This document shows positions 1-64,000 of a stretch of 64,000 nt of DNA, in pieces; the stretch's first letter is position 1; the number at the start of each line of letters is the position of its first letter. Below the pieces are notes generated by a model, which saw nothing but the letters and a program-made list of their open reading frames with translations, was not told where the DNA came from and made no database searches. A program made the translations under genes and the position numbers. Origin of the DNA: a virus; the IMG/VR virus record IMGVR_UViG_3300025128_000015, positions 64,001 through 128,000 of that record. One strand, written 5' to 3'.

Positions 1-2
1 AA

Positions 3-764
3 AACTACAAAGCTGGGCGCAAGCCACCTCGCCTGAATCGCGGCGCAAGAGTGCTAACAGAATCTGAAGAACTAACAAACAAATCGTGGCAACTCCAGAG
101 GCTAACAGAGTATTTTAATGAAATGCCATTGATGCAATTTATGTTCAGCGGTGTCGAGGCAGATGATGTGATAGCTTATTTGGCAAGACACAAGCATTAT
201 GAAAGCTGGCAAAAGGTTATTGTTTCAAGTGATAAAGACTTCTTTCAATTACTGGATGACAAGACAGTTTTATACCGGCCAGTACAAAAGCAGGTTTTAA
301 ATAAAAAGAACTTGATAGAAAAGCACAACATACATCCTAACAATTTTGCCCTTGCCCGAGCCATGGCCGGCGATAAGAGCGATAATCTTGAAGGTGTAGG
401 TAATATTGGTTTGGCTACAGCATATAAAAGATTTCCGTTTTTATCTGGATCAGATCCTGTTACGTTGACAGAAGTACTAGAGTACTCTGAAGAACAACTA
501 AAAAATAGAAAATTAAAAGCATATGAAAATGTGGTCAACAATTCTGACATTCTTAAAAGAAACTATAAGATGATGCAACTCTACGTTCCAATTTTAGATA
601 TTAATTCGAAAAAAACAATTCATGAGACAATACAGGACGCAGAGCTAGGCTTTAACAAAACAGAGGTCATCAAAATGATGACTCAGGATGGTTTTGGCGA
701 GATAAACTTCAATGAGCTATTTGTGCACTTTAACAAAATAGTGATTGACAATAAACCTCTCTGA
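3..764 (+). CDS. 5'-3' exonuclease / flap endonuclease (T4 RNase H / Pol I 5' nuclease-like), 5'-truncated
   Basis: Frame is open from the window start (NYKAGRK); motifs EADDVIA, IVSSDKDFFQL and MAGDKSDNLEGV. Confidence 0.85.
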   Translation, partial: NYKAGRKPPRLNRGARVLTESEELTNKSWQLQRLTEYFNEMPLMQFMFSGVEADDVIAYLARHKHYESWQKVIVSSDKDFFQLLDDKTVLYRPVQKQVLNKKNLIEKHNIHPNNFALARAMAGDKSDNLEGVGNIGLATAYKRFPFLSGSDPVTLTEVLEYSEEQLKNRKLKAYENVVNNSDILKRNYKMMQLYVPILDINSKKTIHETIQDAELGFNKTEVIKMMTQDGFGEINFNELFVHFNKIVIDNKPL

Positions 765-799
765 TCCTATATTAACTCTATACATTTAAAAGGGATGAG

Positions 800-2170
800 A
801 TGAAAGAAGAACAGGCGAATTTTGCCAAATATGGCAAGAGCTTTCAAGAAATGCTAGCTCAATTAATTGTAAACGATCGTCCGTTTGCTGATCAAATCGA
901 AGAAGTGCTTGATGTTAATTTCTTCGAACTAAAATATCTTCGTATTTTTGTGAGCAAGATATTTGAATATCGCAATAAATACGGTGTGCACCCAACAGGC
1001 AAGATTATTGCGTCTGTCTTGCGAACAGAACTGGACAACGAAAATGAGGCTGTACAAAAACAGGTCAGAGATTACTTTGCAAGGACTCTAGCTCGCCCAG
1101 TTGAAGATATAAAATATATTAAAGAGATAAGCTTGGATTTTTGCAAGAAGCAAAATTTGAAACAAGCTATTTTAAAATCTGTGGAACTTCTACAGTCCTC
1201 CTCTTATGACGAGATAAAAGATGTTATTGATAATGCACTTAAGCTAGGCGTTGATAATGATCATGGTCATGATTTTAAGAAAGACTTTGAGATAAGATAT
1301 ACACCACACGCAAGAAATCCTGTTTCAACCGGGTGGAAGATCATCGATGCAATCACAAAGTCTGGTCTTGGCAAGGGCGAACTTGGAGTGATCATTGCTC
1401 CCACAGGCGCCGGAAAGTCAATGGTTTTAGCACATTTAGGAGCGAAGGCGGTACAAAACGGAAAGAGTGTTGTACATTATACATTAGAGTTATCTGAAGC
1501 TGTTACGGGTCAAAGGTACGACAGTTGTATCAGCGGCGTTCGTTTATCCGATCTTATGTCGATGAAAGATATGGTATATGAAAGGATTAACGACGTAGAG
1601 GGTGGATTGTTGATAAAAGAGTATCCAACTAAGTCAGCATCAGTCAATGTTTTGCGGACTCACTTAGAAAAATTAAAAAAAAGAAATCAAAAAATCGATA
1701 TGATTTTAATAGATTACGCCGATTTGCTCAAGCCCACTACAAATTATAAAGAGAAAAGGACTGAGTTGGAATCTATTTATGAAAGCCTAAGAGCTTTAGC
1801 ACAAGAGTTTAATTGTCCAGTGTGGACAGCCTCACAAACTAATAGATCTGGGCTAAATGCAGAAGTTGTGACAATGGAATCGATCTCAGAGGCTTTCAGC
1901 AAATGTTTTGTTGCTGATTTTATTCTCTCAATCTCAAGAACAATCAAGGATAAGAATGCTAACACAGGCAGGATGTTTATCGCAAAAAACAGGAATGGTG
2001 TCGACGGACTCGTGTATCCTATCTTCATGGAGCCGGCCACTGTGAAGATTAAAGTTTTTGACCAAGAAGAGGACGCAGCTGAACTTCTAAGAGAGAAGAC
2101 TCCTAAAGAGAACGCTGATGCAATGAAAGAAAAGTATAAGAGTTTCAAAAAGCAAGCAAGGGGAGCATAG
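800..2170 (+). CDS. Replicative DnaB/gp41-like helicase
   Basis: Walker A APTGAGKS, Walker B ILIDYADLL, VWTASQTNR, AKNRNG. Confidence 0.9.
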   Translation: MKEEQANFAKYGKSFQEMLAQLIVNDRPFADQIEEVLDVNFFELKYLRIFVSKIFEYRNKYGVHPTGKIIASVLRTELDNENEAVQKQVRDYFARTLARPVEDIKYIKEISLDFCKKQNLKQAILKSVELLQSSSYDEIKDVIDNALKLGVDNDHGHDFKKDFEIRYTPHARNPVSTGWKIIDAITKSGLGKGELGVIIAPTGAGKSMVLAHLGAKAVQNGKSVVHYTLELSEAVTGQRYDSCISGVRLSDLMSMKDMVYERINDVEGGLLIKEYPTKSASVNVLRTHLEKLKKRNQKIDMILIDYADLLKPTTNYKEKRTELESIYESLRALAQEFNCPVWTASQTNRSGLNAEVVTMESISEAFSKCFVADFILSISRTIKDKNANTGRMFIAKNRNGVDGLVYPIFMEPATVKIKVFDQEEDAAELLREKTPKENADAMKEKYKSFKKQARGA

Positions 2171-2171
2171 A

Positions 2172-4028
2172 ATGGAAGAAGCATCAAAAATATTATCAGA
2201 CATTGCCGTGTATATGAAGTATGCACGATACCTGCCTAAAAAGCAGAGAAGAGAGACGTGGAAAGAACTTGTTACGAGAAACAAGAAAATGCACATAAAA
2301 AAGTATCCTCACTTAAAAGAAGAGATTGAAGAGAATTATAAGTTTGTATACGATAAGAAGATCCTACCTTCAATGCGCTCAATGCAGTTTGCAGGAAAGC
2401 CAATTGAAGTTGCTCCTAATAGGATCTACAATTGCGCCTATCTTCCAATTGATGATTGGAGGTCTTTTAGCGAGGCTATGTTCCTTCTTTTAGGTGGTAC
2501 CGGCGTGGGTTATTCTGTACAAAAGCATCACGTTGAGAAACTTCCAGAGATTCGAAAGCCGAACAAGAAGAGAACTAGGAGATATCTTATTGGTGATTCG
2601 ATTGAGGGCTGGTCTGACTCTATTAAAGTGTTGGTGCGCAGTTATTTTGAAGGAATGTCTGACGTCCGCTTTGATTTTTCAGACATTCGGCCAAAGGGAA
2701 GTATGCTTGTAACATCAGGTGGCAAAGCTCCAGGTCCACAACCCCTGAAGGAATGCCTGGTTAAAGTTAAAGGAATATTAGACGAGAAAGAAAATGGCGA
2801 CAAACTTACAACTATTGAAGTACATGATATTGTATGTCATATTGCGGACGCTGTACTTGCCGGCGGTATTCGCCGCGCAGCTCTTATCTCTCTTTTTAGT
2901 GCCGATGATGACGAGATGCTCGCAGCCAAAGCAGGCAAGTGGTGGGAAACAAACCCACAAAGAGGTCGATCGAATAACTCTGTCGTCTTGATGAGGCATC
3001 GAATTACAAAAGAGTTCTTCTTAAGCATTTGGGAAAGAGTTAAGGCATCTGGCTCTGGAGAACCGGGGTTTTATTTCACGAATGATAAAGACTGGGGGAC
3101 GAATCCATGCTGTGAAATCGCTCTGCGTCCTTATCAGTTCTGCAATCTTACAGAGGTAAATGCAAGTGATTTACAGAATCAAGAGGAATTGGAACGCCGC
3201 GTTCAAGCGGCAGCATTTATTGGCACACTTCAGGCTGGATATACTGACTTCCACTACTTGCGCGATATTTGGCAAAGAACAACTGAAAAAGACGCCCTAG
3301 TTGGTGTTTCTATGACAGGCATTGCCTCCGGCCGCGTTCTAGATTTAGATATGAGCGCTGCAGCCAAAATGGTTAAAAAAGAAAATGCAAGAGTCGCGCT
3401 AGAAATAGGAATCAATCCTGCAGCCCGCACCACCACTGTTAAGCCTGCAGGTACAACTTCCTTGACCTTGGGCACTTCCAGTGGAATCCATGCCTGGCAT
3501 AGTGACTATTATATCCGTCGAATGCGCGTTAGCAAGAACGAGCCAATTTATACCTATCTTTTAATACATCATCCAGAGCTGTTAGAAGATGAGTTTTTCA
3601 GACCGCATGATACAGCCGTGATTTCTGTACCGCAGAGGGCGCCAGATGAAGCTATAACGAGGAATGAGACCGCACACGATCTCTTAGAGAGGATCAAAAA
3701 GGTAAGCCAGGAATGGGTAAAGACCGGTCATAAACGAGGACAAAATACACATAATATCTCTGCCACTGTCACTGTGAGAGAGGGTGAGTGGGAAAGTGTT
3801 GGACAGTGGATGTGGGAAAACAGGAGAGCCTATAATGGACTTTCAGTTTTACCACACTCGGATCATACATATAAGCAAGCGCCTTTCGAAGATTGCACAA
3901 AAGAAGAATATGAAGAGATGATTCAGAATTTGCACAATATTGACTTAACAAAAGTAGTGGAAATGGACGATAATACAAATCTGGCCGGGGAACTAGCTTG
4001 TTCTGGCGGCTCCTGTGAAGTAAAGTGA
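2172..4028 (+). CDS. nrdJ: Ribonucleotide reductase, class II (B12-dependent, monomeric type)
   Basis: GGIRRAALI, TNPCCEIAL, TTVKPAGT, C-terminal CSGGSC; no beta subunit adjacent. Confidence 0.8.
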   Translation: MEEASKILSDIAVYMKYARYLPKKQRRETWKELVTRNKKMHIKKYPHLKEEIEENYKFVYDKKILPSMRSMQFAGKPIEVAPNRIYNCAYLPIDDWRSFSEAMFLLLGGTGVGYSVQKHHVEKLPEIRKPNKKRTRRYLIGDSIEGWSDSIKVLVRSYFEGMSDVRFDFSDIRPKGSMLVTSGGKAPGPQPLKECLVKVKGILDEKENGDKLTTIEVHDIVCHIADAVLAGGIRRAALISLFSADDDEMLAAKAGKWWETNPQRGRSNNSVVLMRHRITKEFFLSIWERVKASGSGEPGFYFTNDKDWGTNPCCEIALRPYQFCNLTEVNASDLQNQEELERRVQAAAFIGTLQAGYTDFHYLRDIWQRTTEKDALVGVSMTGIASGRVLDLDMSAAAKMVKKENARVALEIGINPAARTTTVKPAGTTSLTLGTSSGIHAWHSDYYIRRMRVSKNEPIYTYLLIHHPELLEDEFFRPHDTAVISVPQRAPDEAITRNETAHDLLERIKKVSQEWVKTGHKRGQNTHNISATVTVREGEWESVGQWMWENRRAYNGLSVLPHSDHTYKQAPFEDCTKEEYEEMIQNLHNIDLTKVVEMDDNTNLAGELACSGGSCEVK

Positions 4029-4035
4029 GGATAAT

Positions 4036-4296
4036 ATGAAACCTTTTAACAGATACATAACCATAAAACCAGTTGAAGAGGAGCAAGAAGGTCCTTCAAT
4101 ATTGGTACCAGATGACTTCAAAGTCAAGAGAGCATCTTTTGTAAAGGCAGTGGTGCTCGAATGTGCGGATGACATTTCTCTAGCTCTAAAGAAGGGACAG
4201 ACGATCGTTGTAAATTCTGCCATGACTGAGGAGGTTACAATCGATGGAAACACTCATCATTTAATCCTAGAAAATTATGTTATGGGCTTGATATAA
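4036..4296 (+). CDS. groES: GroES-like co-chaperonin
   Basis: MKPFNRYITIKP start, mobile loop GPSILVPD, LKKGQTIV; 86 aa; GroEL in same window. Confidence 0.7.
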   Translation: MKPFNRYITIKPVEEEQEGPSILVPDDFKVKRASFVKAVVLECADDISLALKKGQTIVVNSAMTEEVTIDGNTHHLILENYVMGLI

Positions 4297-4369
4297 AAAA
4301 GCTTTTTTAGGTCATCATGACTACTTATGGAGTGAACAAGGCAGCTAGCTGCTTAGGAGTTAAAAAGAT

Positions 4370-4960
4370 ATGAGTTCGTTGATTATGATGTTGTTGACCG
4401 CCCACGTTGCGGGAACTGTTCCGAATGTGGAAAAAGAAGAAATAAGCTATTTTGAAGTGGCCGAGCAGGCGATATTTAATTGCCCTACTTATAAGAATAA
4501 TTTAACTAAAGTTAAGCCGTCTGTTGTATTTGATCTTGTAGGAATAGAGAGAAAGTTTAGAGTACCATCAGAACTACGTGGTATGATGCTAGCGCATGCA
4601 TGCACTCATAGTGGTCTAGATGGCAGCATTTCAACTCTGCGCTATTGGAGAACAGACAAGGATCAAAACAAGGTAAAAACAATCTTTGATCTAGCAGACA
4701 ATCAGAAATTGACAAGATTTAACAGATTCCAGTTTCAGAGAACAGCCGACGTCTGGATGCGACGGGTTGTTAAGGGGCTAGACAAGAATAAGAAAAGGTG
4801 CCTTAAAGGTGACGAGTCCTGTAGTTGGATTAACGCCTGGCTTAATAGCGTAAAAAAATACAAAAAGTCCCCAAAGAAAGAATATAAGTTATTAAAGACT
4901 TGGCACCAGAAAATAAAAGAAAGAAAACAGCCTAAGAGACACGCTGCGTGTAATTGTTGA
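4370..4960 (+). CDS. Exported protein with a degenerate SLT/transglycosylase-like segment
   Basis: Hydrophobic N-terminus; ERKFRVPSELRGMMLAHACTHSG resembles the SLT motif but has H where the catalytic E is expected. Confidence 0.4.
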   Translation: MSSLIMMLLTAHVAGTVPNVEKEEISYFEVAEQAIFNCPTYKNNLTKVKPSVVFDLVGIERKFRVPSELRGMMLAHACTHSGLDGSISTLRYWRTDKDQNKVKTIFDLADNQKLTRFNRFQFQRTADVWMRRVVKGLDKNKKRCLKGDESCSWINAWLNSVKKYKKSPKKEYKLLKTWHQKIKERKQPKRHAACNC

Positions 4961-5781
4961 AGAGCCCAGTTTATAAATGGCCACATGTTGTCATTGGAGG
5001 TAATTTAAATGCTTTTTTCTACGCACACAAAAAGGGTTATCACATCATCCCTAATATTGTGGATATCCCTTATGCTTACGACAGGCAACGCCTTGAAAAT
5101 GATTTGGGGGTAGAGTTTCCAACTGCACATGAAGAGTGGCAATACCTAGCTTATCGATTGAATCGGTTAGGTAAGAATCCATTTTCCAATAAGGTAAAAC
5201 AAATAAAAGTCTACCCTGAAGAAAAGCGCCTGCAAATCAATATTGGATCTCCAGTATTGTTTGATATCCAATATGAAGACCTTCGCGTTTTTGATACAGA
5301 AAATGTTATTGGTCTTGAAGAAGCAGAGGAGAGGATAAAGGGGTATTGTGTTTATGATTGGTATGACGTTAGGTCTGGGATGCTTCATAATCTAGACAAG
5401 ATTGAAGATGGAAACACTAATTTTGTTAAAAAAATCAAGTTTTTCCTATCCGAAAGAATTGATGGAAACCAAAATAAGAAAGACTTGGTTGCAGAATCGT
5501 TTTTAACACCGGATCAACTTCATGACATCGATTACTCAGAGACTTATTCAAGACTTAAATCTATTGATATGATGAAGCAGTCCGGTATAAAAGGAAAGAA
5601 GAACGGTTCAGGTAGTCATGTTTCTATAAAATTAGAATTATGGAAGCGAGAAATTAAAAAAATAAAAAGTGTAAAATCTTTTAAAAGAGATGGTATAATT
5701 GTTGATGGAAGACCTTTAGAGGAAGTGGTGAATGAGTTTTCATTTGGCGGGACTGATCCCGTTAGCAGGGCACGCTCTTGA
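4954..5781 (+). CDS. Hypothetical protein with Rossmann-like N-terminus
   Basis: VVIGGNLNAFFYA resembles a degenerate GxGxxG dinucleotide-binding start; TTG start overlapping the upstream gene. Confidence 0.5.
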   Translation: MLKSPVYKWPHVVIGGNLNAFFYAHKKGYHIIPNIVDIPYAYDRQRLENDLGVEFPTAHEEWQYLAYRLNRLGKNPFSNKVKQIKVYPEEKRLQINIGSPVLFDIQYEDLRVFDTENVIGLEEAEERIKGYCVYDWYDVRSGMLHNLDKIEDGNTNFVKKIKFFLSERIDGNQNKKDLVAESFLTPDQLHDIDYSETYSRLKSIDMMKQSGIKGKKNGSGSHVSIKLELWKREIKKIKSVKSFKRDGIIVDGRPLEEVVNEFSFGGTDPVSRARS

Positions 5782-6556
5782 TTTTAAAATGCCTTGGCAC
5801 GATTCGTTGATGCCAATAGGTCCTGATTATTTGGCCGTTGAAAGAAGCGTTGTAGAGTGTGCCAATGCCGGCTGCGAGACAATATGGCTTATATGTGACA
5901 ACGACGTTCAGCCCTTGATTCGTCATCGCTTAGGCGAATATGTCCAAGATCCAGTTTGGGTCACTAGACATTATTCTCCCAGAAAAGGAGAGCACAAGAA
6001 GCCAATACCTTTATATTATGTGCCATTGAACATAAGAGATAAAGGAAAGAAAGACAGCCTGTCTTGGAGCATATTGCATGGAGCATATGTCGCAAATAAG
6101 ATATCATCCAAAATGAGCTTTTGGCTCCGTCCAGATAAGTTTTATGTTTCTTTTCCATACGGCTACTACGGACCAACGCTTACACGACAGCACCGCGACT
6201 TGATATCTAACAATAAAAACTTTTTTATTTCATATAATGACAAAACAGTTGTTGACGGAGAATATTTGGGGTTTACATTTAATCATGAGGACTATAAAAG
6301 ATTATTGGAAAACTTTAGAGAATCATATCACTTAGATGTTCATAAAACTAATTTAGACTTTTCCCTAAGTGAAATCTTCGATGTGATGGATAGAAAAAGC
6401 GCTAATGTGATTGACTTTATGAATTATTGGAGAATAGATAATTGGGAAAATTATTGTAAGTATATGTCAGAACAAGGGCACAGAACAAAGAGACCTTCAG
6501 AGCACATATTAAAATATCATGAATGGAACGATATTGGGGTAGATGAGACTAATTAG
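5732..6556 (+). CDS. Sugar-phosphate nucleotidyltransferase-like protein (degenerate)
   Basis: LAGLIPLAG...SLMPIG...VERSVVECANAGCETIWLI follows the NTP_transferase N-terminal pattern. Confidence 0.55.
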   Translation: MSFHLAGLIPLAGHALDFKMPWHDSLMPIGPDYLAVERSVVECANAGCETIWLICDNDVQPLIRHRLGEYVQDPVWVTRHYSPRKGEHKKPIPLYYVPLNIRDKGKKDSLSWSILHGAYVANKISSKMSFWLRPDKFYVSFPYGYYGPTLTRQHRDLISNNKNFFISYNDKTVVDGEYLGFTFNHEDYKRLLENFRESYHLDVHKTNLDFSLSEIFDVMDRKSANVIDFMNYWRIDNWENYCKYMSEQGHRTKRPSEHILKYHEWNDIGVDETN

Positions 6557-6558
6557 TA

Positions 6559-8388
6559 ATGATGAAGATTGGTGAAATATTAGATAGAAGAGGGAAAGAG
6601 TTACTCTCTGAAGCTCGTACCCCGTCCCAGAAAGAGATCGAAACTCATGCTCTGTCCATGGCGAAAAAGTATAATGTCCCTTTTGACATTATCATGCGCC
6701 ACATGTGGGTTGAGAGTCGCTATAATACAAAAGCAAGAAGCGAAAAAGATGCATATGGATTAATGCAGTTGATGCCAAATACAGCAAAGGGACTGGGAGT
6801 TGATCGATATGATTGGAAGCAAAACATTGAAGGCGGCGCCAAATACTTAGATCTCTTAAGAAAGAGGATACCTAAAAGAACTCAAAAAACCACCAACGCC
6901 AAAGGCGTGAAGAATATATGGCCGGCAATTGCCGTGGCATACTATTCTGGTGGCGGTGGGCTCAACAAGGTCGTCACCGCCGCCGCAAAGGCCGGCTATG
7001 TCGACAAAGAAGGCATGGTCGATTGGATGAGATACAGCAAGGAGACTGGAAGGTTCGCAAGGCGCATTCGCTACGCAGATGCAATTTATGATCCTAATCA
7101 TAGAATACAGAGGAGCCGTCTTAAGCGCCACCCTACATATACTATTCCGGTGCCTAAAGAACATATACACTCTAGCGGGCTGGAGGATTTTGGACAATCT
7201 CCAACTGGTACTGACGGCAAGACGACCGTGAGAGACTCAAGTGCTGCTCCTACGGTTATCTATATTGGAGACTCTACAACAGGCGGGATGGCACGTCATA
7301 TGAAAAAGGTCTTCAAGAAAAACGGTGTTAACGCACATGTTTTTCATGTCAATGGCGCCGGCGCAGCACTCATGCACACGATGGTAACAGGAAGATTTAA
7401 TAAATGGTCTAGCAAATATGACAAAGCTAAAAGAGAGAAGGCTATGTCCATTGCAGCCAAAATTGCCAATCTAAAAGCGCAAGGACCAGTATCAATTAGA
7501 ATTAATACTCTGGGTGGTAATGATCGCTTTCGTGTTGGTAGTGAGAAGAGCATAAGCAAGTACGTTGAGAATTATGTTAAGCCTCTTTTTAAGATGGTCG
7601 ATGAAGTGGGCGGTTCTGGCCGGTCTAAAACATATGATGCGGACTTAAAGAACAAGGCTATCGATGAAAAATATAGAGCGGCTGCCGAAGAGGTGGGCAC
7701 TCCCTACTATAGCGCCCGCGGCGCTGACGGCAAACCACAATCGTTTGGTAGTCCCTGGGCGCCAAGTGAACAATTTCCATGGAGAGAGAAGCAGGGCATC
7801 ACGGCTTATTACAGGCGACAAGCAGAAGAAAGAATCAAATTTAGCCTAAGCAATAAGAATATTAAATTTAGCCCCGGCCAGGCGCACCAGCCTGAGAAAA
7901 AGTTTTCTTTTAAGCCTTCATCCTCTCCGAGAGGACGGTTCTTGAGAAGCTACAAGTCGTTCCTTAAAAAGAATCCAGACTTTAATTTTGATAAATTTTA
8001 TAAAGATGTGGAGACTCATCTTGGTAGTGTTGCTTACGCCATGCCAAAACACGGATCCGATTACATTTTTGGACCAGAACACATGAGAACTTGGAAAGCT
8101 TTACAAAAGAAAAGATCAGCAAATTCTTTAAAACCGGATGCTATAGCTACTCCGACTGGTGCACCTATTGGCCCGATGACCAAAGAAAAAGAGCAAGAAT
8201 TGATTGATAAGACGCTTGCTCCTGTACAGGCTACAACAACGTCACCCACCCTAGTCAAAACTCCCACACCACCGTCTCCCGAGGTTAGCACCTCTACCAA
8301 CAAGACATCCCCTGATAAGCTTGTTAAAAAGGGATATAAGCCTGAAGACGGTGATTGGGTTGATGGTAAGTGGTATCCACACTATTAA
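6559..8388 (+). CDS. Lytic transglycosylase (SLT) fused to an SGNH-like domain
   Basis: VESRYNTKARSEKDAYGLMQLMP...NIEGGAKYL; later YIGDST and GGND; Pro/Thr-rich tail. Confidence 0.8.
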   Translation: MMKIGEILDRRGKELLSEARTPSQKEIETHALSMAKKYNVPFDIIMRHMWVESRYNTKARSEKDAYGLMQLMPNTAKGLGVDRYDWKQNIEGGAKYLDLLRKRIPKRTQKTTNAKGVKNIWPAIAVAYYSGGGGLNKVVTAAAKAGYVDKEGMVDWMRYSKETGRFARRIRYADAIYDPNHRIQRSRLKRHPTYTIPVPKEHIHSSGLEDFGQSPTGTDGKTTVRDSSAAPTVIYIGDSTTGGMARHMKKVFKKNGVNAHVFHVNGAGAALMHTMVTGRFNKWSSKYDKAKREKAMSIAAKIANLKAQGPVSIRINTLGGNDRFRVGSEKSISKYVENYVKPLFKMVDEVGGSGRSKTYDADLKNKAIDEKYRAAAEEVGTPYYSARGADGKPQSFGSPWAPSEQFPWREKQGITAYYRRQAEERIKFSLSNKNIKFSPGQAHQPEKKFSFKPSSSPRGRFLRSYKSFLKKNPDFNFDKFYKDVETHLGSVAYAMPKHGSDYIFGPEHMRTWKALQKKRSANSLKPDAIATPTGAPIGPMTKEKEQELIDKTLAPVQATTTSPTLVKTPTPPSPEVSTSTNKTSPDKLVKKGYKPEDGDWVDGKWYPHY

Positions 8389-8399
8389 AAGAGAGAATT

Positions 8400-9257
8400 A
8401 TGAATATCGACAGCCTTATCGGCAACACCCCTTTGATCAAGATCACGGATAAGATCTACGCCAAGCTTGAAACTTATAATCCATCTGGCTCAATTAAAGA
8501 TCGCATGGCTTCATATATTTTGAAGAAGGCAGAAGAAAACGGTGATCTACGACCAGGACATACCATTGTGGAAGCCTCTTCCGGTAATACCGGCATTGCA
8601 TTTTCGATGCTTGCAGCTAATAAGGGTTATGGGTGTGTTATTATCATGCCCAAGAACATGAGCGAGGAACGAAAACAGATGATGAAATCCTTTGGAGCCA
8701 GAATAATTGAGGTGGGTGACAATGCTTTTAAAGACGCGATTAAAACAAGAGATGATTTAGTCAAGAATTTTGGCACGTACTGGTCTCCCATGCAGTTCAG
8801 TAATCACTACAACATCGAATGTCATGATCAAACGACCGGCGCCGAAATTGATAGACAGTTAACTGATATGAATTTAACCATAGCAGCCCTCGTCACAGGC
8901 TCAGGAACCGGAGGAACCATAATGGGATGCACTAAGCATTTAGGTAAATTATGGAAAAACATGAAAACAATTTTGGTTAAACCATATGAATCAGCTGAAT
9001 CTCATGGTATACAGGGTATTAATGACGGAGCCGACTTTTTGTGTGACATGAGGAAGGTGGATGAGGTCATAGAAATCAAAACAATAGAAGCTAAAGAAAA
9101 AGCAAGAATGCTGGCCAGAAAAAACGGCCTCTTGGTGGGTATTAGTTCTGGTGCTAACATCCTTGCAGCTGAAAAGTGGGTTCAAGAGAACGATCCGAGG
9201 GGTGTTGTCGTTACGTTCTTATGCGACCGCGGCGAGAGATATTTAAGTTGTATATAG
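8400..9257 (+). CDS. cysK: Cysteine synthase (PLP-dependent, CysK/CysM family)
   Basis: NPSGSIKDR, EASSGNTG, GSGTGGT, GISSGA; start taken at ATG 8400. Confidence 0.9.
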   Translation: MNIDSLIGNTPLIKITDKIYAKLETYNPSGSIKDRMASYILKKAEENGDLRPGHTIVEASSGNTGIAFSMLAANKGYGCVIIMPKNMSEERKQMMKSFGARIIEVGDNAFKDAIKTRDDLVKNFGTYWSPMQFSNHYNIECHDQTTGAEIDRQLTDMNLTIAALVTGSGTGGTIMGCTKHLGKLWKNMKTILVKPYESAESHGIQGINDGADFLCDMRKVDEVIEIKTIEAKEKARMLARKNGLLVGISSGANILAAEKWVQENDPRGVVVTFLCDRGERYLSCI

Positions 9258-9260
9258 ATG

Positions 9261-9288
9261 TTGACTTCTGCTTGTTTGTTTCTATAAT
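9261..9288 (+). promoter_or_regulatory. Sigma70-type promoter (dnaE)
   Basis: TTGACT-N16-TATAAT. Confidence 0.75.
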
Positions 9289-9310
9289 ATAACAAACACA
9301 AAGAGGTCAC

Positions 9311-12300
9311 ATGGAACGTACTAAATCATCTATTGCATTCGTGGGTCTGCACGCACACAGTGTTGCAGGATCACCATTCGATGGCTTCGGCTATCCACAA
9401 GAGCATATGGATTATGCTTATGAAAACGGCTGCAGCGCGCTCGCACTTACCGATCATGGGAACATGAATGGGCTGTCTCATCAAATTTTACATGCCAAAA
9501 AAATGAAGGAAGAAGGCAAAGACTTTAAACCAATCTTTGGGGTTGAAGCATATTTTGTTCCATCAGTTAAAGAATGGAAAGATGCATATGAAAAAGCCAA
9601 AGAGGATAAAAAGACTGCTAGAGATTTAGAAAGTGACCCAACGAAGACCGCCAATGAGGACGAGGGAGTTTCGAAGAGCAAATCCGATAACATTATTAAG
9701 GCGCGCCGTCACCTCATATTGATTGCTCAGAACCAAGCAGGTCTCAATAATATTTTCAAGATGATTTCTACATCTTTCCAAGGAGACAATTTCTACCGGT
9801 ATCCTCGTGTTGACTATGATTTGCTAAGCAAGCATAGCGAGGGGGTTATTGCCTCTTCAGCATGCTTGGGCGGCGTCTATGCGGGCAACTATTGGGACAA
9901 CCGTGAAGAGGGACCAGAGGCTGTTCTAGATGCCATGCGTAAGACTACCAAACGAATGAAAGATATCTTTGGTAAAAGGTGGTATGGAGAATTACAGTGG
10001 AACGATATTCCAGAGCAGCACGAGTTGAACAAGGCTGTGCTGCAAATGAGAGATGAGTTTGGCATCGAAGTGATCTCCACGGCCGATAGCCACTATCCCA
10101 CTCCAACGGCTTGGAAAGATCGCGAATTGTATAAGCGCTTAGGTTTTCTTAACAGACCAAAGAAGCCAGATTGGATGACATCTGAGCTTCCAATTGATGT
10201 AGAAGAGATTGGTTACGAACTATATCCAAAGAATGGCGACCAGATGTGGGAGTCATATAAGAAATATTCATCTGAAACTGGTCACGAATACGACGATCAA
10301 GTTGTATACGACTCACTCACAACAACTCATTGGATTGCTCATGAACTCATCGAAGATTTCCTACCAGACGATACGGTTCGCCTCCCAGGATTCGTTGTAC
10401 CAGAGGGAAAAACTGCGACACAAGCTTTAGCTAGAGCATGCGTTACTGGCTTGACAGATTTGGGGTTTAGCGAAAATGAAGAGTACATAAACAGACTCAA
10501 GCACGAGCTTCATGTAATTGATGACAGAGGGTTTAGCAAATACTTCTTGACGATGAAAGCAATTGCAGACAAAGCTAATGAGAATATGTTATCTGGACCC
10601 GGCCGAGGATCTGCAGCAGGATCTTTGGTTGCGTATGTTTTGGGAATCACACAGGTTGACCCAATCAAATATGGGCTTCTATTTAGCCGTTTCTTACGCG
10701 CTGACGCCACAGACTATCCTGATATTGATTATGATGTTAGTGATGCTTTTGGGCTAAAAGAGATCCTTGCAGAAGAATGGGGCGAGACGACAGTTGTGCC
10801 TATCTCAAATTTCAACACGTTGCAGCTGCGCAGCCTGATTAAGGACATTAGTAAATTCTATGAAGTACCTTTCACAGAAGTTAATCCTGTCACATCAAAG
10901 ATGATGCAAGAAGCTACACCGAGAGCCAAACAGGTTCATGGTGTCAAAGCTGGAGTATACATTCCAACATTCGAAGAGATCATGGAATACTCTGAATCAT
11001 TGCAGAAGTTCCTTAATAAGTATCCCCACATCAAGACTCACGTTGAAGCTTTATATGGGCAGGTACGTTCAACCAGCCGTCATGCAGGCGGCGTTGTGAT
11101 TGGAGAGGACCTAGACAAGCACATGCCATTAATTAATTCAGGTGGCGTTGTTCAGACTCCATGGTCTGAAGGGCAGAACGTTCGACACTTAGAACCACTT
11201 GGCTTTATTAAATTCGATTTATTGGGCTTGTCGACCTTGGAAATGATTCAAGGCGCCGTCGAACATATTCTCAAGCGTCATCATAAGGTTGAAAATCCTA
11301 CGTTTGATCAGATTAAAGATTGGTATGATAAAAACCTGCATCCTGATTCTATCAATTTAAATGATAAGAAAGTATACAAGAATATTTTTCATAAAGGCAA
11401 ATTCGTCGGAATCTTTCAGTTTACGAATGAAGGCGCACAGAAATTCTGCATCAAAGCAAAGCCTAAAAACATTATTGATATCTCTGCTATTACTTCAATC
11501 TATCGGCCAGGTCCTTTGAGCGCTGACGTCGATGAGCTTTACGTTGATGCAAAAGAGAATCCAAGCAAAATAAACTATCCTCACGACATTGTAAAAGGTA
11601 TTACAGAAGAGACGGCCGGCTTTCTTATTTTCCAAGAACAGATTGCTCTCTTGGCAAATAAGCTTGGTGACAACATCTCATTGGATGAGGCAAACAAACT
11701 TCGCAAGCTGTTGACTAAAAAAGGTACAGGCAAGGGGGCAAGAGAGAAAGATAAGATCCGTAAGAAGTTTGTTGCAGGCTGCATGAATAAAAAGATCGAT
11801 AAAGCGACAGCAGAAGCTATGTGGGAGAAATTTGAATACTTCTCAGGATATGGTTTTAATAAGTCGCATGCCGTATCTTATTCTATCTTATCCTACCAGT
11901 GTGCTTGGTTATTAAATTACTATCCTGCTGAATGGACGGCTGCATTCCTGGACAAAGAACCAGAAAAGCGCAAAGAGGCTGCAATTAATTTGGCACAAAA
12001 ATACGGCTTCAGTATCGAGCCAGTCAATATTAACACTTCAAATTGGCACTGGGATATATCTAAAGACGGAAAGACGATGATTCAGCCTTTAAGCTCAATC
12101 AAGGGCTTGGGCGATAAAGCTATTGAGCAGATTATTGATAATAGACCTTTCAATAGTGCTGAAGACTTGCTTTTTAACGAGGGCATCATTTATTCTAAGT
12201 TCAATAAAAAAGCTATGGATGTCCTCTGTCGATGCGGAGCCATGCGAGATTTACTAGATGAGAGGTTCTCAGGTATGAAACATTTCTGGGCTGCATGTGT

Positions 12301-12745
12301 TGCTGATCGACCGAAGAACAAGAAGAAGCTAGTTGAAAACATAGAATTGTATAAACCAGAGGGAGAGTACTCAGACGAGGAGAAAATCGAAAACTTGTCT
12401 TCGCTAACTGGTATATTCCCTATTACTTTGGTCATGACCCGCGATGTCCGAGAACGCCTTGAACATTACATGGTGCCGCCACTGGGGAGCACTGATCGTG
12501 AATTGGGTGATGTTGTCTGGTTTATCCCGCGAGAAATTATTCCAAAAAAGACAAAGACAGGAAGAACATATTGGATTGTCAGGGCTATTGACAGCACATC
12601 AACCGTAACAAGCATTCGTTGCTGGGGTGTTCGCGACAATGATAGACTTCATATTAATCGTCCATATATGGCCAGATTAGATTACGATCCAGCATGGGGC
12701 TATTCTACAAAGTCTATAAAGCATAATTTCAAACTTTTAGGTTGA
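9311..12745 (+). CDS. dnaE: DNA polymerase III alpha subunit (family C)
   Basis: PHP motifs HAHS, LTDHG and ADSHY; GRGSAAGSLVAY, PDIDYD, SRHAGG, FSGYGFNKSH; no intein-sized insertion seen. Confidence 0.95.
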   Translation: MERTKSSIAFVGLHAHSVAGSPFDGFGYPQEHMDYAYENGCSALALTDHGNMNGLSHQILHAKKMKEEGKDFKPIFGVEAYFVPSVKEWKDAYEKAKEDKKTARDLESDPTKTANEDEGVSKSKSDNIIKARRHLILIAQNQAGLNNIFKMISTSFQGDNFYRYPRVDYDLLSKHSEGVIASSACLGGVYAGNYWDNREEGPEAVLDAMRKTTKRMKDIFGKRWYGELQWNDIPEQHELNKAVLQMRDEFGIEVISTADSHYPTPTAWKDRELYKRLGFLNRPKKPDWMTSELPIDVEEIGYELYPKNGDQMWESYKKYSSETGHEYDDQVVYDSLTTTHWIAHELIEDFLPDDTVRLPGFVVPEGKTATQALARACVTGLTDLGFSENEEYINRLKHELHVIDDRGFSKYFLTMKAIADKANENMLSGPGRGSAAGSLVAYVLGITQVDPIKYGLLFSRFLRADATDYPDIDYDVSDAFGLKEILAEEWGETTVVPISNFNTLQLRSLIKDISKFYEVPFTEVNPVTSKMMQEATPRAKQVHGVKAGVYIPTFEEIMEYSESLQKFLNKYPHIKTHVEALYGQVRSTSRHAGGVVIGEDLDKHMPLINSGGVVQTPWSEGQNVRHLEPLGFIKFDLLGLSTLEMIQGAVEHILKRHHKVENPTFDQIKDWYDKNLHPDSINLNDKKVYKNIFHKGKFVGIFQFTNEGAQKFCIKAKPKNIIDISAITSIYRPGPLSADVDELYVDAKENPSKINYPHDIVKGITEETAGFLIFQEQIALLANKLGDNISLDEANKLRKLLTKKGTGKGAREKDKIRKKFVAGCMNKKIDKATAEAMWEKFEYFSGYGFNKSHAVSYSILSYQCAWLLNYYPAEWTAAFLDKEPEKRKEAAINLAQKYGFSIEPVNINTSNWHWDISKDGKTMIQPLSSIKGLGDKAIEQIIDNRPFNSAEDLLFNEGIIYSKFNKKAMDVLCRCGAMRDLLDERFSGMKHFWAACVADRPKNKKKLVENIELYKPEGEYSDEEKIENLSSLTGIFPITLVMTRDVRERLEHYMVPPLGSTDRELGDVVWFIPREIIPKKTKTGRTYWIVRAIDSTSTVTSIRCWGVRDNDRLHINRPYMARLDYDPAWGYSTKSIKHNFKLLG

Positions 12746-12769
12746 CAAATGGAAAAAGGAGTTTATAAT
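12742..12769 (+). promoter_or_regulatory. Sigma70-type promoter
   Basis: TTGACA-N16-TATAAT. Confidence 0.7.
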
Positions 12770-13043
12770 GGGTAATATGTCTCGTAAAATTAAGCGCAAT
12801 AAGAAAAAGAAAGCTAAAAAAGAACTAGCAACAAAAGTAGCGCTATTCGGACAAATAGGCGATGCATGTATGACATGCGACAAGTCTTTTGACAAGAAAG
12901 ACAGAGAGCAAGTTATGTCCTGGTCTGTTGTTGTTAGAGAACAAGAAAAGAAAGTAAACTTGTACTGTCCTGACTGTTGGGACAAGGCAAAAACAATTAT
13001 AGAAGAATTTAAAAAACATTTGGAGGATAAAAATGATTCTTGA
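12768..13043 (+). CDS. Hypothetical Zn-ribbon protein
   Basis: CMTC...CPDC; basic N-terminus. Confidence 0.6.
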   Translation: MGNMSRKIKRNKKKKAKKELATKVALFGQIGDACMTCDKSFDKKDREQVMSWSVVVREQEKKVNLYCPDCWDKAKTIIEEFKKHLEDKNDS

Positions 13044-13488
13044 ATATGCTAAAGTAAGAGAAAAAGCAAGAGCCCCAGAAAGAGCAAACCCAAGCGATGC
13101 TGGTTTGGACGTGTTTTTCAACCCAGAAAAGTCTGATATGGTAACTCTTAACCCAGGCGAGAGTGCACTTTTTTCAACTGGTGTCCGTTTCGGTGTGCCT
13201 CATGGATACATGCTGCAGGTCATGAATCGCTCCAGCATGGCTGCTAAACGAGGGCTTATCGTCGGCGCCCACTGTGTCGACAGTGGTTATGATGGAGAAG
13301 TCTTCATTGATTTGCATAACATTGGAAACCAGGTCAGAAATATTGAACCAGGAGACAAGATTGCGCAAGTGGTCCTTATCCCGGTGGTACCATTCCGTGC
13401 CCTGGAAACGTCTTCAGGGAACCTCTACGACTGGTATCCGATCACAATATCTGATCGTGGAGAAGGCGCCTTGGGGAGTACAGACTGA
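13033..13488 (+). CDS. dut: dUTPase (trimeric)
   Basis: SDAGLD, NRSS, VDSGYDGE, RGEGALGST. Confidence 0.92.
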   Translation: MILEYAKVREKARAPERANPSDAGLDVFFNPEKSDMVTLNPGESALFSTGVRFGVPHGYMLQVMNRSSMAAKRGLIVGAHCVDSGYDGEVFIDLHNIGNQVRNIEPGDKIAQVVLIPVVPFRALETSSGNLYDWYPITISDRGEGALGSTD

Positions 13489-13868
13489 TGATATCACATA
13501 AGAGTTTTGAACCCGGCGAAGATCATTTGCCCTACAAAAAAGCCTTGGCTGGCCATGACTTCGGCTTTGGAGATGTTAGAGAACAGGAGAATGATGTCAT
13601 GGAAACTAAAAAAGGATGCAAGAAATGTGGAAAAGAAAAAACATGTAAACCAAAAAAAGAAAAGGTCAGTAACCCGGCGCATTATAACACTGGGAGGATC
13701 GAAGTTATCGATGCCATTGAAGATTGGGACCTTGGTTTTAACGACGGAAATGCGATTAAATATATTGCGAGGCATAAACACAAAGGCGACTCCGTACAGG
13801 ATATTGAAAAAGCTATTTGGTATCTCCAAAGGCATTTGAAAAATCTCAGGAGCGGTGTGCTCAGATGA
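13488..13868 (+). CDS. DUF3310 / T7 gp1.7-like nucleotide kinase domain protein
   Basis: VSNPAHYN...EVIDAIE...GNAIKYIARHKHKG...DIEKAIWYL. Confidence 0.8.
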   Translation: MISHKSFEPGEDHLPYKKALAGHDFGFGDVREQENDVMETKKGCKKCGKEKTCKPKKEKVSNPAHYNTGRIEVIDAIEDWDLGFNDGNAIKYIARHKHKGDSVQDIEKAIWYLQRHLKNLRSGVLR

Positions 13869-14902
13869 ACTTTAAGAACTTCAGAAAGAGTTTATCATTC
13901 GATGATGTTTTGCTAATTCCACAGTATAGTGACATTGAAAGCAGATCTCAGGTTGATATAAGTAGCGAACTGGATGATAACTTTAAATTTAGGCTTCCCG
14001 TTATTTCTAGCCCCATGGACACTGTGACAGAAGAAGCCATGGCCATTGCTCTGCACGAGGCAGGAGGCTTCGGAATCATTCATAGATACAACACAGTCAC
14101 AGAGCAAGCTGATATAGTCAGAAAACTGCGAGAACGCAATAATACTATGCCGATTGCTGTGGCAATCGGGGCAACGGGAGACTATCTTAATCGTGCAGAA
14201 TCCGTGACTAAAATAGGCACGAATATACTATGTATTGATACTGCTCACGGACATCATGTGGCCATGGAACGAGCCATAAAAACTTTAAAAGATAATTATG
14301 GAGACAATATTCATATTATGGCTGGAAACGTCGCAACATTGGAGGCGTTCAATGCCCTGTCTGAGTGGGGAGCCGACAGCATTCGGGTCGGTATTGGAGG
14401 TGGAAGTATATGTTCAACAAGACTTGTAACTGGACATGGTATACCAACGTTGGAGAGTGTGATGGAATGCGCTCGCACAGGACACTCCACAAAAATTATT
14501 GCAGATGGAGGTATCAAGACCAGTGGAGACATTGTAAAGGCTTACGCAGCCGGCGCCGATTTTGTCATGATTGGATCTATGCTAGCGGGGACGGAGGAAA
14601 CACCAGGTGAAACGTTTCATAGTAACACAGGGAAAAGGTATAAGGTATACAGAGGAATGGCCTCCGCCGAAGCCCAATCAGATTGGAGAGGAAAATCTTC
14701 AACACCAGAAGGAGTCGCAACCACAGTTACCTACAAGGGAAAGGTTGCTCCTATATTGGATAATCTTGTGGGTGGTATTAGGAGTGGATTTAGTTATTCT
14801 GGTGTGCGCACATTGAGAGACTTTCAATTGAAAGCTAAATTCATCCGTCAGTCGGCCGCAGGACAGATAGAAAGTTCCACACATATTATGAGGCAAAAAT
14901 GA
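13865..14902 (+). CDS. guaB: IMP dehydrogenase / GMP reductase family enzyme without CBS domains
   Basis: SPMDTV, GNVAT, VGIGGGSICSTR, IADGGI, YRGMAS, GGIRSGFSY; IMPDH versus GMPR activity not resolved. Confidence 0.85.
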   Translation: MNFKNFRKSLSFDDVLLIPQYSDIESRSQVDISSELDDNFKFRLPVISSPMDTVTEEAMAIALHEAGGFGIIHRYNTVTEQADIVRKLRERNNTMPIAVAIGATGDYLNRAESVTKIGTNILCIDTAHGHHVAMERAIKTLKDNYGDNIHIMAGNVATLEAFNALSEWGADSIRVGIGGGSICSTRLVTGHGIPTLESVMECARTGHSTKIIADGGIKTSGDIVKAYAAGADFVMIGSMLAGTEETPGETFHSNTGKRYKVYRGMASAEAQSDWRGKSSTPEGVATTVTYKGKVAPILDNLVGGIRSGFSYSGVRTLRDFQLKAKFIRQSAAGQIESSTHIMRQK

Positions 14903-15216
14903 AATATATATTTATATTAGCCTTGTTGTTTGTTGGTTGCAACAAGCCAAAGGTATATGAATGCCGCGGCTGGGATAAGAGAGCATGCATGTGCCCGAAT
15001 GGAGAAGTCGGCGTGCAAAAGTGTTCCCGTGGACCTGCCTTTGCAGATCCCCCACCGGTAAGGACATGGCTCCCATGTAACTGTTGTTTTATCATTAAGA
15101 AAGACGAACATGGCATTTATTATATAAATTATGATGATGCTTCTGGGTGTTGGGATGATATATATGACCCCTCCGTCCCATCCGTAGAGGAAATTATAGA
15201 GGAGGACACCGATTGA
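14899..15216 (+). CDS. Cys-rich lipoprotein
   Basis: Lipobox LFVGC; CMCPNGEVGVQKC. Confidence 0.65.
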   Translation: MKYIFILALLFVGCNKPKVYECRGWDKRACMCPNGEVGVQKCSRGPAFADPPPVRTWLPCNCCFIIKKDEHGIYYINYDDASGCWDDIYDPSVPSVEEIIEEDTD

Positions 15217-15554
15217 AAGATCCAACAGTACCAGACCCAAGAGATCGTAAGAAGTTCATGTTCTATGACACGGAAAAGAGGCAAGCGGATTTACGCATTA
15301 AACTTCAACATGATGGAATGACTCAGAGTACATTTTTTCGAGTCATGATATCGGGATACTTAGAGAATGATGAAAATATTATAAATTATCTTAACATTTT
15401 TCAAGAAAAGTATAAAATGCGAGGTAAACATAAAATTAAAAAAGTTAAAAAATTGATTGATAAAGGTGAAGAATTGAAAAAGAAATTTAATATTGATGCT
15501 GGCGATATCGAAGATATATTTGATCTCGTCGAAATGGAGGGTCCTTCTCTATGA
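15213..15554 (+). CDS. Hypothetical protein (possible ribbon-helix-helix)
   Basis: TTG start overlapping the upstream stop; LRIKLQHDGMTQSTFFRVMI. Confidence 0.5.
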   Translation: MKDPTVPDPRDRKKFMFYDTEKRQADLRIKLQHDGMTQSTFFRVMISGYLENDENIINYLNIFQEKYKMRGKHKIKKVKKLIDKGEELKKKFNIDAGDIEDIFDLVEMEGPSL

Positions 15555-15787
15555 AATGTTTAGAAAAGTGTATTGAGTTAGGTGTCTCGTGCCCTGTTAT
15601 AGACTGTCGGGCATGGATTGAGAGCGAGTCAGAATACAACTGTATTCATGAAGCTGTCGACTCTCAGGGAGAAATGACCCTTCGCGAAGTTGCCAAGAGA
15701 TTGAATGTTAGTTTTGTTAGAGTGAAGCAGATAGAAGATAAGGCAATAAAAAAATTAGGTAAAATCAAGAATTTTAAGACTATTTAG
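15551..15787 (+). CDS. Stand-alone sigma70 region-4 HTH protein
   Basis: MTLREVAKRLNVSFVRVKQIEDKAIKKL; Cys-rich N-terminus. Confidence 0.7.
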   Translation: MKCLEKCIELGVSCPVIDCRAWIESESEYNCIHEAVDSQGEMTLREVAKRLNVSFVRVKQIEDKAIKKLGKIKNFKTI

Positions 15788-15852
15788 AATAGTGAAATAA
15801 TTTGTGTTTTCAGCACAATCAAATGTAGAAAAGTTTCAAGGAGTTACATAAA

Positions 15853-16404
15853 ATGAAAAAACGTTTACTTAACGAACAAAAAACCCGGCGCTTTATGAAG
15901 CTGGCCGGCATTAGAAATCTAAGTGAGAACTTCATCGACGAGACAGATGTTGAAGAAGGTGAAGATCTTGAAGAAGGCGAACATGCAAAAGCTGACGATA
16001 TGGAAGAAGGAAGCTATGCAAAAGCAGACGACGAAGTAGAAGAAGGAGTTCATAGCGAGCTTGACGAACAGGAAGTCGATGGCGACACTCTTGCTGACTT
16101 TTTGGACTTTATCGCAGCGAAAGTAGAAGACTACGCAGACGAAAAAGACATTGATCTTGAGGTTGATGTTGAAGAAGAGCCCGGTATGGAAGACGATGAC
16201 ATGGACATGGACCTGGAAATGGACGATGAAGAGGGCGACGAGCCCGGCGCCATGGACCTGGAAATGGACGATGAAGAGGGTGAAATGGATCTTGACGCTC
16301 CAGAAATGGAAGACGAAGAAGATGAGCCTTCCATGGAAGAAGAGCTGGTTAATGAGGTTGCGCGTCGGGTAGCTCTCAGAATACTTAGCGAAATGAAACA
16401 ATAA
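15853..16404 (+). CDS. Very acidic protein, scaffold/core-like
   Basis: D/E-dominated middle; ends MKKRLLNE and LVNEVARRVALRIL. Confidence 0.6.
   Translation: MKKRLLNEQKTRRFMKLAGIRNLSENFIDETDVEEGEDLEEGEHAKADDMEEGSYAKADDEVEEGVHSELDEQEVDGDTLADFLDFIAAKVEDYADEKDIDLEVDVEEEPGMEDDDMDMDLEMDDEEGDEPGAMDLEMDDEEGEMDLDAPEMEDEEDEPSMEEELVNEVARRVALRILSEMKQ
16206..16280 (+). repeat. Exact 30-nt direct repeat within the acidic gene
   Basis: CATGGACCTGGAAATGGACGATGAAGAGGG at 16206 and 16251. Confidence 0.9.
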
Positions 16405-16425
16405 ATAAATGGAATAAAATGACTC

Positions 16426-16453
16426 TTGACTTTTCAGAAAAACCCGCTATATT
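16426..16453 (+). promoter_or_regulatory. Sigma70-type promoter overlapping the terminator hairpin
   Basis: TTGACT-N16-TATATT. Confidence 0.55.
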
Positions 16454-16468
16454 TATAGCGGGTTTTTT
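16438..16468. terminator. Intrinsic terminator (bidirectional)
   Basis: AAAAACCCGCTAT-ATTT-ATAGCGGGTTTTTT. Confidence 0.85.
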
Positions 16469-16486
16469 ATTTACAGAGAGGTCATA

Positions 16487-16864
16487 ATGGAATCAGGTGG
16501 TTGGGAAGTTTTTCTATGGTATTCCCTTGGTGCAATATCATATATGTTTGTTTCTAGAATCATGAGATACGTTAATTTAGCATCTTTATATGATAGCGCT
16601 CTTACTGCTTCGTTAAATATTATCTTTATAGCAGATAAAGAGGTTAAATTTATGAACGAGTATCGATATAATAGTTTAAAAGATGCTGGGATTACTAGCG
16701 AAGAGATACAAAATTTAGAGGAAGCCAATAATCGTGCGATAGATTTGTGGCGCTTTCTCGTGATACAGAGTTTAATAACCATGACTCCCATATCGTTGCG
16801 GTCAAATTTAAAATTCAAAACCTGGGATCAGGCAGTTAAATTAATAGAAAAAAATAGGAAATAA
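16487..16864 (+). CDS. Hypothetical membrane protein
   Basis: N-terminal hydrophobic segment; GAGG RBS. Confidence 0.6.
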   Translation: MESGGWEVFLWYSLGAISYMFVSRIMRYVNLASLYDSALTASLNIIFIADKEVKFMNEYRYNSLKDAGITSEEIQNLEEANNRAIDLWRFLVIQSLITMTPISLRSNLKFKTWDQAVKLIEKNRK

Positions 16865-16865
16865 T

Positions 16866-17582
16866 ATGCTAGCAGAAGATAAAAAGCGTAAGAAGAAGAA
16901 GAAAGAAGAGAAAGAGCCTGAAGAGGTAGTCGAGCCGGATGAGCATGCGGACCAAGAAAAGGAGGATTCTGATTCTCCTATGTTGTTTGATATTAGTGCT
17001 CTTGCACCGCAGGAAAGTCCAAAGATCCGCGCCATGGGTATCTACGGAACCATAAATGAGGAAAAGTGTGCTGATGCTTTGTTTTCTCTCGTTGTGCTCA
17101 GTGAGACCGGCAAGAACGATGTGCTTGAAGATCCAAAGGACATGAACTCTAAAATAATTTCAGAGTATTTGCCAATAGATTTTTATATTTCTACGTATGG
17201 TGGTTCCGCGACTGACATGTTTGCTGTCTATGACGCAATAAGGCAAGTGAGAGAAACGTGTCCTATTCACACAGTGGGACTGGGGAAGGTAATGTCAGCC
17301 GGCGTACTTCTTTTGGCCAGCGGAACAAAGGGTGAGCGTAAAATTGGCGCCAATTGTCGTGTAATGATTCACGGTGTTATGTCCGGACAACAAGGACATC
17401 TTCATGATCTAGAAAACGAGATGGAAGAGGCAAAGTTTACTCAAAGACAATATGTTAAAGCTTTGGCCAAAGAGACAAACATGACTGAAAAGTACATCAA
17501 GAAGTTGATGGACAAAAAGATAAATGTTTATCTCGACGCAGAAGAAGCGGTTGATTTAGGTATCGCTGACATAATTATTTAA
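16866..17582 (+). CDS. clpP: ClpP-family protease, paralog 1
   Basis: STYGGS, VMSAG, MIHG, LDAEEAVDLGIAD. Confidence 0.85.
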   Translation: MLAEDKKRKKKKKEEKEPEEVVEPDEHADQEKEDSDSPMLFDISALAPQESPKIRAMGIYGTINEEKCADALFSLVVLSETGKNDVLEDPKDMNSKIISEYLPIDFYISTYGGSATDMFAVYDAIRQVRETCPIHTVGLGKVMSAGVLLLASGTKGERKIGANCRVMIHGVMSGQQGHLHDLENEMEEAKFTQRQYVKALAKETNMTEKYIKKLMDKKINVYLDAEEAVDLGIADIII

Positions 17583-17587
17583 AAGAA

Positions 17588-18487
17588 ATGAATTGGTTTA
17601 AAATAAGATACAACAAGAGATCTGCAAAGAAATATGGATGGAAACCTTCATGGTTCGGCGCTAACGAATTTAACTCCGAATTGTTAGAAAACATCAAAGA
17701 ATTCCAAGAGTTGCATGATTTGAAAGTCGACGGGCTCTGTGGGGAAATGACATATCGCAGAGCTTACACAAACAACTTAGCTTATAGCACTGGAGTTGAT
17801 GATAGCATGAACACAATTATCAAACAACATCGCATAATCTGTAATGGTGTCTCTGTACCAGTTAGGTGGGATAAGATTGAACTAAGTTGGATAAAAGAAA
17901 GTTGCTATTCGAAAGTAAAGCGCAAACCACGCAAGCCAACTATGGTGGTAACCCACTGGGACGCTACGTTATCGGCCGCATCTTGCAAGAGAATATTAGA
18001 GAAGCGAGGAATATCTACTCATTTTGTAATAGATAACGATGGCACTATAGTACAGCTTGTCGATACGCAAGACGTCGCTTGGCATGCAGGGATCCGCCGC
18101 GTAAATAAGGCTTCGATTGGTATTGATTTCAGTAATGCAGTTTACACTAAATACAACAAAGCGTATTCTAAAAAAGGTTTCGGCCTGCGCCCTGTCATAA
18201 GTGGATGGCGAGTGCACGGCTGGCGACCGAAACCATTCCTTGGGGCGTACCCAGTGCAGGTTGATGCCTACAAGGCTCTCCTAGAGGCTCTACACAAACA
18301 CTATGGGATTCCCCTAGAGTGCCCCTTAGATGACGATGGAAGCCTCTTAACTAGGATACATAAGCCCTCCAAGAGAGCTAAGTTTAAAGGGGTAGTTAAT
18401 CATTACAACCTGTCTAAGAAGAAGTGGGATACTCTAGGACTGCAGCTAGATGAAATTCTTGAAGAAATAAGACGTAACAAGGACTAA
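17588..18487 (+). CDS. N-acetylmuramoyl-L-alanine amidase (Amidase_2) with N-terminal peptidoglycan-binding domain; probable endolysin
   Basis: FQELHDLKVDGLCG; VVTHWD, STHFVIDNDG, AWHAG, SIGID. Confidence 0.85.
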   Translation: MNWFKIRYNKRSAKKYGWKPSWFGANEFNSELLENIKEFQELHDLKVDGLCGEMTYRRAYTNNLAYSTGVDDSMNTIIKQHRIICNGVSVPVRWDKIELSWIKESCYSKVKRKPRKPTMVVTHWDATLSAASCKRILEKRGISTHFVIDNDGTIVQLVDTQDVAWHAGIRRVNKASIGIDFSNAVYTKYNKAYSKKGFGLRPVISGWRVHGWRPKPFLGAYPVQVDAYKALLEALHKHYGIPLECPLDDDGSLLTRIHKPSKRAKFKGVVNHYNLSKKKWDTLGLQLDEILEEIRRNKD

Positions 18488-18495
18488 TTATAACC

Positions 18496-19980
18496 ATGGA
18501 TAAGAAAGTAATAGATAGATTATATGAACTATACGAACCAAAAGAAAGTATAACGTTCGATTCACTTTTGAATATGATAACAGAACAGATGTCTAATATT
18601 CAATTTCTTAGAGAAGACGAAGCTAGTACCTCTGTGTTTGATCAAGAAGAAATAAACATCAGTTTGCCGACGATTCGAATTACAGAAGATTTTGGAAAGG
18701 TGGGCACCAAGGACCGTGCAATGATCGAAAAGTTCGCCAGAAATATTGCCGGCAACACTTTAGAAGAAAAGTTGGCTAACTTAAATTCTGTTTTGACAGA
18801 GAAGAAAGAAGGCGCAACAGTGGGAGAGATTCTCTCAACAATGGTGATGGCTGAAATGTTGTATGCTATCCTAACGTCGTTTACTGAATCAGCGGGTGGA
18901 TTTATTTTTGAAGGCTTTCTTGCCGGATTGTTCGGAGATAAATCTGTTCAAATCACAACCCCCGAGGACATTCCGGGCATGGACGCAAAAGGGAAGCCAA
19001 TTACTGACGTTGTACTAAATGACAAGCATTATTCCTTGAAGCTTCTCGGTCAAACGACTGGTGTAAAGGGCTCGTTCAACAACATGGTGGAGCACTTTAA
19101 AGCTGTCCCCCATGTTATTTATTTAGATGCACGCCGCATAAACAAAGATCAGGGACTTCAGTTCGGAGAGTTCACTATTACGCTAGAAGGATTCTTGGAT
19201 ATATTTGTAACTCCGTTTTTAAAAACCGTATGGAGGCAAGAAGCCGATAATTTCGAAGATGCTGCGGCCTTTCAGCAAAAGATATATGAGTTGAAAAACT
19301 CGAATGTTGGTGTAAAACGAATTGCTTTTGGAAGGAAAGGCTTTTCGGAGCAAAATCCAAATTGGGCTATATTTGACTTCTCTCCGAAGGCAGGAATGTT
19401 ACAAGAGGGCAAGATCAGCCCAGAGGCAATGTCTCAGCTGATGGATCAGATTATCGGCGCCAATCCGGAGGAGTTGCAAAACTTTGCGAACTTCGCAGTA
19501 ATTTATGCTGAGAGTAAATTTGAGGGAACAAAAGCAGAAAAGCTCTTTGGCTCATACGGACTAGTCGACGAGATTAGAGAGGCGATAAATGATAAGAATC
19601 GAGCGGAAATTCTGAGGCTATTGGAGCTAACGCCAGGATACAAAGACCCGCAGCAATTCGAATTCACCAGAGACCAAGCAGAATCTATTGGTAATTTTAG
19701 AGAGGTGGGTACCTTGATGATCGGTGAACGGTACATGAAAGCAACGTGGGCAAGCTACGCAGACTTACTAAAAGAAACTATTGGACCCGTCTATCGTCAA
19801 TTACAAGCGTTTACAGATAACGTTAATAATTACTTCTTGGGTGTGACCGAAGAAGAAGACCAACAAGGCAGATCTGTATACGCACAAGATGCAATAGATG
19901 ATGCTCAAAAATTACAAGTGGTTACAACTAACGCTGTGGACAAGCTTGAAACCACCGAGCAAACAAAACCATCCGTTTAA
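18496..19980 (+). CDS. Hypothetical protein with a possible PD-(D/E)xK nuclease-like core
   Basis: FIFEGFLAGLF...ITDVVLNDKHYSLK; preceded by ACTAATTAT. Confidence 0.45.
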   Translation: MDKKVIDRLYELYEPKESITFDSLLNMITEQMSNIQFLREDEASTSVFDQEEINISLPTIRITEDFGKVGTKDRAMIEKFARNIAGNTLEEKLANLNSVLTEKKEGATVGEILSTMVMAEMLYAILTSFTESAGGFIFEGFLAGLFGDKSVQITTPEDIPGMDAKGKPITDVVLNDKHYSLKLLGQTTGVKGSFNNMVEHFKAVPHVIYLDARRINKDQGLQFGEFTITLEGFLDIFVTPFLKTVWRQEADNFEDAAAFQQKIYELKNSNVGVKRIAFGRKGFSEQNPNWAIFDFSPKAGMLQEGKISPEAMSQLMDQIIGANPEELQNFANFAVIYAESKFEGTKAEKLFGSYGLVDEIREAINDKNRAEILRLLELTPGYKDPQQFEFTRDQAESIGNFREVGTLMIGERYMKATWASYADLLKETIGPVYRQLQAFTDNVNNYFLGVTEEEDQQGRSVYAQDAIDDAQKLQVVTTNAVDKLETTEQTKPSV

Positions 19981-19997
19981 TTTATTTAACTTTTCCG

Positions 19998-20025
19998 TTG
20001 ACTTAGGTATAATGGTTACTATTGT
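19998..20025 (+). promoter_or_regulatory. Sigma70-type promoter (groEL)
   Basis: TTGACT-N16-TATTGT. Confidence 0.6.
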
Positions 20026-20051
20026 TACGTATATAACTACAAGGAGTTACC

Positions 20052-21632
20052 ATGGTTAAGAGTTATTCGCAAGGAAAAGACTTACGCGAAAAGATTCTCC
20101 GAGGCGCCAGTGTCCTGGCTGATAACGTTGCCTCGACATTAGGTCCCAAAGGACGAAACGTTATCTTACACAAAGAAGGCGCAAGCCCAATGATCACTAA
20201 AGACGGCGTAACAGTTGCAAAGTTTGTTAAACTGGAAGATCCGTTTGAAAACTTAGGTGCTCAAATTATCAAGCAGGCTGCGTCTAATACAAATAGCACA
20301 GCCGGCGACGGTACTACGACGTCGACTGTACTAGCCCGAGAAATGCTCTCTAAGGCACAGAAGTACATCGCTGCAGGTGCTAATCCAATTGATATCAAGA
20401 GAGGCATGGACAAAGCCACAGAGGCTATTGTAACAGAGTTAGAGAGACTAGCCAAGCCAATTAAATCAGAGGAAGATGTGCGACACATTGCAACAATCTC
20501 AGCCAATGGCGACACTAGTATCGGTGAGATGATTGCCATGGCCGTTGATAAGATTGGAAAAGATGGAGCCATATCAATTGAAGAGGGTCGATCGATGAAG
20601 ACGTCTTTGGATATTGTCGAGGGCTTTAGATTTGATGCTGGATATTGTGCACAAGCTTTCGTAACAAACAAGCGAAAGCAATCCATCAACTACGATGATG
20701 TTCTATTGCTGGTTACGAACTACAAGATTGAAATGCTTGAGGAAATTTTGCCTATACTTGAAGTAGTTGCAAGAGAAGGTCGACCATTCATAATTGTATC
20801 AGAAGAGTTAGAAGGACAAGCATTAGCTGCCCTTATCATGAATACCGTCAGAGGTACAATGAAGGTTGCAGCAATCAAAGCTCCAAGATACGGACAAGAG
20901 CGCAGGAGTATTCTAGAAGACTTGTGTATTTCTACAGGCGCCACCTTTGTCAGCAGGGATTCTGGACTCAAGCTATCAGATGTAAAACTTAAACATCTGG
21001 GTAGTGCTAAAAAGATTGAAGTGCTTAAGAATCAAACAACAATTGTGGATGGAAAAGCAGATTGGTCAAAGGTTGACGAAAGAATCGAAAGCCTTAAGTC
21101 TGAGATTAAACAGACAGATGGTATAGCAGAGTGTGAAAAACTTCAAGAGCGAATCACAAGACTTTCTTCTGGTGTTGCTGTAATTCGTGTTGGTGCACCA
21201 ACTGAGATTGAGATGGTTGAAAAGAAACATCGGATTGAAGATGCTTTGGAAGCAGTTAGGTCAGCACAGTTAGAGGGCACACTCCCTGGCGGAGGGACTA
21301 GCCTTATCCGAGCAGTTCAAGACTTAGAAGTTGAGACAGGTAACGATGATCAGCGTCTTGGCGTCGAGGTTATAAGACAATCAGCTTACGGCCCATTGAA
21401 ACAAATGTCAAAGAATGCCGGAGAGTCGTATGATTTGATTCTGAACAAGTTGTTAGATAGTCCGAACACACACGGCTGGAACTTTGCTACTAATGAAGTG
21501 GTAAACATGTATGAGAATGGTATCATTGATCCTGCTAAGGTAACCAGGACAGCTTTGCAAAATGCTACTTCTGTCTCATCGACTTTGATCACAACTAATC
21601 ATGCAATCGTGGAGGCCACAATTGAGAGTTAA
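20052..21632 (+). CDS. groEL: Chaperonin GroEL
   Basis: GPKGRNV, TKDGVTVAK, GDGTTT, GGGT, GIIDPAKVTR; no GGM tail. Confidence 0.95.
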   Translation: MVKSYSQGKDLREKILRGASVLADNVASTLGPKGRNVILHKEGASPMITKDGVTVAKFVKLEDPFENLGAQIIKQAASNTNSTAGDGTTTSTVLAREMLSKAQKYIAAGANPIDIKRGMDKATEAIVTELERLAKPIKSEEDVRHIATISANGDTSIGEMIAMAVDKIGKDGAISIEEGRSMKTSLDIVEGFRFDAGYCAQAFVTNKRKQSINYDDVLLLVTNYKIEMLEEILPILEVVAREGRPFIIVSEELEGQALAALIMNTVRGTMKVAAIKAPRYGQERRSILEDLCISTGATFVSRDSGLKLSDVKLKHLGSAKKIEVLKNQTTIVDGKADWSKVDERIESLKSEIKQTDGIAECEKLQERITRLSSGVAVIRVGAPTEIEMVEKKHRIEDALEAVRSAQLEGTLPGGGTSLIRAVQDLEVETGNDDQRLGVEVIRQSAYGPLKQMSKNAGESYDLILNKLLDSPNTHGWNFATNEVVNMYENGIIDPAKVTRTALQNATSVSSTLITTNHAIVEATIES

Positions 21633-21957
21633 GATTAGTTATTCTGTCGCGCTGGACGAGATACCTGATAAAGCTAGGCAGTTGTTATATGATGTAGAGA
21701 AGAGTCTTCTATCTTCTTCTGAATGCATTCCAGAGTTTGAAGAGAGAGACTTATACGGAGATAGATACGGTGCATTCAAAGATAAGATTGACAAGACTAG
21801 GCGAAAGCTTTTCGTCGCTGATTCTAAACTACAAGATATTGTAACAATATTAGATGACTGGAAAAGAGCATCTTTAGCATTGGAAGTGGAGAAGTTTGAG
21901 TCACCTGCCATGGCAGCAGAAGGAGCAGAGAATGTTGAAATCAGCGATCAAGGGTGA
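21622..21957 (+). CDS. Hypothetical protein
   Basis: GGAGG then TTG at 21622; helical/coiled-coil content. Confidence 0.55.
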   Translation: MRVKISYSVALDEIPDKARQLLYDVEKSLLSSSECIPEFEERDLYGDRYGAFKDKIDKTRRKLFVADSKLQDIVTILDDWKRASLALEVEKFESPAMAAEGAENVEISDQG

Positions 21958-22171
21958 CCTTGTATATATACCCTCGCAAGTAACACTTTATAGATACTTC
22001 AGCACTTCAAGAGGGATGCAGGTGAGAGACTTTTGTAAGTTAGACTCTCCAAAACTGTTCTTGGTTGTTGAGTCTGTTCGAAATGAAAGAGAGATTGGTG
22101 TGCACCACGACGGAGACACCTGGTACGTTAAGCAGGCTGATATAATTTTAGAGGAAAGGGGTGCAAAATGA
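21932..22171 (+). CDS. Small beta-rich protein (KOW-like GDLV motif)
   Basis: MLKSAIKGDLVYIP; AGGAG upstream. Confidence 0.55.
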   Translation: MLKSAIKGDLVYIPSQVTLYRYFSTSRGMQVRDFCKLDSPKLFLVVESVRNEREIGVHHDGDTWYVKQADIILEERGAK

Positions 22172-22434
22172 TAATGCTAACAGAAGTTTACAAAAAAGGA
22201 TCTAAAATGCTTAACGAAAGTGAGTTTTCTTTGAGAGAGATCTTAGTAAATCCTAATAATGTGTTGATAATAAGAGAAGATGACAAGATTGAAAGTGATT
22301 TCAAGACCGGTCGACTTCCTGCTGGGTTGGATGAGAGACAAAAATTTACTAAAATACATTTAAGTTCATTAAATAATCACTCCATAACCGTGGTGGGAGA
22401 CATGATTTCAATTTGTAAGCGACTAGTGGGGTAA
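22168..22434 (+). CDS. Hypothetical protein
   Basis: ATGA-coupled to the upstream ORF; 88 aa. Confidence 0.6.
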   Translation: MIMLTEVYKKGSKMLNESEFSLREILVNPNNVLIIREDDKIESDFKTGRLPAGLDERQKFTKIHLSSLNNHSITVVGDMISICKRLVG

Positions 22435-22437
22435 CAC

Positions 22438-22674
22438 ATGGAAAAATATGTTCTTTTTATTATAGATGAATGTTCTTTCTGTTCAGAGGCGGTGCTTCTG
22501 TTAGAAGAAAAATCAAAAGATTATAAGATTGTCGATATTACTGATGACCTCAACGCCCGCGCCCAAATTAAGATGGCTTTCGGTTGGCCAACTTTTCCTA
22601 TTGTTTTAACAAGAAATGAAATGAAACTAAAACTTGTCGGCGGATACACGGATCTAAAAGAGGTCATCCGATAA
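22438..22674 (+). CDS. Glutaredoxin
   Basis: CSFC, WPTFPIV, GGYTDL. Confidence 0.85.
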   Translation: MEKYVLFIIDECSFCSEAVLLLEEKSKDYKIVDITDDLNARAQIKMAFGWPTFPIVLTRNEMKLKLVGGYTDLKEVIR

Positions 22675-22675
22675 A

Positions 22676-23020
22676 ATGAAGCAAGATGAAACCTATTATT
22701 CAATGCCTAGAAAGAAAGTTTTAGATTATGTGACCAATGCACGCAAAGAAATTACTCTTTGTAGAGAATTAATAAGACAATATTTGAAGAACATAGGTGA
22801 AGATAGATGGTTAATAACCTCTCTATGTGATTTATATTCAGCTAACTACAAAATGTTGAGTGAACTATCTTTAATGTTAGAATACGGCTCTGATAAAGAA
22901 AATGATGTTGTATTGATGACAAAAGAGGATGTATCGATTATTGAAACCATTATTATTGCAAAACATTACTCTGCAAGAGAATTAAATATGAGAGGAAATT
23001 TGTCAATTTCATTACATTGA
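22676..23020 (+). CDS. Hypothetical protein
   Basis: 114-aa ORF in operon context. Confidence 0.55.
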   Translation: MKQDETYYSMPRKKVLDYVTNARKEITLCRELIRQYLKNIGEDRWLITSLCDLYSANYKMLSELSLMLEYGSDKENDVVLMTKEDVSIIETIIIAKHYSARELNMRGNLSISLH

Positions 23021-23179
23021 TTTGAGGTTTTAAAAATTGCAGTTAAATAAAATTTCATATTTTAACTAAATTATTGAAAATTTTAAGAAAAACTGGTACT
23101 TTATAAAAATAATTTTATATTTATTATGTGGGTGTAAAAAATTTTACACACCGTTCTTTCATTTGGGTGGAGGGGTTGA

Positions 23180-23836
23180 ATGCCTGTCTTGCGAAAAGCT
23201 AATTATATGCTTGTTTTCGGTGCGTGTAACTTGTTCGTATATTTTCTTATACAGGGTTATGTGTCGAATGAGTATAATTTTTTGACACCCTTTGATACAG
23301 CTTTTCCATTTATGCCAGAATTCGTTTGGATTTATCAGAGTCTTCTGCCGGTGATCGCCTTGACAATGGTTCTTTTGGTTAAATCCAAACGACTCTTTTT
23401 CAATACTTTTTGGTCATGTCTGGTCGCCACAGTTGTGATTCATCTCTTTTGGCTTTTGTTTCCGTCTTTCTATCCACGGCCAGAAATAGATCCAGTAACT
23501 TTGTCTGAAGCTTTTGTGCAGTTATCATATGAGATAGATAATTCATCTAATACTTTCCCATCAGGACATGTGGCCTTTTCTTGGATTATGTATTTGGGAG
23601 CGAGGAAGAGCGAATTAGCTAAAAAGACTTCTGGTTTGTCTAATTTATATCTTTTGTGGGCCCTCGGCGTGTCACTTTCAACTTTGGCGATCAAAATGCA
23701 TTATGTTATCGACGTGATCGGCGGATTAGCAATAGCTAGCTTTTGTTTCTATCTAGTAGGCTGGGCGATAAGAAGATTTAATTGGTATCCCCCCGAAGAT
23801 ACTAGTTATAGATATGAAGGCATACAAAATAACTGA
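23180..23836 (+). CDS. PAP2-family membrane phosphatase/phosphotransferase
   Basis: Multiple transmembrane segments; YPRP, NTFPSGH, MHYVID. Confidence 0.85.
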   Translation: MPVLRKANYMLVFGACNLFVYFLIQGYVSNEYNFLTPFDTAFPFMPEFVWIYQSLLPVIALTMVLLVKSKRLFFNTFWSCLVATVVIHLFWLLFPSFYPRPEIDPVTLSEAFVQLSYEIDNSSNTFPSGHVAFSWIMYLGARKSELAKKTSGLSNLYLLWALGVSLSTLAIKMHYVIDVIGGLAIASFCFYLVGWAIRRFNWYPPEDTSYRYEGIQNN

Positions 23837-24311
23837 TGACGAGAAGATATTAAAAACTCCGTGTAAACCCTGTCGCACAATCGAAGAGGGCGAACAAGTT
23901 GTCGCCATTTTGAAAGAGGTCTTGGGACAGAGCAAGGACGGCGTAGGACTAGCTGCGAATCAAATAGGCATACACAAAAGCGTCTGTCTGATTAACGTAA
24001 AGAAACCTATTGCCCTAATCAATCCTAAAATAGTTGCTAAGTTTGACAAATTCACGTACAAAGAGGGTTGTCTATCCTATCCGGGTGATTATGTTTTAAC
24101 TGAGAGGTTTAAAAATATTGTGGTGAAGGCAGATAATCATAAAAACTTGTTGAAATTTTCTTGCAACACACCCGAGGATACACTGGAGTGTGCTTGTATA
24201 CAGCACGAGATTGACCACCTAAACGGCATCACTATGCACGACCGAACCCCAACTCTGGCTATGCCAAAAGCAGCAGACTTGTTGATAAAGGGAATTAAAG
24301 ATGGCAAATAA
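23814..24311 (+). CDS. def: Peptide deformylase
   Basis: GVGLAANQIG, EGCLS, QHEIDHLNG. Confidence 0.92.
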   Translation: MKAYKITDDEKILKTPCKPCRTIEEGEQVVAILKEVLGQSKDGVGLAANQIGIHKSVCLINVKKPIALINPKIVAKFDKFTYKEGCLSYPGDYVLTERFKNIVVKADNHKNLLKFSCNTPEDTLECACIQHEIDHLNGITMHDRTPTLAMPKAADLLIKGIKDGK

Positions 24312-24480
24312 CTACATCGAGGACAAAGATGATGAGTATGAGTACGCATATTTGAGAGTTTCTTTGCAATCTCAAGACGAGGAATACGCCCTCTATAAGA
24401 GGTGGGTCCAGAGCCAGATTGAAATAGAAAACGATGCAGAGCCAGAAGAAGAGGGAGTGATTATTATTGATATGGCATAG
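24301..24480 (+). CDS. Small acidic hypothetical protein
   Basis: Read manually: MANNYIEDKDDE...IIIDMA; overlaps the end of def. Confidence 0.5.
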   Translation: MANNYIEDKDDEYEYAYLRVSLQSQDEEYALYKRWVQSQIEIENDAEPEEEGVIIIDMA

Positions 24481-24488
24481 TTACTTAT

Positions 24489-24734
24489 ATGAAGCAAATC
24501 ACCATAGTCGTTTCTAGATTAAGATTGGTTGTGGTTTGTTTGCTGTTAGGTTTTATAATTCTAGTTAGCCTTTTTACTCCAAAAAACGAAGAGTCAGAAA
24601 AGATGATAGTTGAATATAATGACACCGACACCTGCGAAATTCTATTGTGGAATGATGACAGACTTGTCGCACGCCTATACTCTAATGATTACAAAGACTG
24701 TAAGTTTTATTTAATAAAAAACTCGTCCCATTAG
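24489..24734 (+). CDS. Membrane-anchored hypothetical protein
   Basis: N-terminal transmembrane segment. Confidence 0.5.
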   Translation: MKQITIVVSRLRLVVVCLLLGFIILVSLFTPKNEESEKMIVEYNDTDTCEILLWNDDRLVARLYSNDYKDCKFYLIKNSSH

Positions 24735-24779
24735 GATTACTGCTACTATTTAAAAGTGGGCATAGGGAGGTTATTTTAG

Positions 24780-25103
24780 ATGGCTGGTGACAATGGTTGG
24801 AGTGAATATTCAAAGCTTGTTTTAAAAGAGCTTGAAACTCTATCTAGGGGCATTGCTGGATTAAATGAAGAGATTCAGGCACTTAAGAGTGATATAACAG
24901 AACTACGGTCCCGAGAAGATAAAGTTGAAGAGCTTCGCGCCTGGAAACAACGCTGTGATGAGATAGCGTCCCCTACTCAAATGAGAGCCTGGATCCGCGA
25001 AGTTGAAAGGTTAAAAACTTTCAAGACAAAATCAGTTACCATCTTCCTCGTTGTTCAAGGACTCATGACCGGAGCGTTAGCATTAAGTAACTTTTTCAAC
25101 TAG
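24780..25103 (+). CDS. Coiled-coil protein with C-terminal transmembrane segment (holin-like architecture)
   Basis: Heptad-rich body and a single C-terminal hydrophobic helix. Confidence 0.5.
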   Translation: MAGDNGWSEYSKLVLKELETLSRGIAGLNEEIQALKSDITELRSREDKVEELRAWKQRCDEIASPTQMRAWIREVERLKTFKTKSVTIFLVVQGLMTGALALSNFFN

Positions 25104-25128
25104 ACAGTTGAACATTTGTTCTTATAAT
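25101..25128 (+). promoter_or_regulatory. Sigma70-type promoter (purA)
   Basis: TAGACA-N16-TATAAT. Confidence 0.6.
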
Positions 25129-25150
25129 TTTGGTAGACAAAGGAGTCATT

Positions 25151-26152
25151 ATGCTAGCCGATATTGTAGTCGGCGTGCAGGCCGGTGACGAAGCAAAAGG
25201 CAAGGTTACTCATCACTTGTGTAAGAGTGGTGATTATACGCATGTCTTAAGGTTCAATGGTGGCTGCAACGCTGGGCATACTATTTACCATGAAGGTAAA
25301 AAATTTGTAACACACCACATACCTGCTGGAGTATTCTATGGAATAAAATCAGTTATTGGTTCAGGTTGTGTTGTTAATGTAAACCAGTTCTTTAAAGAAT
25401 TGGAAGAACTCAAAGAGGGAGGAATAAACGTTGATGGAAAAATCTCTATTGCTGGAAACGCTCACGTCATTACTGACGAACATCTTGAACAAGATGGCAG
25501 AGATACTAGCATCGGTACAACAAAGCGCGGAAACGGCCCTGCTTATCGCGACAAGTATGATCGCAAAGGTAAGTTAGCTTCGCAGGTGCCAGAATTGCAG
25601 CATTATTTAGTTGATCTTTATGATGAGTTGCATAATAACGGCAGTGTAAAAGTATTATGCGAAGGCGCCCAAGGATTTGAACTAGACATTGATTGGGGTG
25701 ATTATCCATATGTAACTTCTAGTCATTGCACCTCTGCTTCAGCTTTATTAAATGGAGTTCCGTTTAATTGGGTTAGGGATGTGTGGGGAGTCGCAAAAAT
25801 ATATGAAACATATGTTGGAGCTAAAAAGTTTGAACCAGACGGATCAGAGTTTCCGCTTTTGCGAAAATATGGAGAAGAGTTTGGTGCTACAACTGGACGA
25901 CCAAGACAATGTAATTGGCTTAATTTAGATAGGCTCATTAAATCCGTAAAGGTAAACGGAGTCACCAGGTTGGTGATAAATAAAATGGATGTAATGAGAC
26001 AATTGGGAAGGTGGACACTAATTAGTGATGGGAAAGAGGTTAATTTTAAAACAGAAAACGACTTAAAAATGTTTTTACGACAAAAACTCTCCGGACCCGA
26101 TATTACTAATCCGGCTTTATTGTATTTTTCAGACAATAAGCACTCAATTTAG
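25151..26152 (+). CDS. purA: Adenylosuccinate synthetase (short form)
   Basis: GDEAKGK, NAGHT, GTTKRG, EGAQG, GATTGRPR, NKMD. Confidence 0.9.
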   Translation: MLADIVVGVQAGDEAKGKVTHHLCKSGDYTHVLRFNGGCNAGHTIYHEGKKFVTHHIPAGVFYGIKSVIGSGCVVNVNQFFKELEELKEGGINVDGKISIAGNAHVITDEHLEQDGRDTSIGTTKRGNGPAYRDKYDRKGKLASQVPELQHYLVDLYDELHNNGSVKVLCEGAQGFELDIDWGDYPYVTSSHCTSASALLNGVPFNWVRDVWGVAKIYETYVGAKKFEPDGSEFPLLRKYGEEFGATTGRPRQCNWLNLDRLIKSVKVNGVTRLVINKMDVMRQLGRWTLISDGKEVNFKTENDLKMFLRQKLSGPDITNPALLYFSDNKHSI

Positions 26153-26163
26153 GAAAACAAGAT

Positions 26164-26325
26164 ATGAAAGTGGTAATTCCTGACCCAACTGAGAGCGTTC
26201 TTAGAAAAGTTCTAAAGGAACTTTACCTCTTAAAAATAGGGCTAAAAAACGAAAACTATGAAAGTTGTGCAAAAAAGATTGATTCCATACGTGCAATGGT
26301 TCAGGAAATAATTAACACAAAGTAG
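26164..26325 (+). CDS. Small hypothetical protein
   Basis: Read manually: MKVVIPDP...IINTK. Confidence 0.45.
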   Translation: MKVVIPDPTESVLRKVLKELYLLKIGLKNENYESCAKKIDSIRAMVQEIINTK

Positions 26326-26353
26326 TTGACTGTTGTATAATGGTTCTTATATT
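26326..26353 (+). promoter_or_regulatory. Sigma70-type promoter (tRNA cluster)
   Basis: TTGACT-N16-TATATT. Confidence 0.7.
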
Positions 26354-26369
26354 ACTTTTAAACCAAAAT

Positions 26370-26446
<77 letters not shown>

Positions 26447-26466
26447 TAAACTATAAGGAGAAAAAA

Positions 26467-26637
26467 ATGGCTGATGGAAGAGTTACAACTAAACAGTTGC
26501 AGGAACAATTAAATACAGTGTCGAGCCGTCTTAGTAAGATGGTTGACGATATGTATGTTCTAAAAGAGGAGTTAGGTCGCTTTAAAGCTGCCGTGGCTCA
26601 GGATCTTACTAAAGTTATTAAGAAGATTAATGACTAA
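26467..26637 (+). CDS. Small coiled-coil protein between tRNAs
   Basis: AAGGAG RBS; MADGRVTTKQLQEQL... Confidence 0.55.
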   Translation: MADGRVTTKQLQEQLNTVSSRLSKMVDDMYVLKEELGRFKAAVAQDLTKVIKKIND

Positions 26638-26642
26638 AGATC

Positions 26643-26718
26643 GGGCTCATAGCTCAGTGGTTAGAGCTGCCGGCTCATAACCGGTAGGTCCCTGGTTCAA
26701 ATCCAGGTGAGCCCACCA
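26643..26718 (+). tRNA. tRNA with CAT anticodon, probably Ile2 (elongator Met not excluded), CCA encoded
   Basis: G1-C72 paired, so not initiator; C4:G69 and C29:G41; arm GCCGG-CTCATAA-CCGGT. Confidence 0.9.
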
Positions 26719-26723
26719 AAACC

Positions 26724-26796
26724 GCTAATGTAGCTCAATTGGTAGAGCAGCTGATTTGTAATCAGCAGGCTGTAGGTTCAAGTCCTATCATTAGCT
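26724..26796 (+). tRNA. tRNA-Thr(TGT), no CCA
   Basis: GCTGA-TTTGTAA-TCAGC; GCTAATG/CATTAGC acceptor. Confidence 0.92.
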
Positions 26797-26820
26797 TACA
26801 CACATATAAAAAGGATAAAG

Positions 26821-27456
26821 ATGATTTCAACTAATTGGATATCTGAAGTAGATTCAGATGAGCAGCCGCAAGCACTAGCAATGGCGGCCGAGGAAGCAGG
26901 GAGTGCATCCGATAAAGACCAAGTTTTGCAGGTTAATAACAGGATATATTTTTATTCTGAAGTAAAAAGAGCTAAAATTCTTACTTTAAACAAGACTTTA
27001 AAGAACTTGGAAATTAATTTGGCCAATCGTGCCGGCACTTTACAGACGACACACATCGGAGATATATATCTTTACATTAATTCTTATGGGGGTAGTGTGT
27101 TTGCAGGGCTCTCTGCTGTTGATTATATTAAAAACTCAGAAGTTCCCGTAACAACAATTATCGATGGCTGCGCTGCTTCAGCAGCCACGATGATGAGTGT
27201 CGTTGGATCACACAGATTGATGAACGAGTATGCCTTTATGCTTATTCATCAGTTATCTGCTGGTAGTTGGGGAAAATATGAAGAATTGAAAGACAACATG
27301 TCAAATAACGACTTGTTGATGAAAACTATCAAAGACATCTACACCAAGCATACGAAGATACCTGCTAAAGAATTATCGAAAATACTGAAGCATGATTTGT
27401 GGTGGGATGCCAAGACGTGTTTGAAGTACGGGTTGGTCGATGAGATCATAACCTAG
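26821..27456 (+). CDS. clpP: ClpP-family protease, paralog 2
   Basis: NSYGGS, AASAA, LIHQ, HDLWWDAKTCLKYGLVD. Confidence 0.85.
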   Translation: MISTNWISEVDSDEQPQALAMAAEEAGSASDKDQVLQVNNRIYFYSEVKRAKILTLNKTLKNLEINLANRAGTLQTTHIGDIYLYINSYGGSVFAGLSAVDYIKNSEVPVTTIIDGCAASAATMMSVVGSHRLMNEYAFMLIHQLSAGSWGKYEELKDNMSNNDLLMKTIKDIYTKHTKIPAKELSKILKHDLWWDAKTCLKYGLVDEIIT

Positions 27457-27540
27457 CCGAAGTGGTGGAATTGGTATACACAACAGACTTAAAATCTGTC
27501 GCTCTTTGTGGGCTTGCGGGTTCGAGTCCCGCCTTCGGTA
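27456..27540 (+). tRNA. tRNA-Leu(TAA), no CCA
   Basis: ACAGA-CTTAAAA-TCTGT; long variable arm; first G shared with the clpP TAG stop. Confidence 0.92.
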
Positions 27541-27547
27541 TTTTCTC

Positions 27548-27575
27548 TTGACCTTTGGTCATCGGTGCTTACTTT
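27548..27575 (+). promoter_or_regulatory. Sigma70-type promoter
   Basis: TTGACC-N16-TACTTT with GTGCT before the -10. Confidence 0.6.
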
Positions 27576-27610
27576 ATTAATAAGAAAAGAAACTACCAAA
27601 AAGAGGCTAC

Positions 27611-27751
27611 ATGTTAGATCACTTATTTAATTTAGTTTTAGCTTCTTCACAAAGTGAAGAGCTTTATAGGTTGGGCTGTTATGCCAGTGATACTTTTGCT
27701 GGGTATACAACAAATGGAAAATTTATTTTTTACGCAATGTGTGTTGCATAG
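27611..27751 (+). CDS. Small hypothetical protein
   Basis: GAGG RBS; MLDHLFNLV...MCVA. Confidence 0.4.
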   Translation: MLDHLFNLVLASSQSEELYRLGCYASDTFAGYTTNGKFIFYAMCVA

Positions 27752-27759
27752 GAGAATAC

Positions 27760-28008
27760 ATGAAGCTTTATTTATTAGTACAATATCAAAATCAGAGCGA
27801 TGACTCTTATGATTCCTGTGTGGTTGTGGCTAGAGACGAAGAAGCCGCCCGAAACGTACATCCAATGGGCGACTGGGACAGAGTAGACGTTTGGACTTAT
27901 GGACCTGAAGATATCGAGGTATCATATCTTGGCGAGGCCAGAGAAGACATAGAGAAGGTTGGCTTTTCCTTGAATGTAAATAATGTGATATGTTCTAGCT
28001 TTAATTAG
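27760..28008 (+). CDS. Hypothetical acidic protein
   Basis: AGGAG RBS; YDSCVVVARDEEAAR. Confidence 0.6.
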   Translation: MKLYLLVQYQNQSDDSYDSCVVVARDEEAARNVHPMGDWDRVDVWTYGPEDIEVSYLGEAREDIEKVGFSLNVNNVICSSFN

Positions 28009-28023
28009 ATGAACAGAGAGTGA

Positions 28024-28096
28024 TGCGCGGTAGCTCAGTTGGTAGAGCCGGCGGCTGTTAACCGCCTGGTCGCAGGTTCGAGCCCTGCCCGCGCAG
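28024..28096 (+). tRNA. tRNA-Asn(GTT), no CCA
   Basis: GGCGG-CTGTTAA-CCGCC; U1-A72, G73. Confidence 0.93.
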
Positions 28097-28104
28097 TTTT
28101 TCCC

Positions 28105-28133
28105 TTGACCAAAAGCAAAGGAGTTGCTATATT
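28105..28133 (+). promoter_or_regulatory. Sigma70-type promoter (uvsE)
   Basis: TTGACC-N17-TATATT. Confidence 0.55.
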
Positions 28134-29102
28134 ATGGATATGAAAAATTTAGGCTACGCATGTATTAACATGCAATTATCTTATCCCACCAAGTGGGGCA
28201 ATCAACCACGCGGCACCAAACCAATTACTACTAATCGCTCTATGATCAAGCGCACCTTCCAAGAGCGCGGTCTATCCTATGCATCAGAACTTGCGTTGCA
28301 AAATTGCCGTGACTTGATCAAAGTCCTCAAGTGGAATCATGCCAATGATATCCACTTCTTTCGAGTATCATCAGACTTGTTCCCCTGGGCTTCCGAGTAT
28401 AAACTCAACGCACTACCTGACTATGAAGACATATGTGAGGCTTTGCAAGAGGCCGGCAATTTCGCTTACGACAACGACCATCGTATTACAACACATCCAG
28501 GTCCGTTTAATGTACTTGGCTCGCCTAAACAGCACGTTGTAGATAACACTATCAAGGAACTCAATACTCATGCAGAAGTCTTCGACCTGATGGGATTGCC
28601 TACGACCCCATATGCCAAGATTAACATTCATGTTGGTGGTACTTACGGTGGTGATTTTGCCGGCACCGCCAAGCGTTGGTGCACCAATTTTCACAGGCTA
28701 TCTGAAACCGCTCAAGCTCGGATTACTGTAGAGAACGATGACAAAGCCTCCATGTGGTCTACGCAATACTTATACGATTATATTCACAAGGAAATTCTTA
28801 TTCCTATCGTGCATGACGTGCATCATCATAAATTTTGCACTGGTGGTCTGACTGATAAGGAAGCTATGTCACTAGCAGCGTCGACGTGGTTTGGCGTCAG
28901 ACCTGTTATTCACTATTCACAGGATCGCAGGATAGAATACAACGATCCAAAAATTCGTGCACAAGCTCACTCCGATTCATATTGGATCCCTGTTGATACA
29001 CATGACTTAGACGTCGATGTTATGCTGGAGTGCAAACACAAAGAGATCGGACTTTACAAGATGAGAGAACTGTTGCAACAACAACAACTGAGAGCGGCAT
29101 GA
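28134..29102 (+). CDS. uvsE: UV-damage endonuclease
   Basis: LGYACIN, FRVSSDLFP, HPG, NIHVG, ENDD, DVHHH, HSD, MLECK. Confidence 0.92.
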   Translation: MDMKNLGYACINMQLSYPTKWGNQPRGTKPITTNRSMIKRTFQERGLSYASELALQNCRDLIKVLKWNHANDIHFFRVSSDLFPWASEYKLNALPDYEDICEALQEAGNFAYDNDHRITTHPGPFNVLGSPKQHVVDNTIKELNTHAEVFDLMGLPTTPYAKINIHVGGTYGGDFAGTAKRWCTNFHRLSETAQARITVENDDKASMWSTQYLYDYIHKEILIPIVHDVHHHKFCTGGLTDKEAMSLAASTWFGVRPVIHYSQDRRIEYNDPKIRAQAHSDSYWIPVDTHDLDVDVMLECKHKEIGLYKMRELLQQQQLRAA

Positions 29103-29103
29103 T

Positions 29104-29277
29104 TTGAAACCGGGCGATCTTGTAGTGATACTATATGAAGCACGTAAATATTATCTTGCCATCGAGCCCATAGATTTGCTAGGCTATCCTGAGCAAAGAT
29201 GGGCGCTATTAGGACCAAAGGGAAACATAAGATATGTTGTTAGAGCAGAGATAAGGGTTGTAAATGAAAGCGGGTGA
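29104..29277 (+). CDS. MKxGDLV KOW/SH3-like mini-protein
   Basis: TTG-KPGDLVV...VVNESG; read manually. Confidence 0.55.
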   Translation: MKPGDLVVILYEARKYYLAIEPIDLLGYPEQRWALLGPKGNIRYVVRAEIRVVNESG

Positions 29278-29479
29278 CCTTGTGAGAATCTATGACCCAG
29301 ACGAATCTCAACTGGATGGGCGCTCATACTCGGCCATCGGTTTACTGGTATCCATTGGATATAAAAGCTCGAACCCTGAGTCTTATCGAATATTTAATAT
29401 CTACTTGGATGGAAGTATTTCTTGGTTTGATGAGCCATATTGGGCTGCTGAAACTGTAAGCCCGGCCTTGACTGACTAG
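29264..29479 (+). CDS. MKxGDLV mini-protein
   Basis: MKAGDLV; 14-nt overlap with the upstream ORF. Confidence 0.7.
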   Translation: MKAGDLVRIYDPDESQLDGRSYSAIGLLVSIGYKSSNPESYRIFNIYLDGSISWFDEPYWAAETVSPALTD

Positions 29480-29495
29480 GTTTGGTTATTATATT
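29468..29495 (+). promoter_or_regulatory. Sigma70-type promoter
   Basis: TTGACT-N16-TATATT. Confidence 0.6.
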
Positions 29496-29513
29496 ATTTT
29501 TGTAGGAGGAAAC

Positions 29514-29606
29514 ATGTATAAAAAAAGAAAAGAAGCTGACAATCTTTTTATGACCTTGGTCGTTGCAGGCATTCTTGCTGTACTTAGCTACAACGCCGTA
29601 GTATGA
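29514..29606 (+). CDS. Tiny single-transmembrane protein
   Basis: GGAGG RBS; ATGA overlap with the next ORF. Confidence 0.5.
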   Translation: MYKKRKEADNLFMTLVVAGILAVLSYNAVV

Positions 29607-29794
29607 AGCTCGGTGATTTGGTTAAGTGGCGCGACCCTGTGCCAAATCACCCTACTTGCCCTTCATTGTTCGGCTTGGTAGTAAGGCATCTAAAGCCCGG
29701 CTGGGTGAGTATCCATTGGTTTGCTGATGATGTGCCTGGTAACCCTACCCGCGAGCCTGTAATGCACTTAGAGATTATCAGTGAACATCGGTGA
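29603..29794 (+). CDS. MKxGDLV mini-protein
   Basis: MKLGDLVKW...LEIISEHR. Confidence 0.7.
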   Translation: MKLGDLVKWRDPVPNHPTCPSLFGLVVRHLKPGWVSIHWFADDVPGNPTREPVMHLEIISEHR

Positions 29795-29963
29795 CGTTGT
29801 AATAGTAAAGCCGTTTTACGAAACCTTAGAGATTGTCGAAGGTTACGGCATCGTCTTAGACATATACGAAGATGATGATGGCTTTAGATGGTATAAGGTC
29901 AGGTTTGACCTTATTTTTGAATGGTTTGAAGACTACAAATTGGAGTTGATAAGTGAATCCTAA
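29781..29963 (+). CDS. MKxGDLV mini-protein
   Basis: GTG-NIGDVV...LELISES; 14-nt overlap. Confidence 0.7.
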   Translation: MNIGDVVIVKPFYETLEIVEGYGIVLDIYEDDDGFRWYKVRFDLIFEWFEDYKLELISES

Positions 29964-30153
29964 ATGTATAGAATGTGATGAAGAATTTAATCCTAGACGA
30001 TATGAATTAGGTTATTATACTTGTATTGAGTGTGGAGAAGAAACTGCACAGAGAGAAATGTTGCGAAAATCAAAATGCATCGCACCTGCTTATAATAAAG
30101 GTGCATATATGTATGTGACAAGCTCACAAATGGCAAAAGATTTAGGAAGATGA
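29953..30153 (+). CDS. C4 zinc-finger protein (DksA/TraR-like)
   Basis: CIECDEEFNPRRYELGYYTCIEC. Confidence 0.55.
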   Translation: MNPKCIECDEEFNPRRYELGYYTCIECGEETAQREMLRKSKCIAPAYNKGAYMYVTSSQMAKDLGR

Positions 30154-30335
30154 AAGTTGGTGACCTAGTATCGTGTATCTTTGATCCTGATGACGTTGGT
30201 ATCATTACGGATTGTTATGAATCTTTGTGTCTTGATGGCACTTATGAAGCGGTGGCCACTGTGCATTGGGTTCTTTTTAGGACGACAACACAGGAGCGTC
30301 TAGGTGACGGTTTGAAATTATTAAACAGTGTATAA
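30150..30335 (+). CDS. MKxGDLV mini-protein
   Basis: MKVGDLV...GIIT...VHW. Confidence 0.7.
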   Translation: MKVGDLVSCIFDPDDVGIITDCYESLCLDGTYEAVATVHWVLFRTTTQERLGDGLKLLNSV

Positions 30336-30350
30336 AAAGGAAAAAACATT

Positions 30351-30560
30351 ATGAAAATTATATTAATAGCTTTGTTCGCATGTCTATCTTTAGGTTGTGC
30401 AACATCAAGTGGTAAAAACTTCAGCAAAAAAGAAGTTCTCAACGACTTCGACCGAGCCTGGGATAGCTATTGGTCCAATAACCGTGAACGTTCTTGGTCC
30501 AAGTCATCACTGAAAAGAGATATCAAAAGGGTTAAGTTAAAATCTCCGCTTGAAAAATGA
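30351..30560 (+). CDS. Small lipoprotein
   Basis: Lipobox SLGC. Confidence 0.6.
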   Translation: MKIILIALFACLSLGCATSSGKNFSKKEVLNDFDRAWDSYWSNNRERSWSKSSLKRDIKRVKLKSPLEK

Positions 30561-30754
30561 AAGTAGGTGACTTAGTAGAGTTTATGGATATGTCTTCCCA
30601 ACGCGACTCAAATGGCCGTAGAATCTTATTCCGTTCAGGTGTATACGGAATAGTCATTGGGAGGGACATTACCCGATCTTGGACTACTAGGTGGTTTGAT
30701 GGAGAAACAAGTTCGGACCCTGATTGGAGGCTAAGAGTGATTAGCGAGGTGTAG
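30557..30754 (+). CDS. MKxGDLV mini-protein
   Basis: MKVGDLV...GIVI...LRVISEV. Confidence 0.7.
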   Translation: MKVGDLVEFMDMSSQRDSNGRRILFRSGVYGIVIGRDITRSWTTRWFDGETSSDPDWRLRVISEV

Positions 30755-30755
30755 A

Positions 30756-30920
30756 ATGGTAGATGGTTTAATAAGATTTTTGTTAGGATATATGGAGGAT
30801 GTAATCGTAAAAGCACGAGAAGAAAATCCTCACGTCTCCGTCATCATACAAAAGCATCTCGACGCGCTCAGAGAAGATTTGAATGAACATGATAAATTTT
30901 ATCCCATTGACGATAAATAA
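30756..30920 (+). CDS. Small hypothetical protein
   Basis: GAGGTG RBS; read manually. Confidence 0.45.
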   Translation: MVDGLIRFLLGYMEDVIVKAREENPHVSVIIQKHLDALREDLNEHDKFYPIDDK

Positions 30921-30934
30921 GTTGTTCCTATAGT
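30907..30934 (+). promoter_or_regulatory. Early promoter
   Basis: TTGACG-N16-TATAGT with GTTCC before the -10. Confidence 0.7.
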
Positions 30935-30963
30935 TAAGTTGTAATCAGTGGATGGAGGACACT

Positions 30964-31749
30964 ATGTCTTGGAATGGAACTGTTAGATGCAGTTGGTGTG
31001 GACAGTCTGGTCATAATGCAGCAGGCTGCAAAGAAAAGCTTGAAAAAATGACAGGCTGGCTTGACAGCACCGATTTCGCAGAGCGCTCGCGAGCCACCAG
31101 ATACTTTGCGAAGAGAGGTCGAAAGGCTGAACGCGCTAAGAATCGTAGTTGTTCTTATTGCAGCGAGGTAGGACACACAAAGCGTACTTGCAAGGTGAGG
31201 AAGTCAGACATCTCTGTTTACGCGGAGATAATTTATGACGGACGGAAAAAGCTATACAAGTCTTTCCAAGAGAAAGGCTTCGGACCTGGTGCCCTTGTAT
31301 CCTACGAGGACAAAAGATGGTCCAGCGATACAGCCGAATACGTTACAGAAACGTATCTCGGCGTCGTCACGAGTGTCGAGCATGACGAATTGTCGCATAG
31401 AATTAATCACACACGATGGACCTGTAGCGACAGTAAATACGTTAAAGTGTCATGGATCAACCACCCTGCTGGTGGTATGAAATCGTGGCCCGCTTCTTTG
31501 CCTCTGCGCGCTATCGACGTTAAGAATCAATACTCGGATAGTTATAAGATAGAAGAAGTTGATTGGTCCCTGACTGACAGTGCAAGAATGAGGATTATTA
31601 CACCATTAGAAGACCCCGCACTAGCGTACCCTTCAATGTCTTCCTGTGAAAAGCTGGCATCGAAAATGTTAGATGAATCAGGAAAAGAGCGATGGAGAAT
31701 GCCATACGATTTGGAGGAGGAACTAGGCAAGAGGGGAGTGAAGGTGTGA
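30964..31749 (+). CDS. Protein with two CCHC zinc knuckles
   Basis: CSWCGQSGHNAAGC and CSYCSEVGHTKRTC; GGAGG RBS before ATG 30964. Confidence 0.75.
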   Translation: MSWNGTVRCSWCGQSGHNAAGCKEKLEKMTGWLDSTDFAERSRATRYFAKRGRKAERAKNRSCSYCSEVGHTKRTCKVRKSDISVYAEIIYDGRKKLYKSFQEKGFGPGALVSYEDKRWSSDTAEYVTETYLGVVTSVEHDELSHRINHTRWTCSDSKYVKVSWINHPAGGMKSWPASLPLRAIDVKNQYSDSYKIEEVDWSLTDSARMRIITPLEDPALAYPSMSSCEKLASKMLDESGKERWRMPYDLEEELGKRGVKV

Positions 31750-31850
31750 AAAAGTTTATCGAAGAATTAAGAGATATCTTTTCACATGTTCTACGTGTGT
31801 GTATTTTTGCCTTGTTTCTCATTTTTTGCTATCCCATGTTCTGATTTTCC

Positions 31851-31878
31851 TTGTCTAGTGTTTTGCCGTGCTTATAGT
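31851..31878 (+). promoter_or_regulatory. Early promoter
   Basis: TTGTCT-N16-TATAGT. Confidence 0.7.
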
Positions 31879-31908
31879 TAAGATGTAACTGATTAATGGA
31901 GTCGAAAT

Positions 31909-32523
31909 ATGACTGACAAGATCAAGAATCGGATTGAAAAGCTCTCGAAAGAGGAAATGTTATCTAACTGGGAGCATGGCTTTCTTGAATCTCTCCTTAA
32001 ATGGACTGAAAAGGGTAATCATTTATCACACCGTCAAAACACTACACTTCAAAACATTGAAGCCAAATATAGTGACGACAAGAAAGCTGCCCTGGAAGCC
32101 TGGAAAGGAAACTATACGTCAGAGATGCGAGAAAACATGACCATCATGGCTCATTATTATATCAATAATCCTCCCTATTTCGGAGATGTTGCCCGTCGTG
32201 TGATGAGCGATAAAGAAGACGCCTTTATTCCTTCAGAAAAGGTATATCGCGCCATGTGTGAAAACAAGTATGCTGCCCGCGTTATTGAAATCGTAAAGAC
32301 AACTCCCTTGTTTGAAGTCGGCTCGATGGCTAATGTACGAGCCAATGCCGGCGGTCATGCGTCACAATTCAAAAACAAAATGGTAATGATCTTGGAACAT
32401 GACTTAAATAATATAGTTTCTGCCGCGAAAGACGCCCGGCCAGTTCATGTTATTCCTGTGGGCTCGTCGAAGTCTTTCTGGACTGAAGAAAGATATTTGA
32501 AAAAAGCTAAAAAAGTTAGTTGA
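31909..32523 (+). CDS. Hypothetical protein
   Basis: 204-aa ORF behind a promoter and GGAG. Confidence 0.7.
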   Translation: MTDKIKNRIEKLSKEEMLSNWEHGFLESLLKWTEKGNHLSHRQNTTLQNIEAKYSDDKKAALEAWKGNYTSEMRENMTIMAHYYINNPPYFGDVARRVMSDKEDAFIPSEKVYRAMCENKYAARVIEIVKTTPLFEVGSMANVRANAGGHASQFKNKMVMILEHDLNNIVSAAKDARPVHVIPVGSSKSFWTEERYLKKAKKVS

Positions 32524-32547
32524 CCAAAGATAATTGGTTCCTATCTT
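32520..32547 (+). promoter_or_regulatory. Early promoter
   Basis: TTGACC-N16-TATCTT. Confidence 0.7.
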
Positions 32548-32601
32548 AATAGTGTAGACAGAAACAATGAACATTAACCTAGTTACTCAAGGAGATGTAA
32601 C

Positions 32602-33666
32602 ATGGCCATCGATTTCAAAACATTTAATCAAGTTGCCCCGCATGTCGCGGCAGTCCACAAGCCTGTTCTTCTACGGGGACGCCACGGCGTCGGCAAATCC
32701 GAAGTTGTATACCAGCTAGCTGTCCAGCTTGATAAGCCAGTCGTCGAACGACGTGCCTCACAAATGACCGAGGGCGACTTGGTTGGTCTTCCTAAGACCG
32801 ATGGGGACGTAACCTCCTTTTGTCCTCCTGATTGGTTTCAGACGGCATGTGATAACGCGGTCGTGCTCTTCTTTGATGAAGTTGACCGTGCTGTCACCGA
32901 GGTTCGTCAGGGTCTATTCGAGCTAACAGATTCGCGTAAGCTGTTTGGTAATCATCTCCATCCCGATACTGTCATCGTTGCTGCAATCAACGGCGGCGAC
33001 CACGGTTCACAATATCAGGTTGGCGAGATGGACCCTGCCGAGCTTGACCGATGGACCGTCTTTGATGTCGAGCCTACGATTGAAGATTGGCTTGATTGGG
33101 CGAAGGCTAACGTCGATGGTGTCGTTTGGGACTTTATCAATCAGAATCGATCTCACTTAGAGCATCAGACTGACTTCGAGCCTAACAAGGTTTACCCTTC
33201 TCGTCGCTCTTGGAAACGTCTCAACGACTGCCTAGCACACGCTGGCTTCCTGTCCGATGATGCTGATAAGTCTTCGGTATATCATCTGGCGACTGCATTC
33301 GTCGGCTTCGAGGCTGCTGTGTCCTTCAACGACTTCGTTCAAAACTATGAACGTCAAGTGACCGTTAAGATGATTCTTGATGAGGGCAAGATTAATAAAA
33401 CGTCTAACTTCGGTATCAACGAGCATTGCGCCCTGATTGAGAAAATCGAAGCTAGTGATACTTTCACCACCGTATTAGCAGAAAATCAGGTTCAGAACTT
33501 GGCTAACTACTTCGTAACTTTGCCATCTGAACCCGCGATGAAGCTGTGGACTGCTATCGGCAAGGGTGTAAATGAAAATGTGATTGCACTGCACAAGTCT
33601 AAGGCTGACGATGGCACTAAGATTTCAACTCGCATGGTTACCATGCTTACCGGAAAAAATGAATAG
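32602..33666 (+). CDS. MoxR-like AAA+ ATPase
   Basis: GRHGVGKS, LFFDEVDRA, MDPAELDRW, SRRSW. Confidence 0.85.
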   Translation: MAIDFKTFNQVAPHVAAVHKPVLLRGRHGVGKSEVVYQLAVQLDKPVVERRASQMTEGDLVGLPKTDGDVTSFCPPDWFQTACDNAVVLFFDEVDRAVTEVRQGLFELTDSRKLFGNHLHPDTVIVAAINGGDHGSQYQVGEMDPAELDRWTVFDVEPTIEDWLDWAKANVDGVVWDFINQNRSHLEHQTDFEPNKVYPSRRSWKRLNDCLAHAGFLSDDADKSSVYHLATAFVGFEAAVSFNDFVQNYERQVTVKMILDEGKINKTSNFGINEHCALIEKIEASDTFTTVLAENQVQNLANYFVTLPSEPAMKLWTAIGKGVNENVIALHKSKADDGTKISTRMVTMLTGKNE

Positions 33667-33785
33667 CTATGACTACCATATAATGAAGCCGTTCAACGCC
33701 TGTCCTGAATGGCATAAAACGGAGTAGAAAGCAGGCTGGGCTAGGTTGTCGGCCCGACGAGATGACCCTATTCGTTTTTTTTTCT
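33654..33785 (+). ncRNA. Candidate structured RNA / elaborate terminator
   Basis: 13-bp closing stem (33654-66 with 33768-80), internal helices, U-tract. Confidence 0.4.
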
Positions 33786-33794
33786 AAGCACCCC

Positions 33795-33822
33795 TTGACG
33801 ATTGTTGAGGGGTGCTTATCTT
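33795..33822 (+). promoter_or_regulatory. Early promoter
   Basis: TTGACG-N16-TATCTT. Confidence 0.7.
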
Positions 33823-33857
33823 TCTAGTGTAAGACAACTACTTATTAAGGGAGCATC

Positions 33858-35069
33858 ATGTTCAACCTTAACGATCATATCTTTCGCCTACTTCAAGACG
33901 AACCTTTCTTTGCATCTTTATCGCGCAATGTGGATAAGACAGAAGATTCTAATGTTCCAACGGCCGGAGTGCGTATCAACCCTGATACTGGGTTCTTTGA
34001 GTTGTTATACAACCCTGAGTTCTTCGAGGGCCTAGAGACTGACAAACAACGTGCAGGTGTGCTAGTACATGAGTTTTATCACCTTGTGATGGAACATATT
34101 ATCGGACGCCTTCCTGACGAATTGTCAGGCATCTTTGAGAACCAGGTTGACCCCGAGAAGCAATCGCTTTTTAAATTATACAATATTGCCGCAGATTTAT
34201 CTATCAACTGCCATATTGGACGTGAGAACTTACCTGAGAATGGCTGCTTCCCTGGTCATGGACACTTCGAGGACTTTGAGCCATTCAAGACGGTTGAGTT
34301 TTATTATGAAAAGCTGAAGGAAAAGGCCGAACAAGAGCAGAAAGATGGTAAGACTGAAGGCGGCGTCGGTGATATGGACTCCTTCGATGACCATAGTCAA
34401 TGGGGTGGAAAGGCTTGTGACACAGCGACTAAAGAGATTGCTAAACAGCGATTGACAGAGGCTGTTAAGAAAGCTGCCGAAGATGCATCGAAGTCTAGCT
34501 CATGGGGTTCAGTGTCCGCTTCTATGAAAAAAGAAATTATGGACCGTATCACTCCAGTCTTAGACTGGCGCAAGGTGCTACGTTACTTCGTCAAGTGCTC
34601 TCAGAGGGCTGAAAAACGCTCTACAGTGAAGCGACTCAATAAGCGCTACCCTTACGTCCATCCCGGTCGTAAAGTCCGTAGGCAGGCGAGTATTGCCATC
34701 TCTATCGACCAATCTGGCTCGGTGTCTGACAATATGTTAGCTTCGTTCTATTCTGAACTTAACAAACTAGCTGAAATTGCTACTTTTACCGTCGTACCTT
34801 TTGATACCGAGGTTGCAAAAGACAAGGTGTATGAGTGGCGTAAAGGTGAAAATCGAAAGCGCGAACGTGTCCTGTACGGTGGCACTTGCTTCGATGCTCC
34901 TACTGAGTATGTCAATGCTGGTGGCTTTGATGCTCACATCGTCTTGACCGACATGTGCGCGCCTAAGCCTAAATCTAGCCGATGTCCTCGAATGTGGATG
35001 ACGGACGCGGAAAACGCTCGCCGCCCGTACTTCAAAACTAACGAGCGAGTGATTGCAATAACAAAGTGA
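33858..35069 (+). CDS. HExxH metallopeptidase-like plus vWA domain protein (DUF2201 type; MoxR partner)
   Basis: LVHEFYHL; ISIDQSGSVS; GGTCF. Confidence 0.8.
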   Translation: MFNLNDHIFRLLQDEPFFASLSRNVDKTEDSNVPTAGVRINPDTGFFELLYNPEFFEGLETDKQRAGVLVHEFYHLVMEHIIGRLPDELSGIFENQVDPEKQSLFKLYNIAADLSINCHIGRENLPENGCFPGHGHFEDFEPFKTVEFYYEKLKEKAEQEQKDGKTEGGVGDMDSFDDHSQWGGKACDTATKEIAKQRLTEAVKKAAEDASKSSSWGSVSASMKKEIMDRITPVLDWRKVLRYFVKCSQRAEKRSTVKRLNKRYPYVHPGRKVRRQASIAISIDQSGSVSDNMLASFYSELNKLAEIATFTVVPFDTEVAKDKVYEWRKGENRKRERVLYGGTCFDAPTEYVNAGGFDAHIVLTDMCAPKPKSSRCPRMWMTDAENARRPYFKTNERVIAITK

Positions 35070-35077
35070 GGTGAAAA

Positions 35078-35257
35078 ATGGATTGGTATGCAATTTATGG
35101 GAAAGATATGAAAAGGGAGCATGACGAAGAAGAATTGACTTTCGATTATCAAGATATGGATGTATCCGAGCTTGATTCAATCGATGGTAAAAATGGTTGG
35201 GGATCAGGTTCACTAGAGCAGATTTCGACAGAGATCTCGTCAGACTGGTATGAATGA
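35078..35257 (+). CDS. Small acidic protein
   Basis: GAGGTG RBS; MDWYAIY...SDWYE. Confidence 0.55.
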   Translation: MDWYAIYGKDMKREHDEEELTFDYQDMDVSELDSIDGKNGWGSGSLEQISTEISSDWYE

Positions 35258-35619
35258 TGGTCCGTGCTTTTATTTTAATATGCTTAATGGCTACACCGAT
35301 TCTGGCCGAGAGACTACCCAGGCACGTTAAAACCCCTGAGTCCTGTAAGGTTGTCAATGTCACTGGCGAGAGAGATGGTAAAGTCTATAAGTTGTCCTGC
35401 TCTCGTTCACTTTCAAAAAGAATGAGAGGTTGGGTTTTCTTTGATAAAGATTGGTCCAAAGATAAGCGATATCGCACCCGTGTTTGGTATTCTCGACGAG
35501 ATAGCTGGCGAATGGAGGAAAAATCATATTGCAAGATACGAACCTGTCGCGCCTTCTCAATTACTATTTACAAGATTTTTTCATGTCAGTACTTGTCTGA
35601 TAAGAATCCGTTCCTATAG
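35254..35619 (+). CDS. Secreted basic hypothetical protein
   Basis: Signal-like N-terminus; ATGA-coupled. Confidence 0.5.
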   Translation: MMVRAFILICLMATPILAERLPRHVKTPESCKVVNVTGERDGKVYKLSCSRSLSKRMRGWVFFDKDWSKDKRYRTRVWYSRRDSWRMEEKSYCKIRTCRAFSITIYKIFSCQYLSDKNPFL

Positions 35620-35620
35620 T
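35593..35620 (+). promoter_or_regulatory. Early promoter
   Basis: TTGTCT-N16-TATAGT. Confidence 0.7.
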
Positions 35621-35643
35621 TCAACACACGATGGAGATGTTAA

Positions 35644-35883
35644 ATGTCAAAAAAACTTGATGCAACAATAGTCCTTGGTCACTGTATTATCACAGCCCTT
35701 AAAGCTGCCAAAGAACTACAAAAGCATGACAAGCGCGCAAAGCAGCTTGTAGAGGGTCTATCGCGTATAAAAGCTAACATGATGCCCATTATTCAAGAGG
35801 AATCTGACAAGATCTCAAAAGAGGAAGAAGAGTTCAATAGCTTTTCTAATTCAAAATCTGATTGGATTGAAGGCCGTCGTTGA
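35644..35883 (+). CDS. Hypothetical protein
   Basis: GGAG RBS; 79 aa. Confidence 0.6.
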   Translation: MSKKLDATIVLGHCIITALKAAKELQKHDKRAKQLVEGLSRIKANMMPIIQEESDKISKEEEEFNSFSNSKSDWIEGRR

Positions 35884-35936
35884 TTGGTTGGGAAACCTGG
35901 CTGAGTGCAGTCGGAATACTCATCGCAAATATCGCC

Positions 35937-35964
35937 TTGACCGCAGGAATTATGTTCCTATTAT
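35937..35964 (+). promoter_or_regulatory. Early promoter
   Basis: TTGACC-N16-TATTAT. Confidence 0.7.
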
Positions 35965-36007
35965 ATAAGCAAGAACAGAAAAGTAAATAACTCCAAGAGA
36001 GGAAAAC

Positions 36008-36409
36008 ATGGGCTATCGCTCCGAAGTCGTTTTAGCAGTTGATTCAAATGTCGCTCCCGCCTTTATGGCTCTGACGGCAAAGCATCCAGAGGTTTTACAA
36101 CTCTGCAACGATGCTGACACCTTCCAATCTGGTTATGAGAATGAGGGCGACTGGTTCATGCACTGGTCACACGTTAAGTGGTACGACAGCTTCACAGAGA
36201 TCGAGATAATAAATAAGTTCATCCATGCACTTGAGATGGAAGACTTGACCGAATACGGCGCGCCCGAACATCCGGTTGATGAAAAAGGCAAAGAGATGGA
36301 TTGGTCCGAATGTTTCAGGTTTGTCAGGATTGGTGAGGAAATGGAAGATATCACAACCGCCGGCTGCGGTTTTTGGAATATTGGCATCAGCCGCCATATT
36401 GATTTTTAG
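36008..36409 (+). CDS. Hypothetical acidic protein
   Basis: MGYRSEV...KWYDSF...FVRIGEE. Confidence 0.7.
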   Translation: MGYRSEVVLAVDSNVAPAFMALTAKHPEVLQLCNDADTFQSGYENEGDWFMHWSHVKWYDSFTEIEIINKFIHALEMEDLTEYGAPEHPVDEKGKEMDWSECFRFVRIGEEMEDITTAGCGFWNIGISRHIDF

Positions 36410-36420
36410 AGAGGCAGAAA

Positions 36421-36585
36421 ATGAAAGTCGGTGACAAAGTAGAACATATTAACAAGCCTGAATACGGTATCGGCAAGATTGTGAGATTCTACGCGAATCA
36501 AAGCACGGTGCTGGTCGAGTTTCCAGATGATAAAGGCTTGTCTTATTGCGATTATCACTCTTTGGTGAAGAAAAAAAGTCGGTGA
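36421..36585 (+). CDS. MKxGD mini-protein
   Basis: MKVGDKV...GIGKIV...KKKSR; read manually. Confidence 0.7.
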   Translation: MKVGDKVEHINKPEYGIGKIVRFYANQSTVLVEFPDDKGLSYCDYHSLVKKKSR

Positions 36586-36664
36586 TTGTGGAATACTTTA
36601 TTATTAACAACGCAGCTATTGTAATGGTTGTTGGAATGCTTTTGTTTTTCAAAGGAAAAAATAA

Positions 36665-36820
36665 ATGAAAATCGGTGACTTGGTAAAATATGTAACAGGT
36701 TGCATTAGTGTAGTTTTATATATTAATGATGCTGGTGGGACTGTGAAAGTTGTTAGCAACACCGGAAACATCTGCTGGCTAGTTACTTCTGATTGCGAGG
36801 TTATAAGTGAAAGTCGGTGA
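36665..36820 (+). CDS. MKxGDLV mini-protein
   Basis: MKIGDLV...CEVISESR; read manually. Confidence 0.7.
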   Translation: MKIGDLVKYVTGCISVVLYINDAGGTVKVVSNTGNICWLVTSDCEVISESR

Positions 36821-36995
36821 TTTAATTGAGTATGATGATGGTTCGGTGGGAATTGTTACAAGCGCACCATATAGTGCATTTAATGGTCAAGTGAGCGTCG
36901 TCAATGTTTTGTGGCAGGGCTCCGACAAGCCGTCAAAGATGGACATAACAGCCATTAAGAGCGGCATTGTGAGGGTGGTTGATGAAAGTCGGTGA
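36807..36995 (+). CDS. MKxGDLV mini-protein
   Basis: GTG-KVGDLI...VVDESR. Confidence 0.75.
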   Translation: MKVGDLIEYDDGSVGIVTSAPYSAFNGQVSVVNVLWQGSDKPSKMDITAIKSGIVRVVDESR

Positions 36996-37149
36996 CTTAG
37001 TTAAGCGTGACGCTTGGCCGGCGCATTATTATCAAATCATAGAAATCTATGATAACCAGTACCGCGCAAAAAGGCTGTGTCTCTTGAATTTGACGACTGG
37101 TAGATATGCTACTGATATACAACCGTCACATGTAAAAGTGTTGAGCTAA
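36982..37149 (+). CDS. MKxGDLV mini-protein
   Basis: MKVGDLVKRD...VKVLS; read manually. Confidence 0.7.
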   Translation: MKVGDLVKRDAWPAHYYQIIEIYDNQYRAKRLCLLNLTTGRYATDIQPSHVKVLS

Positions 37150-37349
37150 TGAAGGTCGGTGATTTGGTACAGCTTCAAAGAGGCACGCGGAAACATTGGG
37201 ATCTACCTACAGGTATTGCCCTACTGGTCGAAAAGCTACCGCGAAATGATAGCTTAGAATATGATTGGAAGGTTTTGGTTGATGGTCGTAACATCGAACT
37301 TGGTAGGCAGCTAGAGCAATCGGCGGAGGTCATCAGTGAAAGTCGGTGA
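37149..37349 (+). CDS. MKxGDLV mini-protein
   Basis: TAATG coupling; ends EVISESR. Confidence 0.75.
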   Translation: MKVGDLVQLQRGTRKHWDLPTGIALLVEKLPRNDSLEYDWKVLVDGRNIELGRQLEQSAEVISESR

Positions 37350-37506
37350 TTTGATATATCACAAGTGGGGTAAAGACTGTGGCATTGTGGTCGGACGTCC
37401 CGATCCAGCGACACAACCGCCGCCGAACAACTGGTATGTAATGTTCGGCACTAAAAGAGTGATGGTTCATGAGATAAGCTGCGAGGTCTTAAATGAAAGT
37501 CGGTGA
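37336..37506 (+). CDS. MKxGDLV mini-protein
   Basis: GTG-KVGDLIY...CEVLNESR; read manually. Confidence 0.7.
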   Translation: MKVGDLIYHKWGKDCGIVVGRPDPATQPPPNNWYVMFGTKRVMVHEISCEVLNESR

Positions 37507-37648
37507 CTTGGTAAAAGATAAGCTATGGGGAGAGTTGGGCATAGTAGTCTGTGTACCTCCAATGCCTTCTATGATAGAAGTTTGCTGGACTGGAGAAAAG
37601 CCCAGAAGACAAAAGCATCTCTTGGGAGATCTTGAAGTTCTGCGATGA
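37493..37648 (+). CDS. MKxGDLV mini-protein
   Basis: MKVGDLVKD...LGIVV...LEVLR; read manually. Confidence 0.7.
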   Translation: MKVGDLVKDKLWGELGIVVCVPPMPSMIEVCWTGEKPRRQKHLLGDLEVLR

Positions 37649-37683
37649 TATTACAGAATTGGTTGGAGAATAAAGTTAAAACA

Positions 37684-37692
37684 ACTATTTAT
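37684..37692 (+). promoter_or_regulatory. Candidate late-promoter motif
   Basis: ACTATTTAT upstream of an MKITK gene. Confidence 0.5.
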
Positions 37693-37714
37693 TGTAGTTG
37701 TTAGGAGAACTAAA

Positions 37715-37924
37715 ATGAAAATCACAAAAACACAACTTAAGCAGATTATCAAAGAAGAGTTGGATACTGCTTTAAAGGATCCTCGTACTGACGAACTCGA
37801 AGCCGCTTTAGAAGTATCGTATAATACAAACCTCGATCCAGAAGAAGCAGCGGCTGATATATTAACAGTGGTTGAGGAGTTCCTGTCTGCCAAGCTCGGT
37901 ATGCCCATAGAATTGAGATATTAG
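37715..37924 (+). CDS. MKITKxxLKQIIKEE-leader small protein
   Basis: MKITKTQLKQIIKEEL. Confidence 0.7.
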   Translation: MKITKTQLKQIIKEELDTALKDPRTDELEAALEVSYNTNLDPEEAAADILTVVEEFLSAKLGMPIELRY

Positions 37925-37936
37925 AACGGAGGCTAA

Positions 37937-38128
37937 ATGAAAGTCGGTGACTTGGTAAAAATAGTTGAATACGCTTCGCGTCATACTCCTCTTGGTACAG
38001 TGGGAATAATCACTAAGAAGCTACCCAAACCCTACCCGCATGAACGTTATCACCAGTGTTATGAGGTCCGCTTCAACAATGGATACACCGGCAATCATGC
38101 TAATTTTTGTTTGGAGCTTTTGAAATAA
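37937..38128 (+). CDS. MKxGDLV mini-protein
   Basis: GGAGG RBS; MKVGDLV...GIIT...YEVRF...LELLK. Confidence 0.75.
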   Translation: MKVGDLVKIVEYASRHTPLGTVGIITKKLPKPYPHERYHQCYEVRFNNGYTGNHANFCLELLK

Positions 38129-38131
38129 TCC

Positions 38132-38159
38132 TTGTCGGCTAGGAAGTTGTTCCTATGTT
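38132..38159 (+). promoter_or_regulatory. Early promoter
   Basis: TTGTCG-N16-TATGTT. Confidence 0.7.
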
Positions 38160-38188
38160 TGAGACGTAACAGAGAACAGGAGTTCAAA

Positions 38189-38428
38189 ATGTTGAAAAAG
38201 TTCGTTGTACCAGTGACCTGGATGGTCAGTTCCTACGTTGAGGTTGAAGCCATCGACGAAGACGGAGCAGCCCACGAAGCGATGGGAGTTGATATAGATT
38301 CACTTCCTAATCCTGAGTATGTAAGGTTTAGCTATGAGGTCGATGAACAATCAATCGAAGAAGTGTCATTCGAAGGCACTGAAGCCGGCGACTTTACCAC
38401 CTGGGAAAAGATCCCCGGAGGTTTTTAA
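38189..38428 (+). CDS. Small acidic protein
   Basis: AGGAG RBS before ATG 38189. Confidence 0.65.
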   Translation: MLKKFVVPVTWMVSSYVEVEAIDEDGAAHEAMGVDIDSLPNPEYVRFSYEVDEQSIEEVSFEGTEAGDFTTWEKIPGGF

Positions 38429-38429
38429 C

Positions 38430-38573
38430 ATTAAAGGTTCTCGGTGGTGCCTTAGCGGCTTAAAAGGCAACCTTTCAAGTTCTTAGCCTCTCAGATGATC
38501 AAGAGAGTAAGGAAAACGATGAAAGCTAGACCATCGACTCGGAATGGCCCAACGAGCGCCGGGAACCTTTAAT
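38430..38573 (+). ncRNA. Candidate multi-branched structured RNA
   Basis: 17-bp closing stem with two G.U pairs and three internal hairpins. Confidence 0.6.
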
Positions 38574-38581
38574 TTTTTCAC

Positions 38582-38609
38582 TTGTCTATTAATAATCCGT
38601 TCCTATGTT
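38582..38609 (+). promoter_or_regulatory. Early promoter with conserved leader
   Basis: TTGTCT-N16-TATGTT then AGATGTAACGGGAACAACAGGAG. Confidence 0.75.
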
Positions 38610-38642
38610 ATAGATGTAACGGGAACAACAGGAGTTGATAAC

Positions 38643-39116
38643 ATGCTTCACGAGAAAGCTGTAAAGAAAGTAGAGAAGGCGCTAGGCGTCAAGGTTGAAC
38701 TTATTGGTAATTGCCGCTATGGTTGTACTTACGATGGACACGTACTGTCTTGGCTAGTTCAGCGAAAGTGGAGGTCAGAGGGCACAAAACTCCTCAAAGA
38801 TGGGCCTCTTGAAGCCTCTAACTGGCACATCCGACGAGAGGATGACCATTCGGATTCGATGGTTGATTACTTTGCTGGTTCGTATCGTGAGAACGTAACG
38901 CAACTGATCAACGCGGTTAGACCGCCTAAACCTAAGTTTCCTGTTGGTTCACTAGTGCAGGGCAAGGAAAATAAAAGGGCTCAACGTCAAGGCTATGCTA
39001 ACCGTCTTGCTATCGTAACCGAGGCAGGCAGATACATGTATTTGAAATGGGTATCAGGTAAAGAGGACCGATATCGTATTAGCTACCCTGAACGAGATTT
39101 TCAGTTGGCAGGGTAA
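38643..39116 (+). CDS. Hypothetical protein with C-terminal KOW-like segment
   Basis: Start reassigned to ATG 38643; FPVGSLV...AIVT. Confidence 0.65.
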   Translation: MLHEKAVKKVEKALGVKVELIGNCRYGCTYDGHVLSWLVQRKWRSEGTKLLKDGPLEASNWHIRREDDHSDSMVDYFAGSYRENVTQLINAVRPPKPKFPVGSLVQGKENKRAQRQGYANRLAIVTEAGRYMYLKWVSGKEDRYRISYPERDFQLAG

Positions 39117-39124
39117 AATAATCC

Positions 39125-39152
39125 TTGTCTACTCAAAAAGCGTGCTTATTGT
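39125..39152 (+). promoter_or_regulatory. Early promoter with conserved leader
   Basis: TTGTCT-N16-TATTGT then AGATGTAACGGGAACAACGGAG. Confidence 0.75.
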
Positions 39153-39182
39153 TTAGATGTAACGGGAACAACGGAGAAAAAG

Positions 39183-39356
39183 ATGACCCGAAAAGATTTT
39201 CAGATGATTGCAGACGTCGTTAAAATGATTGACGATAAAGACACCCGCCACACGGTTGCGATGAATTTCGCGGTCAAGCTCAAGGATGTGAATCCTCGCT
39301 TTGACATTAACCGTTTCGTTGGAGCGTGTAATAGCCCTATGAAGGCGAAAGCCTAA
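39183..39356 (+). CDS. Small phage protein (MTRKDF...NPRFD..RF..AC type)
   Basis: Read manually; GGAG RBS. Confidence 0.7.
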   Translation: MTRKDFQMIADVVKMIDDKDTRHTVAMNFAVKLKDVNPRFDINRFVGACNSPMKAKA

Positions 39357-39388
39357 CCGAGAAATTTTTTCCTTGTGAGGTAAATATT

Positions 39389-39595
39389 ATGAAGTATAAC
39401 ATACGAGATTTGGTTACTTTACGCGGACGGCCAGATCCGCTTGGTTTCATCACAAAATTAAAAGGCTCAACAGCTTTTGTTTTATGGTGGCCAACGTCAA
39501 AAAAACCGCAGCACAAGACGTTCTGTGATGTTGAACGCCTGATTGTCATGCAATCGTCACAAGTTAAACGAGGACGTCCCAGGAAAAAGAAGTAA
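39389..39595 (+). CDS. KOW-like mini-protein variant
   Basis: MKYNIRDLV...LGFIT...VLW; GAGGT RBS. Confidence 0.6.
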   Translation: MKYNIRDLVTLRGRPDPLGFITKLKGSTAFVLWWPTSKKPQHKTFCDVERLIVMQSSQVKRGRPRKKK

Positions 39596-39724
39596 TGTAT
39601 CTAAATCGATTAAAAATTAATTTTATAGTGACAGCGAATCAAGCACTTGCACAATCTCGAAGTTCGTCAAGTGGACTCCTTCAGGACTCTGTTGAGTTAG
39701 AACGCTGGCGACAACGCCACACCT

Positions 39725-40015
39725 TTGAATTCACCAATTATATCAGGAGCTTACGCCACGATGGCTTTTCTTTTTTTAGACGATAATGAGGCCGAGGGTC
39801 TTTTAGCTGCTGCCCGTGAGGGTCAAGCTGCAAAGCTCGAACTCATTGAAAACATTGAAAAAAACTTAAATTCGCCTTGGGCTAGTGCCGAGTATGGCGT
39901 GACAGATCTTCGTCACTTACAGGCGGATTATGGCCGCACATCGCGATTAATCAACGAAATTGAAAAAAGATCAACTTTTTCCCTTGTCGATGATAAATCC
40001 GTTCCTATGTTCTAG
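39725..40015 (+). CDS. Hypothetical protein (start uncertain)
   Basis: 96-aa ORF; its 3' end contains the next promoter. Confidence 0.4.
   Translation: MNSPIISGAYATMAFLFLDDNEAEGLLAAAREGQAAKLELIENIEKNLNSPWASAEYGVTDLRHLQADYGRTSRLINEIEKRSTFSLVDDKSVPMF
39984..40011 (+). promoter_or_regulatory. Early promoter with conserved leader
   Basis: TTGTCG-N16-TATGTT then AGGTGTAACAGGAAACAAC. Confidence 0.75.
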
Positions 40016-40045
40016 GTGTAACAGGAAACAACACGGAGAAATTTC

Positions 40046-40195
40046 ATGTTCAACTGCATTGAAGACATTAAAAACGCTAGCCGTTCCGAGCTAGTTCAAT
40101 ATCTTGAGTCCTGGGGTACAGCTTGCTATGACGACGAGTCAACTAGTTTACTTCGAGACGCTGCCATTGATACCTTTGAAACGGAGGGATGCTAA
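40046..40195 (+). CDS. Small acidic protein
   Basis: GGAG RBS; MFNCIEDIK...ETEGC. Confidence 0.6.
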   Translation: MFNCIEDIKNASRSELVQYLESWGTACYDDESTSLLRDAAIDTFETEGC

Positions 40196-40196
40196 G

Positions 40197-40403
40197 ATGT
40201 TAACACCTATCGGTGACGAAAGTGAAGATTTTGAACTCAAAGAGGGTTCAGCCTGGATTACAGTCGGAAACATTAGCGTATACATTCGCAAATCCGATGA
40301 AGGCGTTGCAGTTGATTTATTTCCAGTAGGTGGTGAGGCTCAAGAGAATTCTCTAGCCGGAACGTGGGCCACGTTTGCAGAAGCCGCGCCTGACGCGGTG
40401 TGA
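40197..40403 (+). CDS. Small hypothetical protein
   Basis: GGAGG RBS; start reassigned to 40197. Confidence 0.6.
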   Translation: MLTPIGDESEDFELKEGSAWITVGNISVYIRKSDEGVAVDLFPVGGEAQENSLAGTWATFAEAAPDAV

Positions 40404-40477
40404 TGTGGTCGTCGCCGCTTATCTTATTGGTTACGCTACCGTCGTCATAGGCGGCGCGTACCTTTTAGCTCGATACT

Positions 40478-40702
40478 TTGACGGAGGTCCAAGTGACTGA
40501 TATTGTTATTAAAAATGTTGATGTTCCCATGTTACGAGAACAGCGTGATGCTGTCCTTAACGTCTTGGATGACATCGACGATATAAAGTCATTCGCTCCT
40601 GACTTTTTTTGCCGCTTGATGACACCGCGCATTGAACGCTTGGAAGGTCTTACCAACCTTCTCGATTCGATGTTAGATAACGCGGAGGGCTTCGGTGATT
40701 GA
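40478..40702 (+). CDS. Small acidic protein (start uncertain)
   Basis: GGAGG inside the 5' end suggests GTG about 40493. Confidence 0.55.
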   Translation: MTEVQVTDIVIKNVDVPMLREQRDAVLNVLDDIDDIKSFAPDFFCRLMTPRIERLEGLTNLLDSMLDNAEGFGD

Positions 40703-40833
40703 CATAACGGTTATTGTTTGGCTCGGGCTAACCTTCGGTATTCATTGGGTTTTTGAGAGGCGGCAGAAAAAAGGTAATTATTACCTTTAGTTAGAAAAAA
40801 AGCCGTTCCGAGAATTTTTTTTCATTTTACCCC

Positions 40834-40861
40834 TTGAAAAGTCAAAATCCGTTCTTATATT
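40834..40861 (+). promoter_or_regulatory. Early promoter
   Basis: TTGAAA-N16-TATATT; upstream TTTTTTTCATTTTACCCC shared with the promoter at 41119. Confidence 0.7.
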
Positions 40862-40895
40862 TAAGGGGTAAGAGACAAACAAAGGAAAAAAAGAC

Positions 40896-41090
40896 ATGAC
40901 GAAAGTTCAAGCCATTCAAGAGTTCAAAAATTACCACCTTCCAAGCGTCAAAGAGCAATACGAGCAGGACGGAAAAAAAGATAGTGGTGCTCGTAGTCAA
41001 GCATGGCATTGGTTCACCGATAGTCTTTGCAAAGGTGGTAACATTACCGAGTCCCAGTATATGCGATGGACAACCCCTAACTTTTGCTAA
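40896..41090 (+). CDS. Small hypothetical protein
   Basis: AAGGA RBS; AWHWFTDSLCKGGNITESQY. Confidence 0.65.
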   Translation: MTKVQAIQEFKNYHLPSVKEQYEQDGKKDSGARSQAWHWFTDSLCKGGNITESQYMRWTTPNFC

Positions 41091-41118
41091 AAAAAGATTA
41101 TTTTTTTCATTTTACCCC

Positions 41119-41146
41119 TTGTCTAGGCGAATTTGGTGCTTATTTT
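41119..41146 (+). promoter_or_regulatory. Early promoter with conserved leader
   Basis: TTGTCT-N16-TATTTT then AGGTGTAACAAGAAAC. Confidence 0.7.
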
Positions 41147-41186
41147 ATAGGTGTAACAAGAAACCCTAAACCCTAAGAGGTTCATA

Positions 41187-41267
41187 ATGCTTGTTGAAGG
41201 TATTATCGTTTTAAGTATTCAGTTAATTCTTAGCCTAGCTACTTGGCAGTTTCTTGCGAGGTCATAA
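41187..41267 (+). CDS. Tiny hydrophobic peptide
   Basis: GAGGT RBS; 26 aa. Confidence 0.45.
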   Translation: MLVEGIIVLSIQLILSLATWQFLARS

Positions 41268-41486
41268 ATGAAAACAGGCGACTTAGTAAAATTAAAGCAA
41301 CCGACGACGAGAGACTTCAAAGAGGTCTTTCTAATTGTCGACACCTTGCAACTCGGTCCAGGCGCTCGCGCTACTTATGGCGAGGAAGGGTCTAATTGGT
41401 TAAAGTTGGAAGGTCGAGAAGGTTGGTATACTAGCGGATGGACACGATCCGCAGATTACGAGGTAGTAAGTGAAAGTGGGCGATAA
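41268..41486 (+). CDS. MKxGDLV mini-protein
   Basis: MKTGDLV...YEVVSESGR. Confidence 0.7.
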   Translation: MKTGDLVKLKQPTTRDFKEVFLIVDTLQLGPGARATYGEEGSNWLKLEGREGWYTSGWTRSADYEVVSESGR

Positions 41487-41727
41487 GGTAAAACTAGTAG
41501 GCAAGACAAAGCACGGCAAGAATCGTGTACGTGAGCAAGGCCATGATTGGGTCGTTGTAAAGACATCCAACAATTTAGCGTTTGCCGATAACCGCGAACA
41601 AGAGTTCGCACTTTTACGCGCCAAAGAACGGCCTCATGAGCATTGGCGATGGGTCGCCGTACAAAATGATAAGAACTTTCTCGTTGAGGTATTAACCAAT
41701 GATAATGAGAGGTTAGAAGGTGCGTAA
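41470..41727 (+). CDS. MKxGD mini-protein
   Basis: GTG-KVGDKV; 17-nt overlap. Confidence 0.7.
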   Translation: MKVGDKVKLVGKTKHGKNRVREQGHDWVVVKTSNNLAFADNREQEFALLRAKERPHEHWRWVAVQNDKNFLVEVLTNDNERLEGA

Positions 41728-41799
41728 AACATTTCGCATATGCCTATATAGGGCGAAAAAGTGCGTAATTTACTTCCCAAGTGCGTAAAAAGTTTCGCA
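41721..41799. promoter_or_regulatory. Two imperfect palindromes (candidate enhancer sites)
   Basis: TGCGTAAAACATTTCGCA (41721) and TGCGTAAAAAGTTTCGCA (41782), with a half-site at 41761. Confidence 0.55.
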
Positions 41800-41844
41800 C
41801 CTAATAGGCTAAAATCGACTATTAGTCGAGGGTCTAAAGTGTCC

Positions 41845-41857
41845 TAAGTCATTGAAT
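41845..41857. promoter_or_regulatory. IHF-like site
   Basis: TAAGTCATTGAAT differs from YAANNNNTTGATW at one specified position. Confidence 0.45.
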
Positions 41858-41896
41858 TCACTAAAGAATCAAAATAAATGCCCAAAATGGCAAAGT

Positions 41897-41912
41897 TGGC
41901 ACAGGACTTGCA
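41897..41912 (+). promoter_or_regulatory. Sigma54 (-24/-12) promoter
   Basis: TGGCACAGGACTTGCA with correct GG to GC spacing. Confidence 0.7.
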
Positions 41913-41989
41913 ATATATATAGGTATGAATTCACACTTTGTCGACAGTATAGAAAATCAAAAGAAAGTGAAAAATAATACTTTTACCCC

Positions 41990-42017
41990 TTGTCTGGCCA
42001 ATTCTGGTGCTTACATT
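41990..42017 (+). promoter_or_regulatory. Early promoter (sigma gene)
   Basis: TTGTCT-N16-TACATT. Confidence 0.7.
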
Positions 42018-42059
42018 ATAGGGGTAAGAGGAAACACTAAAAGCTCAGGAGCTTCAAAT

Positions 42060-42884
42060 ATGCTTAACTCAATCGCAATCTTAGCCGCAACCGTTCAAAT
42101 CCTTAGCCGCGACGAGCAAATCAGTCACGTTGCTGCTTTTCAGAAGACCGGCGATAACCGCGCCATGGATGCACTTATCCGCTCCAATATCCCGCTTGCT
42201 ATCAAGATTGCAAAAAAGCACATCCGCAACGGTGTCGATATCGATGATTTATTGATGGAAGCGATCACCGGCATTATGCGAGCAGCAGAATCTTTTGATT
42301 CTACTTGTGGCGCTTCTTTCACTACATACGCACGTCAATGGATGACGGCAAATTGTCAGCAGTTCGTTCAAGAAAATTGTGGAACGATTCGAGTCGGCTC
42401 CCGTGTCGCTCGCAAGTTGTACGCTTCGCTTCCTCGCTTGCGTCGACAATTCGGCCATGATGTCGACGTCGACACGATTGCACGAGAGCTTGACCTTGAT
42501 GCTAGCGCTGTTGAAGCCGCGCTTCAATTACTTGGCAAACGAGCCGCTAGCTTAAACGCTCCGCTAAATGCCGAGGGTGCAACTGTTGCAAATATTGTAG
42601 CAGATAACAAGATTCTAGCAGAAGAGAAAGTTATACGTTCTGAGAGTAGCCGGAATATTGCCGAGGTTGTAAATATTTTTAAGCAAACGATTAAGAATGA
42701 TCGCGACACTAAAATATTTACACACCGTATTGCTTCCGATTTATTCGAGAACGATAAGATGACAACCGTACAACTTGCTTCTGAATTCAATGTATCTAAG
42801 CAGCGTATTGCTCAGATTGAGAAAGGTATGACTCAGAAGCTACGCAAAGCACTCCAAACGTGTGCAGTAGCAGCCGTAAACTAG
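42060..42884 (+). CDS. RNA polymerase sigma factor, RpoH/sigma32-like
   Basis: LIRSNIPLAIKIAK, DDLLMEAITGIMRAAESFD, SFTTYARQW, ARKLYASL, region 4 VSKQRIAQIEK; AGGAG RBS. Confidence 0.88.
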   Translation: MLNSIAILAATVQILSRDEQISHVAAFQKTGDNRAMDALIRSNIPLAIKIAKKHIRNGVDIDDLLMEAITGIMRAAESFDSTCGASFTTYARQWMTANCQQFVQENCGTIRVGSRVARKLYASLPRLRRQFGHDVDVDTIARELDLDASAVEAALQLLGKRAASLNAPLNAEGATVANIVADNKILAEEKVIRSESSRNIAEVVNIFKQTIKNDRDTKIFTHRIASDLFENDKMTTVQLASEFNVSKQRIAQIEKGMTQKLRKALQTCAVAAVN

Positions 42885-43190
42885 GTTTACATAGTGTTCT
42901 ACCCAGGACATAGCTTTATAAGGTATTGAAAACATTAAGAATTGCTTAGGGTGACTATATTACGTGGTAATTAGTTTTTGCCTATGAATTCAATAGGATA
43001 GGAGAAAGAGAGAAATGCATTAGGAAATGAGAGATTAATCTAGTGTGTACACTAACTATACGTCAACTTACTTTACATGTGTAATTATTCACCACTATGA
43101 CGTAACGCTTCACACACGGCGTTATATTGCACATGTAAAGCTACTATACAGGCAAGTGTTAACTTGCTATACACTTAAAGGAGAAGCTAA

Positions 43191-43331
43191 GTGTCTGATA
43201 TCATGTACATTATTTTTATGGTGTTTTGCCTACTGTTTGGCGGCGCCATTGGCTACTTAATTGGCCTTGAAGCCTGGATTGTCAAACAAGGCAAAATTAA
43301 AAAGGCTAAGGATATCAAGGACTTAATTTAA
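43191..43331 (+). CDS. Small transmembrane protein
   Basis: AAGGAG plus GTG; hydrophobic N-terminal half. Confidence 0.5.
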   Translation: MSDIMYIIFMVFCLLFGGAIGYLIGLEAWIVKQGKIKKAKDIKDLI

Positions 43332-43356
43332 GTTTTCCTTAGTAGGAGAAGAGAAT

Positions 43357-43596
43357 ATGGGCGAGGTTATAGACTTCACAGAACATTACATGCATAAGCT
43401 AATAGAAAAGTACGCAAAAGATAATGACCAGCAAATGGCCTGGGCTCTTAGCGAGACGCTAGACAAGTATATCATGGGCGAGATAGGCATACTATTGATT
43501 GAAGGCGTACCTGTGCCTTATATTGAGAAGGCTATACCGGCCGAGACTGTAAAGAAGGTAGACAGTCCAGAAAATAAGGAGGAAGGTGACAATTAA
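43357..43596 (+). CDS. Hypothetical protein
   Basis: AGGAG RBS; MGEVIDF. Confidence 0.6.
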   Translation: MGEVIDFTEHYMHKLIEKYAKDNDQQMAWALSETLDKYIMGEIGILLIEGVPVPYIEKAIPAETVKKVDSPENKEEGDN

Positions 43597-43828
43597 CTAT
43601 ACATAAGTGTGAATATATGCTACAATCATAAAACATGTGTATTTTTTACACATAGCTTAAAAACGTAAAGCAGCTATACAGTACCCCCCCTCCCCTGGGA
43701 CCGGAATCTATGCATAGTAAGTATACGGTATATGGCTGGGCTAGATACGTGCACGACACACACAGAAAAATTCCAGATTTTTGCAATGGTTAAGCCTAAT
43801 TACTATATCGCCCAGAGGACATAGCTAT

Positions 43829-45271
43829 ATGAAAATCACAAAGTTGCAAATCAAAAAAATAATCCAGGAAGAAATTGAGAATGTTTTAGAAGAACGCAGT
43901 GAGTTCTACGACGGAACCTCCTGGCACTCGTCTCCTGGCACAGCAAAAGAGAAAAGAGATGCTTATATACATAGAATGAAAGCTAAGAGAGCTAAGATTA
44001 CGCCAGGCAGTCCTGCATACAATCCGGCCGCGCCGGTCAGCGATCCTGGATTCAAAAAGAGAGATGAGTACGTACGCAGTATGAAAGCTAAGAGAAGCTT
44101 CCCATTCCGGAAAGCGGATTTTTTGAGTCAGGTAAGGCAACAATCACTCCCCGTCGACGCAGCCTGGACCCCGACTCCGGACCATACACGGCGAGCGCGT
44201 TATGACTGGGATAATGAGAGCGGTGTGACAATGTACGAGCGCCCGTTTCCCGGAGAGTTCCCGACAAAACAGTATAGTGGGACACTTGATGAAGGCGAAT
44301 TAGATGAAAAACGTGCCGGCGGTGATGGCGGCTTCATCGTGATGGATCTTGACGACCCGGATTATGATTTTTTGGCAGACAAAAGCAACATATATCGCGG
44401 CCGGAGCGAGAAGGATAATATCAGGAAATTTCCTGGTATTATCGACGGCGGTGGGGCTCTAGGTATTGTACGGGATCCGGATTCTAAATCAGGATATACC
44501 GTTCTTGTCGACGTCGAGGCTATGCGGGACGGTAAGGGAATTACAAAGCCATATCTCATGGATAACTACAAAGAAGTTTTTAGAGACAAGTCCCATCCAA
44601 AGCATGAATTAGTTAAACAGCAATTAGCCGCTAGAAGAGGCTATAATGCATTAATGAAACAACCGCGGGTGAAACGTTTCATTAAGCAAAAAGGCGATCC
44701 ATATGGACAAGCTAATAGAAAGGCTGCAGATCCTAGTACTAAACCAAAATTACCAAAAAATTGGAAAAGTTTAAGTCCGTCGGATCCGCGAAGGGTTGCG
44801 TATAGAGATTGGAAAAAAGGAAAGACGCCAGCACCAACCGGCGATGCGGCTAGAGCGAAACGCAAAGAATTTCTAGCAACAGCAACGCCAGGGCAATTAG
44901 GCAAAGATAATGAGGCGCGTTTGGCGCTTGGCTTACCTTTGCCGGCAGAAACTCAAAGCAAAATAGCAGCTATCGGAAAAGATGTTGATAGACTCTCAAA
45001 ATCAACCGCGCAATCTAATCTTGGAGGGTTAGAAGGGAACTTTGCTGTTGAGCAGCCGGCTCGCGTTGCAACTAGCAAAAAAAGCATAGCTAAAAAAACA
45101 GCCAAAGCAAAACCGCCTAAAAGGCTTGGTACGGTACCAAGTACACCTGGAATGCTTACAAAAGGCATGCAATATAAGCTAAGAGAAGAAAAATCACGTA
45201 TTAGGAAGTTAATTGAAGAAGTATACGATGAAGTCTTGGCCGAAGAAGGTTGGTTTGAGCCACATATTTGA
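43829..45271 (+). CDS. MKITK-leader mosaic basic protein
   Basis: MKITKLQIKKIIQEEI; C-terminal IRKLIEEVYDE; start reassigned to 43829. Confidence 0.7.
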   Translation: MKITKLQIKKIIQEEIENVLEERSEFYDGTSWHSSPGTAKEKRDAYIHRMKAKRAKITPGSPAYNPAAPVSDPGFKKRDEYVRSMKAKRSFPFRKADFLSQVRQQSLPVDAAWTPTPDHTRRARYDWDNESGVTMYERPFPGEFPTKQYSGTLDEGELDEKRAGGDGGFIVMDLDDPDYDFLADKSNIYRGRSEKDNIRKFPGIIDGGGALGIVRDPDSKSGYTVLVDVEAMRDGKGITKPYLMDNYKEVFRDKSHPKHELVKQQLAARRGYNALMKQPRVKRFIKQKGDPYGQANRKAADPSTKPKLPKNWKSLSPSDPRRVAYRDWKKGKTPAPTGDAARAKRKEFLATATPGQLGKDNEARLALGLPLPAETQSKIAAIGKDVDRLSKSTAQSNLGGLEGNFAVEQPARVATSKKSIAKKTAKAKPPKRLGTVPSTPGMLTKGMQYKLREEKSRIRKLIEEVYDEVLAEEGWFEPHI

Positions 45272-45459
45272 CCTGATGAGCTTGACTGGCCCGGTGGGTC
45301 AAAGATTATTTCGCAACTTAAACGCAAGAAGAAAGCGAATAAACGAAAAGCTAAGAGGTAAACGTGAGGGTAGAAAAAATCTCGGGAAAAAAATCGCGGA
45401 TTTTTGGCGGGGTTCTCTTGTCTAAGCAACTAATTATTCTATGAAAAGGACGAAACCGC

Positions 45460-46887
45460 ATGAAAATTACCAAACAAAAACTTGAAAGTCTTATTTTAGA
45501 AGAAATCAAATCTCTCCAAGAAGGGTCTCCATTCCAAGAAAAAGCCAAGGAAGCGCAGAAGGAATTCCAAGACTCGCGTCCATGGACGGTAAGTGTGTTA
45601 GCTAGCTTTCCGAAAACTAATCGTTTGGACAATAACGTGCCAAACACACTCCGTGACTTTATAAGCTCCTCTGGTGCAGCTGTTGTTCACGAAGATTATA
45701 GAAGTGAGTGGATAAAAAGAGGTCATAGGGTTTATGACCTCGATTATATCAAAAATGGAGGACTCCAAGGAAGTAGAGGTCCTCTAATTTTAAAAATTAT
45801 TGAGGATGCTTTCAGCTTTCCGTTGCAACCTTATGTCGACGGCGAGGGTCGTGAAACTCCTCGCGAAAATGCGCTGGAGAGTGATCCTTTGGTATCTCGA
45901 CCACAATTTGCTAAGGATCCTGATGGGAGACGCTATATTACTTTTACCACCAAAAGTGGGTCATGGGTCGTTATAGATACTCCTCCAAGAGATACACCGT
46001 CTCAGGATCCTCAGCCAGGAATTACAATCGGACCAGCTCCTGCAGGACAAGGATTGGCAGAAAATAAAATGAAGCTCACAAAACAACAGCTTAAACAGAT
46101 CATTAAAGAAGAGATTGAATCACTTCTAGAGCAAGAACAAGATTCTGTAGAAAGTATGATCTATAGATTTATGGAAAGTGGAGCAAATATCTCTGATGAT
46201 AAATATGAGACAGATAAGTGGAGTGATTTTCATGATCCAATCGATCCTCGTACCGCCTCAATTGAGAGAGATGGTAAACAAATCGCACCTATCATTAATG
46301 ACGCTTTTGATACTAAAGAAATTAATCGAGATAGAAACGATAAACCAGGGAGATTAACAGGGCGAGCATCCCTGCAAGAAACAGAGGATGGAATGCCTTA
46401 TATACCTTTCTTTGTTAAAGGAAATCCGGGTGTGCCTGATATGTTATATCGCGTTGTCAACAATCCTAATGGTGGAATCATAATTGAGCCGGCTCCTGAA
46501 AGAATGAATTATAATGAAGCTCTCGAACAAATCATCAAAGAAGAGATTGAAGGTCTCTTAGATGAGATTGACCTTGATGAAAAGCGTAAAAAAAAACGTA
46601 AAGGCAAAATGCCTAAAAAATTCTCTGTTAAAAGCGGCGATAAATCAAAGTCTGGTGGATTGACGTCAAAAGGTGTTAAGCGTTATAGAAGAGCTAATCC
46701 TGGCTCTAAATTAAAGACGGCCGTTACCAAGAATCCTAAAAAGCTTAAAAAAGGTGGTAAGGCTGCAAAGAGAAGATTATCTTTCTGCAGAAGAATGCGT
46801 GGCATGAAAAAGAAATTGACAAGCAAGAAGACTGCAAGAGATCCGGATAGCAGAATTAATAAAGCTTTAAGAAAGTGGAATTGCTAA
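45460..46887 (+). CDS. Protein with three IIKEE-type modules and a basic C-terminal domain (DUF6321-like, from memory)
   Basis: Leader at 45460, second in-frame leader at 46069; ends GGLTSKG...SFCRRM...SRINKALRKWNC. Confidence 0.7.
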   Translation: MKITKQKLESLILEEIKSLQEGSPFQEKAKEAQKEFQDSRPWTVSVLASFPKTNRLDNNVPNTLRDFISSSGAAVVHEDYRSEWIKRGHRVYDLDYIKNGGLQGSRGPLILKIIEDAFSFPLQPYVDGEGRETPRENALESDPLVSRPQFAKDPDGRRYITFTTKSGSWVVIDTPPRDTPSQDPQPGITIGPAPAGQGLAENKMKLTKQQLKQIIKEEIESLLEQEQDSVESMIYRFMESGANISDDKYETDKWSDFHDPIDPRTASIERDGKQIAPIINDAFDTKEINRDRNDKPGRLTGRASLQETEDGMPYIPFFVKGNPGVPDMLYRVVNNPNGGIIIEPAPERMNYNEALEQIIKEEIEGLLDEIDLDEKRKKKRKGKMPKKFSVKSGDKSKSGGLTSKGVKRYRRANPGSKLKTAVTKNPKKLKKGGKAAKRRLSFCRRMRGMKKKLTSKKTARDPDSRINKALRKWNC

Positions 46888-46888
46888 T

Positions 46889-47143
46889 ATGAACATTACA
46901 AAAAAACAAATCAAACAAATTATTAGAGAAGAATTGCAAAACATTCTCGATGAAGACGGACATGAAGATGTGCCTTCAGCTAGAAGAGCAATGCAAACAA
47001 TTATTGAAGATGCTGGAGAGATGCTAGAGGCGCTAGATCAAATGGAAGGCAATCTTCCAACTTGGTGGACAAATAAAATGGCCGTTGCAGCTTCTATGCT
47101 TAATAAAATGAGAGATTATCTTTTGATAGACTCAGAGGAATAA
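46889..47143 (+). CDS. MNITK-leader small protein
   Basis: MNITKKQIKQIIREEL; DGHEDVPSA...LPTWWTNK. Confidence 0.7.
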   Translation: MNITKKQIKQIIREELQNILDEDGHEDVPSARRAMQTIIEDAGEMLEALDQMEGNLPTWWTNKMAVAASMLNKMRDYLLIDSEE

Positions 47144-47146
47144 AAG

Positions 47147-47512
47147 ATGAAATTATTATTTGAAAATTGGAGAAAATTTATTAATGAATCCGCATTTAGT
47201 GGAAACGGACCTTTATCTGAACCTATTGAGGAAATTGGAGGATTAAGATTCAACGACAGAGCACCGTTCGGACAAGAGCGTGATCCTACGGGACCTAGCG
47301 CTTCTGTAGCCAGAGGGCTTGAAGCTCCAGTTCCTGCAGAGATTGCAGATGAGATGGAAAACGTGCACAAAGAAAATCCGAAAATGGATATCGATAGCAT
47401 CCTTGATGCAGTCGATAAAAAGTTCCCAAAATTTGATTTATTCGCGTATTATAATCATGATCTTGTCGACGAAGCTATTGAATTATTTAAAAAGGAAAGG
47501 ATGACTAAATAA
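47147..47512 (+). CDS. MKLLFENWRKF-leader acidic protein
   Basis: MKLLFENWRKFINE. Confidence 0.7.
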   Translation: MKLLFENWRKFINESAFSGNGPLSEPIEEIGGLRFNDRAPFGQERDPTGPSASVARGLEAPVPAEIADEMENVHKENPKMDIDSILDAVDKKFPKFDLFAYYNHDLVDEAIELFKKERMTK

Positions 47513-48513
47513 TGAAACTTTTGCTTGAAAATTGGAAAAAATATATTAATGAAGGTGTTATGGATGATAAGCCTTATCGTACCGATGCTCAAGCAAAAAA
47601 AGAGTTAGAAAATAATATTTACACTGAAGAAGCTTCAAAAGACAGTATCGAAAAGACTGTCAAAGACGTTTTAAAGGATGAAGGTGGCGCATCAGGACTA
47701 GATCCTATTAAAAAAGCTGTTGAAGATCTAGATTTACCAGACAATTTTGACTTAAAAGACTTCCTTAAAGGTTTAAGAGGTGTCGGACAACACGAAGATG
47801 GTGATTATATCCTTGAAGATGGCGAAGAAATCGATGTTAGAGAAGGAATTGAAATATTTTTGGAAGCTCAAGACGATGTTTTAGAAGAAAAACGTCGTTC
47901 AAAACGCGGAAAAGGCAGAAAAAAGAAAAAAAAGAAGAAGAAAAAGAAAAAAGACGCATGTTATCACAAGGTTAGAGCACGATATGATGTCTGGCCATCT
48001 GCATATGCCTCTGGTGCTCTCGTAAAGTGTCGCAAAGTCGGTGCAGCAAATTGGGGCAACAAAAGCAAAAAGAACGAATCCGTCGATTTAGAAGCTATTA
48101 TTAGAGAAGAAGTTGAAAGTTATTTAGATGAATGTTGGAGTACTCATGAGCGCGTGCCTGGTACGATAAAAGGCACTAAAGGATCTTGTCGTCCTAAAAG
48201 CGAAGGGGTTAAAGCCGGCTTAGAAGAGAAAAAAAGAAAAAAGCGTAAGCTAACGTCTAAACCTAGCTCTGAAACGAGTCTTCGTGACTGGTTTGGCCGT
48301 AAAGGCGCAAAAGGAAAGAAAGGTGGCTGGGTTGATTGCAATACTTGTAAGACTGTTCGCACAAAATCCGGCAAGAAACGCAAGAGCTGCAAGGCTTGTG
48401 GGCGTTCTGGGAGCGAAAAGAGGTCAAAGTACCCGTCTTGTCGTCCAACGCCGTCAGCGTGCGGGAAACGCGGCCGCTGGGGAAAGAAAGCTAAAGCAGG
48501 AAAGAAAGGATAA
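47512..48513 (+). CDS. MKLLLENWKKY-leader mosaic protein with basic Cys-containing modules (DUF5872-like, from memory)
   Basis: KDACYHKVRARYDVWPSAYASG; CWSTHERVPG; SLRDWFG...WVDC...KYPSCRP. Confidence 0.7.
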   Translation: MKLLLENWKKYINEGVMDDKPYRTDAQAKKELENNIYTEEASKDSIEKTVKDVLKDEGGASGLDPIKKAVEDLDLPDNFDLKDFLKGLRGVGQHEDGDYILEDGEEIDVREGIEIFLEAQDDVLEEKRRSKRGKGRKKKKKKKKKKKDACYHKVRARYDVWPSAYASGALVKCRKVGAANWGNKSKKNESVDLEAIIREEVESYLDECWSTHERVPGTIKGTKGSCRPKSEGVKAGLEEKKRKKRKLTSKPSSETSLRDWFGRKGAKGKKGGWVDCNTCKTVRTKSGKKRKSCKACGRSGSEKRSKYPSCRPTPSACGKRGRWGKKAKAGKKG

Positions 48514-48564
48514 TATGAGTGTAGAAATATTACACACTATTTATTATATAAGGAAATTATCACA

Positions 48565-49194
48565 ATGAACGTTACAAAAGAACACCTCAAACAAATCATC
48601 GAAGAAGAACTCTTGGAGATGATGAATGAAAAATCCACGGACATCGACGAAGCTGTTTTGGGTTTGAATATAGCGGGTCAAGCGAATCCGAAACTTCGGA
48701 AGAAAGTTAAGAAAGCATTAGAAGATGAGCCTGGTGGTTCGCGTTCGTCCGGCATGCCAAATCCATTAAAACAATTAAAAGATTATGCCCGTGATCGGAC
48801 TGGTAACGTTGATCGAGGGTATTATGATAGAGAAAAAGCTAAAAGAGCTGGGAAGAACGCAGCTGCAGCCCGAAGAGACAGAAAAGCGACAAAAACTCGT
48901 GAACGTGGTAACATCGCTCATAATTTTGGAGGAGGCGTAGCGGGTTCCGGTATGACCGGTGGATATAGCATGCCTGAGCCGCGGCAAACATTTGGAGAAC
49001 CGGCGCCAACAACTAAAGTACCCAGAAAGAAAAAAAGATACACGCGAATCCCGGCTGATTTAGAGTCTGCAGTATCAGGTAAGGGTAAAAGTGTCTGGGT
49101 ACCAATAGATGAAAACGATATCACAAAAGCTGATCTTAAAAAAGTAATTCGTGAAGAACTTGAAGCTTTCTTGGATGATCACTACAGCAAATAG
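48565..49194 (+). CDS. MNVTK-leader basic protein
   Basis: MNVTKEHLKQIIEEEL; C-terminal ITKADLKKVIREEL. Confidence 0.7.
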   Translation: MNVTKEHLKQIIEEELLEMMNEKSTDIDEAVLGLNIAGQANPKLRKKVKKALEDEPGGSRSSGMPNPLKQLKDYARDRTGNVDRGYYDREKAKRAGKNAAAARRDRKATKTRERGNIAHNFGGGVAGSGMTGGYSMPEPRQTFGEPAPTTKVPRKKKRYTRIPADLESAVSGKGKSVWVPIDENDITKADLKKVIREELEAFLDDHYSK

Positions 49195-49195
49195 T

Positions 49196-49438
49196 TTAAT
49201 CGGTATTCCTTACTATACTTACAACCTCTAAGCTTTTTGGGTTACACCAGACAATACCTACTTTAAAAAAGTATACTTCAATGATTATTGTTTCTGGTTC
49301 TGTTTCCATAAAATCCCAGACGTCGATATCAATAATAATTCCTAAATCATTCCAACGTTCTTTTGGAGCGTTTAAATTATCATAAAGATTTTCGTCTTGA
49401 TTGAATCTTGTCCACCTAACCATGTCGCCTACTTTCAT
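49196..49438 (-). CDS. MKxGD mini-protein, minus strand
   Basis: MKVGDMV...LGIII...LEVVS; start reassigned to 49438. Confidence 0.7.
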   Translation of the reverse strand: MKVGDMVRWTRFNQDENLYDNLNAPKERWNDLGIIIDIDVWDFMETEPETIIIEVYFFKVGIVWCNPKSLEVVSIVRNTD

Positions 49439-49531
49439 ATTAATAACTAGGCATGAAAGCAATAGATCGTGTCTTTTAAGGCATGTATAAGATTTAAGTT
49501 CTAATTATTATTAAAGGTGAGACTACAAATT

Positions 49532-49699
49532 ATGAGCAACAATTTTTTAAGCATAAAAGAACTTCGTAAATTAATACAAGAAGTTGTCAAAGAAGTAGAA
49601 GGCGAAAATCCAGAATTAATCGATCCAGATGGTGGTAAAGTTTTTCACATCGATGATGATGGAAATATTGTATACCATGGTGAAGAAGAGTCAGACTAA
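49532..49699 (+). CDS. Small leader-bearing protein
   Basis: SIKELRKLIQEVV; CTAATTAT upstream. Confidence 0.55.
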   Translation: MSNNFLSIKELRKLIQEVVKEVEGENPELIDPDGGKVFHIDDDGNIVYHGEEESD

Positions 49700-50031
49700 C
49701 GAGATGGCCGTTTCTTTTTTCCTTTCTTATTAGAAAACTTCTTATTTGGTTTCTTGTGTGGTTTCTTGACTTTTACTCTAGGCTTATAAAATCTTATGCT
49801 TCTGTTGTATGTCTTGTATTTTCCACGATAATTTCTAATATGCTTACGATATATGTATCTACTAGATACAACCTTCATCTTATATGGTAAATAAACATAT
49901 GTTCCATAAAGATTATCATAATAAACATAAGCCGGCTTCGTTGTATAAGAAACGCTAGGCGTCAAGGTGGCGAAACAACCGGTTAAGGTAAATACTAAAA
50001 CAAGAACAACAGATAATAAACGTTTTTTCAT
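49696..50031 (-). CDS. Basic lipoprotein
   Basis: Lipobox LTGC; AGGAG RBS; Tyr/Lys-rich. Confidence 0.65.
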   Translation of the reverse strand: MKKRLLSVVLVLVFTLTGCFATLTPSVSYTTKPAYVYYDNLYGTYVYLPYKMKVVSSRYIYRKHIRNYRGKYKTYNRSIRFYKPRVKVKKPHKKPNKKFSNKKGKKKRPSR

Positions 50032-50126
50032 TTTGTTCTCCTGTTCATAGCAAAAGTATAGTTACTTTTTTTTAAAAGTAAAGGAATTTCTTTAACTAAT
50101 TATATGGGAAAGGAGATAATAAGAAT

Positions 50127-50852
50127 ATGATTTTATCTGAAGCCCACGTAGAAGTTTTTGTCTTAGAAGAAATGATTAAACTTCTCGGAGAATATTCTGA
50201 TCTTGAAGAAGAATTTATTAAAAGAAAAAAAGGTGGTGCGTTTGATCCAGCAACGTTTTCAAGCGATGTATCTCCAGAAGAAGTTGAAAAAGCTTTTAGA
50301 GCGCAAAATATAGAAAAAGGTATGTCTCCTGAAGCAGCAAGAGAATATGCTAAAGCGCAAGTTAAAGCAAGAACTGCCAAGAGCGAAGAGCCCACAGAAG
50401 AAGTTCCTGAAATTGGAGCGTCCGTCGAAGGTGGTAGTGAAATGGGCGGTGGATCTCAAGAAGGTAGAATGCAAAAATGGTCTGACCGGTCAGAGGAATT
50501 GATGAACCTAGAAAATTTGTTTACTATCGACAATTCTTTCCGAAATGCAATTGCAGAATTAAGCAAAACCACTAGTGGAGAACCGACAAGCGACGAACCT
50601 TCTTATATGCTAGCAACAGCATTATTAGGTCTCGTCGAGCAAGTGCCTGGCGAGCCAAATACAAATGAAGAAAAAGTTAGAGAATGGTTGGTTAATTATT
50701 TGCCCGCAGGACAAAATAAAGATATGACAATACAAAGAATAATTTATTATATGTCCCGAGCAGCTAGCTCAAAACCCACATATAACCAAGTTTGGGCTGC
50801 ACAGAAGGGTGTCCTTGACTTTCTCTCTCAAAGGGCTTCTAGGGGCGTCTAA
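50127..50852 (+). CDS. Hypothetical protein (late-type)
   Basis: ACTAATTAT upstream; VLEEMIKLL. Confidence 0.65.
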   Translation: MILSEAHVEVFVLEEMIKLLGEYSDLEEEFIKRKKGGAFDPATFSSDVSPEEVEKAFRAQNIEKGMSPEAAREYAKAQVKARTAKSEEPTEEVPEIGASVEGGSEMGGGSQEGRMQKWSDRSEELMNLENLFTIDNSFRNAIAELSKTTSGEPTSDEPSYMLATALLGLVEQVPGEPNTNEEKVREWLVNYLPAGQNKDMTIQRIIYYMSRAASSKPTYNQVWAAQKGVLDFLSQRASRGV

Positions 50853-50889
50853 ACAGTACTGTGGTGAATTTAAAACAAAGAGGAAACTA

Positions 50890-51174
50890 GTGGCTAAAAG
50901 AAAAGTTGGATTTGGGGCACTCCTAGAAGAATTAGAACAGGAAGAAGAAGTATATATTCCTAAATCTTATATTGTATGTCCCGCGTGCAAAGACGAATTT
51001 AGATCTGATGAATGTCCGCAGAAAGAAGATGAAAAGATATTCTGTTCCTGTGGTAATTTAGAATTTGGCTGCATTGAAGGCGACGGACATCCGTGTAGAA
51101 TTGGATCCAAAGGCGGATTCACAACTGTTAAGTATAAAACAGTTTATCCTAAATTTATCGATAAGAACATCTAG
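50890..51174 (+). CDS. Zn-ribbon protein
   Basis: CPAC...CSCG...C; GAGG plus GTG 50890. Confidence 0.55.
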   Translation: MAKRKVGFGALLEELEQEEEVYIPKSYIVCPACKDEFRSDECPQKEDEKIFCSCGNLEFGCIEGDGHPCRIGSKGGFTTVKYKTVYPKFIDKNI

Positions 51175-51222
51175 ATACTATTTAGATTATAAGACTTTTT
51201 ATTCACCGCGGAGATAAAAAAC

Positions 51223-51867
51223 ATGAAGTTAACAGAAAACGTTTTAAAACAAACAATTAGAGAAGTTATTAGTGAACTTCTAGAAGAAGACAAGCCAAAG
51301 CCGGCAAGAGGCCCAAAGGAAGCAAGTGAATTTTTAAAAACAGTGACTGACGCTGCCAAAGAAGCTGATAAATCTGGAAAAGAACAAAGAAAAGTGGCTA
51401 GCCCAGCGCGAAAGAAAGTTAAAGAAGATATCGACGAAGTAAGTGGCGTACCTGTTGCTAAAGATGATGACTTTGATCCTCTCGCTGCGTCTGAAGCCCT
51501 AGACAAAGTTGCCGGGGTTGATGATGTAAAAGCATTAGACGTCGGACCTGTTAATGAAAAACTTTCTGATAAGCAGTCTAAAAATATGGACAAAGATGAC
51601 GATGGCGATATTGACGCAAAAGATTTAAAAGCTCTTCGTAATCGTAAGTCAAAAAAGAAAGGTGATGTTTCTGAACAAGAAATGCCAGACCCTGAGCTTC
51701 CGAAAGTTCCTGACGTTAAAACAGAAGTGCCTGCTGCAGAAAAAATGACTCCTCCAAAAGCTCCGGCTGGTCAACAAACAACGACTCCTATGTCTTTAAA
51801 AGAGCATGCTTCGGCCAAGCACAATCGCATTTTTGAATCCTTAGTTAAGAGTATTACAAAGAAATAA
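51223..51867 (+). CDS. MKLTE-leader charged protein
   Basis: MKLTENVLKQTIREVI; EF-hand-like MDKDDDGDID. Confidence 0.7.
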   Translation: MKLTENVLKQTIREVISELLEEDKPKPARGPKEASEFLKTVTDAAKEADKSGKEQRKVASPARKKVKEDIDEVSGVPVAKDDDFDPLAASEALDKVAGVDDVKALDVGPVNEKLSDKQSKNMDKDDDGDIDAKDLKALRNRKSKKKGDVSEQEMPDPELPKVPDVKTEVPAAEKMTPPKAPAGQQTTTPMSLKEHASAKHNRIFESLVKSITKK

Positions 51868-51877
51868 GGAATCTAGT

Positions 51878-53620
51878 ATGAAAATTGATACTAAACGTTT
51901 AGATCATATCATTGAAGAAGTGTTGGAAGAAGTTATTTCTGAGCAATCCTTTGTTCGTGACGGCGACGACGCGACATTGGACCGAATTAATAAGCAAAGA
52001 ACACCTGTATCCGTGGAGCCGGTAAAGGCGCCTGAATGGGCTGAGATGTATTTTAAATCCAATCCAGGTTTAAGAGAAAAATACACAAAAGCCTATTCAG
52101 ATCCAAATTTTAGAGCAAGAGCAGACGCGCACGATGCTAAAGTTATAGCAAATAATAAAAAATATGCACTCAACAAGAAGAAAGGAAATGTAACGATCCG
52201 ACAACCTCAATTAACTTCTGTACAGTTGATGGGAAATAAGGTTCTTGATGATTGGTATAAAAACACTTCGCCAGAAGATCGAGCAATGAAAGATTACTCC
52301 GGAAATCCATCTGCACGAGCCAAGTTTTATAAAAAAATGGAAAAAAGAGCCAAGGAGAAAGGTGGAAATTTAGATGTATCAAAGCTGGGCGATGATGATG
52401 TTTACGGCGACGGGGGAACACTGGGACTCACACCAGACGCTGCTCCTGGTACATGGGATGATCCACTTGGTTATAAAGGACAGACTCAATTTAAATTTCA
52501 AAAAGATATTGTAGGCAAACCTGGTGAAAAAATAGATTCTGAAAGATTAAAACGTCGATCAAAAGATTTCGAAGGATTTCATGCCGGCGACTTAAATATA
52601 AGCCCTGAGATGGCCGGAACAATTGAAGATGTTGGTACGTTTATACTTCCAACAAACGCATTAGAGGCTGTAATTAGCCTTGTGCCTTTCGGAAAATTGT
52701 TCGGACTCGTTGGTAAACAGGGAACAAAGATTGCGGAAAAAGAAGTCGCAAAAGAACTTGTAAGCCAAGGTGTTGATAAAGCTGTAGCTCAAAGAATTGC
52801 AAAAGCACGTATGGATTATTTTGCAAAAGAAGCTGCTGAAAAGGCCGCTGCTAAGAAACTTGCAACAAAGGGTGGAATAAAGCCTGGTGGAGTTTTAAGT
52901 CCGTCGTCGCGGCTATCTCAAAAGCCTCCAAAGCCTGGATTTTTAGGAAGATCAAAAGTTGAAATACAAGATATGACTAAAAATCTCAAGAATTTTGCAT
53001 CTAAATATTTAGGACCAGAAACTGTTAATAAAGCAATGAGAAATGCTAGTGGTAAAGGCTTTAAAGAAGGAGCCAAAGGATTTGCAAAGGGACTTGCTGG
53101 ACAGTTGCATCCAATGCATCGATTATTTGGATCTAGCTGGCATGGTGCGCCAATGACATATGTTTTAGCTAAAATATATAATGCACAGAAAGGATCAAAA
53201 TTTGACCAAGAAGATCTTGGGGAACTTAGAGATATACTTGGGCTAAAAACTTTGGCAGATGTAGAGCGAGCGATGATAAACAGCGACAAAGAAGTAAGAA
53301 AACAAAATAAAGAAGCGTATGAATTAGATCGAAAGCTTATGAGAGGCGGATCCACGGCGGATAGAAGTACTGATATAATTATCGACGGCCTTATAAATTC
53401 CGGAATGGTTAATACAATTGATTCTTATAATATTAATGTAATGAGAGAACTTATAAAAAGCATGAAATCAAATCCTGCATATGGAAGTAGTAGAGTTAAG
53501 TTTCCCACGGAAGAAGAATTTATTAAAGCTCTAAAAGCTAAAGGCATTAAATTAGATATCGACACTCCATTAGTTAAAGAGCACATTGTCAACTTAGTAA
53601 TGGAAACTCTCGGGTATTAA
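51878..53620 (+). CDS. Large leader-bearing protein, probably virion-associated
   Basis: MKIDTKRLDHIIEEVL; Ala/Gly/Lys-rich amphipathic middle. Confidence 0.7.
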   Translation: MKIDTKRLDHIIEEVLEEVISEQSFVRDGDDATLDRINKQRTPVSVEPVKAPEWAEMYFKSNPGLREKYTKAYSDPNFRARADAHDAKVIANNKKYALNKKKGNVTIRQPQLTSVQLMGNKVLDDWYKNTSPEDRAMKDYSGNPSARAKFYKKMEKRAKEKGGNLDVSKLGDDDVYGDGGTLGLTPDAAPGTWDDPLGYKGQTQFKFQKDIVGKPGEKIDSERLKRRSKDFEGFHAGDLNISPEMAGTIEDVGTFILPTNALEAVISLVPFGKLFGLVGKQGTKIAEKEVAKELVSQGVDKAVAQRIAKARMDYFAKEAAEKAAAKKLATKGGIKPGGVLSPSSRLSQKPPKPGFLGRSKVEIQDMTKNLKNFASKYLGPETVNKAMRNASGKGFKEGAKGFAKGLAGQLHPMHRLFGSSWHGAPMTYVLAKIYNAQKGSKFDQEDLGELRDILGLKTLADVERAMINSDKEVRKQNKEAYELDRKLMRGGSTADRSTDIIIDGLINSGMVNTIDSYNINVMRELIKSMKSNPAYGSSRVKFPTEEEFIKALKAKGIKLDIDTPLVKEHIVNLVMETLGY

Positions 53621-53859
53621 GCTTCAGATAATATATGCAAATGGTTACATAACATAAGTGAGTCTGGTTCTCCTGAAGCTTCTCTATCCCAGATTAACCA
53701 TTCTATTTCTGCAAACTCTCGGTTGTCTTCTGTTTCAAAAACAGTCATGATAATTCCCATGTTAAGTTTCCAATTATCGTCAGGTATACCACCAATAACC
53801 GTATTAATTTTATTGAAGGTATACATTGACCTGACCGTAACTAAGTCGCCTCTCTTCAT
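53617..53859 (-). CDS. MKxGDLV mini-protein, minus strand
   Basis: MKRGDLV...MGIIM...IEW...LHILSEA; AACTATTTAT upstream on the minus strand. Confidence 0.7.
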   Translation of the reverse strand: MKRGDLVTVRSMYTFNKINTVIGGIPDDNWKLNMGIIMTVFETEDNREFAEIEWLIWDREASGEPDSLMLCNHLHILSEA

Positions 53860-53928
53860 ATTATTTATAAATAGTTTTTAGTTAACAGTTGTCTTAACTA
53901 GTTAATATTATAGTGTTAGTGTAATCTT

Positions 53929-54141
53929 ATGAATATAATGTTTTTACCAGAAGTGGATAGATTGATAAATATTTTCCCTAAGCCTTTGAAAATAAGAGAG
54001 ATGGAAAAAAAGATTGTCCAACCTGTTGAAAACACTAAGCTTTTATACAAAGATATCGCACACCACTTTAGTACAGAAGATTTAATAGAGTTAACAAAAT
54101 ATGCAAACAATATTCGAAAGTTGGAGAAGTTTTATGTCTGA
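53929..54141 (+). CDS. Hypothetical protein
   Basis: 70-aa ORF. Confidence 0.4.
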   Translation: MNIMFLPEVDRLINIFPKPLKIREMEKKIVQPVENTKLLYKDIAHHFSTEDLIELTKYANNIRKLEKFYV

Positions 54142-54544
54142 GCGCGTCGGTGAAGCTCATGAAAAAGATACTGATCAAGTTGGATTGGTTATCGTATTGG
54201 ATTCGCAAGAACGCGCATTGCTTATGAAAAGAAGCGAAGAAGTAGGTTATGGGGCCAATCAGTGGTCTATACCCGGTGGACATGTTCAAGAAGGTGAAAC
54301 CTATGAAGAAGGAGCGATTAGAGAGACTAAAGAAGAAACCAATTTAGACGTTTCTAATTTGGAACACTTCAAATCTAATGGCCGTCTTCATTATTACATA
54401 GCTCATGGTTTTAGCGGAGATCTCAAAATCAATTTTGAACATACAGACACAGCTTGGGTTACTTATAAAGATCTAGAAGACTATGATATTGTTGAAGAAA
54501 CAGAAGTCTTATTAAAAAAACTCTTAAAAGGGGTGAGTGAATAA
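54101..54544 (+). CDS. Nudix hydrolase with ENWRxF-like leader
   Basis: GGHVQEGETYEEGAIRETKEETNL; N-terminus MQTIFESWRSFMSE. Confidence 0.88.
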   Translation: MQTIFESWRSFMSERVGEAHEKDTDQVGLVIVLDSQERALLMKRSEEVGYGANQWSIPGGHVQEGETYEEGAIRETKEETNLDVSNLEHFKSNGRLHYYIAHGFSGDLKINFEHTDTAWVTYKDLEDYDIVEETEVLLKKLLKGVSE

Positions 54545-54618
54545 AATTCAATTAAAGAGTAGAAAGTCTAAAAAATGTTCTTATATTATAAATATAAGAA
54601 GTCTTACAGGAGGACACA

Positions 54619-54870
54619 ATGAAAAAAGTTTTATCAGTTTTAACAATCTTAACAATTTTAATTTTCAGCACTAGTGCTATCGCCGGAGGTGGAAAGGCAA
54701 AATCTAAATTTTATGATTTCTCCGACCAGCTTATTGATGGCACTATTGCCAAGCCACAAGCGATGGTGAATGATGTAAAAGGCAAGGTCAAGTTTGATCG
54801 TTTGCTTCGACTTAAGAAGTCATTCATGCCTTCGCTTTTGCAAACTGCAAAAGAAAGGGTTTTTAAATGA
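54619..54870 (+). CDS. Secreted CglF/GltF-like (myxobacterial gliding) protein
   Basis: Signal peptide; YDFSDQLIDGTIAKP...FDRLLRLKKSFMPSL resembles the CglF pattern as recalled. Confidence 0.55.
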   Translation: MKKVLSVLTILTILIFSTSAIAGGGKAKSKFYDFSDQLIDGTIAKPQAMVNDVKGKVKFDRLLRLKKSFMPSLLQTAKERVFK

Positions 54871-54970
54871 AATATGATAGGGAAGATGAGATTACCATTT
54901 ATATGCTGATCTTGTCTTCCTTTATCATGTTTGGTACTATAGCGTATGCTTTAATCGTGGGGTGTTGATT

Positions 54971-55144
54971 ATGTGTTTAGTGTGTATTGAATTTCAAAAA
55001 GGTAAATTATCTGTTCTTGAAGCAAAGAGAAATCTTAGAGAGATGCACACCAACGTTGGTACTGATCATACTCTTGAAGCGCTTAAAATAATTGAAGATG
55101 TAGAAGATATAGAAAAAGTAAAGGATGGCCATGACTTAGAATGA
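54971..55144 (+). CDS. Small CxxC protein
   Basis: MCLVCIEF. Confidence 0.5.
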   Translation: MCLVCIEFQKGKLSVLEAKRNLREMHTNVGTDHTLEALKIIEDVEDIEKVKDGHDLE

Positions 55145-55473
55145 AAATTGAATTCGATAGATTCACCATTAGAATCATTCCTGAAAATGAACAGGATGTA
55201 GCTTTCATAGAAGATACTATGGGTCTATGTGAGGATGGTGCTACTTTGTCTCTCGAAAGAATTGATAGTGAAAATATTGACATGGGGTTTAGATTGGAAA
55301 CCGATTTGCCAAATATGCCAAAACCTAGTAGAAACCAATCAAAAAAGAAAGTTGAAACATTTCAAAGACCTATAGACGATCTTATTGATGTCGTAGGGTC
55401 ATGGGACGGTCCACCATATAAAAGAAGCGGCGATACGAAAGAGCTAGACGAAAATTGGAGTAAAGAAGATTGA
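55141..55473 (+). CDS. Hypothetical protein
   Basis: 110-aa coupled ORF. Confidence 0.55.
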   Translation: MKIEFDRFTIRIIPENEQDVAFIEDTMGLCEDGATLSLERIDSENIDMGFRLETDLPNMPKPSRNQSKKKVETFQRPIDDLIDVVGSWDGPPYKRSGDTKELDENWSKED

Positions 55474-55611
55474 GCCCATATCACTCACATGAAGAAATAA
55501 CAGATGAACAAATAAGAGAGTGGTACAGTAAGGCTAGCTTAAATAAATTTAATGTTTTCGATGATTATAATAAGATCATACTTCAATTGTGTAGAAAACT
55601 ATTAGAAGGTA

Positions 55612-55833
55612 TTGATGATGAAAAATGAAAAAGTTGTCGAAAAATTAAAATTACAGATTAAGCAATTGAATGAAGAAATTGCAAAACTGATAGACGAGAA
55701 CCAATCTTTATGGGATATGCTTGAAGAAATAACAGCATCCGATATAAAGAATTGGTCGGAAACTCTTCAAAAAGAACATGAAAAAATAAAATTTGATAAG
55801 TTGATGATTACAAAAAAGATGGGTAATGCATAG
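55612..55833 (+). CDS. Coiled-coil protein
   Basis: Heptad pattern LKLQIKQLNEEIAKLIDEN. Confidence 0.55.
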   Translation: MMMKNEKVVEKLKLQIKQLNEEIAKLIDENQSLWDMLEEITASDIKNWSETLQKEHEKIKFDKLMITKKMGNA

Positions 55834-55847
55834 TTACTTATGTAATT

Positions 55848-57767
55848 ATGAAAAAGTTTTTGCTCATATTATCATTGGGTTTCATCTCTTTATCGTGTAG
55901 TGACCTCTTCATGGATGATCCGCAAATGACGTTTGCTGATATATCGCAAGCAGATGATGAAGAACTACCTACAGTTGTACCTTCGGAGAAATATAAGTTA
56001 GACTGTTATCGTACAGAATACTATTTTTGTCCAGGAGTTAGTGGACCTTTATTTAGGATTGCTGTTGTAAAAGATATTTGTAAAGATCCTCCAGAAGTTA
56101 TTTCGATGAGTGAGTGTGAAGAATTTCTTGAATGTGATCCTAGTCAGTTTAAAATGGGCGAAGAAGATTGTGTAACCCCAATGGGATTACCAGGTAAAAA
56201 AACCATCTATTGTGATAAAGGACATATCAAAGAAGGAAAATGTGAAACTGAATGTATCGAAGAAATCTGTGACGGTCTAGACAATGATTGTGATGGTGAA
56301 ATTGATGAAGGCCAATTAAATGCTTGCGGCGAGTGCGGCGCGGAAGATCCAGAGATATGTGATGGTATTGATAATGATTGTAACGGATTGGTCGATGAAA
56401 ATTTAGTTAGACCGTGTAACACAGAATGTGAAAGCGGTTATGAAACTTGTGTCGACGGTGATTGGGGTTCCTGTACAGCGAAACAGCCCGAAGAAGAAAT
56501 ATGTGATGGATTTGATAATGACTGCGACGGCGCCGTTGATGAAGGCTTAGATTGTCTTTGTACTATTCAAGACATTGGAACTTTATTTCCTTGTGAAGAA
56601 GATCCACTGCTTTGTGGTACAGGATATAAAACTTGTGAATGTAAAACACAAGATTGCACAGTAATTGGTTTTACTCCCTGTTTTGCTATGTGTGCATGGC
56701 AAACTCCATTGGATCCAAATTGTGATCCTCTTTTAGGTATGGCGCTTCCATATGAGCTATGTAATAATCATGATGATAATTGTAATCAGTTGATTGATGA
56801 AGATTTATATAAGATGTGTTATACCGGACCTCCGGACACTCTCAACGTAGGAATCTGTCTAGCTGGTATGCAAACATGTGAGAAGGGCGCCTGGGGGCAT
56901 TATAACGCATCCGGAGTGTTTATACAGGGGTATTGTAAGGATGAGGTCTTGCCGCTCTTAGAGGATAGCTGTAATGGGCAAGATGACGATTGTGATGGAG
57001 AGGTTGATAAAGAAGGTGAAATGGAAGATACTGACATTCTCTTTATTATTGATTGGTCTGGATCTATGCATTCTGAAATTGAAGCTGTATTAATGGCCTT
57101 AAATCAATTCGCTAAGAATTATAAAGACGAAGAAGTTATACAATGGGGATTAATTGTTGGTCCGCGGGTTCCTGGTAATTATGGTGCTAAGAATTACTTA
57201 GAAATAGTTAGTAATTTGGCATCATTTGAAGACTTTATGAATAAATTTTCTTCTCTCGACAAAAATACAATGAACGGACAACACGAAATGCTTTATGATG
57301 CTGTGTATCTTTCCTTAATGGATTTGACAGGTGCAGAGCCATGGAGCTTGGACGAAATGACATGGACAACAATGGTTGGAGATGCAATACAAGAATCGAT
57401 TCCAGAACTTGAAAATTTTAAAATTAACTGGCGTCCGAATGCAAAAAGAGTTATTATTACCTTCTCCGATGAACATGGGCAAAGCTTTATGATACCAAAA
57501 AGTATTTTAGGTGGTAGTTGGAATTCAAATTACGATGGAGTAACACAAGATATTCTATTAAGTATGATTGCGACGTCGCTAGATACGGTTATATATACTT
57601 TTAGTAATCTAACAAGCAAAAATTCTTCAATGCCGTTTGGCGATACTGGATGGGAACCTTTGGCTCTTATCAATGGTGGAAAGTGGTATGAGCTAAGCCA
57701 TAGTTCTACGCAAATGTATTCAAATCTTATGGAAATTATAGATAAAGAGGTTTGTGGAAACGAATAA
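55848..57767 (+). CDS. Lipoprotein with five MopE-type CDGxDNDCDG repeats and a C-terminal vWA domain
   Basis: Lipobox SLSC; five repeats; ILFIIDWSGSM MIDAS motif. Confidence 0.85.
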   Translation: MKKFLLILSLGFISLSCSDLFMDDPQMTFADISQADDEELPTVVPSEKYKLDCYRTEYYFCPGVSGPLFRIAVVKDICKDPPEVISMSECEEFLECDPSQFKMGEEDCVTPMGLPGKKTIYCDKGHIKEGKCETECIEEICDGLDNDCDGEIDEGQLNACGECGAEDPEICDGIDNDCNGLVDENLVRPCNTECESGYETCVDGDWGSCTAKQPEEEICDGFDNDCDGAVDEGLDCLCTIQDIGTLFPCEEDPLLCGTGYKTCECKTQDCTVIGFTPCFAMCAWQTPLDPNCDPLLGMALPYELCNNHDDNCNQLIDEDLYKMCYTGPPDTLNVGICLAGMQTCEKGAWGHYNASGVFIQGYCKDEVLPLLEDSCNGQDDDCDGEVDKEGEMEDTDILFIIDWSGSMHSEIEAVLMALNQFAKNYKDEEVIQWGLIVGPRVPGNYGAKNYLEIVSNLASFEDFMNKFSSLDKNTMNGQHEMLYDAVYLSLMDLTGAEPWSLDEMTWTTMVGDAIQESIPELENFKINWRPNAKRVIITFSDEHGQSFMIPKSILGGSWNSNYDGVTQDILLSMIATSLDTVIYTFSNLTSKNSSMPFGDTGWEPLALINGGKWYELSHSSTQMYSNLMEIIDKEVCGNE

Positions 57768-57791
57768 TCTATTTATATTGGGAGAAATATT

Positions 57792-59120
57792 ATGGGTAGT
57801 ATATATGGAGCTGATGCATCTATCACTGGATCTCTTGCAGTTGATGGTGATATTGACTTAGGCAGTGGTGATGATGATATAAATGTTGATTCTGGAACTT
57901 TGTTTATTGATGCTGATAATAATAGAGTTGGAATAGGAACGTTAACGCCCGACTATACACTTGACGTGGTAGGCAATATTGGAGTAGATCAATATATTTA
58001 TCACAATGGAGATGGTAACACACTCATCAATTTTGCTGATGATAAAATAGTCCTCAAGGCTGGCGGAAAAGCGATGGTTACTATGGAGGAAAAAGGTTCT
58101 GCTCCTCACGATGTTACCATTAATGACGGAGGCAACAATGTTGACTTTATTGTTAAGGGCAACGGCTCCAACGAAGGAAATCCGCTTCTAATGTGTGATG
58201 CTTCTACCGGTAGAGTAGGAATCAACGGCGTAGGTTCTCCCGAATGTGAATTGCATGTTGATGGCGACGTTAAAATCGCTGCTAGCTCAGGAGACACCAG
58301 CTTGATTGTACAAGGTACACAAGACGTTACACTCGGATTGGTCGCAGATACCGACAACTCAGGAGGAGAAGATCAAAACCCTAGTCTTTATATGTCACAG
58401 GAAACTTCAACAGCCGGGGCCTATCAATTTCTAATGGGTTTAGAAGGAACTGCCAATTTAAGTTTTACAGGCTCGTATACTAATCAACCATTTATTCTTT
58501 CGTTAAATTCTGAGACTCATAACTCCCTTCGAACATTTCAAATTGCCACAGCAGATGGTAATGATGTTTCGTCTAGATTTTCTATCGCAACAGGTGGTAG
58601 GATAGCTATTGGAGATGCAGTCCAAGCTGCTGATGCTCGTTTACATATTAAAGAAACCGTTGGTGATATTTTCAAAATGGAAAATACTACTGCTTATGGA
58701 ATTACTTATGGTCAATTGGTAAAAGAAAGCTTAACTCTTACTGACGGTGGATCGCCTTTAGATACAACTTTAGATCTTCCTGCTGCTTCTATGATTACAG
58801 ACGTTCTGATAACAATCAAAACAGCCGGCGGTGGTACAGCACATACAATCGATAACGTTGCTTTAACATATGGTGGTTCAACATCTAATATCAAAGGATC
58901 TAGTTTTTCTGGTCTGAGCTTAATTAATAATCCTTCTCAAGGAGTTGCTGCAGGAACACAATATGTTGTAGGAAATACAGATCAAAGTTTTCCTGCCGGC
59001 CGAGCAACAATGCTGCTTGCTGGTACTGCAGACGTAAAACTAGTTTACACAGATACAAATATTACCACTGAACCTATCGTAGATGTTGTGGTATTCTATA
59101 AGAAATTTGATACATCTTAA
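57792..59120 (+). CDS. Tail-fibre / structural beta-rich protein
   Basis: NNRVGIGTLTP and GRVGING repeats; Gly/Thr/Asp-rich. Confidence 0.65.
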   Translation: MGSIYGADASITGSLAVDGDIDLGSGDDDINVDSGTLFIDADNNRVGIGTLTPDYTLDVVGNIGVDQYIYHNGDGNTLINFADDKIVLKAGGKAMVTMEEKGSAPHDVTINDGGNNVDFIVKGNGSNEGNPLLMCDASTGRVGINGVGSPECELHVDGDVKIAASSGDTSLIVQGTQDVTLGLVADTDNSGGEDQNPSLYMSQETSTAGAYQFLMGLEGTANLSFTGSYTNQPFILSLNSETHNSLRTFQIATADGNDVSSRFSIATGGRIAIGDAVQAADARLHIKETVGDIFKMENTTAYGITYGQLVKESLTLTDGGSPLDTTLDLPAASMITDVLITIKTAGGGTAHTIDNVALTYGGSTSNIKGSSFSGLSLINNPSQGVAAGTQYVVGNTDQSFPAGRATMLLAGTADVKLVYTDTNITTEPIVDVVVFYKKFDTS

Positions 59121-59171
59121 TAAAAGTTGTTTTTTTGTATTTTTTATATTTATTAGAGGAGCTTTGCTATA

Positions 59172-60158
59172 ATGTATACATGGAAAAAATTCATTGAAGA
59201 AACAAAAAAGGTCGACTTAGAGGGTTTTAAGTTTCAAGATACCTTAAACCCTAAAGTTTGGGACAGAAAGCATCTAAAATCTGATGTTCGCGATAAGTTA
59301 ATGGCAATTGCAACGGACTTTTTCGTTGGACTTGGCTTCGATGAGAAGTTAATAGACGATATAACCTTTACAGGATCACTGGCAAACTACAATTGGTCCA
59401 ATTATTCAGATGTTGACTTGCATATTTTGGTCGATTTTACAAAAATTGATGAAAACACAAAGTTAGTTGGTGAATTCTTTCGAGCAAAGACGTCAATTTG
59501 GAACCAAAAACACAATATTGAGATTTTTGGATTCGATGTAGAACTTTATGTACAAGATTCTAATGAACCACACATATCAACAGGCGTTTATTCTGTTCAA
59601 AATCGTGATTGGTTGAAAAAACCTTCTAAGTCAAAGCGTAAGATTGATCTAGAAACAGTAAAGATCAAAGCATTTTCTCTTATGGATCAGATTGAAAGGG
59701 CAGAAGACTTGTATGATAGCCAAGATTATCAAGAAGCAAAGGATTATGCAGTAAAATTGAAGGATAAGATCAAGAATTTGCGTCGAACAGGGCTTTACAC
59801 CGGTGGACAATACTCAATTGAGAACATTGTTTTCAAAGTATTGCGTAGAAACGGGTATTTGGGACAACTATTTGGTTTAATTGGTCGTTCTTACGACAAA
59901 ATCATGTCTCTTAACGGCAATTTTGAGAAAAAATTGAAAATTTACGTAAATAAAGGCGAAGAAAACGAAAATGATGGCTTTAATCGTCTAGAAGAAGAAG
60001 AAAAGTACCAAAAAAGGGTCAAATCGCGCCACAAAAGGCTGAAAACAGCCAATTTAGGGCACTCTGTAGGCATTAAAACCCCTAATAGTGGTCCATATAA
60101 CGAAGATCCAGAGCTAAAAAGGGCTAAATCAGCCCCTCCAGGTTTTGGGGGTTCTTGA
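59172..60158 (+). CDS. Pol-beta-superfamily nucleotidyltransferase-like protein
   Basis: TGSLANYNWSNYSDVDLH, DVELY; N-terminus MYTWKKFIEE. Confidence 0.7.
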   Translation: MYTWKKFIEETKKVDLEGFKFQDTLNPKVWDRKHLKSDVRDKLMAIATDFFVGLGFDEKLIDDITFTGSLANYNWSNYSDVDLHILVDFTKIDENTKLVGEFFRAKTSIWNQKHNIEIFGFDVELYVQDSNEPHISTGVYSVQNRDWLKKPSKSKRKIDLETVKIKAFSLMDQIERAEDLYDSQDYQEAKDYAVKLKDKIKNLRRTGLYTGGQYSIENIVFKVLRRNGYLGQLFGLIGRSYDKIMSLNGNFEKKLKIYVNKGEENENDGFNRLEEEEKYQKRVKSRHKRLKTANLGHSVGIKTPNSGPYNEDPELKRAKSAPPGFGGS

Positions 60159-60181
60159 TATAAAGCAAACTATTTATAGTT

Positions 60182-61459
60182 ATGGATTTTAAAATGGATA
60201 AAGAGTTCAAGATCAACAACCATACAGATATGGACGTTAACGGTTTATCTGGTGAAATTACTAGACTATATCCTTATGCAAAGGAAAAATTAGGTTTTGA
60301 TAAGCCAGTTATCATTAATTTGCTGTCTGATCCCAAAAATAGCAAGAACATCTTTGGAAAAACAGCTCAATATAGTCCCTCCGACATGACTATTGATATA
60401 TTTGTTGATGGCCGACATCCAAAAGACATATTACGTTCTTTATCACATGAATTAGTGCATCATTCACAAAATTGTAGAGGAGACTTTGATAATTTAGATT
60501 CTACAGGAGAAGGGTATGCACAAAAAAATCCTTTTTTAAGAAAATTGGAAGCTGAAGCCTATTTACTAGGCAACGGTTTGCTATTTCGCGACTTTGAAGA
60601 TATGAGGAAATCAAAAATGAAAACTAACGAAAACAAATTCAACTTAAGAGATATGATTAGAGGAGTTCTCAAAGAAACATTCAATAATACATCGATAGAA
60701 GAAGATGCTTATGAAGATGAGCCAATGGAAGAAGGTGAAGAACAAATCGAAGCTTTCGATGAAGCAAAATTACCAAAAAACTGGCGGAGCCTTCCAACAA
60801 ACCATCCTGCTAGAGTAGCATTCCGTAAAAAGTATCGTGCACGCGGGGCAAAAAGGTCCGCGAAAAGAAAATCTGGTGGACCTAAAGTTGCTAGAACCAT
60901 GAACTTTTCTGATAAAGAGGGTAGTGTAATTACAGCAAAACCAAGAAAAGGTAGAGAAATGAAATTTTCTGATAAAGAGGGTAGTGTAATTACAGCAAGA
61001 CCATCGAAAAGGCGTAGAAGAAAAGGTCAAAGAAGCAGTGATAAAATGAGCAATCTCGCAAAACTTTTAAAGCTAACGGAACCAGAAAAGATGTTTGCTA
61101 AAAAGGGTAGTAAACCAAAAGGACCAAGAAGTCCCGATGCCATGGATGCAGCTATGAAGGCAGCAGGTGTAACTAAGAAAGATAGGCAACCTGGATACAG
61201 TTTTGATACAAAGAAAATAGCTGGTAAAGGTGAAGATGCTAAGATTGCTAAAACCATGGATAGAGAAGTTGAAGGTGATCCTGGTGCTAATATATTGGCT
61301 CTCATGAAGAATAAGGGAGATGAGAAACCCAAACGAATGACGGCGGATCCGGTGAAAGATCAGCTTAGAGAAGCAAAAAATAATGTAGATAATCGAAATG
61401 ATAAAGAGTGGTACAATGACACTCTTTTCGAAAATCTCGTTAAAAAATGGACAAAGTAA
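60182..61459 (+). CDS. HExxH metallopeptidase-like domain plus basic mosaic tail
   Basis: LRSLSHELVHHSQ; internal NLRDMIRGVLKE. Confidence 0.65.
   Translation: MDFKMDKEFKINNHTDMDVNGLSGEITRLYPYAKEKLGFDKPVIINLLSDPKNSKNIFGKTAQYSPSDMTIDIFVDGRHPKDILRSLSHELVHHSQNCRGDFDNLDSTGEGYAQKNPFLRKLEAEAYLLGNGLLFRDFEDMRKSKMKTNENKFNLRDMIRGVLKETFNNTSIEEDAYEDEPMEEGEEQIEAFDEAKLPKNWRSLPTNHPARVAFRKKYRARGAKRSAKRKSGGPKVARTMNFSDKEGSVITAKPRKGREMKFSDKEGSVITARPSKRRRRKGQRSSDKMSNLAKLLKLTEPEKMFAKKGSKPKGPRSPDAMDAAMKAAGVTKKDRQPGYSFDTKKIAGKGEDAKIAKTMDREVEGDPGANILALMKNKGDEKPKRMTADPVKDQLREAKNNVDNRNDKEWYNDTLFENLVKKWTK
60899..61003 (+). repeat. 45-nt near-identical direct repeat, 60-nt period
   Basis: Encodes MxFSDKEGSVITAxP twice. 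Confidence 0.9.
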
Positions 61460-62230
61460 ATGGATCCCAACATTGTTAAAGTTGAAGCTGCAAATACGGA
61501 TGGTTATTTAACTTCTACAAACTCAAATTGGGCTACAGCTAAAGGTGCAGCATCTGGAGGTACCGGATCTGGCGATACTGATACTTCTGCCAATTATTTA
61601 GAGATAAAAGCTGTTTTAAGTAGCGGTGATTACATAATAAGAAGAGCATTTATGCATTTTTCCTTTTCTTCTTTTATTGTCGACGATATTTCTAGTATAA
61701 ATATTCATTTTGGTGGAATTACCGGATATGTTGGAGATAAAATCATATTTGTTCAAAGTACAGCGTTTGATGATGCATTAAGTGCTGCAGATTTTGATGC
61801 TATAGTAACAACATCGTCAGGTGTCTATTCTGGAGCTACTGGGCATACATTATTAGAAAATGCTAATACTGTTGCTTTAAATTCAAATGCAATAAGAGAT
61901 GCCAAGGCAAATAAAGTCCTCCAGGTAGCTATTTTAGATTTTACTCATGATCTTTCGAATTCGGCGCCGACAGGAACAAGTTCTGTTTCTAGGATTGCAT
62001 CAGCAAACTTTGCTGCTCCCTATCTTGTTGTTAACGGCGCATATACTGTAAAACAATCAGAACCAGCAAAATTTATAAATAAAGATGAATTTGTTGTTGA
62101 TCGATATAACTCTGATGTATTCGGCCGACAGTTTTCAAAAAACACTGATCAGACCTTGTTTAAAATGGGTATTGCAGGTCCCGCAAACCTTCGTGCAAGA
62201 AATACAGCTTATAAGGTAACAAAGGGCTAA
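61460..62230 (+). CDS. Structural beta-rich protein
   Basis: Ser/Gly/Thr/Ala-rich; IIRRAFMHF. Confidence 0.55.
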   Translation: MDPNIVKVEAANTDGYLTSTNSNWATAKGAASGGTGSGDTDTSANYLEIKAVLSSGDYIIRRAFMHFSFSSFIVDDISSINIHFGGITGYVGDKIIFVQSTAFDDALSAADFDAIVTTSSGVYSGATGHTLLENANTVALNSNAIRDAKANKVLQVAILDFTHDLSNSAPTGTSSVSRIASANFAAPYLVVNGAYTVKQSEPAKFINKDEFVVDRYNSDVFGRQFSKNTDQTLFKMGIAGPANLRARNTAYKVTKG

Positions 62231-62272
62231 AAACAACTAATTACTAATGTTATCAATCATTAAGGAGTATTT

Positions 62273-64000
62273 ATGGGTGGTGTAGCTGGACATATGAATC
62301 ATTTATATGATAACCCTAATCTCACATTTAGAGAGATGAAAAGAGTTATTATCGCTGCTAGTGAAGGTAAGCTTGAAGGTACAGAAAAGACAGACGGTCA
62401 AAATCTATTTATCACCTACGATATTCAAAGCCAAACAGCCAGAGCAGCTAGAAATAAGGGAAACCTTCGTTCAGGAGGTTTAGATGCAGCCGGATTGTCC
62501 GCTAAATTTGCTGGTCGTGGATCTGTAGAAGCAGCTTTTAACGATGCTTTCTCTATTTTTGAAAAAGCGGTTAGTAGTTTATCATTAGAAGAACAGCAAA
62601 GATTATTCCAGTCAGAAGGTCCTGAATCTCAAGTTTATTATAATGCTGAAATTCAAGATCCTAGAAACGCCAATGTTATCAATTATGATACCAAAACCTT
62701 AAATATTCACAGAGTTGGACATGTTTCTTACAATAGCCAAACCGGTGAGATCAAACAAACTGATTTGTCAAAAGAAGCTAACTATATTGAATCTGTTCTC
62801 AATAGAATGCAAGATGCTGTAAAAGATCAAAACTTTAGAATTCAAATGAATGCAATCCGCAATTTGCAAAGTTTATCTGATAAGAAACCAACATATAAAG
62901 CACTGCAATCTTTAGAAAATGCTATTAATGATGCTGGCATTAGTGATGAGCAAACTGTCAGCGATTATTTGGTCGCACGTATTATTCCGTCTATTAGAAA
63001 TACTATCGAACTCTCTCCAGAAAATGAAACCTTGCTTTTGAAAAAGATCTTGGGTTATAAAGGTATCAAAATAAACGATATTAAAAGAAATTTGGCACCT
63101 CAACAAAAACAAGCAGTTTCTGCAATTGCGAAAAGAGCGCCTGAATTGGCCAAGAACGCAATTCAACCAATTGAAGAGATTGTGCATGATTTTAGTGTAG
63201 AAATGTTAAGACATTTTGAAAGTATGTTCGTTCTAGATAACGAAAAAGAAGTTGATCGTTTAAGAGCGGAAGTTGACAGAGCAATTCGCTCAATTGAAGC
63301 ATCTGGTTCTGAAGAAGCAATTTCTATTCTTCAGCAGCAAATGAAGAAACTAAAAGCTCTAGATAACGTCACAACGGCTGCTGAAGGCTTTGTATTCGAT
63401 TATGACGGGGTTACCTATAAGTTTACCGGTAACTTCGCTCCTATCAACCAAATATTGGGGCTATTTAAGTATGGTCGAAAAGGTATCTCAATTGAACCTG
63501 TTGACGAAGATAATATGGACGAAATGTTGCAAAGTTTAAATGAAAACATTTTACAGAAAAAGGTTGCAATTAAGTTTGGAAATATGTCACACTATCATAC
63601 TCTAGAAAAGTGGCTTGGTATGACAAATAATCCAATCAACGAAGATAATGACTTTGTAGAAGTCAGATTATCAAATAATGAAATTGTTCCAGCTTTTAGT
63701 CACATTTTAAGCGAAGGACTTATCGAAAACAATATTTCTTTAGATAACTTACTGGCCGAAGATTTTACTGAAGAAGAAGGTAAAGCTGCTATTGAAGGAG
63801 CTATTAGGTATTATGCAAATGTTCTTTTCGAGCAAGAAATGCAAGCTCAATATGTTGTTATGATTCCTGGTGGATTTAAACCTCCCACTGCTGGTCATTA
63901 TAATATGATTAATCAATATGCACAACATCCTTCAGTAAAAGAGGTTATTGTTATTCAAGGTCCAAAAGACAGAGACGGAGTAACAAATACAGAATCTAAA
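62273..64000 (+). CDS. Ligase-like nucleotidyltransferase fused to an HxGH cytidylyltransferase-like domain, 3'-truncated
   Basis: Not in the ORF track because it runs off the window. MGGVAGHM, EKTDGQN, YNAEI, AEGFVF, YKFTG; then PGGFKPPTAGH. Frame agrees at both ends (576 codons); the middle was not checked codon by codon. Confidence 0.65.
   Translation, partial: MGGVAGHMNHLYDNPNLTFREMKRVIIAASEGKLEGTEKTDGQNLFITYDIQSQTARAARNKGNLRSGGLDAAGLSAKFAGRGSVEAAFNDAFSIFEKAVSSLSLEEQQRLFQSEGPESQVYYNAEIQDPRNANVINYDTKTLNIHRVGHVSYNSQTGEIKQTDLSKEANYIESVLNRMQDAVKDQNFRIQMNAIRNLQSLSDKKPTYKALQSLENAINDAGISDEQTVSDYLVARIIPSIRNTIELSPENETLLLKKILGYKGIKINDIKRNLAPQQKQAVSAIAKRAPELAKNAIQPIEEIVHDFSVEMLRHFESMFVLDNEKEVDRLRAEVDRAIRSIEASGSEEAISILQQQMKKLKALDNVTTAAEGFVFDYDGVTYKFTGNFAPINQILGLFKYGRKGISIEPVDEDNMDEMLQSLNENILQKKVAIKFGNMSHYHTLEKWLGMTNNPINEDNDFVEVRLSNNEIVPAFSHILSEGLIENNISLDNLLAEDFTEEEGKAAIEGAIRYYANVLFEQEMQAQYVVMIPGGFKPPTAGHYNMINQYAQHPSVKEVIVIQGPKDRDGVTNTESK

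What the first reader, a model, noticed from the sequence alone, without database searches (positions are those of the whole stretch)
41721..42060. Complete host sigma54 promoter architecture upstream of the phage's own sigma factor
Seen: TGGCAC-AGGAC-TTGCA at 41897-41912 has exact -24/-12 spacing (predicted +1 near 41923). An IHF-like site lies at 41845. Two imperfect palindromes TGCGTAAAANRTTTCGCA lie about 125-200 nt upstream, 61 nt apart. A separate sigma70-type promoter sits at 41990. Known: sigma54 needs an enhancer-binding AAA+ activator bound upstream, often with IHF bending; myxobacteria use many such activators in starvation and development. No activator gene is in the window. Inference: the phage may wire its sigma factor, and hence its transcription programme, to a host signalling state. 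The in-frame ATG at 41925 could give a leaderless, N-terminally extended sigma isoform.
Basis: partly seen in the sequence, partly recalled or inferred. Interest (0 to 1): 0.8.

Follow-up and report, generated by a model that had tools for sequence, protein, structure and literature searches.

The report
Host sigma-54 promoter before phage sigma gene
A 190-kb uncultured marine T4-type phage, like most of its wild relatives, puts a near-perfect host sigma-54 (enhancer-dependent) promoter with upstream palindromes in front of its own sigma-factor gene, so this gene's expression probably depends on a host activator protein; no transcript has been measured and the host is unknown.

Summary
TTGGCAC-AGGAC-TTGCA lies at 41896-41912. 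It is the only intergenic full match in the 189.6-kb genome.

Among 54 distinct homologous sigma genes with at least 400 nt of upstream sequence, 36 carry TGGCA[CT]-N6-TGC on the coding strand within 520 nt upstream. That includes all 23 with at least 50% protein identity. Density is 1.42 per kb upstream against 0.034 per kb elsewhere. The -24 and -12 elements are invariant while the 5-nt spacer varies. GTGYG-N10-CRCAC palindromes sit at fixed offsets.

The phage encodes no RpoN, enhancer-binding ATPase, Fis-type HTH or IHF/HU, so the machinery must come from the host.

The leaderless, N-terminally extended sigma isoform is not supported. That ORF is absent, stopped or out of frame in relatives. 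The real start is ATG 42060.

The "sigma70" promoter at 41990 is one copy of a repeated cassette promoter.

A sigma-54-like promoter in a phage has a precedent (Pseudomonas phage YuA). A sigma-54 promoter before rpoH has a precedent in E. coli. I class this as a new variant of a known kind.

The parts
41470..41727 (+). Upstream 85-aa ORF, the last mini-gene of the accessory region. Its stop codon TAA (41725-27) lies inside palindrome 1.
   Evidence: ORF list; sequence. No Pfam family. The C-terminal ...ELEGA* is conserved in close relatives.
41720..41739 (.). Upstream palindrome 1, GTGCGTAAAACATTTCGCAT. Candidate enhancer (activator-binding) site, centre about -193.
   Evidence: The same site sits at the same offset (-167 from the T of TGGCAC) in L001, L002, L013, L015 and L017. 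Arms are kept while the interior varies.
41761..41780 (.). Half-palindromic third copy, GTGCGTAATTTACTTCCCAA.
   Evidence: Conserved in L001, L002 and L017.
41781..41800 (.). Upstream palindrome 2, GTGCGTAAAAAGTTTCGCAC. Candidate enhancer site, centre about -132.
   Evidence: L015 has GTGTGTAAAAAGTTACACAC, changed symmetrically in both arms. Unique in the genome.
41845..41857 (-). IHF-like box (minus strand ATTCAATGACTTA), centre about -72.
   Evidence: The box TAA-N4-TTGAA recurs at a fixed offset in many relatives: -52 or -31 from TGGCAC. It matches 8 of 9 consensus positions, always with the same departure.
41867..41895 (+). Conserved A-tract-rich block, AATCAAAATAAATGCCCAAAATGGCAAAG, immediately upstream of the -24 element.
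   Evidence: 75% of columns are invariant among five lineages whose sigma proteins are 77-87% identical.
41896..41912 (+). Sigma-54 type -24/-12 core, TTGGCAC-AGGAC-TTGCA.
   Evidence: In 33 distinct relatives T-TGGCA, TGC-A are invariant and the spacer varies. Enrichment is 42-fold upstream of sigma genes.
41913..41923 (+). AT-rich start region ATATATATAGG. Predicted transcription start at G41922 or G41923.
   Evidence: (A)TATATATAGG follows the -12 element in nearly all relatives, and the GG is invariant. This 10-mer occurs only once more in the genome, inside a gene. The start site is inferred from standard sigma-54 geometry.
41925..42059 (+). In-frame ATG-initiated extension. Most likely a non-coding leader, not an N-terminal extension.
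   Evidence: It contains the cassette promoter. No Rfam family; the fold is not significant (z = -1.36).
41986..42026 (+). Second promoter P2: CCCCTTGTCT (-35 TTGTCT, 41990-95), 16 nt, TACATT (42012-17), then TATAGGGGTAAG. One copy of a repeated cassette promoter.
   Evidence: Further + strand copies at 31849, 33792, 38130, 38581, 39123, 39982 and 41117. Present before sigma in many relatives and absent in L015-L017.
42047..42051 (+). Shine-Dalgarno AGGAG, 8 nt before ATG 42060.
   Evidence: Conserved. 49% of ORFs of at least 100 aa have GGAG/GAGG at -17..-5, against 5% in the control.
42060..42884 (+). Phage sigma-70-family factor, 274 aa, RpoH/RpoS-like.
   Evidence: Pfam Sigma70_r2 at 7.5e-12 and r4 at 2e-4. 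Best NCBIfam model is sigma-32, 114 bits, below its cut-off. PDB sigma hits. Homologues are 264-275 aa.

Best explanation
The 330-nt gap before the phage sigma gene is an enhancer-dependent promoter read by the host's sigma-54 RNA polymerase.

Proposed mechanism: host E-sigma54 binds TTGGCAC-N5-TTGCA (41896-41912) as a closed complex. A host AAA+ enhancer-binding activator binds as dimers to the GTGCG-N10-CGCAC palindromes at about -132 and -193, plus a half-site at about -152. DNA bending brings the activator to the polymerase. The bend would come from the conserved box at about -72 and the A-tracts at -56 to -28, through IHF or intrinsic curvature. ATP hydrolysis then opens the AT-rich ATATATATA segment, and transcription starts at G41922/3.

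The transcript runs through a non-coding leader to the SD and ATG 42060 and yields a 274-aa RpoH/RpoS-like sigma factor. This factor presumably redirects host core polymerase to a class of phage promoters. A cassette promoter (P2, 41990-42017) gives a second route and possibly autoregulation.

Shown: the sequence anatomy; its conservation with invariant -24/-12 elements and a variable spacer; and the absence of phage-encoded RpoN, activator or IHF.

Inferred: binding, the start site, the identity of the activator and its signal, and which holoenzyme reads P2.
For: (1) The core is an exact consensus, unique among intergenic regions of the 189.6-kb genome. The same holds in a complete 180.7-kb relative.

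(2) Conservation: 36 of 54 distinct sigma genes with enough upstream sequence have the motif on the coding strand within 520 nt. All 23 with at least 50% identity have it. Density is 1.42/kb against 0.034/kb elsewhere.

(3) Pattern of variation: among 33 distinct cores, the T before TGGCA, the C at position 6 (32 of 33), TGC and the following A are fixed. None of these was fully required by the search pattern. The spacer takes at least 9 forms and the spacing never changes. Most relatives read TGGCACGCGACTTGCA, which is closer still to the published consensus.

(4) On a quick sigma tree the motif lies on both sides of the midpoint root. Starred branches force at least 5 changes of its absence, which I read as repeated loss.

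(5) Palindromes with conserved arms and variable interiors sit at fixed offsets: -167/-106 in this subclade, -126/-74 in another. L009 has three tandem copies. An IHF-like box also sits at a fixed offset.

(6) The core block is as conserved as the best-conserved coding parts of sigma.

(7) The phage has no PF00158, PF04552, PF04963, PF02954, PF00216 or GAFTGA in a real gene. The weak PF00158 hit is a MoxR/CobS-type ATPase.

(8) Precedents: phage YuA has a sigma-54-like promoter with a mapped start site. The rpoH genes of E. coli and Salmonella carry a sigma-54 promoter.
Against: No transcript, start site or protein binding has been measured.

The host is unknown, so the presence of RpoN and of a matching activator cannot be checked.

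The strongly conserved ATATATATAGG after the -12 element is not part of the usual sigma-54 consensus and needs its own explanation.

The IHF-like box always departs from the E. coli consensus at the same position.

About a third of relatives lack the motif and use other promoters, so it is dispensable.

No terminator separates the gene from upstream cassette promoters, and P2 lies downstream. Sigma-54 is therefore probably not the sole input.

The palindrome matches no activator site known to me.
Confidence: 0.68

Rival explanations
1. E-sigma54 does bind here, but the palindromes are not activator sites. They would bind a phage or host repressor or another regulator. The activator would work from solution, or the stable closed complex would act mainly as a roadblock or insulator against read-through from upstream cassette promoters until it is activated.
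For: There is no terminator between the upstream promoters and the sigma gene. Sigma-54 closed complexes are stable without an activator (established knowledge; an insulation role is discussed in bioRxiv 10.1101/086108, listed). In one subclade a perfect 20-bp inverted repeat brackets the second palindrome, suggesting additional structure-based insulation. Different lineages pair the same core with different upstream repeats.
Against: The palindromes sit at fixed offsets of about 7, 10, 12 and 16 helical turns from the -24 element, in the -100 to -200 range typical of enhancer sites. Two or three copies per promoter fit the assembly of an activator oligomer.
Confidence: 0.14
2. The element is a promoter for a phage-directed holoenzyme, either the gp55-type late sigma or the phage's own RpoH-like sigma, acting through the TATATATA block. 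The resemblance of the upstream part to sigma-54 sites would then reflect a different DNA-binding protein.
For: TATATATA differs by one base from the T4 late promoter TATAAATA. A gp55-like gene exists at G000:160408-160785. ATATATATAGG is more conserved than expected for a sigma-54 start region. The same core plus TATATATAGG occurs in other phages lacking this sigma.
Against: All 12 informative positions of the sigma-54 consensus are matched at exact spacing, and only those positions are invariant. A cognate promoter class should recur in the genome, but TGGCAC-N5-TTGC plus TATATATAGG occurs once. First-stage notes propose a different late motif. The distance from TGGCAC to TATATA does not fit -35/-10 geometry.
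Confidence: 0.1
3. This is a chance match carried along by common descent, with no function.
For: With one mismatch allowed, such motifs occur at chance frequency in the window.
Against: The motif is kept at sigma identities down to 43%, while its position relative to the gene shifts from -57 to -372 and the flanks are replaced. The spacer varies but the elements do not. Enrichment is 42-fold.
Confidence: 0.02

Closest known systems
Classical enhancer-dependent sigma-54 promoters with IHF (nifH/NifA, Pu/XylR, pspA/PspF, glnAp2/NtrC)
   Same: -24 GG and -12 GC with TGGCAC-N5-TTGCA. Two or three inverted-repeat sites 100-200 nt upstream. A bend site in between. For comparison, the E. coli pspA region read also has an A-rich block directly before TTGGCACG.
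   Different: It lies in a lytic-type phage genome that encodes none of the machinery. It has a conserved ATATATATAGG start region. The palindrome GTGCGWAA-N4-TTWCGCAC matches no activator site I could name. The IHF-like box deviates consistently at one consensus position.
Sigma-54-like promoter of Pseudomonas phage YuA (Ceyssens et al. 2008; start site re-mapped by ONT-cappable-seq, bioRxiv 10.1101/2023.10.13.562163)
   Same: A phage gene set is read from a host sigma-54-type promoter, and the phage relies on host sigma factors.
   Different: YuA is a siphovirus of a known host, and the promoter was found experimentally. Here the promoter specifically precedes a phage-encoded sigma factor, has a full enhancer region and is conserved over a large uncultured T4-type clade. 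Nothing has been measured.
Sigma-54-dependent promoter of cellular rpoH (E. coli, Janaszak et al. 2007; Salmonella site TGGCACGGTTGTTGC, PMC3844500)
   Same: A sigma-32-like gene carries a sigma-54 promoter alongside sigma-70-type promoters, so it is a cascade from one sigma family to the other.
   Different: The phage protein scores below the RpoH equivalog cut-offs and is only about 30% identical to cellular sigmas. No evidence shows that gene and promoter were captured together.
Sigma cascades of phages (SPO1 gp28 then gp33/34; T4 gp55) and sigma-54 to FliA flagellar cascades
   Same: A sigma gene acts as the switch point of a temporal programme. In Vibrio and Pseudomonas, fliA is itself under sigma-54 plus an activator (my own knowledge, not checked here).
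   Different: In the known phage cascades the first phage sigma is made from sigma-70/sigma-A early promoters, not from an activator-dependent sigma-54 promoter.

Membership tests
Sigma-54 (RpoN) dependent promoter | GG at -24 and GC at -12, separated by exactly 10 nt | tested here: met
   GG 41898-99 and GC 41910-11. The spacing is invariant in 33 distinct relatives.
Sigma-54 (RpoN) dependent promoter | Extended consensus YTGGCACG-N4-TTGCW | tested here: met
   TTGGCACAGGACTTGCA here; TTGGCACGCGACTTGCA in most relatives.
Sigma-54 (RpoN) dependent promoter | Selective constraint falls on the -24/-12 elements, not on the spacer | tested here: met
   Position counts; enrichment and distribution.
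Sigma-54 (RpoN) dependent promoter | Upstream activator (bEBP) binding sites about 80-200 nt upstream | tested here: inconclusive
   Conserved palindromes lie at fixed offsets. Protein binding and the identity of the binder cannot be tested here.
Sigma-54 (RpoN) dependent promoter | RpoN and an AAA+ activator with a GAFTGA loop are available in the cell | not testable with these tools
   The host is unknown. The phage has none.
Sigma-54 (RpoN) dependent promoter | Transcription start 11-13 nt after the -12 GC, dependent on rpoN and ATP hydrolysis | not testable with these tools
   Only predicted: G41922/41923, where the GG is invariant.
IHF binding site (WATCAANNNNTTR) | Match to the 13-bp consensus, located between enhancer and promoter | tested here: inconclusive
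   8 of 9 specified positions match, with the same departure (T for A) in nearly all lineages. The offset is fixed. The phage has no IHF/HU.
Sigma-70 family sigma factor, RpoH (sigma-32) subfamily | Regions 2 and 4 present; score above the RpoH equivalog cut-off | tested here: not met
   Regions 2 and 4 are present. TIGR02392 scores 112 bits against a cut-off of 323, and NF005143 scores 114 against 241. It is sigma-70 family and RpoH/RpoS-like, but not a certified RpoH.
T4-type late promoter (TATAAATA, read by gp55) | A TATAAATA box at -10 that recurs before late genes | tested here: not met
   The box here is TATATATA, one mismatch. TATATATAGG occurs only here and once inside a gene.

The most novel reading that the evidence does not exclude
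A large clade of lytic-type marine T4-like phages may use the host's sigma-54 enhancer system as a checkpoint. The phage's own sigma factor, and so a whole block of its programme, would fire only when a particular host activator is on (a nutrient, envelope or proteotoxic stress signal, possibly triggered by infection itself). P2 would then lock the decision in.

Beyond this clade, sigma-54-type cores followed by TATATATAGG, each with its own upstream repeat set, may form an unrecognised promoter class. They are shared by several unrelated uncultured large phages that encode neither this sigma nor an activator.
Probability: 0.3. Interest if true: 0.85.

Novelty: new variant of a known kind. Interest (0 to 1): 0.68.

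Why it matters
Phage gene-expression programmes are thought to begin from constitutive sigma-70-type early promoters. A conserved, activator-dependent sigma-54 promoter before a phage sigma gene would mean that part of a lytic phage's programme is conditional on a host signalling state. That would give a molecular handle on how marine phages sense host physiology, for example nutrient limitation or stress.

It also supplies a host-prediction constraint: the host must have RpoN. This argues against hosts of groups that rarely carry rpoN, such as cyanobacteria (PMC12316311).

The fragment is short and testable in vitro with heterologous sigma-54 holoenzyme even though the host is uncultured.

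The same core occurs in other phage lineages, which suggests that sigma-54 use by phages is under-appreciated.

Tried and rejected
- Close DNA relatives in GenBank phages: none. The single-protein IMG/VR scan also found none. The profile scans worked.
- Phage-encoded activator: rejected. The PF00158 hit of 11.8 bits at window 32617 is a MoxR/CobS-type ATPase. GAFTGA-like strings occur only in short minus-strand ORFs. A 40-bit PF00158 hit in another phage record is a ClpB-like protein.
- Host identification failed.
  - MCP points to Far-T4 phages with hosts in several phyla.
  - The phage GroEL is only 40-45% identical to GroELs of Planctomycetota and Patescibacteria-type MAGs. The five MAGs I searched (one Planctomycetaceae, four small genomes of about 1.1-1.4 Mb) contain no related capsid gene.
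  - Cluster names are uninformative.
  - A pattern scan of 401 genomes turned out to cover small, roughly 1-Mb genomes and found nothing.
  - A Flavobacteriia host is attractive, because there sigma-54 drives groESL, dnaK, lon and clpB (PMC9723704). But the phage's heavy Shine-Dalgarno use argues against it, since that paper notes flavobacteria lack SD sequences.
- Known activator sites: the E. coli PspF/pspA enhancer shows no similarity to the palindromes.
- A known RNA element in the leader: none.
- Extended sigma isoform: rejected.
Full report
**Setting.** The window is G000:C1:64001-128000 of a single 189,594-bp virus record with 38% G+C. All long ORFs lie on the + strand. Earlier notes of this scan call it an uncultured marine T4-type phage. 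I confirmed a Gp23-type capsid gene. Its nearest cultured relatives are Flavobacterium phage immuto (48.6%), Microcystis phage Mel-JY01 (47.8%) and the Far-T4 phage RM378 (42.8%). A gp55-type late sigma also exists, at G000:160408-160785. The gene studied here is therefore an additional sigma.

**Observation.**
- The core is TTGGCAC-AGGAC-TTGCA at 41896-41912.
- ATATATATAGG follows at 41913-41923.
- The palindromes are at 41720-39 and 41781-800, with a half-copy at 41761-80.
- The IHF-like box is at 41845-57.
- The second promoter has TTGTCT at 41990-95 and TACATT at 42012-17.
- AGGAG is at 42047-51, followed by ATG 42060.

The exact 11-base sigma-54 pattern occurs twice in the genome, and the other copy lies inside a 297-aa ORF. 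The palindrome pattern occurs only here. With one mismatch allowed the motif count equals chance. The single match alone would therefore be weak evidence.

**The gene.** The product has Sigma70 regions 2 and 4. Its best NCBIfam models are sigma-32 and RpoS, both far below their cut-offs. It aligns with solved SigA, RpoS and RpoH chains. Forty-eight homologues were found, nearly all 264-275 aa. They align from the Met at 42060.

**Relatives.** Profile-based scans gave 12 IMG/VR and 80 metagenome loci, with sigma identities of 22-96%. A sigma-54 core lies on the coding strand 57-372 nt before the sigma start in most of them, and almost never elsewhere in the loci.
- After dereplication there are 70 distinct genes.
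- Of the 54 with at least 400 nt upstream, 36 have the core within 520 nt.
- By identity class: 23 of 23 at 50% or more, 13 of 27 at 40-50%, and 0 of 4 below 40%.
- Density is 1.42 per kb upstream against 0.034 per kb elsewhere.

Thirty-three distinct 46-mers give T-TGGCAC-(G/A)(C/G)(G/A)(A)C-(T)TGCA-(A)TATATATAGG. Several positions not fully required by my search pattern are nonetheless invariant: the T before TGG, the T of TGC and the A after TGC. C6 is kept in 32 of 33. The spacer takes at least nine forms. This is the signature expected of a sigma-54 binding site, not of mere shared ancestry.

On a quick IQ-TREE of 67 sigma proteins the motif appears on both sides of the midpoint root. Starred branches force at least five changes of its absence, which I read as repeated loss. 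The careful tree search did not finish, so this is a rough result.

In a complete 180.7-kb relative, the only intergenic full match is again the one before sigma. Lineages without the motif have the cassette promoter or another sigma-70-like promoter instead.

**Enhancer region.** Palindromes with arms GTGYG/CRCAC and variable interiors sit at fixed distances from the core. Centres are at -167 and -106 from the T of TGGCAC in this subclade and at -126 and -74 in another. L009 has three tandem copies. L015 has both arms changed symmetrically. Measured from the -24 GG, these are about 16, 10, 12 and 7 helical turns. Some lineages carry a different palindrome, for example GTGTGCAAAGATTGCACAC.

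The box TAA-N4-TTGAA lies at -52 (this subclade) or -31. Read on the other strand it is TTCAA-N4-TTA, that is WATCAANNNNTTR with T in place of the first A. In the second subclade the same box also stands, in direct orientation, next to each palindrome. It may therefore not be a simple IHF site.

Among five lineages whose sigma proteins are 77-87% identical, 75-80% of columns in 41876-41915 are invariant. That is as high as the best-conserved coding segments. By contrast, 41956-42033 has none.

**Who supplies the machinery.** The phage genome gives no hit for Sigma54_DBD, Sigma54_CBD, HTH_8 or Bac_DNA_binding. The only Sigma54_activat hit, 11.8 bits, falls in a MoxR/CobS-type ATPase. No real gene carries a GAFTGA-like loop. 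Four other complete or large phage records that carry the same core also lack a bEBP. RpoN, the activator and any bending protein must therefore be host proteins.

**Extended isoform.** ATG 41925 is in frame here, in L013 and in one 316-aa gene call (P0009). It is absent in L015-L017. It is followed by a stop after 27 codons in L001/L014. In L002/L018/L019 it is in another frame and ends in an ATGA overlap. The apparent peptide conservation coincides with the cassette promoter sequence. I reject the extension.

**P2.** CCTTGTC-N16-TAYNTT followed by TAGRTGTAAC recurs on the + strand at 31849, 33792, 38130, 38581, 39123, 39982, 41117 and 41988. Other first-stage notes describe the same family and liken it to RpoH-type promoters. 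It fits CTTG-N17-CYTATNT, which I recall as the alphaproteobacterial sigma-32 consensus. I could not verify that consensus in the library. Sigma-70 and RpoH motifs do overlap in that group (PMC3616915). Whether host sigma-70, host RpoH or the phage sigma reads P2 is open. If the phage sigma reads it, P2 would give positive feedback.

**Host.** Unknown.
- Marine Far-T4-like genomes have been linked in silico to Bacteroidetes (PMC7198788).
- In Flavobacterium psychrophilum, start-site-mapped sigma-54 promoters drive groESL, dnaK, grpE-dnaJ, lon, htpG and clpB (PMC9723704). PMC12316311 reports the same trend for Bacteroidota and Planctomycetota. That would make a stress-coupled phage sigma attractive.
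- Against this, 49% of this phage's ORFs have GGAG/GAGG at -17..-5, versus 5% in the control. PMC9723704 notes that flavobacteria lack Shine-Dalgarno sequences. This argues for another host, perhaps a proteobacterium.
- Cyanobacteria rarely have rpoN (PMC12316311).

**Wider occurrence.** An IMG/VR scan for TGGCAC-N6-TGCA-N0-1-TATATATAGG found 26 contigs. Only 8 have the sigma gene downstream. The others place the same core before small unannotated ORFs, with 2-3 tandem copies of a different palindrome, CTGTAGCAAAATGCTACAG. One contig has two such cassettes. The eight such records searched lack this sigma, and four of the five no-sigma records searched for Gp23 lack a T4-type capsid gene. The ORFs have no Pfam or PHROG family. 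The conserved AT-rich start region is thus a feature of a broader, undescribed set of phage sigma-54-type promoters.

**Literature.** I found no paper describing a sigma-54 promoter before a phage sigma gene. Phage YuA is reported to depend on sigma-70 and sigma-54, and has a mapped sigma-54-like promoter. E. coli rpoH has a sigma-54-dependent promoter, and Salmonella keeps the site.

**Verdict.** The sigma-54 reading is the best explanation at about 0.68, including the host-activator step. The extended isoform is rejected. Strict gating is doubtful because of P2 and possible read-through. This is a new variant of a known kind.

Noticed in passing
L132-L157 (IMG/VR loci), e.g. L135 oriented positions 7034 and 7731; L151; L154:1027: The same core (TGGCAC-N6-TGCA-TATATATAGG) occurs in about 18 viral contigs that lack the sigma gene. 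There it precedes small unannotated ORFs with purine-rich leaders and follows 2-3 tandem copies of the palindrome CTGTAGCAAAATGCTACAG. One contig has two cassettes 700 nt apart.
   Followed up: partly
G012 (record of L143), positions 29553(-), 30273, 40991, 41762, 46899, 52434: A 216.9-kb viral record carries six TGGCAC-N5-TTGCA sites, each followed by an AT-rich TATAAT-like stretch. It also encodes a ClpB-like 878-aa protein. It may use sigma-54 promoters as a whole class.
   Followed up: no
L004 about 2130-2250; also L005, L021, L025, L028, L048 and L076: In one subclade, a perfect 20-bp inverted repeat (AATCATTTCAAGGGGTTAGC ... GCTAACCCCTTGAAATGATT) brackets the promoter-proximal palindrome. 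The sigma-54 transcript there first encodes a hydrophobic peptide of about 40 aa (e.g. MTELTEIAIISLASGIAIGYLIGIVKHFADHNWRLDCIDLF) before the sigma gene.
   Followed up: partly
L003, L031, L032, L034, L055, L059 and L083, 15-40 nt after the predicted start: The short 5' leaders contain a small hairpin whose stem changes in a compensatory way (GTTCC/GGAAC, GTCCC/GGGAC, GAGCC/GGCTC).
   Followed up: no
L009 (+984 and +1562 from the sigma start); L007 (+1002); L033 (-257 and -66): Some relatives have further sigma-54-like sites. One type lies just downstream of the sigma gene (GGGCAC-N5-TTGCA; TGGCACGTATTTTGCA in an intergenic gap). L033 has two tandem cores upstream.
   Followed up: partly
window 41816-41830 and the equivalent place in relatives: Each close lineage has a different small palindrome between palindrome 2 and the IHF-like box: TCGACTATTAGTCGA here, ATCAAATTGAT in L002, GGTCAAAAATCGACC in L001, CTTGTGGCCAAG in L015.
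   Followed up: no
window 20052-21632 and 32602-33666; G000:160408-160785: The phage encodes a GroEL (phrog_5725, 6.6e-147), a MoxR/CobS-type AAA+ ATPase and a gp55-type late sigma, in addition to the RpoH/RpoS-like sigma.
   Followed up: partly
whole genome, + strand ORFs: Shine-Dalgarno use is strong: 71 of 144 ORFs of at least 100 aa have GGAG/GAGG at -17..-5, against 7 of 144 in the control. This is useful as a host constraint.
   Followed up: yes
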